From Rebecca billardiae RCC1528 (lineage: Eukaryota > Protista > Haptophyta): a stretch of DNA of 64,000 bases. Positions 1 to 64,000 of this stretch are shown here, one piece after another. Numbering within the stretch: position 1 is the first letter of the stretch; each line of letters opens with the position of its first letter. Made by a program: the position numbers and the translations under genes. The stretch spans positions 1,984,001 to 2,048,000 of the forward strand of contig OZ251227.1 of assembly GCA_965240325.2 (NCBI GenBank), in the 5' to 3' direction. The notes under the pieces are model-generated. The model worked only from the letters and a program-made list of their open reading frames with translations. It had not been told where the DNA came from and searched no databases.

Positions 1-1310
1 GGCGGCACAGACGGCGCTGACGACACGGGCGGGGTGCTTGCTCGGGGCGCGCGCGACGCCGTTGCAGCGGGCGACGCGCGCGCGCAGGAGGCGGCGGGCC
101 TCGCGCTCCTCGACGCGCTCGGCGGCGCGATCGTGCGCCCGCTCTGCGCCGCGGCCGTGCGCCGCGCGGCCGAGCGCGCCCCGGACTCCCTCGAGGCGGT
201 GCACTTGCTGCTGCTCGCAGCGCCGCGCGCGCTCGACCCGGGCGGTTTGGAGCGCGGCGCCGAGGGCGGCGGTGCGCGGCCGCGCGGCGAGGAGGCGCCC
301 TCCTCGCCGCGCGGCTGCGCGCGCGACGCGCACTGCGCGCTGTACCTGCGGCTGCTGCGCGACGCCTCGGACGCGCCGCCCTGCGCGCCGCGTGCGGACG
401 ACGGGGGCGGGGCGCCGCAGCCCGCGGGCTCGCCCTGCCCTGAGCTCGTGGGCGCGTGCGCGCGTGACACGCTGGCCCCCGTGTGGGCATCGAGCACGCA
501 CGCGCAGCGCGCGCCGATCGGGCAGCAGACGGCGCTCTCGCGCGCGCTGATCGGCTGCCTCCGGCTGTGCACGCGCGCCCAGGCCGAGGCGCTCACGCCC
601 GTGCTGCTCCCGGGCGTCTCCGCCCACCTCGACTCGACGGATGCGGACGTGCGCGCCCTTGGGATGGCGGTGGCGGAGGCTTTCTCCCGAGCGGCGCAGC
701 CCGACGGGCCGCCGCTGCTGTTCGCAGCGGAGGGCGGAGAGGAGGGCGGCTCGGCCGCGCGCGGCGACGGCGGCGCGGCGGCGGCGGAGGCGGCGCGCTA
801 CGACACGCGGCACGACCCTCACGCGCTTGGCGCGCGCGTGCTCGCGCGCCTCGCAGCGAGCGCGGCCGCGACGGGTGGCGCGGGTGGCGCGGCGCGCGGC
901 GCGGCGCGCGCCGCTGCCGGCGAGCACGCAGCATCGGCCGCCCTGCAGCCGGCGCAGGACGCGGCGGCGGATGCGCGGCAGGCGGCGGCGCGGGAGCGCG
1001 AGGCGTGCGCGCGCGCGCCCGCACTCGCCCCGCTCAGCTTCGGCACAGACGGCGCGCACGACGCAGCGCTCGCGCGCGCGCGCGTGAGCGCGCGCGGCGC
1101 GGACGGCGCTGGCCCGCCAGTCCCACTGCACAGCTGGGCAGCCTGCATGGCGGTGGCGCTTGGGGAGGAGGAGGAGGCGCTGCGCGCGATGGCGACCGAG
1201 CGGCGCGCCGCGCGCGAGGCGAGCGCGCGCGCGCGCCGCGCCGCCCCTGACGCTTCCGCCACCGCCGGCGCCGCCGCCGCGCTCGACGCTAGCCTCAGGC
1301 TGAGCGGACT

Positions 1311-1346
<36 letters not shown>

Positions 1347-2592
1347 AGGCGGCGGCGGCGGCGGCGACGGAGGCGAGTTGGCCGGTGGGTCCTCTGAGTG
1401 GGCGGCTGGGCCGGCGGAGGAGGATGCCGAGCTCGTGCCGTACGACCTGAGCGACGACCGCTCAGACCTCGCGGCCGCGCAGCCGCCCCGCTACCTGAGC
1501 GAGCTTCTCAGCGCCGTGCGCGAGAGCAAGGAGGGCTGTGCGCGGCAGCTCGAGGCCGCACTGGGCGCGGCCGCGCGGCTGATCCGCGCGTGCGCCGCGC
1601 CGCCGGGCGGAGTGCCCAACGCTGCCACCGCCGAGCTCGACCGGCTCGCGCCCGAGCTGGCGCGCGCGCTGCTGCACCTGAGCGATGCGTTCGCCCTCGA
1701 GCACTTTGCCGAGCGCAGGCGCGCCGCACTCGTCGCGCTCGCCGCCGCGCGGCCGCTGCCTGTCTGCGCACTCCTCACAGCCGAGCTGAGCGCGCCCGAC
1801 CTCGCGGCCTCCATGCCCGTGGCCACGCAGCTCGACGCGCTGCACGTGCTCGGCGCGGCCGCGCTCGAGATCTGGGCGGGCGAGGGCGGCACGGAGCGGG
1901 AGGCGCGAGGCGGCGGGGCGTCGACCTCTGCGCCGAGGGCAGGGCCGCTCGCGCCGCCGCGGGGCGGCGCGCCCGCCCCCGACGAGCGCGCGGCGGCGGA
2001 AGCCATCATTGCTGGGCGGCTGCAGGCAAAGACGCGCCGCTTCCACTCGCGCCGGCCAGCGCCGGCGGCGCGCGGCGCGCGCGCCAACGCGTTCGCTCCC
2101 GTCGCGCCCGGCTTCTTCTGGCCGCTGCTCGGGCGGCACGGGCGCGGGCTGCGGCTGCTCGGCGCGCGCGTCGACCCGCTCGTCCGTGCGGCGGCGCTGC
2201 ACACGCTGACGACCGTGCTGCTGTGTGTCGCGCACGCGCTGTGCGCGCGACAGATGGCGGCGGCGCTGTGCGGCGCGGCCTGGGAGGCGCGCGCGGACGC
2301 GGACGTGCGCGTGCGCCGCGCGGCGCTGCGCGCGCTGTGCGCGGCGGCGCAGGCGTGCTCGGCGGACGACCTGAGCACCGAGCTGAGCGCGGAGGCGCTC
2401 GCCGAGCTGCGTGCGTGGCTGGAGCGCGTCGCCACGTGGGACGACGACCCGCAGAGCGCGGCGCTCGCCGACGTTTGCGCCGGCGTGTTTGGCAGCCGGC
2501 TGATCGAGGCCGCCACCGCGGGCGCGGCGGAGGACGCGGGCGCAGTGGCGTACGGCGCGGTGCCGCGCGTCCTGCGCCTCGCGTGGGAGTAG
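1..2592 (+). CDS. TEL2: Telomere length regulation protein TEL2/TELO2 (TTT complex), 5'-partial
   Basis: Frame is open from base 1. Motifs GVSAHLDS..VRALGMAVAE, LVPYDLSDD...PRYL, GRLQAKTRRF and NAFAPVAPGFFWPLL match recalled TELO2 conserved blocks. Poly-Gly (GGC)n at ~1312-1366. Confidence 0.85.
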
Positions 2593-2973
2593 CCGCCGCC
2601 CGTGCGTGCATGCCCAGGCATTGCCCAGCCGCTGGCCCGGGTGCCATCGACCGGCGGTACCGCGCCGGTGGGACCGTTGTCAGTGACCGTGAGCGCTGCC
2701 GCCCCGACGCCGCGTGCAAGAGGACCTGCGCAGCCGTCCGGCTCACGCCCCTCAGTCGTTCGTACTCATCTGGCAGCCTGGCCTAGCGCCAGGACAGCAG
2801 CTGTGCTGATGAACTTACTACTTAGCAGTGCGAGCGTTCGGTCACAGTAGTCACAGTTCGTAAAAGTGGCGGGAACTCTCCTAGTCGCGTGCACGTTTGC
2901 GCAGTGACGAACCGCGCGGCCATTCATTTCAATTATCGCCCAGCTTGAGCGAGCACCGCTTTGAACCTCCACG

Positions 2974-5900
2974 ATGCGGCCCGGTCCCGCTGCGCTGCGC
3001 GGCACGGCCGCCTTGGCGCTGCTCGCCGCCGCGTGCGGCGCGCGCGGGCTGGCTCCCGCGCGTTGCGCCCGGCTGACAGCAGCGTGTCCCCGCCGCGCCG
3101 CGGCCCCGCCCCGAGGGCTCGCGCGCGCCGCGGCCGAGCCACCCGACGACGATGGCCGCAGCGCGTACCGCGAGGGCCAGGTGGCGGTGCAGGAGCTCGT
3201 GCGCGAGCGCGAGCGCGATCCCGAGCCCAAGTTCGTCGCCTCGACGGTGTCAAAGCCGATGGGCATCACGTTCGCCCCCAACCCGGGCGGCAAGGGTGTG
3301 TACGTCAGCGCGCTCGACGAGGGCAGCGCCGAGGGCGAGCAGAAGCTGCAGAGCGTCTGCCTGGGAGACTACCTCGTCTCCGTCGAGGCGCTGGACGTGA
3401 CGCGGATGTCGCTGGACGAGGTGCTCGAGCTGCTGGACGAGGCGCCGCTGCTCGTGAACATCGGCCTGCAGCGCGGCGGCTCCGAGCCCTGGCGCGCCGT
3501 CGACGGCCTGAGCGTGGACGAGATGATGGCGGCTGTCCTCGCCCGCTACCCGGACGCGCTCTCCGAGTCCGACCAGGCGCAGCTGTACCGCGCACTGCAG
3601 AAGCTGAAGGAGGACGAGGCGGCGGGGTCGAGGACGCGCGGGGACGCGCCGCAAAGCGCGACGGCGCGCGGGCTCGAGCGCCTCTCGCTCGAAGTGCGCT
3701 CCTTTGTCGCGGTGCGCGCGGCGCGCGGCGCGCGGCGCGCGGCGCGCGGCGCGCGGCGCGCGGCGCGCGGCGCGCTGCACTCTGCGCGCGCGCGCCGCGC
3801 CGCGCCGCTGTTGGGTCCCGCGGCGCCGGGCCTGCCGCGGCGCGGCCCGCCCACACGCCGCGCGCGCCGCGTGCCCCGCCCCGCCGCGCCCAGGGCCTGC
3901 GCGTCAACCTGCGCGCCTTCGTCGACGGCTCCGTCGACAAGGCCGCCGTCGACCTGGCGGTGGCCCTGCGCACCGCAGAGTATTTGGTCAGGCGCGCGGC
4001 GATGGATTCGGGCAGGCTGCTCAGCCAGGGCAGCCGCGCGGTGGCGAGGCTGGCGGCGGCGGAGGGCGAGGAGGAGGACGAGGCGGAGGGCGCGAGCGGC
4101 ACGCCCTTCCGCGAGCTCCTCAAGGTGCCTGCGCTCACCGCCGTGCTCGGCGAGCCCGCCGGCGTGGAGCTGCCGCGCCCAACGGCAGGCACGGTTTCGT
4201 CCGTAAACGCCAGTCGAGAGCTGCTGGCCGTTGTGCTCGAGGAGGTGGCGAGCGCGGTGGAGCGCGGCGCGAGCGCGGAGGCGAGCGCGCGCGCGCGCGC
4301 GGCCGAGGAGGAGGCGCTCGAGCCGTCCGAGCGCGCCGCACTCGTCGCGCGCGCCGCGGCCAACGCCTCTGCCGTCGACTGGGCGAGGTTCGAGCGCCGA
4401 GCCAACAACCTGGGCGGCGCGCTCGGCGCAGACCTCAGCCGGGCGCTCAGCATGATCCGCTCGGACTACGAGGCGTTCGAGGTGCTCAAGCGCGAGCAGA
4501 TCTCGCTCGAGCCGATCCCCGGGGAGCAGCTGCTCGAGGGCGGGCGGCAGGGGCTTCTCCGGCTGCGTGCGGACGGGAGGCTGAGCTCGTTTGCGCGCAG
4601 CCGCGAGGAGCAGGCGCGGCGCGCGCAGTCGGACTCGCGGCGCGCGACCGCCACGTTCGCGGCCAAGGTGGGCGAGAGGGGGCTCAAGGACAGCGCGGAC
4701 ACGGTGGTGTACGGCGTGATGCCCGGCGCGAAGGTCGTGGGCAAGGCCTTCGCCAAGTCGGTCGCCGAGAACGTCGCGGAGCGCTTCGGCGCGCGCGGCT
4801 CGCGGCAGGCGGGCGGCGACAGCTCGGTGTCCGCGGACCTGAGTGCGGTGTGTGCGCGCGCGCCGGCCCAGGAGCGGACAGCGCGGACGCCATCCAAAAG
4901 GGCGAAGCGCGCGATGTGTGCACACACTGCGCGCGCGCGCGCGCCTGACCCACGCGCGGCCTCTGTGCGCGCCGCGCCCCCCCGCGCGCGTCGCGACCGC
5001 TTCCGACGCGCGCACTCGCCGCTGTGCGCCACGCAGGCGAGTGCCTTCATCGGCAGCGTGGCTCAGCAGCTGGGGGAACAGTACCGGGCTGACTTGGCGC
5101 AGGGCTCGAAGTCCGGCCCGCTCGGCGCGCCCGCGCCCGCGGCGCCGGAGGTGGCGGAGGGCCCCACCACCATGCTGCGCTCTTTCACGCGCACCCTGAC
5201 CGGCGCCGTGCGCACATCGCTCTCCTCCGCGGCCGAGGCGGCCGAGCGCGAGCGTGCGCGCCTCGAGCAGGCGCAGCGGGAGCTGAGCCAAGGGGTGCCT
5301 GCAGCGCAGGAGGCCGCCGCCCGCCCGCCTACCGCGGAGACGGCGGCGCCCAGCGCGCCCTCGCAGGCCGCAGTGTCGCCAGCGGCAGGCGGCACCAGCC
5401 CACCATTCGCCGTGGCGACCGCGGCCGAGCCTGCAGCGGCCCCCGCCACACAGCCGGCCGCGACAGCCTCCATCGATGTCGAGGCATCGGCGGTGGCGGG
5501 TGCGCCGGCTGCCGCCGCCGCCACCGCCGGCACGCCGGCCTCGGCGGCGCAGCCGATGGCCGGCGCGCAATCGTCCGCTGCGGGCGCTGCGCCACCCTCG
5601 CAGCAGGAGGGGGTGGCGACAGTGCAGTCGGGGCCGCCGCCGCCGCCCTCAGGGAGCGCGGCTCGCAGCGAGGTGGTCAGCGTGAGCGTGGTCTCAGAGC
5701 TGAGCGACAGTGCCGCGCCCGGCGTTGGCCTGCGCCGGGACACGGCAGAGGCGCTGCTGACGAGCGCGGCCGGCGGCGCGGACATGGACGAGGACGCGGG
5801 GAGCGACATCGACATCGACGTAGCGGTGAGCGTTGACGTCGAGGCCGAGGTGCGTGGGCGGAAGCTCAGCCTGCTCTTCGATCGGCTCGCCCTGTGGCTC

Positions 5901-6065
5901 GAGTTCGCCACCGCCGAGCTGTTCGAGCGGCTCGTCGACATTTACGGGCTGGACGGCGCGCGCGACTGGCAGCCGCTGCCGCTGCTGCGCCCCGAGCGCA
6001 ACGTGGTCGAGTTCCCGACGCAGCTGCTGTTTGAGGTGCTGACGCTGGCCATCTCGCGCGACTGA
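2974..6065 (+). CDS. PDZ-domain protein, probably plastid-targeted; exons 2974-3711, 3894-4847, 5037-6065
   Basis: Hydrophobic signal-like N-terminus. PDZ-like KPMGITFAPNPGGKGVYVSALDEGS..GDYLVSVE..DVTRMSLDEVLELL. GT-AG introns 3712-3893 and 4848-5036 join the frames in phase. Confidence 0.7.
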
Positions 6066-6395
6066 GCCGGCGCGGGGCGTCGGGCTCCGTCCCGTAGCGG
6101 CGGCGGCCGAGGGGTGGTCGATCGATCGCCCATCATCATCATATGCCATTCTCCAACGCCAGGCGCACGGTCCTGCGGCGGTGCTGACACAGTTAGACTT
6201 CTGCTAATACTCGCGCGGGCTACTAGACGACAGTCTACGTCTATCGGACGACTATGTCTATGCCAGGCGGCAGACTCGGCCTGGGCCAGGGACCGTACGG
6301 AGTATACGGATTATACGCGGCGGTGGTCTAGCTAAGACTAAAGTGACTTACGGACCAGCTCAGAGAGTCAGACTCACTCAAAGGGGCGCGGCGCG

Positions 6396-6397
<2 letters not shown>

Positions 6398-6440
<43 letters not shown>

Positions 6441-6460
6441 CTCTCTGAGTCTCTCTCTCT
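6398..6460. repeat. (CT)n microsatellite
   Basis: Directly visible dinucleotide run with a few interruptions. Confidence 0.95.
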
Positions 6461-6512
6461 GTCTCGAGACATAGTATACTACAATTACATATATATTATT
6501 ATAAGCAATATA

Positions 6513-8166
6513 ATATATGACCGCGTTCCGCGGTCCTTTTCCGTAGAACGAACGTAGTTCAGGGCCCGCGGTGGCGGTGCACCCTCCATCGCAGTCGTCT
6601 ATTGACAGACCCGGAGTTGCATGCCCGTACAACTAGACTCCAGCGGCGCGCCGCCGCCCGCCGCGCCCGGGGCGCGGGCCCATCGGCGCACTTCGCAGCC
6701 GCCGGCGCGGCGCCGATTGTGTACAGGCGGATGCGACGAGGCGTGATCGACGCATGAGCGCGACTCCACGTGCACGCCAGGCCACGCGAAGCTGACAGCC
6801 AGGGAGCACGGTGCGGGGCCGCGGATTCGTTCGGGCCGCTGCTGCTGACTGACCGCTGTCCCGCCGCGGGTCACCGCGCACCGCGGCAGCGCCAGGATAG
6901 TTAGGTGATTTGCACTGGTCCGAGTAGGGTTCGACCAGCGCCTGCGCGACGGCCGACAGGCGGGCGCGAGGCGTGATCGACGCATGAGCGCAACTCGACG
7001 TGCACGCCAGGCCACGCGGAGCTGACAGCCCGAGGGAGCACGGTGCCGAGGTCGGAGGTGCGACTGGGCACCAGTCACAGATCGTTCGCGCACGCCGCGC
7101 GTGCACGGGCTGACACACCTCGATCAGGCTCGGCACGCGTTGCAGAGGCACAGCCAGCTCTGGGGACGTCACGCACCACCGTCGCCCGCGCAGCTCGTCC
7201 TCCTCGTAGAGTACCGTTCAGTTCCGAGGCGTAGCCCTCGCTCAGAGTCGACCGGTCGACGATGGACTCGGATCGTCGGCGCTCCCCGGAAAGGCATGGC
7301 AAGGGCGGCGCGTGGTGAAGTCGAAGACTCAGAGATCGATCAGTCCGGCATCAGGCGCCGCTGCCCCCGAGCTTGCGAGAGCCCGAATACAGGGCGGCTG
7401 CCGCGGCGCGGCCGGGGCGCCGCGGCGCCGACCGGCGCGCGGCCGCGCGCAGGCATCGACACGGGGCGGCGGGGGCGCGCGGAGTGAGCGGGGGCACGAA
7501 CGCGATGTCGACGGCAGTCGGGACCCGCCGCAGCCGCGCGCTCCAGGCGCAACTCGCCGCGCGCACCTGCCCATCGCCGTCCTCACCCGTCGGTCGCTCG
7601 TCAGCTCGCCTCATCCTCTCGCGGTCTCGCCGCAGCCGTGGCGTAGAAAACGCGGGCCCGCCGGCGCCCCGGCTCCCGCTCCGGTGTCAGATAGTATTGA
7701 GATTCGCTGAGGTTGGCCCATCGGCTACTGACCCTTGCCTCGTCGGCTCCTGATACAGACACGGCGCGATTGAATAGTTGATTCAACTGATTCAAGGGAC
7801 GTACATGGTCACATCGGTTCGCGGCAATCTCTATCTAGATACGTCATCGCTCCTTGGACCTTGCTGCAATCTCATTAGCCGGAAAAATCGCTTGTAACGG
7901 TTCGTTACGTTAGGGATCCTAAAGGGCGTGAAGTTTTTTGGACGGGCGTCACTCCACGCTTTACTATGAACTTGCCGTGGGCGCGACCTTTTTCGGCCGT
8001 GATGCATGTTAGAGAGGGTCTCAAAATTCGAAACTCGGTCTCCTCCAGCCATGAAAATCGTCCCCCGTCCCTTTTTTCTTGATCAAAGATCTTTTTGAAA
8101 CGTTGTTTGGGCCCGCTGGTGCGGGCTCCACGCTGCGCGCTCCGCCCTGCACCGCGGGCCATAAAA
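6513..8166 (-). mobile_element. Non-autonomous Helentron/Helitron2-like element (HINE-type), copy A
   Basis: Minus-strand 5' end TTTTAT-GGCCCGCGGTG followed by its own inverted repeat (8109-8166). The 3' end has the inverted subTIR CACCGCGGGCC (~6563-6573), then the hairpin GACCGCG-GAA-CGCGGTC and ATAT. Both ends are shared with 23713-25535. Confidence 0.7.
6737..7046. repeat. ~80-bp imperfect direct repeat (6737-6814 and 6967-7046)
   Basis: cgaggcgtgatcgacgcatgagcgc..cgtgcacgccaggccacgcg..gctgacagcc..gggagcacggtgc occurs twice, 230 bp apart. Confidence 0.9.
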
Positions 8167-8629
8167 CGTGTCACGCTGATGATGACTACAATCACAACGG
8201 GCGGTCGATGATGACGACAGCGCATCTAGCTATGTACTAACAGTTGGTGGCGCGCTGTCGCCCAGGCGGCATCCGGCGCGGTAGCCTCACGGCACCATCA
8301 CTGCGGTGGACCGGTGGTAACGGGCATCAGCAGTGTCGGGAAGCACCGACGCAGCAGCGGCCGAAGTCGTGCACAGCCGGACGCCGCGAGCGTGCGCGCT
8401 GCAGGCGAGCAAACTGCACGCGGTCTCGGCAGCCTCGGGGCGCCGCGAGCAGCTGCGCGCGCCCACAGAGCCTGCGTCAGCGATGCCAGCGCGGGCGCGC
8501 GGCCTGCCTGCGGGCGAGTGCGGCAGTGATGGTCGGAGTCGCTCGTCCGCGGCATGGCGAGCGCTGCTCGCGCACTGGCTGCGCCAAGGGGCGGCAGGCC
8601 CACAACGTGCGCCAGGCAGCGCGGCCCGC

Positions 8630-9424
8630 TCACTTCGAGCCGCGCACGAACGAGAGGTACGCCGTCCACACGAAGGAGACAATGTGGCGCACCGGCAGCC
8701 GCAGGTAGAGCGGCACCGAGAAGCAGATGATGTCCGCGGGCACCCACACCCGGATCAGGTCGTACACGTCCTTGTTGAAGTTGGTGATGAAGCTGTTGAC
8801 GCCCGAGTTGCCCCACTCGACCACGTTCCAGCTGTCCGAGAACACCCCCGCCTTGAAGACGTAGAAGGTGGGCAGGTAGATGAACGTGAGCACGCCGATG
8901 TCGATCACCGTCTGCTGGGCGAGCGAGATCAGCCCGGGCACGTCGGTGAGCTTCTTCAGCCACGGCTGCGTGGTGAAGCGGTCGATGCCGGTGAAGAGGC
9001 GTTTGAAGATGTTCACCTGGTACCAGTACTGGAACGCCCCCAGGTACGCGCAGCCGAACATGCAGAAGACGAGATTGCGCTGCCAGTCCACCTCGCTGAG
9101 CGGTTTCTGCTCGATCACGCACTGCGCGACGAGGTCTGCGGCGCCCGTCTTCATCGTCGCGATGATGAGGTTGTTTGTGATGGGGTACGTCTTTGCGAAC
9201 ACCGCGTACGAGAAGCCGGGCGACACCTCCGCCGCCGCCTCCGCCGCGGCCGCGGGCGGCGCGACCGGCGTAGCCGATGGCTTCGTGCTCAGTAGCCGCT
9301 GTGTGCGCAGGGTGTGCGGTCGCCCCGTGCACGCTGCGCGCAGCGAGACGGCTGGCGAGCAGCTCGCGCGCATGAGCGGCTGAGCAGCGCTGCGGAGCCC
9401 CGCACGACGGAGAACGAGGGCCAT
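8630..9424 (-). CDS. Mpv17/PMP22 family membrane protein with mitochondrial-type presequence
   Basis: YPITNNLIIATMKTGAADLVAQ..DWQRNLVFCMFG..YLPTFY..WVPADIICFSVPLYLRLPVRHIVSFVWTAYLS is typical of Mpv17/PMP22. Arg/Ala/Ser-rich N-terminus. Confidence 0.9.
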   Translation of the reverse strand: MALVLRRAGLRSAAQPLMRASCSPAVSLRAACTGRPHTLRTQRLLSTKPSATPVAPPAAAAEAAAEVSPGFSYAVFAKTYPITNNLIIATMKTGAADLVAQCVIEQKPLSEVDWQRNLVFCMFGCAYLGAFQYWYQVNIFKRLFTGIDRFTTQPWLKKLTDVPGLISLAQQTVIDIGVLTFIYLPTFYVFKAGVFSDSWNVVEWGNSGVNSFITNFNKDVYDLIRVWVPADIICFSVPLYLRLPVRHIVSFVWTAYLSFVRGSK

Positions 9425-10007
9425 CGGTCACGGACTTCGCGGCGCGCGCCGGCGGGAGGCACAGCACGTCAGAGGACGGGCGGATTCCTCGTTCACCGTT
9501 GATTCCCCCTGCTGCTCCATCCAGCCGGGGACGCACGGTGGAAGTTGTACACGTTGCTCAGTGGCTGTACCTTTGAACGTTTGACGATGAAACAGAAAGC
9601 AGTGGAGAGCTGCTCACCGCTTTCACGTGCAGCTCACGACGAAGTTTTGTGTTCGACGATATTCCTTCGCCAAGCGCAAACTTGCGCGCAGTGGTCGAGT
9701 TCGTCCACCGAAGCACGGCCCTTGACCGAAGGTCGGATCGGAATCTTTGGCAGAAGACCGGATCGAGGTCTGATGTCTCAACTCTCACCTGCTTGGGTGC
9801 CTGCCCGTGCGGACCACCCTTGGCTCAGGAACCACCCGTCATTCCGGCCGGTCGCTTTCCGAGGCAAAAGGGCGAAAAGGCGCGAAACGAGCGCGCGTTC
9901 GGCTCCAAACCCCTAGTAAAAGAAGCGAGGCTGCGAGGGGAACGGTGAACGGCAACAAATTTATCTTAGATTCGTCGGCCACGCGGCTGTTCATTTGCGC
10001 TGGCAAG

Positions 10008-12364
10008 ATGCAGCTCTTGGCGCGTCGGCGCCTGCCGCGCCTGCCGCGCGTGCGGATAGCACCGCGGCCTCTGGGGCGGCCACCGCTGGCCGTAGCGAGT
10101 GCACCACGCGCCCTGCTGTGCTCGGCGCCATCGTCCGGCGGTGGCAGCCCTTCCTCCTCGCTAGGCGCGGCCGCGCCGGAGCCGAGCGGCTGGTTCGATC
10201 GCCTCGTGGGCCCGCAGACGGTCGTCGCGAGCGAGGGCTTCAGCAACCGCTGGGCCGTGATGGTGCCCGCCTTCACGACACACCTCTGCCTCGGCGGCCC
10301 GGGCTTCGGCTGGTCCGTGCTCTCGTCCGCCATCGTGCGCGAGCACGGCTTTGTGAGCTCTGCCGCCACTGATTGGTCGCTGTTTGACGTGACCATGCCC
10401 ATGCCGGTGCTCTTCACGTTCCTCGGGCTCTCGGGCGCGGCGGTGGGCAAGTGGCAGAACCGTGTGGGTGAGCGCGCGGCCATCGGGCTGGGTGGCCTGA
10501 TCTTCGGCACCGGCATGTGCGTGGGCGCGCTCGGCATCGCCAGTCACAACATCTGGCTTCTGAACCTGGGCTTCGGCGTGCTGGGCGGCACGGGCATCGG
10601 CCTGTGCTACACGCCGCCGGTGCAGGCGCTGATGCAGTGGTTCCCCGACCAGAAGGGGCTGGCCATGGGCTGCCTCGTCGCCGGCTTCGGAGCGGGCGGC
10701 CTCGCCTTCGTCCCCGCCATGTCCGGGCTGATGGCGCACTTCTCGAAGGCGCCGACGTACCTCGGCGCGATGGGCTCGGTCGAGACGACGACCGTCGACG
10801 GCGTGCTGTACGCCAAGGCGGGCACGGCGGGGGAGCTGGTCGCGGCGGTGCAGGCGACGAGCGCGGACCTCGCAAAGATCCCCGGCGACTTGGCCGAGGG
10901 CCTGTACGCCGTCGGCACGGGCTCGACCGGCGCGGCCGAGGCGCTCGCCGTGGGCGGGATCGTGTACGTGGCGACGCTCATGGCGTGTGCGGCGACCATC
11001 TGCAGGCCGCGGCCCGGCTGGCTGCCTGCTGGGTACACGCCGCCCGCCGAGGCGGCGCACTCGCCGTCGCTCACGGTGGACCAGGTGATGCGCACGCCCC
11101 AGTTCTACCAGCTCGGCGTGACCTTTGCGTGCATCACGACGGGCATCTACGGCATCTTCTCGGTGCGCGCGCGCGCGCGCGCGTGGCGTTGAGAGCGCAT
11201 GCCGGCGCCGAGCCGTCAGCCTCGCGGCCCACGCCGTGCGCGCTGGCGCGTGCCACCATCTGCGGGGGTGGATGGGCGCGAGGGGCGCGTGGCGCGCCGG
11301 CGCTGATTTTCTCCGCGCCCTCCCCGCCGCCGCCCACCCGCGCAGGTCGCGAAGGGCATGATGTCCGAGGTCTTCTCTGGCGCGCTGCCGTTGGTCGTGA
11401 CCGCTGGCTTCACCTCCTCCTATCTGATGATGCTCTCGGGAGCCAACCTCTCCGGCCGCTTCGGCATGGCCACACTCTCGGACCGGATAGGCTGCCGCAA
11501 CACGTTCAACACCATCATCGCCACCCTGATCCCGATCTACTTCTCCGCGCCGTTCCTCGTGCAGCAGGTGCGCGGAGAGCGCTCAGCGCGTTCCCCAGCG
11601 CAAGCCCGCACGCGCGCTCGCGCCGAAGAGGCGCCTCTCGCGCGCGCGCGTCATGACCTGGGCGCCTGTGGCGCCACATGGGTGCGCGCGCGCGACACGG
11701 GCGCGCGCCGCAGGTCGTCGGCTCTGGCTCGACGCTGCCATTGTACGCGTTCATCGGATCCACATGGCTTGCCGTCTTCGCCGCGTGCGGCTCCGTCTCC
11801 ACGACCCCCGCGTACGAGGCCAGCCTCTTTGGCACGAAGAACGTGGGCGCGGTGCACGGCCGCATGCTCGTCTTCAACTCGGTCGCGGCGATTGTCGGGC
11901 CCAACCTCTTCGTGCAGCTGCGCACGCGGGACGAGCTGACGGCGATCAACGAGCTGCTCGCGCAGGTGGACCCGGGCCTGTTTCAGACCACCTTTGGCGT
12001 CGCCGTCGCCGAGGCCGCCCCGCTGATCAGTGCGAAGACCATCACGATCGCCAAGCTGATGGCGCTGATGCCGGCCGGCACGCCCGACCCGACGCCGTTC
12101 CTGTACAACTCGACCATGTACACGATGGGTGGCCTGGCGGTTGCGTCGGGGCTCATGCACACCTTCATTCGCCCCGTCGACCCGAAGCTCTTCGAGGACG
12201 ACGGCGACGCGGGCACGCCACCGCCCGCGCCTCCGGCCGACGGCGGAGCCAAGCCCAAGGCCGTGGCGAGCGAGACGAGCGGCGAGGATGCCACGCCGCA
12301 CCTTGGCAAGGACGAGCGCGTGTCCAGCGTCCACGATGGGGGCGCAAAGGTCCTCAAGGACTGA
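10008..12364 (+). CDS. MFS transporter, oxalate/formate antiporter (OFA/YhjX)-like; exons 10008-11162, 11346-11567, 11714-12364
   Basis: GGTGIGLCYTPPVQALMQWFPDQKGLAMG..GFGAG, MRTPQFY, ANLSGRFGMATLSDRIG and FGTKNVGAVHGR motifs. Two GT-AG introns restore the frame. Confidence 0.88.
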
Positions 12365-12818
12365 CGCATCGCTTCGTGACAGCGGCTGGCCGACACAACC
12401 GCGACCTCTCCCTCCCTATGATGTGCATCCTACATGCGAGGGCGGCAGCCATCGTCAGATCACATCATCACTCATCACTTCATCAGAGCAAAGCTGACAT
12501 ATTTACCCACTTTCCCTAGTAGAGCCTGTCTCGGACTACCGCGTAGCTCTGAGTGAGTGAGTGCTGCTGCCGCTGCTGAAGGACTCTCATTGGTGATTTG
12601 CATCAAGGGAGATCGCTTTTACGGCTATCTCCCGGTGTTTGGTTTGTTTGCGTCCGCGATCCGATTGGGCCACCAAACCGGCTTCGTTTGCTTGTAGTCA
12701 AAATCGAACTCGCGTCGTCGTCTGGACCGTCGCAACTCGCAGCCGGCCCGGGCGGGGCTCGTCGTCGGGTTTCCGACAGCCGCCGCCGTCAGCCCGTCGT
12801 CGCTTCACGCTCAGTATC

Positions 12819-13160
12819 ATGGCGAAGTTTCTCACTCTCCTCGCCGTCCTGATCGCCGCCGGCCACGCGAGTGCGATGCGCGTGCATGTGCCGTCGCGGA
12901 CGCAGCGCTCGGCGATGACGATGGCCATCGACCTGAATTCGGACTGGTACTCGACGGCTGCCCTCAACGCGGAGGATATGCTGAGCACCAACCCGAGCTC
13001 GGACGCGATGAACGAGGAGAAGCTGCAGCAGGTGCAGCAGGCGCTTGACGTGGCGGTGCGCACACACAGCGTCCTTCGTCGCAAGGTCCAAAAACGCCTC
13101 AACCGCCTGCGCAGCGAGACGGCCTCGTGGTACCTCACTGCAGATGGCCTCGACCATTGA
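12819..13160 (+). CDS. Small (113 aa) protein with bipartite signal + transit-like peptide, unknown function
   Basis: MAKFLTLLAVLIAAGHASA signal, then MRVHVPSRTQRSAMTMA resembling a complex-plastid transit peptide. C-terminal coiled-coil-like segment. Confidence 0.65.
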   Translation: MAKFLTLLAVLIAAGHASAMRVHVPSRTQRSAMTMAIDLNSDWYSTAALNAEDMLSTNPSSDAMNEEKLQQVQQALDVAVRTHSVLRRKVQKRLNRLRSETASWYLTADGLDH

Positions 13161-14586
13161 GATTGGACAGGGCGTTGCCGGTGTACGCCTCGCCCACCGG
13201 CAGGGGACATGTGCCCCACGAGGCGGCAAGGTCAGCAAGCAGATTACCGCAAGTGTTTGACGCGGTGATTGGCATCGCGCACCGTTGGCATTCTCGCTTC
13301 GTTTTACCATCGTGACACTCGCGCGGTCAGCGGTCTCGGGTGCCGGGCCGCGCCGAGTCAGGCCCGGCCCAGCCGGCGTGTCCCGGCGCGGGCGCGGCTC
13401 CTACTCGGTACTCCTAGTTCTGGCCCATGGTGAGTCCTCTTCGGACTCGACATAGTCTACACGGCAACTTGTACATTAATACACGTTCAGTAACTCCTCG
13501 TAGATCAGCGGTCTCGGCGCAGAAAGTTAAAAGTATTATTTTTAAAGTAAGAAAGCCACTCCATGCCACTCCAGATGCCACTCCGGGGCTCCGGAGTCGG
13601 ACGGCCGCGGCCTCGCCGCAGTCGCCGCTCGCGCGGCTCGCCCCCCGCGTCCGGGGCCGCGGGCCGCGCGGGCCGCCGCGGCCGGCCGCGGGCCGGCCGG
13701 CCGGCGGGCGCGGTCGCCGCGTCGGTCGCCGACGGCGAGTGCGGGCGAGTCCGCGGGAGTGGCCGACGTGGGCAGCAGGCCCGGCCGGCGCCGCCGCGGA
13801 CGCTGGCTGCGGCGGTGGCCGTGAGACAGCGGTGAGTGCGGCACTATTAGTCAGTCCGCCGATGGCGCGGCCTAAATCCGCTCGGGACCGGACTAATTCT
13901 ATGATTTAAAGACACAGGCACGAGGGCGTCAGCTCTCCTGATTCGTCTGTAGTGGTACTGGTCGAAGCTTGCAGCAGTGGCAGTGGTGTGAGCGCGTTAC
14001 TCATGCCGAATTATATTTATAAACTGCCGTGCCAAAATCGGCTGCCAGCAGATTTAATTCTGCGCCCGCCGGCGAAGCGCAGCCTGCCGCGCACTGCGCA
14101 GCGCCTCTGACTCGGGACCGGGCTGGCAGCGGGCTGCGCCGGGGCTCAGACGGCCTGCGGCCCTCGGCGGCTGCAGTTGCCATTCCCATGGCCATTATTT
14201 AATTGGGCGAGATTGGCCGAGACCGGGTCACCCGCCTTAATGAGGTCCTGATAAATGAGGTTGACCGCGCTGAGTCGAACTCCAAGGCTGGCGGCACGCC
14301 TGCGCAGCCGCAGGCGGCGAGTCGCCCCCGTTGCCGCCGGCGTTGGCAGCTGTGCCTGTTGCCTCACGCCTGCGCCAGATCCCAGCGCGGCACGAGACGT
14401 GACTCCAAGAATGTTCGCCATCGAGTCGCGCGCCAAACGTGAGACGGTGAAGCGCGCCTGCCCACTTGGTGCTGACGTGAGCCGCCCTGCGATCCGAAGA
14501 AGTGCGCCACTCGCCGACCGAAGGGCGAAATACGAGGCGAGCGTCGCCCACGTGCGAGCATCCCGCGCGCCTAGTGCCGCGAGCGC

Positions 14587-16463
14587 CTAGCTCCGTCGCC
14601 GAGTGAGCCGTGCTGCGACAACGGCCGTCAGGCCCACCCCCGCCACCAGCGCGCCCACGAGCAGCACGAGCGGGCTTTCCGCGTGACGCGCGTGCGCGGC
14701 CGCCTCCGCTTCCCGCCGCGCGTGCAGCGCGCAGTTTGCGTGGTTGATGGCGCACTGCTCGCCGCAGCACCCGCACATGCACAGCTCCCGGTCGCCGGCC
14801 TCCGGGTCCTTATACCCTTTCCGCGTGGCGCACTTGTTGAGGCCCCAGGACGTGCAGCGGTGGCGCATGCACATGCCGCACGTCAAGTGCCCCTCCTGCT
14901 TGTGCGGCACCGCCGTGCCGCCGTCCGTCACGCATCGCGCCTGGACCTCCAGCGGGATAGGCAGTTTGAACTGGTTCTGCGGCTTGTCGTAGCCTGGGTA
15001 GCCCAGCTCGCAGCCCTCGAAGTTGAGGGTCTCGAGCGCGCCGATCTCGGTCGGCAGCTGGCCCGTGAGCGAGTTGACACTCAGGTGGCTGCGCGCGCGA
15101 GAGGTGGCGACGCGGCACGTGCGCACACGAGGTCAGGCCGAGGGCAGCGCGCACGGGTGCAGCGCGCGCGCCTGGCGCCTGGCGCGCGGGCGCGGCACGC
15201 ACAGGACGGCCAGCGCCGAGAGCACGCCAAGCTCGGTCGGCACCTTGCCGGTCAGGTGGTTGCGGCCGAGCATGAGCGTCTCCAGCTTGGGCAGCGCCCC
15301 GAGCTCGGTCGGGATCGTGCCAGAGAGCGAGTTGTACACGGCGTTCAGCATCAGCAGCTCCTTCAGGTTGCCCAGCTCGGTGGGCAGCGTGCCCGTGATC
15401 ATGTTGAAGTCGACGCCACTGCGCGTGGCGCGCGCGCGCGAGCCGCGCGCAGGCGCGTGAGACCGAGTGGGTGCGCGTGCGCGTGCGGTGTGCGGCGCGC
15501 GGCGCACGGCGCGCAGCGCGCGGGGCGCGCGGGGCGGCGTGTGAGCGCGCGCTCACATTCTCTGCATGGCGGTGAGCTCGGTAAGGTCAGCGCTGACTGA
15601 GCCACTCAGCTGGTTCTCGAGCAACCCCAAGATCTGCAGCTTGGTCAGCAGCGCCAGCTCCGTGGGCAGCTTGCCCAGAAGCATGTTCTCATGCAACAGC
15701 CTGCGCGCGCGGTGTGCCGGGCACGCAGTTGCAGCGGCGCATGGCGTGAGGCCCACGGCCACTCGCGCCGGTCTGGCCCTCACGCGCGAGCGCGCACAGT
15801 GCGGTCAGCCCGGTGAGGAGGCCGATTTCCGTCGGAATCGTGCCATTCAGCTTGTTGCTGTGCAGATCCCTGCGCACCGCACGCGCCGCGCGCGCGCACA
15901 GCGCCCGCGCACAGGCGGCAGTCAGTGTTTGCCGCCTCTCCGCGCGTGCGCCCGCTGGGAGCGCCGGCACGCACAGATGCTCAAGCAGCGTAATCTCACC
16001 AATCTCCGACGGGATGGTACCAGAAATCGAGTTGTCCTGCAATTCGCTGCGCACGTGGGGTCAGCGAGCGCGGGTGATGCTGCGTGTCAGCCCCTGTCAC
16101 TGCGCGTGAAGTGACAGCAGTCCACTCGAGCGAGCACACTCGCTCCGCGTGCGCACGCACATCTTGGTGAGATGTGTCGCGCTGCCGATCTCGGTCGGGA
16201 TGGTGCCGGTGAGAGGAGCATTTACTACGAACCTGCGCGCCGCGGCGCCGGATCTCACGTGAGCACACCTCCCGTGCGCGCGCAGGCGCGAGGCGCGGCT
16301 CGGCCGACGGGCGGCCCACGCACAGAATGTCGTCGCACGATGCCAATTTTTGGACCACGCACTCATCCCACGCCTGATGCTCTTCGAGCGTCGCGCCCCG
16401 CGTCTGCACGCTGCCCAATGCAGCCAGCAGTGCCGCCACCCATGTGCGCCAGATGTGCCCCAT
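14587..16463 (-). CDS. Secreted/membrane LRR receptor-like protein; exons 16463-16324, 16232-16161, 16046-15975, 15869-15798, 15700-15557, 15418-15203, 15088-14587
   Basis: Signal peptide; plant-type 24-aa LRRs (NxLxGTIPTEIGxL); six GT-AG phase-2 introns; Cys-rich stalk; C-terminal TM (PLVLLVGALVAGVGLTAVVAA) with an RRRS tail. Confidence 0.9.
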
Positions 16464-16858
16464 CGCCCGTGGCGCCGCTAAGCTCGAGCGCGCCTGCTTG
16501 TCGGCCAGCGGCGAGCGGCGGGTAAATAAAGATTCAGTGCGCGGCTGAATTCGGTCGGAGGGGCGTGCGGCGGTCTTTTTAAACGGTCATTGGGCCCGAA
16601 CGCCCACTCCGCCGAACGCAAAGGCAGCGCGTGACTTGCTCTCCTGAGCGGGCCTCTTCCGGTGTGGCGCGCAGGCTTGCCGCGCGGGCGAGGCAGGCAC
16701 CGGCGACGCTCGGCAAGCGCCGCCATTGCGAAAAAAAGGAGCCTGCTCGCGGCCGCCATTGTAGCGACGCGCTTCGCCCCTCACCCCCGCGGCTGACAGA
16801 CGCCGCCCGGGCCAGCTGCGAGCCCATCCGCCGGGCGTTCGTCGGCGGCGGGCGCGTC

Positions 16859-17344
16859 ATGCCCTCCGCCACGGAGGCGCTCGCCGACGACATCGCATCC
16901 ACACACACATGGTTGACGACGACGCTCTTCTGTATCAGCCTCTTCGAGTCGGTATTCCGCCCCGACCCGACGAGCGTCGTGTGCCTGTTCGGCTTTTACT
17001 CGACCGCGCACCGCTCGGCGCCGGCGATGCGCTCCTTCACCGTCTTCCTTGCCGTCACGGTGGCGGTGGATGTGCTGTGGTTCATCGAGTATAGCCCCCT
17101 GCAGTACATGTCGCTTGACGCGCTCTGGGAGGTCCCGCGCCGCGGGCAGCTCGCGCTCATCCTCAGCTTGCTGAGTGTGCTCTACAAGCTCATCTCGATT
17201 GGTGTGAGCATCAGGCTGTACCGCGCGTACGCCGCTGAGCAAAAGATGGTCGAGGAGTACGGCCAGACATCGACGGGGGAGCCGGCGCTGGCGGGCAGCC
17301 TCTCCGCCAAGGACGGCACAGGCGCACCTGGCAGCTCGCGATGA
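16859..17344 (+). CDS. Small multi-pass membrane protein, AGTRAP-like
   Basis: Three to four hydrophobic helices. FLAVTVAVDVLWF and LALILSLLSVLYKLISIGVSIRLYR resemble the AGTRAP pattern (recalled, not searched). Confidence 0.6.
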   Translation: MPSATEALADDIASTHTWLTTTLFCISLFESVFRPDPTSVVCLFGFYSTAHRSAPAMRSFTVFLAVTVAVDVLWFIEYSPLQYMSLDALWEVPRRGQLALILSLLSVLYKLISIGVSIRLYRAYAAEQKMVEEYGQTSTGEPALAGSLSAKDGTGAPGSSR

Positions 17345-18300
17345 TGTTCTTGGTCGGTGGAACGACGGCCGCTGCCCACCAAGTCGACCGCCGGCGGCCT
17401 CGGCCGCCTTGATTGAGGTGCCAGCTAGGCCATGATGCTGCGTGGCCGCGCGTTGCTGTGGGGTGGGGTGGCATGTGCGCCCGTTCGCGCTCACGTGGCC
17501 TCGACGCTGATCGCGTACAGATGTCGCAGTCGGATGTGGCATATCTTTGCCGATCGGCCCGATCGCGACTGCTCGGTCACTCTTCTACGGATACTCTGCT
17601 ACTGTCTACTGAGTCTCACTCTCAGTCTCCGACGGTCTCAGTCTCACTCTCAGGTCTGAGTCCGGGACTACTGACTGTCGGCGAGTCGGACAGGACAGTC
17701 GCCGTCGCCAGTCCCACGGCCGATGATCCCGGGTCCGGATCGGGATCGTCCGCTGCCACCGTAACCGTAACCGTTCCGTCGTAGACGTAGTCGGCACTCA
17801 AAGTCTCAATCATCAACGTATTCGTCCCCAGCCCCAGGACCGCGGGAGGCGCGGCGGCGGGACCGTAATCCGTATCCGGCTCCGCCGGGGCGGCCCGGCG
17901 TCCGCGTGGCCGTGTAAACCGTTATACCGTTGAACGCGGGCCGAGTCGCGGTTTAAACGGAGCCACAGCCGCCACGGCCAGTAGTTGAACTCTAAGAAGT
18001 TACCGCTGCCATATATTGTCTGATAGTGAGCTACTAGGCTCGTGACACAAAGTGTGTCAACGACGGTATGATGAAGGTAAACGGAGGCGGTCGTCGGAGC
18101 AGAGACCAGAGTCCTGGGCCTGGCCCAACGTCACGAGACCGACCGTCCTTAGAGTAGTTAAGACGACTCTGCGAGCTGACGCACGCGACTCGAAACTCGC
18201 GGCACGGCATAGACGTACACGACTCATCCGTGAAGGGCTCCACACAGCACTCGCATGCGGAGCGCACAGCAGCCGCGCCCGTTTTGGCGCCGTGCCTGCA

Positions 18301-19743
18301 TCAGGCGCCCGTGACCCCAACGTCGCCATGGCTCGAGCTCATGTCAGCACCGCGGATGAACATGCGCATGTCCTGCTTGGTGTACACGTCTCTCCACAGC
18401 TCCTCGGCCGGGGGTGTGGGCGCCGCCTTGGCCTCCTCGATGGCCGCGTCGATCTCCTTGCGGATCTTCGTCTCCATCGCCTGAGCCACGGCCGCGCGCA
18501 CCGCGCGCGTCAGCCAGCGGCGCCCACGAGCACCGGTCGGCTCGCGGTGGGTGCGCGGCGCGCGGCGCGCGGCGCGCGGCGCGCGGCGCGCGGCGCGGCC
18601 GCGCGCAGCTGCTCTCACCTTGAGCTCCTCCGCGCTCGCAATCTCGTTCTTGAGGATGATCTGCTTGAGGCCCTCGATCGGGTCGCGCGCGCGGCGGACG
18701 CCGCTCACCTCTTCGCGGTCGCGGTACGTGACGCCTGGGTCGGACATCGAGTGGCCGTGGTAGCGATATGTGTCCATCTCAATCACCATCGGGCCGCCGC
18801 CGCCGCGCGCGTGCGCGGCCGCAAACTCGGTCGCCTGGCGCACCGCGAGCACGGACATGCCGTCGACCTTGATGCCGGGCATGTACAGCCCGCGCGTGTA
18901 GTAGTCGGTGTTCGCCGACGAGCGCGCCTTCGCCGTGCCCATCCCGTACTGGTTGTTCTCGCACACGAAGATGACGGGCAGCTTCCACAGGGCGGCCATG
19001 TTCATCGCCTCGAACAGCTGGCCCTGGTTGGACGCGCCGTCGCCGTACAGCGCAAACGCGACGCCGCCGTCGTCCCTGTACTTGTGGGCGAAGGCGAGGC
19101 CGGCGCCAAGGGGCTGCTGCGCACCGACGATCCCGTTCCCGCCGAAGAAGTTGTTCTTGGCCATGTACATGTGCATCGAGCCGCCCTTGCCCTTGGCGCA
19201 GCCCGTGTGCTTGCCCAGCAGCTCGGCGATGATGTTGGACGGCTTGTCGCCGCGCGAGAGCTGGTGGCAGTGGTCGCGGTACGCGGTGATGATCGAGTCC
19301 TTCCATGAGGTCGCCGCGTCCATCCCCACGCACACCGCCTCCTGCCCGTCGTACAGGTGGCAGAAGCCGCGGATCAGCTTCGCCTTGTACAGCGCGTCCG
19401 CGCCCAGCTCCATGCGCCGCATGCGGTACATGCTCTCGTAGTAGCGGAGCAGCTCGGCGCGCGAGGTGGTGACGCTCGCGGAGGGCGCGTCGCACATGTA
19501 CGTCTCGAACGGGGTCACCTCGAGCGTGATCGGCACGCTGTCCACCGCGTCCTTCTCGGCCTTGAGCGCGATCGCCGCTTGCACGTCGTCAGGCGTGACC
19601 GTGCCGCGCGGCCCGGACGCCGGGATGTCGAAGCCCTCGAGCCCGTGCTCCGAGATCAGCCGGTGGATGGATGGGCCAGCCTTCAACGCCAGCTCGCGCC
19701 GCAGCGCATGCCGCGCGACCACACCGCGCGACCACGCCAGCAT
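18301..19743 (-). CDS. PDHA1: Mitochondrial pyruvate dehydrogenase E1 alpha with N-terminal peripheral-subunit(E3)-binding domain; exons 19743-18619, 18480-18301
   Basis: [20 protein letters not shown], ThDP motif [24 protein letters not shown]. In-frame 138-nt GT-AG intron 18481-18618. Presequence [16 protein letters not shown]. Confidence 0.95.
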
Positions 19744-20097
19744 CAGGCCAAGATCGTCGGGGCGGCCGAGTCGCGACGCTTCCGAGACGATGGTACCAGT
19801 ATCCCGCAAGCCCGCGCGCCGAGGCCGACGACGCGCGGGAGATCAAGAGTCAACTGTGGGAAAGACCCCGCCGCCCACTGAGCAAGGGCCGTACACTGAT
19901 CTCAGATCTGAGATCATGAGCAGTCACCTGCTGACCTGCGGCTGCAGTCAGCAGTATGTAGGGTCCGTACGGTTTAGCTACGGTTTACTGCTACTGTAAG
20001 CAGAATCAGAGACGTCCTAGCCGAGTATGATAGTACTAGTTACACGACGGACGGACTGTGGTCCCCCAGATCGAGCTCCATCGCTGTCATGTTGCGA

Positions 20098-22660
20098 TCA
20101 TATGCTGCGGCTGCGGTGCAGCTTCAGCTTCATCGCCGGCGGCAGCCAGTCCAGCGCGCCCTCGCGCGTGTCTTCGCCATCCTCGCTCCAGCTCGTCTCG
20201 AGCAGCGACTGGTGATGCGTCCACTGCTCGTCGTCGCTGTCCGCGCCCGCCTCCTCGGAGCGGTAGTACTGGTCGGACGCGGCGATCGCGTTGAACACGT
20301 CGCGCAGCCGGCCGTTGAATCCGTCGAAGCCGCCGAAGCTCGCCTGGATCACGCCGAGCAGCCGGTCGCGGTCGGATTCGAGCTTGCACGCGGCGTTGCG
20401 CACGTCCACCTTGCCCAGCTCGACCAGCCACTCCTCGTAGCTCGAGTTGTCGAAGCCGTCGTCGACGCGGCACAGCACGATCTGCTCGAGGTCGCCGCCC
20501 GTCATCTCGATGAAGACGAAGAGCTCGACGACGCTGGCGCGCGGCGCGCGCGGGCGCGGGGCGTGAGCGCACGTGCGCGCGCGCGCGACTAGGCGCCACG
20601 CGGCGGGCGCACACCACCACAGGCGCTGCAAGTACGTGTTCCCCACGAGCGCGAGCAGCGTGCCGCAGCCGGCGAGGAAGACGGGGAGGCAGGCGAGACT
20701 CGTCTCCACGTCCTCCTGGTCGATGCAGCACTTGTCGCTGCGGGCGGCACAGCGCGGTCGCGGCGGCCAGTCAGCTCGAGCGCTGGCGCGCGCGCGGCGC
20801 GCCGCGCGGCGGCGCAGCGGCGCGGCGCGCACATCCACAGCTTGGGCTCGCGCTTGTGTGTGCGCACGAAGGCGCGCCGCCATTCCTGCAGCGTCGCCCA
20901 CTTGTCACTCGCGTCGTCAGTCCACGAGTGCTGCGCGCGGAGAAGGCGCGCGTGCGGGCGCACAGGCGGGTAGCAGCGCGGGGCGTGGGGGCGCGGGGCG
21001 CGGAGTGAACCGCCGCGTCGCTCGTGCAGCTGGCGCGCATGAGCACGCGCGCGTGCGCGCGGCCCGCTGCTGCGGCCCGGGCGGCGCGCGCGGCGCGCGC
21101 CGTGCGCCGCGCAGCGCGCACCGAGACGAAGGCGTCAACCTCGCCAAACATGGCTGGTGACGAGCGCGCGTACAACTCCCGGCTCGGCGAGTGCGACGCC
21201 ATGTCGGCATACGTCAGCCTGTCGAGCGTGATCGCGCGGAAGTGCGCCTGCGCGCGCCGCTGGACGTCAGCGGACGAGTGTCGGCCGATGAGCGCGGCGA
21301 TGCCCGCCGCCGCCGTCACGGCCTCGCTCCGTATGGCGAGGAAGGCCTGCACGCGCATGCGCAAGTCGGGGCGCAGCACGGCCCCGCCGCCCACCGCGAA
21401 GTTGACCACGCCCACCAGGAGCAGCGCGCGCCACAGCGCGGCCGCCTCCTCCGCGAGGTCCGTCCGCACCAGCCCGCCCGCGAGGCCCGCGCCCAGCAGG
21501 GCGAGGGTCGTGAGGCCGACGCGGACGAGCGTCACGCCCAGGCCCACCCACATGGCGTCGAGGCAGGCGCGCGCGGAGACCACCGCGCCGCGGCTCTCGC
21601 GAAGCCACCACCCCACGCGCACGATCTCGTGCACGCCCAGCCCGAGCAGGCAGAGCCACATCAACAGGACCAGAGCGCTGAACCACGGCGGCACGTCGCC
21701 AAACCCGCTCAGCCCGAGGGCGCCGCGCCGCCACAGCGCGAGCTGGCGGCGCACGTGCAGCAGCAGCGCGAGCGTGGCGATGGAGCAGCCGCACAGCATG
21801 CCCAGCATCAGCTTCACCGCCGCGCGCCGCTCCGTCGGCATCGCGAGGATCAGCACGAGCAGCGCCGGGCCGGAGGGCAGCAGCGCGAGCTGGAAGCCGT
21901 GCGTGTGCGCCTCGTCAAACAGGACGAGCGTGAAGCAGAACGACGAGACGAAGAGCGCGCTGGCGAGCGCGAGGAGCGGCATCTGCACGCGCCGGCGGAA
22001 GCGCCGGCCCTCCGCATGCGCCGCGTCCAGCCGCCTCCGGATGTCCGAGCGGTCGCGCGGCGAGACGAGCGGCGAGCTGGACGAGCCGCGGCGCAGCGCG
22101 ATCTTGGTCGGGCTGTTCACACCCGAGGCCGAGCCGCGGCGCACCGCGGGCTTGGTCGGGCTGCCCGCGCCGGCGGCCGAGCCGCGGCGCGCCTTCGTGG
22201 GGCTGCTCGCGCTCGCGCCCGAGCCGCGGCGCAAGCCCGGCTTGAGCGGGCTGCCCATCGCCATGATCGAGCGGCCGCTGCTGCCCCACGGAGTGGACTT
22301 GCGCAGTTGCCGCACCTGCGGCGAGGGCGAGGTGCCCGGCGAGGGCGAGGTGCTGTGCCCGGCGGACACGCGGAGCGTGGCCAGGTTTGGAGACTCCCGC
22401 CGCACCGCCAACGACGACGTCGAACCCTTCCCCTCTGCCAACGGCGACGGCAGGGGCGTGGGCAGCGTGGCGCGCGGACCGCTCAGCCGCACCCTGCGAG
22501 TGCCGGCGACACGTAGGCGCAACTGACCCGTCGCCTCGGACATGCGCCGGGGTGGTGCTGTGTCGTGATCGTCCTCTTCGGGAGGCGTGACCGTGGGCAG
22601 CGGCAGCGCCGCGAGCGTCTGCCCGCGGCGCTGCGGCGGCGCATCGTCGCCGTGTACCAT
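20098..22660 (-). CDS. Multi-TM protein with C-terminal TIR-like domain; exons 22660-21122, 20930-20833, 20737-20615, 20533-20098
   Basis: Spliced product reads DAFVSHSW..LWIDKCCIDQ..LPVFLAGC..LLALVGNTYLQRLWCVVELF, preceded by about six hydrophobic helices. Three GT-AG introns give a continuous frame. Confidence 0.8.
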
Positions 22661-22778
22661 AGCGGCAAAGTCGATGCCTCAACCAGTGGCGCGCTCGGTT
22701 AAGACATTTAGTCATTTACCCACTTCACCGGCCGAATAATAGTAGACTGCGCGCACATATTCAATCAGCACAGCCGGC

Positions 22779-23369
22779 ATGCGGGCCGACCTCGCTGCGA
22801 CGGTGCTGCTGGCCTTCGCCGCGAGCAATGGCCGTGCGTACGCGCACTGGAGTCTACCGACAGGAGTGCGCTTCGAATGTACGGGGTGTTCGAAGTGCTG
22901 CCGGGTGCGCGGCGACGTGTGGGCCACCAGGCGCGAGACGCAGCGCATGGCAAGAGCTGTGGGCGTCAGCGCGGATGACTTCGAGAAGCGCTACGTGTCA
23001 CGCCGGAAGGTGGACGTGCCGCCGGGCTGGGCGCGCCTGGCTAGTCAATCGGATGGCGGCTGCGTCTTCTTGGACAAGGATGGCAAGTGCACGGTCTACG
23101 ACGCACGGCCCTTGCAGTGCCGTGCGTACCCGTTTTGGCCTGAAGTGTCCGGCTCACGCGAGACCTGGGCTCTAGAGGCGGTCCTACCGGATGATGCGCC
23201 GGGACCAGGCCGAAGATGGAGCCCAGGTAGTGGCGGGTGTGAAGGGATCTCGGCCAGTGCGCGGTGGATCCCGGGGCCAGTCGTCGCGTTGCGTGAGGCC
23301 GAATATGCGCTGTACGATGCACGCTTCAAGCGCGCTCGACAGGCACAGCGCGACTCGTCACGCACATAG
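22779..23369 (+). CDS. YkgJ/UPF0153 (CxxCxxCC) putative Zn/Fe-chelating protein
   Basis: FECTGCSKCC ... CVFLDKDGKCTVYDARPLQCRAYPFW; hydrophobic N-terminus. Confidence 0.88.
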   Translation: MRADLAATVLLAFAASNGRAYAHWSLPTGVRFECTGCSKCCRVRGDVWATRRETQRMARAVGVSADDFEKRYVSRRKVDVPPGWARLASQSDGGCVFLDKDGKCTVYDARPLQCRAYPFWPEVSGSRETWALEAVLPDDAPGPGRRWSPGSGGCEGISASARWIPGPVVALREAEYALYDARFKRARQAQRDSSRT

Positions 23370-23712
23370 GGTCACGCACGTCCAAGCAGCCTGGCAAACA
23401 GAGTCTGTGAATCGGCGCCAAAACGTGTCATCACATTAAGACAATGATGTCATCCCGGTCGTGGCTGAGGCAGTGCGCGCGCTGCTCGGCGCCGGCCGCG
23501 CCCGGGGCCCCCGGCGCGGCCCGCGCCGGCCCCGCGCCGGGGCCCGGGCCCGGGGCGGCCGCCGGCAACCGTCAGCCGGGCACTCCGTCCGCACTGTGCC
23601 GACCCGACCCGATACAGCGATACTGATAGTCTGCTGAATTCCGCGCGGCGCGCCGCGGCGGGGCTGGCGCCGACTAAATAACTCCGATGGGTCTCGGGGT
23701 CATGCACTACCG

Positions 23713-25535
23713 ATATGACCGCGTTCCGCGGTCCTTCCGTAGAACCAACGTAGTTAGGGGCCCGCGGTGCAACCTCCGTCGGCTGCTGGCATCGATATCA
23801 GTCTGACTGACATATGGCGGGCCGAGGACTGTCGCCGCGTGCCGCGCGGCGGGAAGCGCGGCCGCCGGCGGGCGGCGCGCGCGCGCACGGGGCGAGAGGC
23901 GCCGCGCGGCGCGGGGCGGCGCGTGCGGCGGCGTGCGGGCGCACCTGCTTGAGGTGCTCGCGCTGCGCCATGCGCTCGACGACGGGCCGCTGGTCGCTCA
24001 GCCGGCGCGCCTCGTGCCGGCACAGAGCGAGAGCGCGCGCCCAACTACCAGCGGGCATTGCTGGCCCCGGCCTGCGCTGCGCAGGGTTCCGCGCACCGAT
24101 CGCCAGAGGCGAGACCGAGAGGAGCTCGGAGTGGAACGAGGCGAGCGGCGCGTCGCGCCTGCCGCCGCGCGTGCGCGCCTGCTCCACCGCGCCGCCGTGC
24201 TCGCCCGCCGCCTCCTCGTCCGCCGCGTCGGCCTCGAATAAGCCACGGCGGCGGCCAGCCAGCGCGGCAGGCTGACAATAATCGGCAGCCCGTGGCCGTG
24301 CGTGCTCACCGAGTTGCTGCTGCTGCACCTCCGGCGCGGTCGACGACCGAGTTGAGGAGGAGCTCGCGCTCGGCGTCGAGGAGCGAGCTCGCGAGCTCGA
24401 GCTCGCCCTTCAGCCGCGCTAGCTCCGGGCGCATCCTGGCTCATCTCCGCTGCTGCGTGCCGTCGCGGCGCGCTCCCGTCCTCATTCCTCAATCAAGCGA
24501 CGAGCTCGCGTAGTGCTCCGGACTCGGCTCGCCCTTGCGCGCTCCTCCTCGAGCGACGAACGCACCCGCGGGCAGGACCTTGTTGGGCGCGCGCCGACTC
24601 GGCGTGACTCGGCCACGCGGCCCGGCAAGACGCCGACAGACCGGTGCGGGCGCGCTCGGTGACGGAGCGGAGCGCGAGGGCCGGGCGAGACGGACGGAGT
24701 AGACGCGGGGCCTGCGAGGCGACAGGCGCGCTCGGGGAGAGCAGAGTGCGAGGGCGAGAGGCAGCCGCCGGCCGGCCCCCGCCACCACCTCGCGCACCGC
24801 GGCGTACTGCGGCGGCACGCGCACGCACGGAGTTCCCGGTCCGAGTCAACGGGGCTCCACGCGTCGCGGCTCGCGCCGGCGCATACCGGCGCCGCGAGTC
24901 GTCAATCAAGGCCTTGCCCCATAGTGCAATTTCGTCTGCTGTATATTCGTCACGAATACCCGCCTACGGAGTGATCATCTTTTCGGCCTGCAGTGCGCCC
25001 TCTAGTGGAGAGCTTCCGCGGGAACCATGTCCATTTACGACCATGCACGTTCAACCGTATCGTCGCAGAAGATTGAACGTGAATGAACGGGACGAACCCC
25101 CTTGGTAGAATACCCTGCTACTGTAGGACCCCCGTGCACATGCACTTTTAAAAAACACGTCCGGCCCTGGGTCCGGTTGGTCCCGGACTGATGGCGACCA
25201 AGTTTTGTTCCGTATGAATATTTACAACAAATCGCAGCTAGATATTCGTTCACTACTACCCAGATATACTGACAAGTGCACGTCCACAGGCTCACGTCCG
25301 TCCGTAGATACAGGAATTGGAGCGGGCGCGGCTATTTCGTCAATCGCATCTTGAGGCTAATGGAGAGCAAAGGGCCAACGTACCCCTCGAAAAAGCGAAA
25401 ACTCACCCTCCAACAGCCCTCAAAATCGTCCCCCGTCCCCTTTTCTTTGATCAAAAGATCTTTTTGACAACGTAGTGAGGGCCCCCGGCGGGGCTCCACG
25501 CTACGCGCTCCGCCCTTCACCGCGGGCCATGAAAA
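23713..25535 (-). mobile_element. Non-autonomous Helentron/Helitron2-like element, copy B
   Basis: 23713-23781 matches 6515-6590 (same hairpin and subTIR). 25422-25535 matches 8054-8166. The interior is unrelated to copy A. Confidence 0.7.
23800..24600 (-). pseudogene. Decayed gene-like fragment inside Helentron-like copy B
   Basis: Coiled-coil-like peptides (ELARLKGELELASSLLDAERELLLN; RHEARRLSDQRPVVERMAQREHLKQ) lie in different frames with stops between them. A typical donor CAG|GTGCGC at ~23944 is followed by GC-rich intron-like sequence. Confidence 0.35.
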
Positions 25536-26121
25536 TACTCGCGATGAATCTGCAGATCGGCCGCGGGGGCGCCCCGGATGGCCCGGATGGGCCCGATGGC
25601 CACCGCAGCGTCCGCGACTCATTACTCTGACGAAGGACCCTGCGGGCCTGGCACTCATTAATGGTCGCCTCGGTATTACATTATTATTAAACAGTAGCAG
25701 CTGATCAGTACGGATCATCATAAGAATACGACCCGGTCCACCGGGGCGCACGGGCCGACCCGTCAGGCCCGCGAGTATAGACTATAGGCGGCGTAGTAAT
25801 AGTTAGTCTTTAGAGAGTTGAGCTAGTTGCGCCGCCCCGGGCTGGCCGCGCCCGCCGAGTGACCACTAGCCAGCCGGCAGTCACAGCGCCACAAATAAAT
25901 CAAGTGGCGGAATAAATGCGACTTATACAGCATGCGGTGGCCGCGGTGCAAGGGCGGCCAATCGAATATTACCTCGTTCCTGGCAACGTCTGCCGGCGGC
26001 AAGCATTGTTAAATGATGAAAGGCGTCGTGCACAGCGCCTGTCCGGTGCCTCCCATCTCCGTCGCTTGGTGCAGCGACGCCGTCCAGCGGCGCAGCCCGC
26101 GGCGCGTGGAGCCTCGCGCAG

Positions 26122-27558
26122 CTATTCGGCGTAGTGGTCGGAGGCGGACTCTTGCATGACGCGCTCGACGAACGTGCGCCCAGCGCACTTGTGCAAGCCG
26201 AGGTGCTCGAGGGCTGTGCGCGGCGAGCCGCGGGTGATTGTTTCGATGGTGAAGTGCGCCTCCTCCTCCATCCAGCGCGTGAGCTCGTGCTCGATGAGCT
26301 CAAACTCGATGCGCGCGCTCGGGTCGGCGTCCCATGCGCGCTGTACTAGCGCCTTGGCCGCCGCGGGCCAGCGCGTGGGCAAGCTCGGCCGCAGGTCGTT
26401 GCTGGCGGCTGCGCGCGCCAGCTCCTCTGCGCGCTGCGGCGGGCCCGTGTGGGCAGGGCGCCGGACGAGGAGCTCGTAGAGCAGCACACCTGCGTGCGCG
26501 GCGCAGGGGGCACGCGCGCGGCGGAGCACGTGAGCACGCGCGCGGCGCGGCGGCACGGGGCGCGCGGCGCGGCGCGAACCAAAGGCGTAGATGTCCGCCC
26601 TGTGCGTCGCCGGCTCTCCGCGCAGCAGCTCAGGCGCGGCGTAGTGCCTCAGCTGCTGCGCCGCAGCCGGCCTGCTGCCGCCGCCGCCCCCGGGCAGCGT
26701 GCCCGCATCGGAGGCGCGTCTGCTCGCCGGCTCGAACGCAGAGAGGTGGAAGTCCGCGATCTTCGCCGACACGCGCGGCCCGCACAGCAGGATGTTCTCC
26801 GGCTTGAGCGTGCGGTGCACGATGGGCGGCGAGCAGCTGTGGAGGTAGGCCAAGCCCGAGGCGACCTCTTGCGCCCATTGCACGCCCTCCGCGACGGTGA
26901 ACGGGCGCGCGAGGCCCGCGGGCGCGTGGATGAGCGGGTGCAGCGTGCCGTGCGGCGCGAACTCCTGCACGAGCGCCAGCTCGTCCTGCCCGTCCTCGCC
27001 CTTGCTCACCGTGCACCCGACGTACCCAATCACGTTCGGGTGCGCCAGCGAGCGCAGCAGGAGCAGCTCGCGCATCCACTGCGCGAGGTCGGCCTCGTCG
27101 GCGCTCCTGGCCGCAGCCGCGCCGCCGTCCACGCGGAGGATCGGCTTGCGGTGCTTCAGCGCCACCAGGTCGTTCGCGTCGCGCACGACCGAGTGCGCGG
27201 GCATGCCGGGCCGTGCGTAGTACTTGCACCGCCACACGATCCCGTACGTGCCCTCACCCACAATGTCGTGCTGCTCGAGCTCGATCGCCGGGATGATGAG
27301 CGTGTGGTCGAGCGCGAGCGCGCGTAGCCGCTTCACGCTGGGCTCCGAACCCGGCTCCAGCTGCCGCGCGAGCACCTCTAGGTTGGGCCCGTGCACCACG
27401 GAGCGCCGGCTCGGCTCGCGTATAGGTGAATCCGCAGGCGCGAGCGCAAGCTCGGTCGAGAAGCTGACCGACGCGCGCTTGCTCTTGCCACGGCTCGAGC
27501 CGTCCGCCGCCTCATCCGCCCTGCCTCCTGTCGCGCCGCTCAGCGCCCACGCGAACAT
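26122..27558 (-). CDS. TKL-group protein kinase-like protein, probable pseudokinase; exons 27558-26580, 26489-26122
   Basis: GEGTYGIV, VALK, HPNVIGYVG, HRTLKPEN, DFH, YAAPE, DIYAFG|VLLYEL. In-frame 90-nt intron 26490-26579. Confidence 0.88.
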   Translation of the reverse strand: MFAWALSGATGGRADEAADGSSRGKSKRASVSFSTELALAPADSPIREPSRRSVVHGPNLEVLARQLEPGSEPSVKRLRALALDHTLIIPAIELEQHDIVGEGTYGIVWRCKYYARPGMPAHSVVRDANDLVALKHRKPILRVDGGAAAARSADEADLAQWMRELLLLRSLAHPNVIGYVGCTVSKGEDGQDELALVQEFAPHGTLHPLIHAPAGLARPFTVAEGVQWAQEVASGLAYLHSCSPPIVHRTLKPENILLCGPRVSAKIADFHLSAFEPASRRASDAGTLPGGGGGSRPAAAQQLRHYAAPELLRGEPATHRADIYAFGSRRAARPVPPRRARAHVLRRARAPCAAHAGVLLYELLVRRPAHTGPPQRAEELARAAASNDLRPSLPTRWPAAAKALVQRAWDADPSARIEFELIEHELTRWMEEEAHFTIETITRGSPRTALEHLGLHKCAGRTFVERVMQESASDHYAE

Positions 27559-27761
27559 GCACGCCAGCCAGGCGCGCGCGCTCGCGCTCCCAAAAGGCGC
27601 TGGTCCCGGATGCGCGCGCCGAGCCGGCGAGCCCGGGCGCCACCTTTTTTGCGACGATGCGACCTGCTTGCAATTTACGTCCGGAAGCACTCCGGAATCG
27701 GGAATCCGGGTTCCTGCATTTCTTCATAACTCTCCGGCCCTCGGCCGGGCAACGCGCCAGA

Positions 27762-29825
27762 ATGGTGGCCGACGAGCTCGCGCTGCCAGCGCAGCCCGTG
27801 TTCGCGGCGGCGTGCGCGCTCATGCTCGTGCTGAGCGTCGTGCTCGGCGTCGCCAAGCGCCGCACCGGCACCGGTCGCGCCGCTGACGTCGACGCGGACG
27901 TCGACACGGCGGGGGAGGGCACGCCGCTGATGGGCGGCGCGCCGTGCGCGCCGACGGCGCGCGCCTACGGCACGAAGGGAGGAGCAGCGCGCCCCGCCGT
28001 GGTGGCCCTGGCGGCCGTGGTCCTGATCGCCGGCCTCGCCTTCGTCGGGCCCTCGGGCCTTGGCCGGCTGCTCGGCACCGGCGGCGGCGGCACTGGCGCG
28101 GCGGCGACGCACTGCATGACCTCGGACGAGCAGCTGCTCGCGGGCGCGTACGACGTGCGCGGGCTGGGTGGGCTCGGGCTGCCGCCGGTGGGCCGGCCGT
28201 TCTGGCGCGTGCGCACCGTCTCGCCCAAGGCGCAGCGCCTCTTCGACCAGGGCGTGCTGCTCGCCTTCGGCTTCAACCACGCCGAGGCGATCCGCAACCT
28301 CGAGGCGGCGCGCCGGCACGACCCGAGGTGCGTGATGTGTGCGTGGGCGCTGGCGTACTGCTACGGGCCGTACGTGAACGCGCCGATGTCCGAGGAGCGC
28401 TCGATGACCGCGCGGCACATCGTCGACGAGGCGCTCGAGCTCGTGCGCGCCGACGCGGCCGACGCCGCCGCGGACGCGCACGCGGACGGCGCCGCGGAGG
28501 CCGAGTGGGTGCGCGCGCTCGACCGTCGATATGCTGCGGACAGCGGCGCGTTCGCGGCGACGGCGCAGGCGGCGCGCGACGAGGCGTACTCGGAGGCGCT
28601 GGGCGCGATCGTCGCCGCGCGCCCGGACGACCTCAACGCCGCCGCGCTGTACGCTGACTCGCTCATGACGCGCTTCCCCTGGGACTACTTTGTGTTCAAG
28701 CCGACGACGTCGCGCCGGCCGGGCGTCGCGGACTACCGGCCGGAGGGGGCGCGCGCGCGCGCGGAGGTGGAGCGCGTGCTCGCGCGCGAGCCGAGCCACC
28801 CGCTCGCGCTGCACCTGCTCGTGCACCTCACCGAGTCGTCCGACACGCCCTCCGACGGCCTGCCCGCCGCGCACGCGCTTGCCGCCGGCGCGGCGGGCGG
28901 CGCGAGCTCGCACCTCGTGCACATGGCGGGCCACGCGTACCTCAACACCGGCGCGTACGCAAACGTGACGGACGTGAACGCGCGCGCCGTGCGCGTCGAC
29001 GAGGCGTACGCGGCGCGCTGCCTCGAGCCGTACTTCCCCGGCCACCAGAGGGGGCAGCTGCAGGCGGGCGCGCTCTTCGAGGCGCGCGCCGCGCTCGCGC
29101 TCGCGCACGCGGCGCCCGCCTCGGCGCTCGACGCGGCCGCGCAGAGCGCGCACATCCAGGGCCTGTTTGCGCTGCCGCGCCCGCTCGTGCGCGCGCGCTT
29201 TGCGCACTGGGGCGCGATCCTGGGCGCCGACGCGCGCGAGGACGAGGGCTCCCTCGCCGGCGTGCGCGCGCACCCGTTCACCGCCGCGATCTGGTCGTAC
29301 GCGCGCGCGCTCGCGCTGCTGCGCACGGGCGCGCGCGACGCGGCGCGCGCAGAGGCGGCGGCGCTGCGCGCGCACGCAGCGCAGATCCCGCCGCCGTCGC
29401 TGCCGGCGGGGCACGTGTTCGAGGCGAGCCACCGCAAGTTGGGCGGGCTGATGAACGACACCGTGGCCGCGGCGCTCGCGCTCGACGCGGCCGACCTGCC
29501 CGCCGCGCTCGGCGCGCTGCGCGGCGCGGTCGGCGTGCAAGACGCGCTGCCCTACATGGAGCCGGAGCACTGGTACCTGCCGGTGCGGCTGTGCCTCGGC
29601 GCGCTGATGCTCCGCGCGGGCGACGCGGCGGGCGCGCGCGCCGAGTACGACGAGGACCTGAGACAGCACCCCAACTCGGGCTGGGCGCTGCTCGGCAAGC
29701 GCGACGCGCTGCGCGCGCTGGGCGAGCACGACGCCGCCGCGTCGCTGCAGCCTCGCATCGACGCGGCGTTCTCGCGCGCGGACACGCCGCTGGCCGGGAC
29801 GTGCTGCGAGCTGGGCATGTGCTGA
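27762..29825 (+). CDS. Membrane-anchored TPR-repeat protein of a bacterial/fungal-type family, intronless
   Basis: AQRLFDQG..FGFNHAEAIRN, CAWALAYCYGPYVN, HPLALHLLVH, HLVHMAGHAY, LPYMEPEHW, YDEDLRQHPNSGWAL; two N-terminal hydrophobic segments. Confidence 0.8.
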   Translation: MVADELALPAQPVFAAACALMLVLSVVLGVAKRRTGTGRAADVDADVDTAGEGTPLMGGAPCAPTARAYGTKGGAARPAVVALAAVVLIAGLAFVGPSGLGRLLGTGGGGTGAAATHCMTSDEQLLAGAYDVRGLGGLGLPPVGRPFWRVRTVSPKAQRLFDQGVLLAFGFNHAEAIRNLEAARRHDPRCVMCAWALAYCYGPYVNAPMSEERSMTARHIVDEALELVRADAADAAADAHADGAAEAEWVRALDRRYAADSGAFAATAQAARDEAYSEALGAIVAARPDDLNAAALYADSLMTRFPWDYFVFKPTTSRRPGVADYRPEGARARAEVERVLAREPSHPLALHLLVHLTESSDTPSDGLPAAHALAAGAAGGASSHLVHMAGHAYLNTGAYANVTDVNARAVRVDEAYAARCLEPYFPGHQRGQLQAGALFEARAALALAHAAPASALDAAAQSAHIQGLFALPRPLVRARFAHWGAILGADAREDEGSLAGVRAHPFTAAIWSYARALALLRTGARDAARAEAAALRAHAAQIPPPSLPAGHVFEASHRKLGGLMNDTVAAALALDAADLPAALGALRGAVGVQDALPYMEPEHWYLPVRLCLGALMLRAGDAAGARAEYDEDLRQHPNSGWALLGKRDALRALGEHDAAASLQPRIDAAFSRADTPLAGTCCELGMC

Positions 29826-31191
29826 GCATGCGCCCCCCGCGAGTGTCAGCGTGCCGGCTGCGCCATGTGGCACGGGCTGTCAAGAGTGGTGCGCGTGCGG
29901 TCCACACGACCGGGTTCGGACTCTGAGGCCAGTCGGACTCGCGGGCCGGGCGGGCTGGCGAGCGCCTGGCCGCGGCCGGGCTCATCACGCGTGCCGCGCC
30001 GCGCGCACGGGTTCTCTCATAGACAATCTCGTCACTCGTGCTCCGACTCCGTGCGACCTGCAGCCTGTGCAGTACGTCTCACAAGCGTGATCAAGAGCAA
30101 GGGGTGAGAGTGCTGTTAGTGTTGAGTGGTAGCCTGCCGTACGTACGTACGGTCCGCGGCAGCCTGCGAGTACGTACTTAAGGGGTTAAGCCACTATAAC
30201 TGTCAGGCAGCGCCATCGTGCCGAGGTGCCGACGTGCCCACGGCCCACGTGCGCGAATTTGTGCGACATTCACAGCGACGAGGTCGCGGTCCCCGGCCGC
30301 TCCGACGCGCTCTTGACTTCCGCGTGGGACGTGCGGAGGTCAAGAACCCATCCTACTCGTCGACGGTGCCGACCTCGCCGCCCTGAATGTCGCACAAATT
30401 TGAGATTGGCACCTCGCGCGTGCAGGCCGCGACACGCATGCCAGGTCCGCGCGGCGCTCTGTGGGCAAGCGAGCCAAGGGGCGCAGCGAGTCCGGTGCGG
30501 CTGTCGTACGGGTCGAGCGCGAGCGCCGAGTCGCAGCCGCGCGCGCGCCGCGCCGCTGGCGCCGGGTCGCCCGGGGGAGAAGGCGCAGCTGCAGTGCTCC
30601 TCTGCCATCACGCGATCCGCCGGCAGAAAGACCAGACTTTGCGCCCAGTTTTGACCAAAACGATCGGGTTTTTATCTCCGCGCGATCTGGGTAACCTGAC
30701 AATTATAGTGGCTCGGCCCTTTATCAGATGGCCGAAATCTTGGTATGGGGGTAAACCCGGCACCAACTCTACAGATGGTTATCTACTTATCTAATCGATT
30801 TACAGCTCCGGTTGCAATCATCAACCGCTCGCCAGATGATTTCGTCATTATTCTGAAATCAGGCTACTCATCAGACCGTTGCTCGGTTCTGAGTTATGAC
30901 GTACGACAATCAATCGACGACCGTACCCGCGTCATACAGGTTCGTGGGTGACGGCTAGGTATGATAATACCCGCGGAGAAGAATCGGCTACTACCAGTTG
31001 GGCAGTTGCTACTTACAACTTCCCCCGTACCCCCTATTCGTATTATTCGCTTGGCGCGAAACCAACCGCGCGTGATTTTTTGTGTTGAAACTTCCGTGAC
31101 AGACCACGGCGTTTCACAGTGCGGTCTTCCGATTGGCTGGCTCGGCCTCAAAACCGAGCGCTCCGAAGCGGCTTAAAATAAGCTACATCCA

Positions 31192-31219
31192 CCAATCACA
31201 GTGACGTCTGCCCACGTCA
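31192..31219 (+). promoter_or_regulatory. Possible CCAAT box plus inverted pair of TGACGT (bZIP-type) sites
   Basis: ccaat 31192-31196 and tgacgt-ctgccc-acgtca 31202-31219, ~60-85 bp upstream of ATG 31278. Confidence 0.3.
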
Positions 31220-31277
31220 GGTGCGCGCCCAAAATAACGCGCGGGCCCGAGCACCCACCGCTGTTGAGCTCTCCGAT

Positions 31278-32903
31278 ATGATGACCAGCGAGCACGCGGC
31301 AGCGCCACCCGCCAAGTCGGAGTCGCTTTCCGCGCGCGAGCTCTACGATCTGAACTGGCTCGTCAACGCGACGCAGGCTGCACCCGCCACCCTCGCCAAG
31401 CACGAGCGCCCGCCCGCCGAGGCGGATGCCGACGACGTGGCGCTGATGATGAACGCGCCCGCGGCGGCCGCCGAGTTCCTGCTCGACGTGCAGGCGAAGT
31501 ACGCGCTGGACGGGATCCCGCCCGACTGCGAGGGCGCATCCGCCCAAGAGGATCCGCTGGCGCCCGGCGCGCGCGAGATCCCCATGTTCCTCCAGGCGCC
31601 GTCGGCCGACCACGTGTCGCTGAACGAGTGCGAGCTCGCGCTGCGCGCAGCCATGGAGGACCACCACGAGGACGAGGACGACGCGATGTGCGTGGACTGC
31701 GTGGACGGCGTGCACGCGCCGGCGGCGATGGAGGACGATGCCCCCCTCGTCGCGCACTACGCGCCCCCCGCTGCCGACGACGAGCCGCTCGCGCAGCCGC
31801 CGGGCGTGGAGATGCCGTGCGTGCCCTCGCCGCCGCTCGCGCAGCCGCCCGCAGTCGACTCGCCGCCCATGTCGGGTGCGGACAGCTCGCGCTCGCTGCC
31901 CGCGGGCCAGCCGGTGGCGCACTCGCACTCGCACTCGCACTCGCACTCGCACTCGCACTCGTGCGCGCAGCCGCCCGCCGCGAGCAACGACTCGCCGCAG
32001 CAGTCGCACCGGCTGCCGCACTCTGAGGCTGAGCAGCAGCGCGCGGCCGCCGCGCCACTCTCGCTCCCGCTCATGCCGCTCGGGCCCGCCGAGGTGCAGG
32101 CCGCCCTCGCCGCGGGCATCAACCCGCTGCTCCTGCAGCAGCTGTGCGCGCTGCAGCAGCTGCAGGCCCTCCAGGCCGCGCAGCAGCAGCTCGGCCTCCC
32201 CGCCCTCGGCGGCTTCGCGCCCGCGCCGCCATTTGTGGCCGCGCAGCCGGTGCCGCCGGCCGCCGCGGGCGGCGCGCTCAAGACGGCGACCGGCCACCCG
32301 GTGCACGCGCCCGTCGCTCGGGCGCCGGCGGCGCCGGGGGCCGCGCCGGCGGCGCAGGCGCACCCGCTGGCCATGCAATACGCGCAGGAGCACGCGCGCA
32401 CCACGCAGATGGCGCAGCTGCAGGCGATGGTCGCGATGCAGCACCCGCACCTGCCGCGCCCGACCGCCGCCGAGGCGTCGCACGTGATCGAGCACTGGCG
32501 GCAGCACTCGGACGAGGTCGCGGCGCTCGGCGAGAAGCGCAAGGCGCAGGTGCACTTCGAGAGGCGCTCGCACCGGCACTACTGCCAGGGCTGCGGCCGC
32601 TCGAAGGCAGGGCATCGACGCTCGGAGGTGCACTCCAAGTGCGTCGACCCCGTGTGCCACTGCGGCATTCCGAGGCTGCTGCACCCGTACCCGCTGCCGG
32701 CCGGCGCGCGGTGCGGCGGCGAGTGGCGCAACATCGTCGAGCGTGCGGGCTCGCCCGCATTGGGCCTCACGTCGCCGTCAAGCAGCTCACCCCCGCAGAC
32801 GGTGACGCCACCTGCGATACTCCCCAGGCCGGCCACGCAGGCGCCGATCAACCACCTTACCTCCGGCGTCCCCCCGCTCCCGCACATGGGCGTTCCCGTC
32901 TGA
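31278..32903 (+). CDS. Hypothetical low-complexity protein with C-terminal Cys/His cluster (putative zinc-binding regulator)
   Basis: Strong GC3-biased ORF; acidic N-terminus, (HS)n repeat, Q/A/P-rich middle, then CQGC..H..HSKCVDPVCHC..H..C. Confidence 0.7.
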   Translation: MMTSEHAAAPPAKSESLSARELYDLNWLVNATQAAPATLAKHERPPAEADADDVALMMNAPAAAAEFLLDVQAKYALDGIPPDCEGASAQEDPLAPGAREIPMFLQAPSADHVSLNECELALRAAMEDHHEDEDDAMCVDCVDGVHAPAAMEDDAPLVAHYAPPAADDEPLAQPPGVEMPCVPSPPLAQPPAVDSPPMSGADSSRSLPAGQPVAHSHSHSHSHSHSHSCAQPPAASNDSPQQSHRLPHSEAEQQRAAAAPLSLPLMPLGPAEVQAALAAGINPLLLQQLCALQQLQALQAAQQQLGLPALGGFAPAPPFVAAQPVPPAAAGGALKTATGHPVHAPVARAPAAPGAAPAAQAHPLAMQYAQEHARTTQMAQLQAMVAMQHPHLPRPTAAEASHVIEHWRQHSDEVAALGEKRKAQVHFERRSHRHYCQGCGRSKAGHRRSEVHSKCVDPVCHCGIPRLLHPYPLPAGARCGGEWRNIVERAGSPALGLTSPSSSSPPQTVTPPAILPRPATQAPINHLTSGVPPLPHMGVPV

Positions 32904-33343
32904 CTGACGTCGGCCCGCGGCCCGTGGCGTGGCCGTGCCCGGCCTGCGCCGAACCGGTGAACGCCCTTCCCGGCGCGCGTGCCGCAGTTTCGCCACTTGG
33001 TTGGATTAGGCAGTGTGATTGACGTGTCAGGTATGACGACTCCTCGACAATGTTGTGCCGCGACGGAGCGTCGCCGTGCGTAAGTGTGTTTAGAACAGTT
33101 CGAGTCTGCTGATGATCAATGGCCATCGGACCGCACCGTCTGACTGACTGATTAGTTTAGAACAGTCTCGAGTCAGTCAGTCGCCCTAAAAGTCGCCAGT
33201 CGGCACGGCGGCGGCGGCGGTGGGACCCGACGACCGAGCTCGAGGTGGTCTGGTCCGGTCCGGGCGCCCGACAAATGAATAATGATGAGACGGCAAGAAG
33301 TTGGTCTCGGTCGTCCCGCGCTCCACGCCGGCCGCCCGCCGCC

Positions 33344-36300
33344 ATGCCGACCTCGGTGGCATCGCTCCTGATCGCCGCCGCGCTCGCGCGGCACGGCCGC
33401 TTCCGCAGTGCGGCACCGCCCCCGCCTTCGCCCCCGACGGTGGACCCGAAGAGGCTCACCGTCCTGCTCGCGCCTGTTGAGGCGGGCACGTTCATGATCC
33501 GCGGCGATCCGAAGGACGCGGCCGACATTGTCGGGTCGGTCTCCTTTGCGCGGCTGGTGGTGTTGGTGAGCTCGGAGGAGCACAACGGGCCCGATCTGGA
33601 CTTCAACGGTAGCGTCTCGTTCTCCGTCGATGGCGGGCCCCGCGGCCCCGCCGAGCCCATGTACAAGATACGCGAGGCGAACGAGCTACAGGAGCCGCCG
33701 CCCGTCGGTCTCGCTCCCGGCGGCAGGCGCATCAGCGTGCTGAGCTGGGCGCACGAGTCGGCTCAGCCGCGCAATTCGATGTGCGTCACGGTCCAGATCG
33801 ACGCCGTCTGGGTGGCCGCGGGCACTCTCGGCGCGCGCGCGCAGCCCGTCGAGCGCTGCTTCTCCTTGGACGTCACGTCTGTTCTGAGCGAGGACCTCGG
33901 CGCGGAGACGGCCTCGTCGGCACGGCGGCGGCGCGGGCGCGCGGCCGAGCCCGAGGCCGACGACTCGGGCCGGGCGTTCCTCCGGCCGAGCCCCGCCGGG
34001 ATGCAGCACGCGTACTTCTACGCCGGGCGCGGCGCGCGCATCGAGCTCTTCCGCGAGCTGCTCGTCGCGCCGTCTGCCACCGACGCCGCGTCGCTGCTCG
34101 AGCCCGGGCTGGCGGTCGAGGGCTGGTGCCGCTTCGTCACGCCCATCAGCGCGATGGAGAACTCGTCGCGGTGGTTCCCGCTCGAGGTGGCCTCGGAGGG
34201 CGTCGTGCGCCGCAACCCGCTCCCCGACGGCCCGCCGTACGTGCGCGTGTACTCGGCGCGGATGACGCTGTGGATCGGGGAGGCGACCGCCGAAACGGCG
34301 TTCAAGGCGGCGGCGGCGATGGCAGTCGCCCCGCAGGCGCACGTGGAGTTCGAGCTGGTGGTCGCACGGCGCGCGAGCCGCGGGGGCGCCCGGTCGGAGT
34401 TCACGCAGCAGCTGTGCACGCGGCTCAACTCGTTCGCGTGCGAGTGGTCTGCCGCCGAGGTCGCCCCCGCCGACAACGTGTGGCGCGGCACGCTCGCGCC
34501 TCAGATCCAAACGTGTGACCGGCCGCCGTCCGTCGCTGACGTCGAGCGCACGGCGAGTGCGCAGGGCGCGCTCGTGCCGTTTGCGCCGCTCACGCGCGTG
34601 CGCTCGCTGCTGCGCGTGGAGTACGAGTCGCCCGGCGGCATCTTCACCTCGTGTGGGCGCGACGAGGTGCGGCGCGAAGCCGCGCCCGCCGAGCGCTTCT
34701 TCATCGACCCTTTCCTCGGCCTGCAGCAGGTGGCGCCGTGGAGTGTACGCTCGGCGCACCTCGCGCGCTACGGGTGCAACACGACGGAGGGGCTGCCAGC
34801 GGACGCGCGCATCCCGGTGGGCGCGCTGCCGGCGGAGTCGTGCCTCGGCTCGGACAACTACTCGCCCGACGTGCAGTGGACAGCGCGCGCCGACCGGCTG
34901 TACACGCTGATGGCGTGGATCACGCCGCCCGACGACCGCTCGCACGCGCGGCTGCAGTGGCTGGTCGTGGACATTCCGGGCGCAGACGTGGCGCGCGGCG
35001 TCGTGCTGCAGCGCTACGTCGGGCCGCTGCCGACGGGCGCGTTCGAGAACCTCGAGCTCTTCGCCATCGCCGTGTACGAGCAGCCCCAGGGCGCCGCCTT
35101 TGCCGAGCTCCCCATCTGGCCCGGGCTCGGGCTCGGCGACTCGCTCGTGAGCGCAGACCGGCGGATCGGCCCCGCGCCCGTCTCGGCGAAGCTGCTCGTC
35201 GAGGCGCTCGGCCTCGGCGCCGGGCCGTACGCGTACACGTGGTTCTTCACCAACACGGACCTGTGGGTCTCGTTCGCGCTCGAGTACATCTACGGCGACC
35301 CCAAGTCCGCCGCGGGCGTGTGCGCGTTCGACCAGGTCAACCACATCGTCAACCCGGTCGGCGGGTACTGCACGAACGGCTTCTACGCCGCGCCCGAGAA
35401 CTCGGCGGCGCCGTTCGAGTACCTGCGCTTCGACGACAACGGGATGAGCGCGATCACGCTGGACACGTGCGCGGCGCGCGGCTTCCACTACCCCGTGCTC
35501 GAGCCGGGCACGCCCCACGTCAACCAGTCCGCGATCGTCTCGACAATCGTCGTCCCCTCCGGCAAGACAATCCGACGGTACGGCCGCGTGCTCATGCACT
35601 GCGACCCCAAGGACGCGGCCTGGTCCTGGCTCGGCGCGCCGTTCTGCGACGGCGCCGTCTTCTCGTTCCCGCGGTACGAGGCGAAGGTGTCGACGTGCGA
35701 CTGGCGCGCGCTCGTGCCCGACGCGCCGAGCCGCTCGGGGGGCGGCGCGGCCGGCCATCGGCGCGGCAACCCTGAGAGCCGCGGCGAGCTCGCGCGCAGG
35801 AGGCGCTCGCCCGCGGACGGGGAGGCGGAGGTCGAGCCGTGCATGGATTCGATGGCGCGCTGCCACGCGGCCTGGTCGCGGCCGGACATCGAGCCGGTGG
35901 ATGACCAGGGCGAGGGGTGCCGAGAGGCGATGCGGCGGTGCGCCGCGGCGGGCTGGCAGCTCGCGGCCGGGCTGAAGGCCTGGCGTGAGCTCACGGCCGA
36001 CTCGCCGCGCAGCGCAGGGGGCGGCGCAGCCGGCCATCGGCACAGCATCCCTGAGACGCACGGCGAGCTCACGCGCCGTAAGCACTCGCCCGCGGACGAG
36101 GAGGCGAAGGTCGAGCCGTGCATGGATTCGATGGCGCGCTGCCACGCGGCCTGGTCGCGGCCGGACATCGAGCCGGTGGACGACCAGGGCGAGGGGTGCC
36201 GAGAGGCGATGCGGCGGTGCGCCGCGGCGGGCTGGCAGCTCGCAGCCGAGCTGAAGGCCGCGCAGCAGGGTGTCACGGAGCGCGGCGCAGGCCGACACCT

Positions 36301-36445
36301 TCACCTCGCCGCGAGCGCTCTCGCCGGGCTGGCGTGCGCGGTCGGCGGCGCTGCCGTCGCCCTCGCTGCCGTGCACGTGCGCGAGCGGCCAGCGCATCGC
36401 GAGCACCCCGAGTTTGCGCCGCCTGCTCGCGTGATGATGATGTGA
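33344..36445 (+). CDS. Large signal-peptide/TM protein with degenerate PEBP domain and 93-aa tandem duplication
   Basis: PDVQW..YTLM..QWLVVDIPG.DVARGVVLQRYVGP..VYEQP is PEBP-like; C-terminal TM; intronless. Confidence 0.75.
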   Translation: MPTSVASLLIAAALARHGRFRSAAPPPPSPPTVDPKRLTVLLAPVEAGTFMIRGDPKDAADIVGSVSFARLVVLVSSEEHNGPDLDFNGSVSFSVDGGPRGPAEPMYKIREANELQEPPPVGLAPGGRRISVLSWAHESAQPRNSMCVTVQIDAVWVAAGTLGARAQPVERCFSLDVTSVLSEDLGAETASSARRRRGRAAEPEADDSGRAFLRPSPAGMQHAYFYAGRGARIELFRELLVAPSATDAASLLEPGLAVEGWCRFVTPISAMENSSRWFPLEVASEGVVRRNPLPDGPPYVRVYSARMTLWIGEATAETAFKAAAAMAVAPQAHVEFELVVARRASRGGARSEFTQQLCTRLNSFACEWSAAEVAPADNVWRGTLAPQIQTCDRPPSVADVERTASAQGALVPFAPLTRVRSLLRVEYESPGGIFTSCGRDEVRREAAPAERFFIDPFLGLQQVAPWSVRSAHLARYGCNTTEGLPADARIPVGALPAESCLGSDNYSPDVQWTARADRLYTLMAWITPPDDRSHARLQWLVVDIPGADVARGVVLQRYVGPLPTGAFENLELFAIAVYEQPQGAAFAELPIWPGLGLGDSLVSADRRIGPAPVSAKLLVEALGLGAGPYAYTWFFTNTDLWVSFALEYIYGDPKSAAGVCAFDQVNHIVNPVGGYCTNGFYAAPENSAAPFEYLRFDDNGMSAITLDTCAARGFHYPVLEPGTPHVNQSAIVSTIVVPSGKTIRRYGRVLMHCDPKDAAWSWLGAPFCDGAVFSFPRYEAKVSTCDWRALVPDAPSRSGGGAAGHRRGNPESRGELARRRRSPADGEAEVEPCMDSMARCHAAWSRPDIEPVDDQGEGCREAMRRCAAAGWQLAAGLKAWRELTADSPRSAGGGAAGHRHSIPETHGELTRRKHSPADEEAKVEPCMDSMARCHAAWSRPDIEPVDDQGEGCREAMRRCAAAGWQLAAELKAAQQGVTERGAGRHLHLAASALAGLACAVGGAAVALAAVHVRERPAHREHPEFAPPARVMMM
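35738..36259 (+). repeat. In-frame intragenic tandem duplication, period 279 bp
   Basis: gtcgagccgtgcatggattcg at 35831 and 36110; the peptide VEPCMDSMARCHAAWSRPDIEPVDDQGEGCREAMRRCAAAGWQLAA occurs twice. Confidence 0.95.
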
Positions 36446-37003
36446 TGATCGCGTGCGTATTGTCATACGCGCTAACTACACTCTAAACAGCTGCCCCTGC
36501 TGCCCTGTGACAGAGTGTCGTCCGACGACACTCGGTCGACCGCACCCGACCGACGACTCCGCGCAGCACGCAGTCGCAGTCGCACGCGCGGTCCGCGCCC
36601 AGCTCGGAGGCGGAGCTCCGCGCGTCGTTGGCAACGTGAACGTCGGTCGCGATCCGCTTTCAAATTCAGTTTGATCAGTTTCAAGTGATGAGTTTCATGG
36701 AATGATGGATCCGGGCGGCCGTAATCCGTATAGCCCGCGACCGTGCCCACGGTGCCCATACTCCATAGCAGATAGCTCCGCGCGGCACGACTACTACTTA
36801 CTGCGACTCCGACTGCGACAGCGCCGAATGCGACGGTCGGATCGATCGTCCGCCGCGCCGATCAGACGTATAATATAGTCGTAGTTAGCAGACAATATTC
36901 GACCGCGTGTGGAGTCTCGCAGGGCTCGCACTGGCCCTCGCGCTGTCTCGGGCAGGCGACGACGGCCTGAGTTCTCCGTCGTCTGGCAGTCTGACCCGGA
37001 CCG

Positions 37004-38119
37004 TCATGATGATTCCACTGGCGAGCTCTTGCCGCCGCCGCACCAACCAAGCGCGAACTCGCCCTTCGGGGGACGCTCCGCGCTGCACTCGGGCGGGTAC
37101 TCCGAGCGCAGGCACAGCTTTTGCATGAGCCGCCGCGCCGCATGCGGCCCGTTTGCGCGGCACCTCCCACCACTCACGTGGTTGATGCACGCGAGTGGGT
37201 TGCCCTCATTCCACATCCGGTCGACGAAGGCATCGTTCAACGTCCCCGCGCTCCAGCGATGCGTGCCATCCGGCTGCGACGACGAGTTCCACGCCTCCCA
37301 GAGCGTGTTGCGGTCGTATGATTTGGGCTTGAGCAGCTGGCGGCGCGCCCATTCGCGCACGAGCGGTAGCGACCAATTGCGATGGACCGCGACCACGCCC
37401 GTGTGGACGCCGTCCCCGCAGCGACCCTTCTCGTTGCGGATGCAGGATGGCTCGAAGTTGCTCAAGAGCATCTGCCGCTCAGGTCCGAAGCGCAGCGGCT
37501 TGCGGAACATGTCCACGATGCAGCCTGGGCGCGCAACCACCTTGTCGCAGTCGTGGAAGATGAGGATCGGGGGGCCGTCGGGGCCGACGAGGTCAAGCAT
37601 CAGCCCCTTGAACGCCTTTGAGCTCGTGCCAAGCAGCTTCGGGATCTTGAAACCAGCGCGACGCATGCGATTGTACGCTCTGTCGACGATGTGGATGTTC
37701 GGATTTCCCGTGGTATTCCGAAGCAGCTCTGCGTCAAAGCACTTGCCCGCGCCTGCCGTGAGGAGGTAGATGTGCCCGCGCCAGCCGCCGATGCGCACGA
37801 GCGTCTCGATCGCGGCGATGCAACGGTACGATAGGCTGGTAGCATAGATGTCGGTCGCGCCGAAGACGAAGCCTACCTGCCCCGGCGCATCGTACGTGTG
37901 CGACGCAGAGCGGATGCACCCATCCTCTCCCAACTCGCTGCGAATGATTGCACGCTCGAGCGCGGCGCGAGCGCCCGACGCCCAGCCCATCGACCAGCCA
38001 GCTGCAAGAAGACCAAGCAGCCCCGCACTCAGCAGCCCGAGGATCGCGCGCCGGCGCGCCGCCCGGCTCGAGGTGTCCTCGGGCTCCTCGCCCACCGTGC
38101 CGTACACGGGCGGCGCCAT
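37004..38119 (-). CDS. Type II membrane glycosyltransferase-like protein
   Basis: Short cytosolic N-terminus plus one TM (AILGLLSAGLLGLLAAGW); ILIFHDCDKVV DxD motif; HTGVV; YDRNTL. Confidence 0.6.
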   Translation of the reverse strand: MAPPVYGTVGEEPEDTSSRAARRRAILGLLSAGLLGLLAAGWSMGWASGARAALERAIIRSELGEDGCIRSASHTYDAPGQVGFVFGATDIYATSLSYRCIAAIETLVRIGGWRGHIYLLTAGAGKCFDAELLRNTTGNPNIHIVDRAYNRMRRAGFKIPKLLGTSSKAFKGLMLDLVGPDGPPILIFHDCDKVVARPGCIVDMFRKPLRFGPERQMLLSNFEPSCIRNEKGRCGDGVHTGVVAVHRNWSLPLVREWARRQLLKPKSYDRNTLWEAWNSSSQPDGTHRWSAGTLNDAFVDRMWNEGNPLACINHVSGGRCRANGPHAARRLMQKLCLRSEYPPECSAERPPKGEFALGWCGGGKSSPVESS

Positions 38120-38165
38120 CGTGGCGGGATTTTGGACGAGCCCGGATCTTTCGCCAGCGCGCGTC

Positions 38166-39047
38166 ATGACGGTCGCGCCCGTCGCCGCGCTCTTGTGCTG
38201 GGTGCACGGTGGGGTGTCGCCGGCTGATCTGCCGCGACGCGGCGTGCTCGTGCGCGCGACGTCGGCAGTCGCTGCCGCCGGGCTTTCGGCGCCGCGCAGC
38301 CAAAGAGCGGCTGCCGCCGAGGCGCGCACGGCGCGCGTGACGCAGCGCGCATTCATCGACCTCCGCATCATTGAGTCGTACACCATGTCCGAGGTGCTCG
38401 AGAATGCGGCGCTGCGCGGTCGGATGACGATCGGTCTGTACGGCGAGGACGCTCCCAAGCAGACCAGGCGGTTCATCGAGGAGCTCACTGGGCGCAAGGA
38501 CGGCGGCGAGGGCCCAGCCGAGAGCTTCCCACCGCTCAGCTCAGCGCTCTTTGAGCGGATCCAGCCGGGCAAGCTGCTGCTCTCCGGGAACATCGTGGGG
38601 CTGAAGGAGGTGCGCCTACCCGACTCGCTCGGCGGCGGCGTGCAGTACGAGTACGCCGGCGCCATCGTGCCAATGCGCACCGTACTCGAGAGCAACAGCC
38701 TGAGCCATGACCGGCGCGGCCTGCTCACAAAGCGCGTCTTTGCCGGCGGGTCGGAGTTCGGCATCACGCTCGCGCCTGCACCCGAGCTGGACCGCGAGTG
38801 GGAGGTGTTCGGCGAGGTGCTCGATGGCGCCGGCCCCACGGGCCTTCTGGCCGAGATCGAGGCGCTGCCGTACCTGTCCGGCGCTGCCGCGCCGCAGTCG
38901 AAGACAGGCGCGGTCGGCGCGGCCGTGTACCGCGTGCAGCGTGACGTGTTCGCTTCAATCGGCCGCTCGCTTGGCGACAAGCGCGCCGACGACAATGTGG
39001 GCAAGCTGCTTCGACGGGTCGAGATTGTCCGCACTGGGCTGCTGTGA
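38166..39047 (+). CDS. Cyclophilin-type PPIase-like protein, probably thylakoid lumen
   Basis: VTQRAFIDLRI, GRMTIGLYGEDAPK, LSHDRRGLLT, EFGITLAPAPELD..VFGEVLDG; twin-Arg PRRGVL followed by a hydrophobic stretch. Confidence 0.85.
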   Translation: MTVAPVAALLCWVHGGVSPADLPRRGVLVRATSAVAAAGLSAPRSQRAAAAEARTARVTQRAFIDLRIIESYTMSEVLENAALRGRMTIGLYGEDAPKQTRRFIEELTGRKDGGEGPAESFPPLSSALFERIQPGKLLLSGNIVGLKEVRLPDSLGGGVQYEYAGAIVPMRTVLESNSLSHDRRGLLTKRVFAGGSEFGITLAPAPELDREWEVFGEVLDGAGPTGLLAEIEALPYLSGAAAPQSKTGAVGAAVYRVQRDVFASIGRSLGDKRADDNVGKLLRRVEIVRTGLL

Positions 39048-39788
39048 CCTGCCCTCGCCGTGGCTTGGCTGCGCAGGCCCACTACCCAGCGCGATGCTGC
39101 CCCTGCGCGCGGATCGCTCCCATTCTCAGACTGAGTCAGACTTTGCCGCCCCGCAAGGTGTCATCGGAGACCGACCGACGGTCACCGGACCCGCGCCGCG
39201 GGTCCCGAATCCGGAACATCATTGGGGCGGCGGATGATTTAAACGCGCTCATGAAAACTGTCGTCCGTGCTGCTGCTGCTAGCTTAATATGCTTATAATA
39301 ATATCGAGTCGGACGAGTATAAAGTGTGCGGCGTCGGATTATCTAGCCCGAGGCCCGGGCACCGCACCGTGGGCTCACTCACGCGGGGCTGTCAATCCTG
39401 TCATTATCACATTTCACGCGCATTATCAACGATAAGCTACTACTGCCTAGCTACTTGTTCCGGATCATCTTAGATCGCGGGTTCTGACAGTCATCGTCGA
39501 TCTCGCTCCCAGAGGTGAGAGGATCGGCCGCGAGCAGCACAGAACTGACAGAACGAAGCGCCTGCTAATAATAATGCGGTCGTACGGATGTCGGATCGAT
39601 CGATTCAGCGCAGAGGTCATGCACAGGCCGGGTTTGAACGGAGTTGAATAAACTGCCCCAACGCGCCGCGCAGCTGAGCAGTCAGGAGTCAGGACAACTT
39701 TGCCGTCGCCGCACACGAGTGGCCACACCGCCGGACGTGTTCAGTCGAGGACGAGCGCGTGCCCGCGGCCTGCCTGCCGGCCACATCC

Positions 39789-41003
39789 CTACTTGCCTAT
39801 GGTCTCCACAACCTGGCGCAGCACGAGGGCTGACATCGGCCCGTGCGGCGATCGCACGGTGACGCGCGCTTGCACCGTCTGCGAGAGGGCGCGGCACGCG
39901 AGGCGCACACGAGGGGGGGAGGGGGGGCACGTTCAGCACGGTGGCGCGAAGGTGTGCGCTGCACGCCGGACGACCGCGGCAAGGCGCCTCTGAGGCTCCC
40001 CAACCCGCCCGCGCTCGCTCGGTCTGTACGCTTGCTCGCGCGGTGTGCCGCAGCGCGGGCGCGGTGCGCGCGGTGTGCGCGCGCCTGCAGGTTGATCTCG
40101 ATGCGCAGCATGAGGAGCGGGCACTCCGGCTGCGCCTTGCCCTTGAGCACGATGCAGCCAATCGCCACCAGGTTGGTCGGCGCCGGATCGACGCCCTGCA
40201 GGGCACGGCGCAGCCACGGCGGGTGGGGCCACGCGCGCGCCTGAGTGAGCGCGCGGCCGGCGCGGCACGGCCAGCGCGCGCGGCCGGCGCGCACGCGCAC
40301 GCGCTCGCAGCGGCAGCACGGCGCCGCGCACCGCAAGGTTAGCAAGGTGCAAGCCCTTTGCCGAGAGCTCGCTGAAGAGCGCCATGTTCTGAGGCCGCTC
40401 CTTGAGCGTGGTGATCTGCTGCGCCTCGTTCGGCGGGCCGCCCGCGCCGTTCCACCGCTCGAAGAAGGGCGCCGCCTCGAGCCCCGGCATGGGCGCGCAG
40501 AACTTCGTCGGGCTCACGGGCAGCTTGAGGTGCAGCCCCGCGGCGGGCGCGCCCATGAAAGAAAGACGGAGCGACTGCGCGCGGCCGAGGCGCGCGCGCG
40601 AGGCGCGGCGCGGCGGGCTGAGCAGCGCGCCGTGTGTGCACCGGGGGCGCGCCGCGCGTCACGCCGCGCGCCACGCCGCGCGCCACGCCGCGCGCACCGG
40701 CGGCGCGCCGAAGGGCGCCAGGCACTCGAGTGTGATCATCTGCTGTAATTGCTGCCGCGGCTGCACCGTGTGCGGCACTGTCGACGCCTGCACGGTGACC
40801 TCGGGCACGCTGACGACGGAGGCGGTGAAGGAGACGAGCGGCTGCGCCGTCTTGTTCCCGTAGTACAGCACCAGCCGCCCCTGCGCGCCCTTGTACTCGC
40901 TCTTGAGCCCCACCTGCACGCTGCCATCCTCGTACAGGACACCGTCGCTGCGCACGGACAGTGGGATGAACGAAGGCGGCTCGACCGGGCCGGACCCGCC
41001 GGA

Positions 41004-41036
<33 letters not shown>

Positions 41037-43265
41037 GCTCATCAGGCCGGCGACGTCGATGCCGCCGGCGGCGGGGGGCGGCGGCGGCGGCGCGCCGCCG
41101 CCGCCGCCGCCGCCCAGGTCGAGGCCGAGAAGGTCGGGGGCGCCGGCACCGCCGCCCGACGGCGGCGGCGGCGCGCCGCCGCCGCCGCCGCTGCCGAGGT
41201 CAAGCCCGCCGAGCATGGCGTCGACGCCGCCGCCGCCACCGCCGCCGCCGTCGATCTCGCCGCCCAGCAGATCCGCCGATCCACCGCCGCCGCCGTTCGC
41301 CGCCAGCCCGCGCCCGCCGTCCGCGTCGGCCGCGGCGGCGGCGCCGCCGCCGCCGCCGGCCGCGCGGTTGCCCGATGGCTGGCGCGCCAGTCTCTCCGCC
41401 ACCACATCGCCGCGGCCCTGCCCCGTCTCGTCGGCGACGCGGACGCGGATGCGCTTGAGCACGGCGGACTCGCGCTCGGGGAACGCGGGCATCATCTCGA
41501 GCACCGCCGCCTTCAGCTCCGAGAACCGGCCGCTCGTGAGCACGCTGTACTCGAGCGCGCGCTGCTGCACCTCCTGGTCGAGCGCGGAGAGAGACGAGCG
41601 CAGCGCGCGCGACACCTCGCCCTCGAGCTCGGGGTAGACGTGCGCGAGCTTGACGAAGGTGGAGAGCAGCAGCGCGCGCGTCTGCAGGTCCGTCCCGGCG
41701 TAGTGCCCGTGCAGCGCGCGGAACTGCTCGCGCGACGACATGCCGCGCTCCTCCGCGACCAGGTGGCCAAACTCGCCGAGCACGTATGCGCAGATGCGCA
41801 CAAGCTTGTCCGGCGGGTGCGCGTCCTGCAGCAGCGCGCGGAAGACGGTCTGCGTGGCGTACTTCTGCAGGGCCTCCTCGTTGGTGATGATCTGCACCAC
41901 GCGGTACCAGATCTCCTCGGACACCTGCTCCCCCGCCGTCTTGATCAGCTGCAGCACCACGTCCACGTACCACGCGTAGTCGTCGGCAAAGCGCTCGGCC
42001 AAGATGGCGATCTTGAGCACCAGCTCCTCGCGCAGGTTGTAGTCGGCGTTGGCGAGGTAGGAGAGGAGCTCGCGGATGGTCTCGCGGCAGTTCGAGTCGT
42101 CGCACATCGAGTACACCAGGTCGAGCGCGCGCCGCCGGATCGACACGTCCGCGTCCTTGAGCGAGAAGAGGATGGTCGACTGGTGCTTCTTGATGTCGTG
42201 CGCGCAGTCGGGATGCTGCGAGAGCTTGGCCATCGTCTCGAGGCCGAGGTAGCGGATGTTGGCCTCGCGGATCGAGATGAAGCGGCCGAGCAGCGCGACG
42301 GCCTGCGGCAGCAGGTCCGTCGCGCGCCCCTGGTGGATCACCACGTTGATCGCCTCGAAGAGCACGCCGTGCGTCGCGTTGTTCTTGTTGACGTTCTTTG
42401 TCACGTCCGTGCCGGTGATGACGCGCTGCAGCACGGTCACGAGCCGGTCGATGAGCACGCGGTCGTGCGCGGGGTCGAGCGGCGGGAAGAAGGTGATGAG
42501 GCGGAGCAGCCGGATCTGCAGCCACGGCGACGGGATGCCGTAGTACAGGTAGTCGTTCGAGTACTCCTTGTTGATCACGATGCGCGTGAGCAGCATGATG
42601 GCGCGCTGCGGCGCGCGCTCCCAGCCCTCGGGCGAGTACGCGACGAAGCCGAGGACCATCGAGATGATGGCGGTGAGCACGCCGAGGTTGGAGTCGTCGA
42701 GGAGCGCGAGCACGCGGTCCGCGATCTCGGTCGGGTTGATGCACTCCTGGTTCTTGCGGTACAGCCGCAGCAGCGTGAGCGCCGCCTTCTTGCGCACAAA
42801 CACCTTGGTCATCTTGTCGAGCAGGATCTTCTGCACGTCGGAGGCGAGGGTCTCGGCGAACTCGCGGCCGCCGACGGTGCAGATCGAGCCCATCGCGAGG
42901 CACATGAAGTTGTCCTGCTGCGACGTCAGGTCGTTCTTGATCGAGTTGATGATGAGCCGGAGCAGCTCGTCGCCCTCGCGCAGCAGCAGCGAGCACGCCA
43001 TGTACCCGACCATCTTCTCGGAGTACTTGGGCGAGGAGATGAGCCCGACGGACTCCATGTGGCCGAAGTCGATCTCGTACCCAAGCATGAACATGTACAG
43101 GATCTTCCACACGTACTTCTTCCGCTGGTACCCGTTGAGGTCGCCCGGCTTGGAGAACTTCTGCCGGATGTTCGCCATCTCCTTGTCGATGCGCTTCTGC
43201 TCCTGCTCCTTGGACTGGCAGTTGCGGATGTCGGAGATGAAGACGACAAGCCCACGCATCGCCAT
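39789..43265 (-). CDS. AP2A: AP-2 complex subunit alpha (alpha-adaptin); exons 43265-40698, 40574-40332, 40195-40085, 39878-39789
   Basis: MRGLVVFISDIRNC..KEMANIR..YQRKKYVWK, Gly-rich hinge, ear domain (GVLYED, LKLPVSPTKF, GVDPAPTN, LRIE, RVTVRS); three introns, the last with a GC donor. Confidence 0.95.
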
Positions 43266-43568
43266 GCTGGCCACCGGGCGCGCGCCGCGCGCGCCCGCTC
43301 ACTCGCCTGCGCCGATTCGAGCGCCGCCCTGCGGCGCTGGCGGCGTCCTCGCTCGCCGCTGGAGGCCTTTCTCGGCGCTGCGTTGACACCCCCGAGTCCG
43401 GACCTTGTCGACGACGCCGCGGCCCGGGTGCCTTACCGGACTTCCGCGAGCGCATGTTTGCGCCAGGCGTGGGCGCGAATTTATTGTCTGCTGAATTCAA
43501 GGTCGTGCTTAGTGCTCGTCGCGGGCCTCGGTCAGCGCGCCGGCGCGCGGCGGCGCACCGAGGCGAGC

Positions 43569-44399
43569 ATGCTCGGCCCGGAGGTCAAGCGCAAGCTGTG
43601 CAACTGCAAGAACTCGAAATGCCTCAAGCTGTACTGCGAGTGCTTCGCCGCGGGCATGTATGCGCGCGCGCGCGAGCGCCACCAACCCGCGCGCGTGCCA
43701 CGCGAGCGCCCGCAGCTCACGCGCAGTGCGCGCCACCGCGCGCGCGTGGGCGGGCCCCCACAGCTACTGCAATGGATGCAACTGCCATAGCTGCTGCAAC
43801 AACCCGGCGAACGATGAGATCCGTCGCCGCGCCATCGACGCCACGCTCGAGCGCAACCCGTCGGCGTTCCGGCCAAAGATCGCGCACGGCCAGGCCAGCC
43901 ACGCCGCCGATGGCTCGTCCGGCAGCCGGCACAACAAGGGTTGCCACTGCAAGAAGTCGAGCTGCCTGAAAAAGTACTGCGAGTGCTACCAGGTCGGCGC
44001 GCTTGCCACCGGGCGCGCGCGCGCGCGCGCGCCCGCGCGCCCGCGCGATTCGCGTCACCTCACGAAGGACTCGTCTGCGCCGGCACACTCGTCCGCTGCT
44101 GTACGCGAGCGCAGGCGGGGATCCTCTGCACCGGGATCTGCAAGTGCATCGACTGCAAGAACTTCGAGGGCAGCAACGAGATCGGCTCGTTCGGCCGCGC
44201 GGGCGCCTCCGTGAGCGTGAGCAGCGCCGGCTCTGGCCGACGCACGCCCTCGCCGCCCGCGGGCAAGCGGCCACGGCTGCATGCCAGCGGCGGTGCGCGC
44301 GCGGTCGCCTCCGCGGCGCTCTACCCGCCGTACGCTGGCGTGCCCTTCGCCGGTGCAGTCGGCGAGGTCGGCGCACTTGCGCTGCCCGCCGGCTCCGCA

Positions 44400-44437
<38 letters not shown>

Positions 44438-45690
44438 CACGCCCGGCGGCGCCGCGGGCGGGCGGCTGACGCCGACCACGACGCCAAGCCGCCTCGCGCC
44501 CTCGCCCCCACCGGCGCAGCTCTCGTCAGCGTCGGTGATCGCGGGGTGCATTTCGCAGCACCGCGTGCTCGTGGCTGCGGAGGCGATGATCAGGGCGGCC
44601 GTCAGCGCCGCGGGGCGCCTCGCCCCGCCCCAGCCCCGGGGCCCTGGCGCTGCCGAGTCAGTGGCCGGCGCAGCCGCGGGCAATGGCACAGCCACCGCGT
44701 GGGCTCCGTCAGTGCCGCTTGCGCACGCGACCAGTGCTGCGCCTGCGACTGCGCCTCCGGGAGCGCCCGTCGCGCCCCGCGCAGCGGCGCAGCCCTCCGC
44801 ACCTGCGCTCGCGGCCACCGACCGCTCGGCCTCGCCCGCGCAGCAGCTGCTGTGCGCGGAGGGGCGGCCGGACGATGCACCTCCGCCCGTCGCGGGCGCG
44901 CACGACGGCAGTGGGTCGGCCGCGGCGAGCGCGGATGCGCATGCACTCGAGCTGTACGCCGCGCAGGTGTGCCGCGCTGTGCGCGATGCGCGCGCACACG
45001 CCTCGCCCATCGCCGCGCCTGCCCTCAACCCCGCGACCCCGCGCGCGCCCGCCCCTCCGCGCGCCTCCCTTCGCACGCCGCGCGCAGGAGCGCGCTGTGC
45101 TGATCGAGCTGAACGCGACGCTGAGGTCGATTGCAGCGCTGGCGCGGAAGCGGCTCGTGCCCGCACCGTCGCCGCGCCCGCCGCATGCGGCGCTGTCGCC
45201 GCTGGCGGCGGGCGCGGGCGCAGGCGGCACGCGCTCGTCGCCCGTCGCGTCGGGGCAGCAGAAGCTGCCGCCGCCGCTGCCGTCCGCCGCCGCGCTCGGC
45301 TCTGCAGGCGGCGGCGCGGCGGTCGGCGCTGCCTGCCGCCCGTCCCGCTCGGCCGGCACCGCCCTCGATGCAGCCGACGCGCCAGCGCCTCCGCAGGGCA
45401 GCCCCGCGGCGCAGGTCCCGCACGCGGGGACGGGTACCGCCGACTCGCTCGGAGCAGGCGTGGGGAACGGGTGCACTGGCTGCGCCCAGCACTCGACGGC
45501 CGCCAGTCAGGCCGTGCGCGCCGATGGTGCCGTGCCTGACGCAGGAGGGAGCGCTACCGCGGCCGCGGCCTCGGGCGGCGGCGGCGGCGTCGGCTGCGAT
45601 GGCGCAGCTGCCGCTTCGTGCGCCGCCGACGCCTGCGCCGTGCCTGGTTGTGCGCCTCATGAGCAGCCAGCCGTGCGGCAGCCGAGGTGA
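43569..45690 (+). CDS. Tesmin/TSO1/LIN54-like CXC (CRC) domain protein; exons 43569-43657, 43764-43992, 44115-44966, 45088-45690
   Basis: [28 protein letters not shown] hinge, [31 protein letters not shown]; three GT-AG introns. Confidence 0.92.
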
Positions 45691-46351
45691 TGACGAGCAC
45701 CACCGTTCGCAGCTCGCCCGCCCGCTCGAAAACAGCGCAGCAGGTGGCGACGAGCGACGACTGCTGCCGTCTACCCCGCTGCTGGCGGTGATGGCGTTCT
45801 TTATTTCCGTCTCACCGCCTTCGGCTTTGCCGAGTTCGGAGTTATTTGGATTACGAAGACGTTATCGGGCGGCGGCGGATCGAGTCCGCCGCTGCTCACT
45901 GCTCACTGACACTCCGAGACAGCTGTGCCTGCGCGCGGCTGCGCATCGCCCGATCTCAGATACGTGCCGCCAGTGCGCGCCCGCACAGATAGTTTATTAT
46001 AGCCGGCCTCAGCTGCGCGTCTGCTGATGTGACTAGCAGTCTGCAGTGCCCTACTCTCTCATTTTGAGCAGTCCCGCCGCTAGAGGCACGCGGCGCGGTC
46101 TGGCACGCGTACCGGAGTCACCCGCCGCTGAGACTGCTGATGTAACTACGCTGAGTATCGGCGGAAAAGTCACTATAAGCGTCGCGTTGATGTGATGACA
46201 ATAAACAGTCTGTAGTCATCATCATCATCACAGACATCCGGTAATAACCCTGATTATTCCCGGCCGGGACCGCGCATCCGCCGCATCGGGCGAGCAGCCG
46301 AGTCCGCGAATGCAACAATAGGCGCCTGATGATCGGCTCGTCCTGCTACGA

Positions 46352-47650
46352 CTAGACCTTGAGGTGTGCTGCTGTCGCAGCAATCGAAGCGGCCGGCGAT
46401 CGAGCAGCAGTCGCTTCAGACTCAGTCCTCGCTGGCGGCCCGCTGCCATCCGGCTCCGAGCCTGAGTCCGAGCCGGTGCCTGACGCCCCCGTTGTCGGCA
46501 TGGCGGTGTTGGCGGCGCGCGCTTGGCGCTTTGTCGGCGACGCGTTCGGAGTGCGATTGCCACGCGCGCCTCGCCGACCCTCCGCCTCCGCCGTGCTTGC
46601 GCCGCCCTCCTTAGCTGCCTCGCTGCCATCCGAGCCAGCGGCGGCGCCTGCGCCCCCAGCACCAGCCTTGGCGCCTTCACTGCCATTGGCGCTACTCGCC
46701 GAGAACCCGCCGCCGCTCGCCCGCCAGAGCTGGTAGAGCTTGGGCGCGGACTTGCCGAAGGCATCCAGCTCGCTGCACGTCTTCGCGTGCCCCGCCTCCG
46801 TCTCGTCGCGCGTGTCGAGCACGCGGTACGCCCAGCACACGCGCTCGGTCGAGTAGGAGTCATGCGAGACGGGCAGCCCGGCCTTCACCCGCAGCACGCG
46901 GTGGTACACGCCGCGGTACGCGCGGCGGAACTCGGCGAAGAGCGCGCCGAGCGAGGCGTGCTCGAGCGGCTTGAAGTAGAGCTCAGGCCGGCGCGAGAGC
47001 CCCAGCGCGCCCCACAGCCCGCCCGCGCGCACCGCGAGCACAATGTGCTTGCACGTCTGCCCCTCGATCCGCGTCTTGAAGCTGAGCGGCACGCGCTCGA
47101 CGCCGCTCAGGTCCTGCGTGAGCAGGAGCGCGACGAAGAGCGCCTCGACGCACTTGACCGGCAGCGCGGTGCGCACGATCGTGCGCGCCGTCTCGAGGAT
47201 CCGCGCGACCGGCCGGTTCTTGCGCACGTCGAAGAAGTCGGTGCCGGTGTGGTTGTACTGCAGCTTCTCAATGAACGACTGCACGGCGCGCAGCTTGTCC
47301 GGCATGCGCGCGTAGCGGTCGAGGGAGGGCGGGGCGGGGTACGGCGGCATCTGCAGCTCGTTATCCGCGCGTATCCGTCGGATCCGCGCTTGCAGCTCCG
47401 CGTCCTCGCTCGCCGCAACCGCATGCGTGTCAGCAGCCTCTGCGCTTCCATCGTCGTCGTCGCTACCCGCGCCCGCCCCCAAGGCCTCGTCATCGGAGCC
47501 GTCATCCAGGGCGACTGGCGCGTTGTCATCATCGTCGCTGTGCCGCTCACTGACACCTTCGTCTAGCTCATCCGATCCCCTCGCAGATGCCGACGCGCTG
47601 CTCGAGCTCCTGCACGCTGGAGAGGCGCGCTCACCCAAGGCGGCAGCCAT
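46352..47650 (-). CDS. VASH: Vasohibin (tubulinyl-Tyr carboxypeptidase)
   Basis: LQYNHTG.FFDVRKNRP, ALPVKCVEA (catalytic Cys), PLSFKT, HIVLAV (His), GALGLSRR. Confidence 0.93.
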   Translation of the reverse strand: MAAALGERASPACRSSSSASASARGSDELDEGVSERHSDDDDNAPVALDDGSDDEALGAGAGSDDDDGSAEAADTHAVAASEDAELQARIRRIRADNELQMPPYPAPPSLDRYARMPDKLRAVQSFIEKLQYNHTGTDFFDVRKNRPVARILETARTIVRTALPVKCVEALFVALLLTQDLSGVERVPLSFKTRIEGQTCKHIVLAVRAGGLWGALGLSRRPELYFKPLEHASLGALFAEFRRAYRGVYHRVLRVKAGLPVSHDSYSTERVCWAYRVLDTRDETEAGHAKTCSELDAFGKSAPKLYQLWRASGGGFSASSANGSEGAKAGAGGAGAAAGSDGSEAAKEGGASTAEAEGRRGARGNRTPNASPTKRQARAANTAMPTTGASGTGSDSGSEPDGSGPPARTESEATAARSPAASIAATAAHLKV

Positions 47651-48070
47651 GGCCGCGGCGGCGGCGCGAGAGCGCCCTCCGATTGAAAACGGTCGTCGGG
47701 TTTGCTGATGCGATTTATCTCGCCTGCCTGAGTTACTGCGCTGCTTGCCTCCGCAGGCGAGCAGCGCGCAGTTTACGCCGGGCATGTGGACCTGCCCACC
47801 CTTCATCTTCCAGTTCTTCCCTTCGGCTGGGGCTCGATCAGTCGACGTGGCGTCGCTCACAGCGCAGGCAGGTGTTTGGCGCGGCTGCACTCTCGAGGTG
47901 GCTGGGATACAACATCCAGGTGCAGCACCCTCCCCGTGTGGAGTGTCAGAGCGCGCTCCCGAGCGCGTGCCTCCGAGCGCGGGGCGGCCGCTTGCTGCAA
48001 TGGCCGCCTCGATGAGGTGCGGCAACGCGCCCCTCACCTGCCTGCGCCGGTCTGTTTTGTGGCGGTGTTT

Positions 48071-48339
48071 TAAATTCCCCTTTATAACGGGCTCCGGGTG
48101 ATCAGACTGGCGGCCGAAGCCTCCAGCCCTACCCTGGCCAGCCCCCAACCAATAACCACCACCCTCACCCAACCTCAAACCACTGACCGAGAGGCACCAA
48201 GTGCCTTGACACCACTCCACTGTGGACAGCCCGCCTCCAGAGGGGGCGGGGGTATGCCATTGCCGACAGCATACAAGCCCAACACTCTTTGTGCAGTGTT
48301 GGATGGCGTCGATCACGCCTTAAGCCATTATGGGGGTAG
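48071..48339. mobile_element. Short repeated element, long copy; left 53 bp identical to 50143-50195
   Basis: taaattcccctttataacgggctccgggtgatcagactggcggccgaagcctc is shared; both copies end near tatgggg(g)ta. Confidence 0.5.
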
Positions 48340-48457
48340 TACAGTTTATACTACTAAGAATAAGAGACGCATGCACAGCACGTGTACCTAGAAGAGTGCT
48401 GATGACGACGCAGCCCAAACGAGTACTCCAATCTACGGAGGCTCCCTGTGCTGCCGA

Positions 48458-49900
48458 CTACGGCTGTGCTGATGCCGATGAACGAAGCGCTCCGATCGTC
48501 TTCGTCGTCGGACGGGCGGCGCGATGATGACGGGGTTTGAGCACGTGATGCACCAAGTTACGCATGGCATCAGGGTCAAATTGGCAGACCCAGGGCTTCC
48601 CTGCCTTGACCGGAGTCGCGCCGTTCTCGCCGAACAGCTCGTCTCGGTTGGAGCACACCGCGTATGCAACGCACGCCTCGAAGATGAAGAGCTCCTCCGT
48701 CGTGACCAGGAGCTCGTCCCCGGGCGAGTCGAGCAGATCCGTTGCATGGATCGCCCACGGTGCGGTCGCGAAGACGACGCCAATGCCGTTCTGGTTGGGC
48801 AGCACGCCTCGCAAGCCGCATGCGAGGAACTCTAGGTTCTTGCAGAAGGTGTACGGCGGGTACATACCGGAGAGGAAGATGGTGATGAAACCTGCGCGGA
48901 TACACTCAATCCCGTGCTGGACGTCGCACTCAGCTCGAGGCGGGGTTCGCTCGAGCGGCACCTCAGTAGAAGCATTCGTGGTCGCGGCCTGCGCTTCTCG
49001 AGCGCGTGCTGCGGCCAGGATGAGCTGCTCTTGCTCGCGAAGGGTGTGCTGCTCAAAGCCCATGGGCGGTGTGACACCAGCCACGTCGAAGCACAGCTGT
49101 CGGATGTCGGGGTTGTATCCGAGCAGCATCGGTGTGCCGCCCTTGGCCGCAGCACCCGCCCCGTCGAATCGCGGGCGGTGTGCTGACATTTCGCACGTCC
49201 TCATGCCCTGCACCCAGTTGCGATCACAGAAGCTGTCTCCAGCGCGCTGGCGCTCAGCCCGGCTCGACGAGAAGCTCGACTCCGGAGTGGCTTTCCCTGC
49301 TGCAGGTGGTCCGGCGAGGGCGTTCGCCCAGCCAACCACATTGTCAGGTACGCACGTTGAGTTCTCCATGCTTTTGTAGATCGGGTTGGCACCGAGCAGC
49401 AGCTTGAGCAGGCTGGAGTGGTGGCGCGTGAGGGCGGAACACATGCGGCCGGAAAGCATGCCGGCGCTGCGTGCGGGCTGCCGCGGAATCTTGGGCGCAG
49501 TCGCGTTGTGGAAGACGAGCATCGGCCAATGCACCCTGCGCGAAGTCGGCACAGGCCCCGGCGTCGCCAAACCCACGAGCTTCCTGGCCCTATGCGCGTA
49601 CTTCTTAGCCGCCTCCACCGCCTGCAGCTCGCTCGTGGGCACAAGGACGCCGGACGGGTGGGGCACCAGGCGAAACGCAGCACCCGCAGCACCCGCGGTG
49701 CCTCTCGGGGGGAACTGCGATGCCTTGATGCGCTCCGCAGACTCGTCCAGCTCGGGTCTGAGCGCGCAGTCCGGCTCGGCCGAGGCGTTGCGCTCGTGGT
49801 CGCGGCAGAAGCCCGGGACCGCGCCCGCCTGCGCCGGGGGCACTGACGCCACAACCAGCAGCAGCACGCCCCGCACAGATGCCACGCGGCACCCGCGCAT
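48458..49900 (-). CDS. Secreted Cys-rich hypothetical protein
   Basis: Signal peptide MRGCRVASVRGVLLLVVASVPPAQAG; globular-looking C-terminal half (FCDRNW, CKNLEFLAC, FEACVAYAVCSN); intronless. Confidence 0.7.
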   Translation of the reverse strand: MRGCRVASVRGVLLLVVASVPPAQAGAVPGFCRDHERNASAEPDCALRPELDESAERIKASQFPPRGTAGAAGAAFRLVPHPSGVLVPTSELQAVEAAKKYAHRARKLVGLATPGPVPTSRRVHWPMLVFHNATAPKIPRQPARSAGMLSGRMCSALTRHHSSLLKLLLGANPIYKSMENSTCVPDNVVGWANALAGPPAAGKATPESSFSSSRAERQRAGDSFCDRNWVQGMRTCEMSAHRPRFDGAGAAAKGGTPMLLGYNPDIRQLCFDVAGVTPPMGFEQHTLREQEQLILAAARAREAQAATTNASTEVPLERTPPRAECDVQHGIECIRAGFITIFLSGMYPPYTFCKNLEFLACGLRGVLPNQNGIGVVFATAPWAIHATDLLDSPGDELLVTTEELFIFEACVAYAVCSNRDELFGENGATPVKAGKPWVCQFDPDAMRNLVHHVLKPRHHRAARPTTKTIGALRSSASAQP

Positions 49901-50142
49901 CGTGCCACGGCAAGGAGACGCGACGACAATCCGGGGAGGCCGATGAGGCGACAACGACGGTATTGATATGAGTAACCGTACCTGAGCTGTATGATAGTCG
50001 TTATCATACTCAATCGGGCCAGTCATCCATCAATGAATCCATTGTCGCCAACTCGCATAATTCAGCCCTTCGGGCCGCTCACTATTCATCAGTTAGGTCT
50101 GCTACTGATCACAATGAAACTATATGGGTAATTGGGCTGTAA

Positions 50143-50208
50143 TAAATTCCCCTTTATAACGGGCTCCGGGTGATCAGACTGGCGGCCGAAGCCTCTGCTA
50201 TGGGGTAC
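50143..50208. mobile_element. Short repeated element, internally deleted copy of 48071-48339
   Basis: 53-bp exact match, followed almost immediately by tatggggta. Confidence 0.5.
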
Positions 50209-50584
50209 GTATTGCGTCATCGGTCGGCCCGCGCAGTCTGGCGGGTGTTGAGGCGACAGTAGGCGCGTCCGTGTCGACGAGGGTGATGTGGTATGGAGGG
50301 CGGTAGTCACTGTTGAGCGCTCGCATCTCTGCTGACCCCAGAGCGCCGCACGTGCTTCGTCGCTCCCCCGTCCACGACTCCACGTGTGGCCCCGCGACGC
50401 GCGGTCTCGCTACGCCCGCGCCCAGCAGTGCTTGGTGCCTAGCTGCGGCGCAGGCGCAGCAGGGCGACCTGGCCACAAGCTCGTGAGCAACGGACTGATG
50501 CAGTGATGCGGCGACCTGCGGCTCCCGATGGCAGCAGCGGCGGAGTGGTGCTTAGGTGGCAGAGCCGCAGAGCGCCGCGCCTTG

Positions 50585-51288
50585 CCTTAGCCACGCCCAC
50601 GGTGTGTGGCATGCAGGTGCCATCGCTAGTGACCGCCGAGCGGCGGCGGCTGAGCGTTGAGCTGCACGGCGACGGCGGAGCCCGCAAAAGAGTCAGAGTG
50701 CGGCCTGAACTTCGCGCAAGCTCCTGCTCGGGCAGCTCGGGTGGGGGCGGAGCCTCAGCCACCCTGACTGACGGCCACGTGCGCTGTCGTCAGAGTCGTG
50801 CGCAGGGATTGGTGTCTCCGCGTGGTTTGCTCCGTCCGCTTCATGCACGCCGCTTCATCGCGTCACTTCTCACTCAGGCTGCTCAGACGAACTCGTTCAG
50901 CACTGAGCGAGGCATTCCCTGACACTCGTTCAAAATCCTTAGCCACGCCCACGGTGTGTGGCATGCAGGTGCCATCGCTAGTGACCGCCGAGCGGCGGCG
51001 GCTGAGCGTTGAGCTGCACGGCGACGGCGGAGCCCGCAAAAGAGTCAGAGTGCGGCCTGAACTTCGCGCAAGCTCCTGCTCGGGCAGCTCGGGTGGGGGC
51101 GGAGCCTCAGCCACCCTGACTGACGGCCACGTGCGCTGTCGTCAGAGTCGTGCGCAGGGATTGGTGTCTCCGCGTGGTTTGCTCCGTCCGCTTCATGCAC
51201 GCCGCTTCATCGCGTCACTTCTCACTCAGGCTGCTCAGACGAACTCGTTCAGCACTGAGCGAGGCATTCCCTGACACTCGTTCAAAAT
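50585..51288. repeat. Apparently identical 352-bp tandem duplication (50585-50936, 50937-51288)
   Basis: ccttagccacgcccacgg...gacactcgttcaaaat occurs twice head-to-tail; the ORF-track peptides are duplicated. Confidence 0.95.
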
Positions 51289-51312
51289 TAACGACGACAC
51301 GTTTAGTTACGC

Positions 51313-51345
51313 TCTCTCTCTCTCTCTCTGACTCTCTCTCTCTCC

Positions 51346-51400
<55 letters not shown>

Positions 51401-51641
51401 AGTCTAGATACTGATAGAGTTCTAGATGACGTCAATTAATCATCGTGAATGTGATCGTACGGTCGATCATGTGAAATTATATATATATATATATATCTGA
51501 TGAATCCTGTGTGCGAATCAAGCCTCGACGGGCGTCGGCCAACCCGTCGGCCACAGGATGCCCACTTTTGCCCGTTCATCGGCCAGTGGCCGACTACGAC
51601 GAATAATAAATGAATAAATGAATACATATATATATATATAT
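51313..51641. repeat. Microsatellite cluster: (CT)n 51313-51397, (AT)n ~51478-51496 and ~51627-51641
   Basis: Directly visible. Confidence 0.9.
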
Positions 51642-52681
51642 TCATTCTTCCCTTTGTTCTTTTTCGGCAAAAGATTATTCACCACTCGGGCAGAACGTAT
51701 GGTACCCCAACGAGGTCGGCTTGACTCTGTCTGGGCATGATCTCGTCGCAGAAGCTGCTTGCAGCCGACTACTGTGCTGCGGCAGCCACCGCTGGCGTCC
51801 GCTCGCCGCGAGGCTGCCGCAGTCGCCGCGTCGGCAGACGTGGTCTGCGTGAGACGATGCCGCAGCGCTGCTGGCAGTGCAAGCGCGAGCCGTGGCAGAA
51901 GTAGGGGTCGTGGGCGCGGGCGTGGGCGCGGTCGCGGGCGCGGGTGCGGCCGCTGACTCGCCCTCGGAGTCTCGCCGGGCTCGCCGCCTGCTGCACCTCG
52001 CGTCCTTCACTCGCCGGGCCGGCGCGCAGAATCGGCAAATACATCGCAATAGTTAGACATAGTAGTCGCCTGTAACTGATATAGTATATATCAGATTAAC
52101 ACACACAGGCACACACACACACCTGCCAAGCTCGGTCGAGACCGCCGCTGGGGCTCAACAAGTCCGCACCAGTTGGGTCGGCCGAGCCCCGGGGCCGCCC
52201 TCTCGAACTACGACCGTGCAGAGTCGGACAGTGCTGCAGCCCGCGCGGCGTGCTCACGCGGCCATCACGCGCCGGCGCCGTGGCCGTGCCGTCCGGCGCG
52301 GCCTACGAGTACGGCGGTCCGGCCGCCGGACGGCCATCGGCCAATACCCATCGGCCAGAGATGGATGGTCGACCGCTAACCATCGGCCATGGCCGCCTAG
52401 CGGCCAATATCATCGGTCATGGCCGGCCATATAGGCCTTGATTCGCACATAGGATGAATCCCGTCGCCAGTCAGGTGATCGAGTCGGTGAGATCGATCGG
52501 CGCCGTTACTCACCGACATGCTGTGCACTCTGGCGGCCACGGTGCCCGTGCCCCCGTGCCGGATACCGTAGACGCCAATAAATAACTAGTTTATTATCAA
52601 TTATAATCGTGATGAAATAAGCTACGGCGCGCATCCGGGAATATAATACTAATTAATATATAATTCTTATATTCGCGACGA

Positions 52682-53914
52682 TCAAATAAACGCATCCTCG
52701 CGGCTGACGAAGCCATCGAGATCGACGCCGGCCGTACATGCCATTCTGTGCGCGCCGACGCCACTGGACAGGCTGCCCGTCGGAGTGGGCGGTGCCAGGC
52801 GCTCGGCGGCAGCCATGTGATGCCCATTCGGCTGAGCAGCACCGAGCGCCGGGTCGGCCGCGCGCTGCGTGCGCGAGCACGAAGCGTCCAGCGCTCCAAC
52901 CGAGTCGCGAGCCGAGACAGCCCGGCTGTACGGGTACTGCTCGTGCTGCAGGTGCTCGTACGCACTGCTGTCGCGGTCGTCAGTGCGTGCGCTCGCGGCC
53001 GGCAGGGTCTCGCGGTGCCCGCACGTGGCGGCCCGCGCCCAGCCGGCTGAGTAGCCATCGGCCGCGGCGCACGCGCCCTGTGGCGCTGGCTGCGCCGAGG
53101 CGGCGGCCATCCGCTCCGGCGGCGGCGGCGCGTCCGCGAGGAACAGCTGCGCGCGCACGCGCTCTCGCGAGGTACTGCCGCCACCACCAGTGCCCCCGCC
53201 CGGGCTCCCCGCCGCGACGCGCAGGGCCTGCTCAGCCTCCCGCTGCGCGGCCGCTGTCGCGGCGCGCGCGGAGGCCGCCGCACGCTCGCGCTCAGCCAGG
53301 CCTGCGGGTGTGTCCGGTGCGCTCGCCGTGCGAGCCAGCGCGGCGCTGCTTGGTGTGACTGCGTTGGCGTACGCGCCGTATGCGCTGCCATCGCGATCAT
53401 AAGAGGCGACGTGCGGCGTGGGCGGCACGCTCGGCGGCGGCCGAGGTGCCTCATGCGCGCGCGCGCGCGCAGAGCAGGCCGCTGCGCCCTCGAGCGCTTC
53501 AGCCTCGCGCTCGGCAGCGGCCGCCGCTCGCGCATGCGCCGACTCGCACGAGCGGTAGTAGTGTGCCGCGGGCGTGGCCTCGTGCGCGCGCGTTCCCGCT
53601 GCGGCCGGCTGCCACGCGGCAGGCGACGGCCCCGCGCACGCCCAGCTCTCGCGCGGGCCGGCGCCGTCCGCACCGGCCACGAGCGAGCGAGCTTGCCCTG
53701 TGAGCGTTGCGTGCTCGTACTGGCTGGGGCGACGGTGCGTGTGCGCCCACGCCGGGGCCTGCGGGCCAGCGAGGCCCAAGCCGGGCTGCGAGGGCAGTGC
53801 CCAGCCGTCTTGCCACGTGGGCGCGGCGGCGCCGTACGCGTGCGGCGACGGCCACGGCGACTGCGGCGGTGGCGGGTCCGCCGCCCACGCTGCGCGGGCA
53901 GCAGCACCCCTCGC

Positions 53915-53957
<43 letters not shown>

Positions 53958-55511
53958 GCTGTGTGCAGAGGCCCCATCGGCAGCCCGCCAGCTGCTTGGC
54001 CCGGCGGTGGGCGTGCCGCCCAGCCGAGCCGCATGAGCTGCTTCACGCCGATGCGCACCTCCTCGACCTCAATGTGCATGCCCGCCAGCCTGGGCGGGAG
54101 CGAGCGAGGGGGGAGCGAGGCCGGGGGCGCAGCGGCCGCGCGTGGGTGGATGGTGCACGGCGCACGGCGCACGGCGCACCGCTCGCACACGACTCGCGCG
54201 TTCGCGCGGGGGGCGCAGGGCGTGCGCAGGGCGGCGAGTGCGCGCGGCACGGCACACGCGCGCACACCCCGTCGACAGCTCGGCCGCCGCCTGCTGCACA
54301 CGTGCGAGGTCAGCCTGCTGCGCGCCCGCGCCCGCCTCCGCGCGCGAGAGCCCACTGCTGAGCTCGTGCACGCGCGCGCGGAGGCGGCCGAGCTCGGCCG
54401 TGGCGCGCTCAGTGGCCATGCTCGCCTCGGCCGCCGCCCCGCGCGCCTCGACCGCCGCCTCCGTCGCCTGCGCCAGCGCGGCCCTCGCCTCCTCGCCGCC
54501 AGCCACCACCAGCTCGCGCGCCGCGCCCGCAGCCACTCGCTCCTCCTCCTCCTCCTCCGGAGAAGGGGCGCGTAGAGCGCGCACGCTGGTGAGCGCCTCT
54601 GCCGTGTCGGTGAGCATGGCGATGGCAGCCGTCGCGGCGGCACCGTCGCGCTCGGCCCGCTCGAGCCTCGCCACCCGCGCCTCGTCCGCCGCGGCGCGCT
54701 CCCTCCCCGCCCGCTCGAGCGCCCCCACCGCCTCCGCCACCCGGAGAAGACGGCCGTCCAGGGCAGAGCGCTCGGCGCGGCCGAGGTCCGACGCGGCGCC
54801 GAGGGCGTCGACGCGCGAGCCGAGCGCGGCGAGCTCGCGCTCGACCCGCGAGAACGCCACCGCGACGTCGTCCACGCGCGAGGCCGTGCCCGCCCGCTCG
54901 CGCGCCGCCTCGGCCAGCGCGTGCTCGAGCGCCGCGCGCGTCTCCTCGATCTCGTGCCGGGCCTCGCGCGCGTCGGCGAGCACGCGCGCGCACTCCCTCG
55001 CGGCGGCGGCGGCGGCGTCGCGCGCCTCGCGCGCGTCGGCCTCCGCGCGCGTGAGCGCCACGCGGAACTCGGCCGCCTCCGCGTTCGCGCGCTCGCGCTC
55101 GCGCTCCCGAGAGCGCCCGGCGGCCGCAAGCTCCTCGTGAGCGGACTGCGCCGACGTCTGCGCGGCGCGCGCGGCGGACTGCGCCGCGGCGGCGTCGGCA
55201 GCGGCGGCGCGAGCGGCGGCCGCGTGCTCGTCGGCGGCCTTGCGCAGCGCCTCCGCCAGCCCGCGCACCTCGTCACGCACGGCCGCCGCTTCTCGCGCGC
55301 GCGCTTCGTCCTGAGCTCGGAGTGCTGCGCCGACCTCGGCCACGGAGCGCTTGGCGTGGGCGAGCTCGGCGCCGAGCGCCTCGACCGTGCGCTGGGTCTC
55401 GCGCTCGAGGCCGAGCTGCTCGCGTGCAGCGCCCTCGAGTCGGCTGACTCGCCTCTCCACCTCCCCTACCACTCGGCCGAGCGATGGCGCCGCACCTTGG
55501 CGTGCCGCCAT
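52682..55511 (-). CDS. Long coiled-coil protein with poly-Q and disordered tail; exons 55511-54268, 54089-52682
   Basis: E/A/R-rich heptad pattern; GT-AG intron 54090-54267 joins the two ORFs in phase (STG-LAGMHIEV); (CAG)n at ~53918-53956. Confidence 0.75.
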
Positions 55512-55658
55512 GCCTTTCTGCACAGTTCAAGTCTTCAATCCGGGCGCCCAAACAGCGAGCCGAGTCCGGACCCTGGTCGTCTACTGGCCAGCCGAAGAAC
55601 CGTGCTGGCATCTCCCGGTGCGCGCCAAGCACCCAAGCCCAACTGCACGTTGCGCGGG

Positions 55659-57376
55659 ATGCAGCGAGGCCGCGGCGGCGGGCGGGGCGGCGGGCGCACT
55701 GGTGCGAAGGCTGGCGACGTCACCGAGATGGGTGGGATGAAGCTCATCGCCGTGCAGCAGGGCGGCAGTCTCGTGTGGAAGCCGCTGGATGCCGCCGACG
55801 GCGTCGCGGGCGCCACCAACGGCTCGGCACCCGGCGGCGAGCGCGCAAAGGATGAGGCCAAGTGGATGGAGGAGAAGCAGAAGGAGATCGAGCAGCTGCG
55901 CGTGCGCGAGAGCCGCCAACGCGCCGCGCAGAAGAAGGCCGAGATCCAGGCCGTCCCCGGCCTCGCGCCGCGCGGGCGTGGCGGAGGGCGCCGCGCCAAC
56001 GGCCAAGCGGAGCTGCCTCCAGAGCCGGCGCAGCTGCGCCAGCTGCGCGCGGAGGCCGAGCAGGCGCGCAAGGTGCGGATGGACGTCAACAATCCGCGCC
56101 AGTACCAGGTGATCGCCGAGGCGCTCGCGGCGCACGAAGCCGACTACGCGGCGCGATGCGAGGCAGCTCGTGAGCGCGCGTACGCAGCGCGCCGCGCGCG
56201 GGTCGGCGGTCTCAAGGCGGCCGCCGGCGAGGAGGACGAGGAGGACGAGGAGGATGAGGTGTGTGCACGCGTGTCGGCCGAGCGCTCGAGCTCGCTCGTG
56301 CTCGCAGCCGTCCGCAGGCCAGGCCGAGCCGCGCGCGCCAGGCCGAGCCCGTGCCCACGCTGCCGCCAACCTCCCGCCATCGCCCCTGCCCCCGCCCCCC
56401 CCTCCCTCCCACTGTGGCGCAGGATCGCTTCGCCCGCGTGGCGCAGCTCACAGAGGAGGAGTTCAGGGCGCTCGCCCTGCAGCGCGCCGAGCGCGCGCGC
56501 ACCGACGTGTCCGCAGACGAGCCGGCCGATCCCATCCACGCCGCGCCGCCAGCTCCGCCCGTTGCCGCTGCCACCGCCACCGGCCGCGGCCGTGGGCGCG
56601 GCGGGGCGGCAGCAGCAGCGTCGGCTGGGGCCGGGACAGGACCGGCTGTGCGCGGGAGAGGGCGTGGGCGTGGTGGTGCCTCCGGCCGGGGGCCATCGCC
56701 CGCGGCCGCCGCGCTCGACCTCGCGAGCCCTCACTCCGTGGACGCACACACAGCGCACGGCTTCCATCCTACTGACCCAGGCGCTGCGACCGACGCTGCC
56801 AATGGCGTTGCGCACGTGGCGCCGCGCGGTGGCGGCGCGCGAGGGCGCGGTCGCTCAGCGCGCGGCGCGGGGCCAGGTGCGCACGCCGCGGCCGGCGCCA
56901 CTCTGCCCCACAACGAGTCCGCCGCGGGCGTTGCAGGCGGCAGCGGCGCCGCACACGACGGGGCTCCGCACGGCCAAGCGGTGGCGCACCCGCACGCTCA
57001 CCAGCGCGCCGGTGGCAGGGGCGCGAGCGCGCGCGCGAATGGCGAGACCGAGCAGCGCAACGGCGGCGAGGGCGGCGCGGGGCAGCGCGCGCGCCCGGCC
57101 GAGCGCGCGCTCTACGTGCCCCCGGCCCGCTCCGGTCGAGGCCGCGGCCGCGGAGGCGGCGGCGCGGCCATCGATGGCGCCAGCCCGGCCTGTGCCGCTG
57201 CCGAGTACGGCGGTGCGGCCGCCGCGCAGCCTGGCTCAGGCGTCGGGCACGAGCACGCCACGCCCATCGGCCAGAGCCGCGGCGCGCACTCTGGCGTGGT
57301 GATCCGAGGGCGTGGGCGCGGCGGCGGCGGCGGAGGCCGCGGCGTGCGGGGCACGCTGTGGGTGCCCACTGACTGA
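55659..57376 (+). CDS. RGG/RG-rich protein with coiled-coil and acidic tract (putative RNA-binding); exons 55659-56258, 56423-57376
   Basis: MQRGRGGGRGGG, several RGRG boxes, LYVPPAR motif; phase-0 GT-AG intron 56259-56422. Confidence 0.7.
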
Positions 57377-60192
57377 GAGGCCTGACTGCCAGGGACTGAC
57401 ACCGCTGGCACCACCGCCGCCGCCGCCGCCGCCGCGGCCGCCGCCGCGAGTGCTGCTGCGGCCGCTGCTGCTCACCACTGCTGCCCGCTGGCTCGCAGCT
57501 CGCGGCCGCCAACCCGTCGACGGCCGATCGGGCCGGCACGCGCCAGCGCGTACGCACGACGGCCCTTCCTCTCGGCATGCATCCCAGGCAGTACGCCCGC
57601 GCGCTGCCCCAGATAGGCACGACACACGCGCACTGCCGGCCTGGTGCCCGCGCGTTGCCTGATGCCCTCCCGCCTCGCTGCGAGCGGCTACGGCTCACGG
57701 CCAAGGGGTGCATGCTGCGCTCCTGGTGCCGGCGCGCTGGCCGCCACGCCTGGTCGGATCGCACGCCGCCGTCTCGGCGGCCGCGACTGGCGCAGAGCAT
57801 GGCAGGGCGGACGATCCACAATCGACGAAGCGTCGCCTTCCCTCCGGCCGCTGGCTGCCTGCCCAGCTGGCTGCTACGACCGACTCGGCCGTCACCTCAG
57901 CCGCCACCGTCGGCTGTTCGCTCGCCGCATGGGCCGCTGGGCCCCACCACGACGCCGTGCGGGCTGCACCGACTTGCCCAGCGCCAGCCCCATCGGCCCC
58001 GCGCCCTGCGCCGCAGGGCTGCGTGGCGCCCCTCGGCGCGGATGCGTGCAGGGAGCAACTCCGCCGTGTGCGCTGCACCTCACTCCTTGTCCGCACAGCC
58101 TTGGGGCCACCGAGAAGCACTCTTTCGGGACCGCCTGGCTGGCCGTTGCGCACCCAGGTGGGCCATCATCGCCTGGGCTCACAATCTGTCCATCGAAACG
58201 ACCATCCTCGTCGTTCCGGAGCACAGGCACGCTCGGTGCAAGCTCCCTGCTTCCGCAGCCCAGGCTCCGGCCGCAGGTCGGACCGGTGGGGCACGTTATT
58301 CGCTAGTCGTCACTGACACTTGACGATGATGATTGCTTCATATCGGAATCGGATGATATGGCGCCGCGGCCCCCACTCGGCCAGCCGCGCGGCGCGCAGC
58401 CATCATGCGTCGCGCCCGGCCGGCGCCGCCGGCGGGCCGGCGACGCCCGAGCCGGGCGCCCCGCGCGGAGCGGGCGCTGACTTATTGGCGGACACTACGA
58501 TTCCTACACTGCTTATTATTACGACTTACATTAGGAGTGACTGACTGGCGCGGACTAGTCCGCCAGTCCGGACAGCGCCGCCGCTCCGAGACAGTCGGGC
58601 GCCAGAGAAGCGGAGGCGTGATCGTCCCGCTCCCACTCCCAGGATATCCACGCCGGAGGCGGAGTCTAAGTCTGCGACGCCATCACGGTTCATTCGTCCA
58701 CGACGAGGCTACTAAAGTACTGAGCTAGCTATACAGTACTACTGGCTGGCGGGAGTAGTAGACGATGACCGATCGGCCGTGATAAATCCGAATCATGCAT
58801 ACGACTATACTATACTTAGCTTACTGACTAGTCACTACTCGCGTCGTCGGTCGTGCCAGCTGACACTGCATGTACTTACTATGTCGTAGATAGTCGACTC
58901 TAATCAGGCGTCATGAAAATTGAAATTCAGCTGACGCCAGGCTCAGTCACTCAGTCTGACTCAGTGCCGCTGGCCGCTAAATTTTGCCAGCAGCATGATG
59001 AAAATGCCCATGTCCAGGCGCCTGAAGTAGATCGGCTACTGTCGGAGTCTGTCCGTGTTTTGTCCCCAGCAGCCCCCTCATTCCTCAGAGCCTCGGCGTT
59101 CAACTCGTCGGGCGATCTTGCGGCGTCGGTGCGCCTGCCGCGCTGTCCGCGCCCTCAACCAAGGCCTCAACCGGGCACGCGTTCCGAGTGCGCGCTTACA
59201 ACAGCGGCGAGTCGAGCGGCCGATGTCCGACCCCAGCCATCAGACCGAATGCCGCTGCAAGCACGATCGTAATCTGGCCGTGCTGGGCAAAATGATGGCC
59301 TCGCTCACCGCTCGCCTTCACCGCGTGCATCTTGCAACAGCCGCACCTGCGTCGATGATAACACGCGCGATCCTGACTGATGCTCGCCACTTGCTAGTTG
59401 CTCGAGCGATGGAGCCGCAGGCCGACGCCGTGCTCTGCGGTGCTTTAGCTGATGCTCCAGCTGATGCCGCATGGACCAGTTGGCGAATGCGCGGACGGAT
59501 ACGTTCAACAAGCCATACGGGCGCGCAGCCAGCGGACACGGCTCGCCTAGTCCAGTGGTACACGAGAGTACAGGTAAAGTAGATATGGTCATATGGAGCA
59601 GATATGGGGCTCAAGTTTTGTCCCGTTGGAACTTGAGCCCGGTTTGGCGCCCACGCGGCGAGGGCGACGACGGGCGTACACGGGGCCCGCGGCGGCGGGA
59701 AGCGCGCGGGCGTGGCCGAGAACGGCACGGTCCGGACTCCGGACGCCTCTCGCCAGCTGCTGCGGACGCGCACCGCGCCTCCTCCTCGCACGCTGCTAAC
59801 TTGATCCGGGGCCATGCGGTGTTTTGCTGCCGACCAGCTCAAGTTCCACGGCTGGTCAAGGTTCGGCTTGCGACATCGCCGCCGGTGCTTGCAAGAAGGT
59901 ACACGATTTGGTCGAACTCCCGCGCGCCCGCTCGGGCTCTGCGCTTGTCGACGCCCTCTGAAGGCGACTCGGGGGGCATGCGGGGCAGTGGAATCAGGAA
60001 TGCAGTGGGTCAGAATTGACTCTCAGTCGTCCAGCGCGCGGGCCTGGCGTAGCGCGGATGTGGTGCGCGCATGGCCCGGTAATGCGGTCGCGACATGTCT
60101 GCCTGGTCTAGAGCACTTCGCTTGGAAATGCGGGGTCAAATTCCACTTCGGCTCAAGTTCCAACGAGCGCTCCATCAAGGCTCGATCCATAC

Positions 60193-60263
60193 TGCGTCTC
60201 TTATTCTTAGTAAAGCTCCATACTGCGTCTCTGTACTACAGTTTACTAAGAATAAGAGACGCA
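60193..60263. repeat. Perfect 22-bp inverted repeat (60193-60214 / 60242-60263)
   Basis: tgcgtctcttattcttagtaaa ... tttactaagaataagagacgca; 20 bp of the arm recurs at 48352-48371. Confidence 0.9.
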
Positions 60264-60383
60264 CACAGCTCAGGCAGGAGTACACAGTGCGCTAACCGCC
60301 ACCGAAAGTTGAATTGGCAGAATCGGCCGATTCCGCGATCAGGGACGTTTTCGCGGCGGCCGGCCGCCATCGCTGGCGCAGCC

Positions 60384-61125
60384 ATCCGCGCGCGAACACG
60401 CGCGCGCAGCGACGCCAGCCGCATGGCGTGCGCCAAGACGGGGGGCGGCTGAGTTCTGCATCACCTACGCTCGTTCGGGCTCGCGGGTCATGCCTCCCAT
60501 TGCGGCCGCCTCCGTCCGCCTTTGACCAGAGTGCGCGTGCAGGTGCGCCAGCAGTCTGCGACATCGCCTCCAGCGCGCCGCGCCACACCGCGGCTGACAG
60601 GGGGGTCTAGGAGGGAATCGCAGAAAGTTACGTGGCTGAAATTGTTCGGTGTACACGCATCATCAAACCTAGCACAGCTGCGTTTCGCCGTTGACGAGCT
60701 GCACCCCCCCTCAATTCGCGGGCTCCCCGCGGTCGCTTCGCGAGCAGGAACATCTGAAATCCGCACGCGAACATGCGCGCGCAGAGACGCCAGCCGCATG
60801 GCGTGCGCCAAGACGGGGGGCGGCTGAGTTATGCATCACTCACGCTCGTTCGGGCTCGCGGGTCATGCCTCCCATCGCGGCCGCCTCCGTCCGCCTCTGA
60901 CCGGAGTGCGCGTGCCGGGCGCTCGGCAGCCTGCGCGCGCACCTCGCGCGCGCCGCGCCACACGGCGGCTCACAGCGGGGTCGAGGAGGGCATCGCAGAA
61001 AGTTACGTGGCTGAAATTGTTCGGTGTACACGCATGGCCAAGTGCATCACAGCTGCGTTCCACTGTTCACGAGCTGCACCCCCTTGCATTCGCGGGCGCG
61101 CCGCGGCCGCCGCTCGCGCAGGCGC
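60384..61125. repeat. Diverged 375-bp tandem duplication, non-coding
   Basis: gcatggcgtgcgccaagacggggggcggctgagtt at 60421/60796; cagaaagttacgtggctgaaattgttcggtgtacacgcat at 60621/60996. Confidence 0.92.
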
Positions 61126-63429
61126 ATGGGATCCACGTGTTGGCTCGATCATCGGGATCAAGCGGGCTGCGCAGGCAGTGGGCTGGCGTACGAGCTCACT
61201 ACACGCGCAGTGTCAGAATACGCTGCATCAGGTGTGCCCCGTCGGCTGTGCTGCTGAGCATACGGCACACGACGGGCACTCGAGCAGTCCGGCCGTGCGA
61301 GGAGCCCGAGCATCCCAGCTGGCGTGCGAGCGGCTTACCGGGCGCAGCTGATGCACGAGCACCCTGCGTTGCGCACCAAAGGTGTCAAGAGCACGCGTTC
61401 TCGCCATCCAGTCGTATCTTTCGGCCTCCATGCGCTCACGGCCAAGGAGATGATCTGCGCGCGTACGCGCGCGCTGCCGATTCCCGAGGAGTGCATGAGG
61501 GGGTCGGGTTGCCTCCACAGGGGCACCTGAGCTTGACTCGAGGGCTGAGTGGAGCAGGCGACGAAAGACGCACGACGAGTGTCTGGGGTCTCCTCGTGGC
61601 GCGCTTGCACGTTTTCGGCGCATCACCATCACTGTGCTGACTTCGCGGCCGGCGTCGCCTGCTGGCTGCGGCGCCCCGACCGCTGCCCGTGACCGTGTGC
61701 TGACCCGCTCCGACCGCACCGTGTCCGCGCAGGCGCAGCTGCCAGACTCGCAGCATAAGAGTAGCGGCCTATGGCTATAGCCCGGTCGTAGCTTGATGTG
61801 CGCGCGTAAAGGAGGAGGAGTAGACGTCGTATCAAGCGACCTGCTCGCCTGCTGCTAATAAAATATACGCGTGATGATCGCGGCTCTGACGGATCGGACC
61901 GAATAATGGATTCCAGCGTGCCCGCGCGGCGAAGGCACCGGCCACGGGCACGGACCACGGCCACTCGGCAGCTTCATGGCGCGTCGTGTCGGCGGACGGC
62001 TGGCTGGCGGATGAGTCGGCAGGCTTGGGGAGCCCGCGAGCGCGGCACGCCACGCTGTTTGCATACTGTAGTTGCGCATCGCCTCTTCGTAGACGCGCGC
62101 CTCACTCTCAGCTGAGCTCGGGCCGTCGGGTGCGACGACGGCTGGCGGGAGCCGCTGACCGTGTCCGTGACATCATGACGACCGACCGCGAACTCCGACC
62201 TGGCTGACGGCAGCACTTGCGAGCAGCGCAGCACGGCGCGGCGCGTTGCGGCCTGCGGCGCGGCGTGGCGGTGGGCCCGCGTGACACGCTGCCAGCGTCA
62301 CGGACAAGCGAGACCCCGCCCCGTCTCCGCAGCGCCGCGCTCACATGTGACCACGACCTGCACAACACGGGCCGTGGTCAGAAAGCCGTCGCACGCGCGT
62401 TCACTTACGCGGCAACTTGGTGCTGAGCGCCAGCCGAGAGGTAGTGGCGACGACGACAGCCACTCCAGGTCGATGTGCACCTGCGTCTGTGCCCGGGTGC
62501 CGCTGGGATGCGATTGAGGATGAGAGCTTGCGGCAGCATGCCCTGACATGAGCAGCGGTCAGTTTGGAGAGCGTGAGTCGTGCCAGCACGCGAGAGCAGA
62601 CGTGCACGTTTCGAGCAGCCGAGCTGTACCATGAACGTCAGCAATCTAGCGCGCATGCCGCGCACCCGAAAGAGCTGACCATCTCCGCGTGCTCAGAGCA
62701 GCCGGCGGCGCGCTCGCAGAGTCGCTTCGGAGTCGCTTTGCGGCCGTCTCGGCGCGTGTCATGTGGAGCTGCTCTCGAGGCGAAGGAGGAGGATGGCGTT
62801 GATCAGCGCCGCTGAAGACTAGGACTAGGCTCTCTCGCGAGGTCCGCCGCGCGGTCTACGCCGCCGATCACGGCCTCTTGAGGACGGTCGGCCAGCGCGC
62901 GCGTCGGCAGCCATCGTGACGCCTCTCATTCAACTTTCGGCCCGTGTTAGCGCACTGTGTAATGGTATGATTTAAGCTTTCTCATGACAGGACCCCCTGT
63001 CCCTACCGATCTTGACTAATTTTTTACTTATTGGCTGAGAATATTCTACACAACTTTTAGGCGAGCATAGCTACCATTCCATCTAAAACTACCCACTACC
63101 GCGTGATGAACGATCAGTGCAATTAACGATGCTGAAATCCGCGCAGCGAGGGGGCACTTATGGAGTAGTGTGGGTCCCCTGATTGGCTGGTTTTTCTTTC
63201 CGGTAAGCTGTGATTCGCGGGAAAGTTCACCGACGATTGGCTAAAGACGGTAATGTGGGTATGCATCGACCCAAACCACCTGTCAAGTACCGATCGCAAA
63301 TTAGAAATTGCTGTAGTGCGAGTTCGGAGTGCCGAGAGCAACTCCGCATCCAGCACGAGGCCGGACGAGAGGTCATCAACGCGTCGAGCACATCTGCACC
63401 TGGCTGACCACGCAGAGTGGCGAGCCTTG

Positions 63430-64000
63430 ATGGTGACCGGTCCCGCTGGCCGCGCGCTTGGGCTCATCGCATTGCTCCTCAACACATGCCACCACACAGC
63501 AGCAGCCTGCGACACCGACGCTGACTGCGGCACGAGCTCGTACTGTACCGGACTCGGCTACTGGTCCTTTTGCACTGCGTGCTTGACCTGCACCGGCTCC
63601 TGGTGCGGGCGCGCGCCGGGTTGTTACTCCCCGCCCCCACCGCCATCGCCACCGCCGCCGCCGCCGACGTGCTCATCGCACACGACCTGCGCGTGGGACG
63701 AGTTCTGCCGCGACAACAACTGGCCGTATGCCGACAGATGCGACGACTGCGACGACTGCGACCCTGGTTCATCATCCACCAACTCCATCGACGGCAGCTG
63801 CGACCACTGCCCGGCGCCATCCGATGGCAGCTGCCGCGCGCACACGCACTGCCCGAGCAACAGCTTCTGCTACGACGATGGACCGCTGGGCTGGAGCGAC
63901 TTCGTCTGCAGGCAGTGCGACGACTGCACTGCTGGTTTCACTGGCAACTCTGTCGACGGCGACTGCTTGGGGCCGTGCCCGCCGTGCACGGCGCACGACG
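63430..64000 (+). CDS. Secreted Cys-rich repeat protein, 3'-partial (absent from the ORF track)
   Basis: Hand translation: MVTGPAGRALGLIALLLNTCHHTAAA-CDTDADC..PPPPPSPPPPPP-CSSHTTC..FC..CDDCDDC..NSIDGSC..CRAHTHC..FC..CRQCDDC..NSVDGDC; open to the window end. Confidence 0.8.
   Translation, partial: MVTGPAGRALGLIALLLNTCHHTAAACDTDADCGTSSYCTGLGYWSFCTACLTCTGSWCGRAPGCYSPPPPPSPPPPPPTCSSHTTCAWDEFCRDNNWPYADRCDDCDDCDPGSSSTNSIDGSCDHCPAPSDGSCRAHTHCPSNSFCYDDGPLGWSDFVCRQCDDCTAGFTGNSVDGDCLGPCPPCTAHD

Follow-up and report, generated by a model that had tools for sequence, protein, structure and literature searches.

A peripheral subunit-binding domain at the mature N-terminus of a mitochondrial PDH E1-alpha of haptophytes

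The gene described here, from the pavlovophyte Rebecca billardiae RCC1528, encodes a mitochondrial PDH E1-alpha whose mature N-terminus is a folded and selectively maintained peripheral subunit-binding domain (PSBD). Modular assembly of multienzymes is classically illustrated by the 2-oxoacid dehydrogenase complexes, and in the standard picture their PSBDs are carried by the core (E2 or E3BP), with E1 and E3 as passive clients; to our knowledge, the PSBD normally occurs only on this E2/E3BP core. Here a client, E1, bears the docking module, and this is the case in both classes of the haptophytes, a major marine algal lineage that includes the coccolithophores. Both domains are well known, and it is their combination and placement that are new. 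The PF02817 plus PF00676 architecture appears in public databases as automatic Pfam labels, and no paper describing a PSBD on E1-alpha was found in full-text literature searches. The first-pass annotation of this DNA, which had proposed the fusion, considered that its novelty would be lost if the architecture were already widespread and characterised; it proved to be widespread, but since no published description was found, the novelty survives.

The gene lies on the minus strand of a 64-kb window (the whole stretch of DNA analysed, 64,000 nucleotides of contig OZ251227.1), and its parts are listed in Table 1. Its two exons give a spliced protein of 434 aa. Exon 1 (19743-18619) starts at the ATG at 19743 and spans both the PSBD and the E1-alpha core, as had been read from the letters, and removal of the intron yields a junction that aligns with the protein P0133. 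The exon 1 of Diacronema lutheri is 377 aa long, stops at the corresponding place in the alignment and has GT directly after it. The presequences of the orthologues are Arg-rich, variable in length and sequence, and end directly before an invariant Lys. The N-terminal arm is predicted by AlphaFold2 to contain strands at 71-75, 80-82 and 90-94. Upstream on the same strand, an ORF without Pfam match ends with a stop at 20100-20098, and 354 nt of non-coding DNA follow before the E1-alpha ATG. Because E3_binding and E1_dh are the sole domains found in the protein and the DNA ahead of it is non-coding, no lipoyl domain precedes the PSBD, which agrees with the initial reading. The G+C content of the window is 69.5%; there are no other PDH-complex genes within the 64 kb, and outside the gene itself the surroundings share no synteny with the locus of D. 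lutheri. It was also observed that a plain ORF call on the window reads across the intron, which is in frame and free of stop codons.

Table 1. Features of the PSBD-carrying E1-alpha gene, in positions of the 64-kb window
Feature	Position	Strand	Basis or remark
Whole gene, PSBD-carrying mitochondrial PDH E1-alpha	18301..19743	-	Translation/gene model; TIGR03182 PDH_E1_alph_y, 404.8 bits
Presequence (predicted mitochondrial), residues 1-20	19684..19743	-	4 Arg/Lys and 1 acidic residue; cleavage inferred
PSBD / E3_binding, residues 21-55	19579..19683	-	PF02817 score, predicted fold, PDB sequence matches, dN/dS 0.37
Connector, Ala/Lys/Glu/Asp-rich, residues 56-70	19534..19578	-	AlphaFold2: continues PSBD helix 2
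N-terminal arm, residues 71-103	19435..19533	-	Aligns to N-termini of canonical E1-alphas
E1_dh catalytic domain within exon 1, residues 104-375	18619..19434	-	PF00676, 354 bits
ThDP motif GDG...NN, residues 234-264	19044-18952	-	Within E1_dh catalytic domain
12-residue loop, residues 326-337	18768-18733	-	Within E1_dh catalytic domain
Intron, 138 nt, GT..AG	18481..18618	-	In frame, without stop codon; holds CGCGCCG repeat
Exon 2, C-terminal 59 residues and TGA stop	18301..18480	-	Homologous to C-termini of P0002 and P0133

Residues 21-55 are a genuine PSBD. The 33-residue peptide at 19680-19582 that had been recognised by its agreement with the PSBD consensus was reproduced exactly, as residues 22-54 of the translation. 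With the Pfam profiles, which had been proposed as a check, both E3_binding and E1_dh are matched: PF02817 covers profile positions 2-36 of 36 on the exon-1 protein with 25.6 bits (E 1.5e-5), rising to 28.5 bits (E 1.8e-6) when residues 1-98 are searched by themselves, and its curated gathering cut-off is 23.7 bits. A 41-aa piece alone retrieved 17 sequences from the PDB, all 17 of them PSBD-bearing proteins (best E 0.0017), and prokaryotic E2 proteins match 19689-19570 in tblastn at 45-51% identity. Moreover, a profile of the PSBD and connector of the haptophyte family finds E2 PSBDs of fungi, archaea and bacteria in the PDB (E between 1e-6 and 1e-4) and, more weakly, human E3BP (E 4e-3). The AlphaFold2 model of residues 19-85 has a mean pLDDT of 86.5 and helices at model residues 6-14 and 33-50, and in a Foldseek search of the PDB with this model about the first 28 matches are all PSBDs (rmsd 1.5-2 A, target-normalised TM-score up to 0.86), among them structures determined with E1 (1w85, 9h1n), with E3 (9h2i, 1zy8, 3rnm) and as free E3BP (2f60); owing to the very small size of the domain, the Foldseek E-values stay weak (0.01 or higher). 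Since the Pfam, PDB, tblastn, fold and conservation checks concur, the match is far beyond chance. The objection raised in advance, that there might be neither an E3_binding hit nor the fold, finds no ground in a score above the cut-off and a fold that is confidently predicted.

The rest of the protein is, by its sequence, a PDH E1-alpha of the mitochondrial/alphaproteobacterial type. Exon 1 alone scores above the TIGR03182 cut-off of 393.85 bits, the ThDP motif and the 12-residue loop are intact, and the closest named relative is the D. lutheri protein KFE25_011020 (76-78% identity). Compared with the canonical mitochondrial PDH E1-alphas, to which those of plants and animals and the second paralogue of haptophytes belong, the core has 57-69% identity and keeps both the ThDP motif and the loop, whereas the PSBD family has about 50 extra residues (PSBD and connector) between presequence and arm. 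In the canonical proteins the presequence leads straight into the N-terminal arm, which bears out the earlier statement that canonical E1-alpha lacks the PSBD.

The first-pass annotation had suggested a search of algal proteomes for this architecture, and it does recur among haptophyte proteins; the fusion is not peculiar to Rebecca, being found as a paralogue in both haptophyte classes beside canonical E1-alphas. PSBD-type E1-alphas are present in Diacronema (P0002), KAJ1620891.1 (P0133), Scyphosphaera apsteinii (P0013), Prymnesium parvum (KAL1528514.1, P0149) and Emiliania huxleyi (P0039, P0313), and also in dozens of marine metagenome and metatranscriptome sequences. Canonical E1-alphas without the domain are found in Diacronema (KAG8458779.1), Prymnesium (P0056), Phaeocystis and Chrysochromulina, so that Diacronema and Prymnesium have both types within one species. 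Among 45 aligned proteins, about 31 are of the PSBD type and 27 match PF02817 (E 0.001 or better), with prymnesiophyte copies reaching 7.7e-10, the best value. We define the PSBD-E1-alpha paralogue by its order of parts (presequence, PSBD, connector, E1-alpha arm) together with the derived residues K21, Q/H27, I30, K/R46 and T48. The gene in the window has this order and the states K21, H27, I30, R46 and T48, and it groups with Diacronema, P0001 and P0133 (support 98/97); it is the Pavlovophyceae member of a paralogue common to both haptophyte classes.

In a tree built from the catalytic core only, the haptophyte E1-alphas form one group (support 95/79), and among the best 120 matches listed the PSBD-bearing sequences all fall within the haptophyte part. 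Within this group, the pavlovophyte PSBD type goes together with the pavlovophyte canonical type (82/72), and the prymnesiophyte PSBD type with the prymnesiophyte canonical type (99/95). Constraining all PSBD types to one clade costs 16 log-likelihood units with an AU p of 0.057, and a single origin is therefore not rejected. Both classes have the extension inserted at one and the same point, a homologous connector and shared derived PSBD residues, which argues for one ancient fusion. The clustering by class, set against the shared extension, could be due to gene conversion between paralogues, or else an ancestral PSBD gene may have been duplicated independently more than once, with one copy losing the domain each time. 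The profile of PSBD and connector, searched against 1.84 billion representatives (50% clusters), returned about 20 short fragments of the same family and then prokaryotic E2s with 2-3 PSBDs, and a donor E2 or E3BP was not found in this search; since full-length PSBD-E1-alphas are concealed inside the 50% clusters of E1-alpha, these searches are compatible with an occurrence beyond haptophytes. When the first 100 residues of the Scyphosphaera protein were used in a word-indexed search, 8 proteins came back, all already known.

The domain is under constraint. Among 28 orthologues, K21, P24, G44, P45 and D53 never vary, and A22, I30, T48 and V54 hardly do. Between the window gene and D. lutheri, dN/dS is 0.37 for the PSBD (35 codons, a small sample), 1.05 for the connector (15 codons, likewise a small sample), whose sequence is weakly conserved, and 0.20 for the core (272 codons). 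The full-length model (375 aa) has a pLDDT of 79 and a pTM of 0.82, with residues 21-100 all above a pLDDT of 90 and helices at 24-32, 45-47 and 51-68; PSBD helix 2 is predicted to run on to residue 68, so that a helical connector of about 15 residues would link the PSBD to a normal E1-alpha N-terminal arm. The PSBD had been described as tethered. It is indeed joined to the E1 core, but the prediction for the connector is a rigid helix of short length (51-68, pLDDT above 90), not a long flexible tether, and the modelled domain resembles an appendage with a short, stiff stalk rather than a bead on a linker that is long and flexible.

In E. huxleyi the domain can be spliced out. Two proteins of this species, P0313 (435 aa) and P0116 (395 aa), are identical save for 40 residues absent from P0116, which are exactly the PSBD. 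In the genome of strain CCMP1516 (L001), exon 1 (5287-5475) encodes presequence and PSBD; the PSBD-containing form uses the donor AAG/GTGGTG at 5475/5476, the PSBD-less form an upstream alternative 5' donor, AAG/GTGAGC, at 5355/5356, and the acceptor at 5543 is common to both. Thus the PSBD looks like a separable module, 40 codons that are removed by the choice of one donor. In the assembled transcripts the PSBD-less junction was seen once and the PSBD was present in seven sequences, so the PSBD-less isoform may be minor or condition-dependent. The first-pass annotation had held that transcripts splicing the domain out would speak against it; such a transcript does exist in this relative, but the PSBD-containing isoform predominates. 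In the window gene there is no donor of the Emiliania type, the Lys codon being followed by GCT (AAG GCT) and not by GT, nor is there an in-frame cryptic intron around the PSBD (the single GT..AG pair examined spans 127 nt and is out of frame) or any intron after it. With no equivalent donor and no following intron, the PSBD is constitutive here, as far as the sequence tells.

Compared with the PSBD of E2 acyltransferases (Geobacillus E2p, 1w85/1ebd; E. coli E2p, 9h1n/9h2i), the haptophyte domain has the same two-helix fold of about 35 residues, at 1.5-2 A, and the same motif, with P at the start of helix 1, a G-x-G-P-x-G loop and D-V at the start of helix 2. The placement is different, at the N-terminus of E1-alpha and not between the lipoyl domain and catalytic core as in E2, and so is the surface, which has Gln/His and Thr at two usually basic positions and a fixed Lys/Arg at another. 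Basic residues on helix 1 and the loop of a PSBD form an 'electrostatic zipper' with E1/E3. In a comparison with 109 PSBD instances from prokaryotic E2s, retrieved with the family profile, column 27 (helix 1; here Gln/His) is basic in 0% of the PSBD-E1-alphas versus 86% of the E2 PSBDs, and column 48 (loop; here Thr) in 0% versus 76%, which substantiates the earlier remark that some basic residues of the consensus are changed. Conversely, column 46 (Lys/Arg) is basic in 100% versus 23%; column 31 is basic in 82% versus 44%, typically Arg, being basic in prymnesiophytes and Ser in the window; and column 28 is basic in 96% versus 90%, with R28 retained. The net charge of the window PSBD, counted from the sequence, is about -2. 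The haptophyte domain thus does not have the usual basic set of helix 1 and loop, and since this set is common but not universal among PSBDs, it is a derived PSBD. Because the binding face has been remodelled identically in both haptophyte classes, it is under selection, and it is unlike the usual E2 PSBD surface. We take columns 27, 31 and 48 to be Arg135, Arg139 and Arg156 of the Geobacillus PSBD, which presumably bind both E1 and E3, and column 27 to be Lys276 of human E2, which we assume to be required for E1-beta binding in the human PDC. Human E3BP presumably has GP-R-G-I at columns 45-48, i.e. the pattern GP-(R/K)-G-nonbasic that is also that of the PSBD-E1-alphas.

A PSBD apart from the catalytic E2 is also known from E3BP (protein X), which consists of a lipoyl domain, a PSBD and a non-catalytic E2-like core domain by which it is built into the E2 core. 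The PSBD of human E3BP (PDHX; 2f5z, 1zy8) superimposes at 1.8 A (2f60) and 1.6 A (1zy8), but the haptophyte PSBD is borne by a catalytic E1 subunit, and its family profile scores weaker to E3BP than to E2 PSBDs. No Biotin_lipoyl or 2-oxoacid_dh domain was found by Pfam in the PSBD-E1-alpha, and without lipoyl and E2-like core domains it cannot sit in the E2 core; it does not qualify as an E3BP but may function in a similar way. A PSBD at the N-terminus of a non-acyltransferase protein is also seen in PDB 7qjm, deposited as 'alpha/beta-hydrolase (202)', which shares the best PDB E-value for the family profile (1.3e-6) but has another enzyme attached. A functional parallel is human E1o, an E1 whose N-terminal region is a 'dual subunit-binding domain' for E2o and E3, the E2 of that complex having no PSBD (PMC8146983; PMC9974300); there, however, the binding is by short peptides (residues 18-40) without the PSBD fold, on a homodimeric E1 of another complex, and homology is not claimed. 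Similarly, in the eukaryotic OGDHC, whose E2 is without PSBD, MRPS36/KGD4 serves E3 recruitment as a lineage-specific replacement for the PSBD-mediated way, but it is a separate small protein with neither domain fusion nor PSBD (PMC9974300).

Considering that the fusion is conserved across haptophytes, their PDH complex is probably wired differently. We suggest, with a probability of roughly 0.4, that E1 itself recruits E3 and so works like E3BP. Each alpha2beta2 E1 with the PSBD subunit would itself bear two docking modules, and their client would most probably be the E3 (dihydrolipoamide dehydrogenase) dimer; an E1 attached to the E2 core would bring E3 along, the job of E3BP being shifted to E1 in a protein that is not an E3BP. 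The main reason for preferring E3, which is a lead more than a test, is the resemblance of the loop to the GP-R-G-nonbasic pattern presumed for human E3BP, and the absence of the column-27 Lys would argue against E1-beta as the client, given its presumed role. Against E3 recruitment, the family profile gives human E3BP (E 4e-3) a weaker match than the E2 PSBDs of fungi and archaea (E about 1e-6), so that E3BP is not a particularly close relative in sequence, and the short connector, rigid in the model, limits the reach and might leave no room for a 100-kDa E3 dimer. By analogy, E3BP, MRPS36 and the E1o N-terminus are precedents for E3 recruitment being solved anew lineage by lineage, and E1o also for its placement at the N-terminus of an E1. 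In the wider form of this proposal, which we hold more tentatively, the haptophytes would have moved E3 recruitment from the E2/E3BP core to E1-alpha, as a third independent eukaryotic solution after E3BP (PDC) and MRPS36/KGD4 (OGDHC). PSBD-less E1, made from the paralogue and in E. huxleyi also through the PSBD-deleting 5' splice site, would in either form of the proposal be an E1 without E3 recruitment that sets the E1:E3 ratio, and in the wider form the amount of docking E1 would be controlled by this means.

The usual docking place of the E2 PSBD is the two-fold site of E1-beta2, and in the main rival reading, likewise put forward in the first-pass annotation, the joined PSBD might bind there instead, either in its own heterotetramer, where it would block or tune attachment to E2, or in a neighbour, where it would cluster E1. 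The solved PSBD structures with bound E1 (1w85, 9h1n) match as well as those with bound E3 and rank among the top structural hits; the short connector, helical in the model, would hold the domain near E1; and a PSBD-less paralogue or isoform fits a pair of dockable and non-dockable forms. Nevertheless, we regard such binding as rather unlikely: columns 27 and 48, basic in most E2 PSBDs, are never so here, the Lys at column 27 is presumably needed for E1-beta in the human PDC, and with two PSBDs per E1 and one beta2 site, one PSBD would be free anyway. Less probable still is the recruitment of the PSBD for another partner, such as a PSBD-less core or adaptor, a regulatory kinase or phosphatase, or for stabilising the E1 assembly. 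The strongly derived, family-specific face (K21, Lys/Arg 46, T48, I30) would suit it, PSBDs do exist on non-acyltransferase proteins (in 7qjm at residues 34-76), and the high confidence of residues 21-100 in the full-length model is compatible with a fixed structural appendage; but the PSBDs in the solved complexes compared bind E1 or E3, and there is no positive evidence for any specific alternative. A non-functional relic, a piece of the targeting peptide or an artefact of the gene model could be suspected instead of a working PSBD, from a window copy that lies only about 2 bits above the Pfam cut-off and from the ability of E. huxleyi to splice the domain out. This is effectively refuted by conservation, the domain being kept in both classes with its invariant structural residues and a dN/dS of 0.37; in addition, the prymnesiophyte copies reach an E-value of 7.7e-10, the fold is predicted with confidence, PSBD and catalytic core share one exon here and in D. 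lutheri, and several species have transcripts that contain the PSBD.

Should E3 be the partner of the PSBD, a central metabolic machine would here have a new architecture, and haptophytes would offer a natural experiment on the effect of E1:E3 ratio and proximity on flux; should the partner be E1-beta, the attachment of E1 would have a regulator built into the subunit. The splice switch of E. huxleyi offers a handle on regulation, and whichever reading holds, the question of the partner is directly approachable with a recombinant domain of 50 residues.

Two minor observations concern annotation and transcript assembly. The PSBD fusion has been overlooked by automated annotation: the RefSeq model of E. 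huxleyi is without the PSBD exon, and in the window the ORF reads through. Furthermore, the sequence P0003 combines a canonical N-terminus, that of the canonical P0017, with the core of the PSBD gene P0133. Alternative first exons were considered as its origin and rejected, as the switch lies inside a stretch of 17 residues that is identical in both paralogues, and P0003 is most likely a transcript-assembly chimera.

[quoted passage not shown] Taken together, this suggests either that gene conversion took place between the paralogues or that the gene was duplicated repeatedly and the PSBD then lost. The AU test, in which all the PSBD types were forced into one clade of the core tree, gave p = 0.057. 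In the pavlovophyte transcript P0003, an N-terminus from the canonical paralogue (P0017) is followed by a core from the PSBD-bearing one (P0133), and this transcript is probably a chimera of assembly. Alternative first exons are disfavoured as its origin, since the switch lies within a stretch where P0017 and P0133 are identical.

Splicing bears on the PSBD in Emiliania huxleyi, where exon 1 of the E1-alpha gene has an internal alternative 5' donor (AAG/GTGAGC at L001 5355/5356) besides the other donor (AAG/GTGGTG at L001 5475/5476), both of them joined to a common acceptor at L001 5543. Use of the internal donor removes the 40 codons of the PSBD and no others, and the transcripts P0313 (with PSBD) and P0116 (without PSBD) show no other difference, the PSBD-less form being represented by one assembled transcript only. 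The public model XP_005758986.1 lacks everything from the presequence through the PSBD to the N-terminal arm, as the upstream exons (L001 5287-5600) are left out of it, and the PSBD fusion is hidden as a result.

Positions of the features in the window, in E. huxleyi CCMP1516 (L001, KB869641.1) and in the PDB
Feature	Location	Size
Sole intron of the PSBD-E1-alpha gene	window 18481-18618	138 nt
Exon 1 with both donors, up to the common acceptor, E. huxleyi	L001 5287-5543	
Called gene, E. huxleyi XP_005758986.1	L001 6001-8176	328 aa
N-terminal PSBD in protein deposited as alpha/beta-hydrolase	PDB 7qjm chain A, residues 34-76	

The intron of the window gene is in frame, has no stop codon and carries the repeat CGCGCCG some six times; a plain ORF call (18301-19809, 502 aa) runs through it and gains 46 spurious residues. 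As for the PSBD itself, 7qjm, a deposited alpha/beta-hydrolase, bears one at its N-terminus and has the joint best E-value in the PDB for the profile of the haptophyte PSBD plus connector, and therefore solved structures already include PSBDs on proteins other than acyltransferase E2.

Comparison of window 16000-23000 with the Diacronema lutheri locus, covering up to 10 kb on either side of the D. lutheri gene, revealed no similarity outside the E1-alpha gene; at the sequence level, local gene order around E1-alpha is different in the two pavlovophytes. Long ORFs occur in many frames throughout the window (69.5% G+C), and being so frequent at this composition, their length alone is no evidence of a gene. 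Among them, the ORF at 46352-48316 (minus strand) strongly matches the Vasohibin domain (PF14822, 210.6 bits, E = 2.8e-62), and residues 949-971 of the ORF at 40749-43790 (plus strand) match the cysteine-rich Tesmin/TSO1-like CXC (TCR) domain (31.5 bits; cut-off 23.5).
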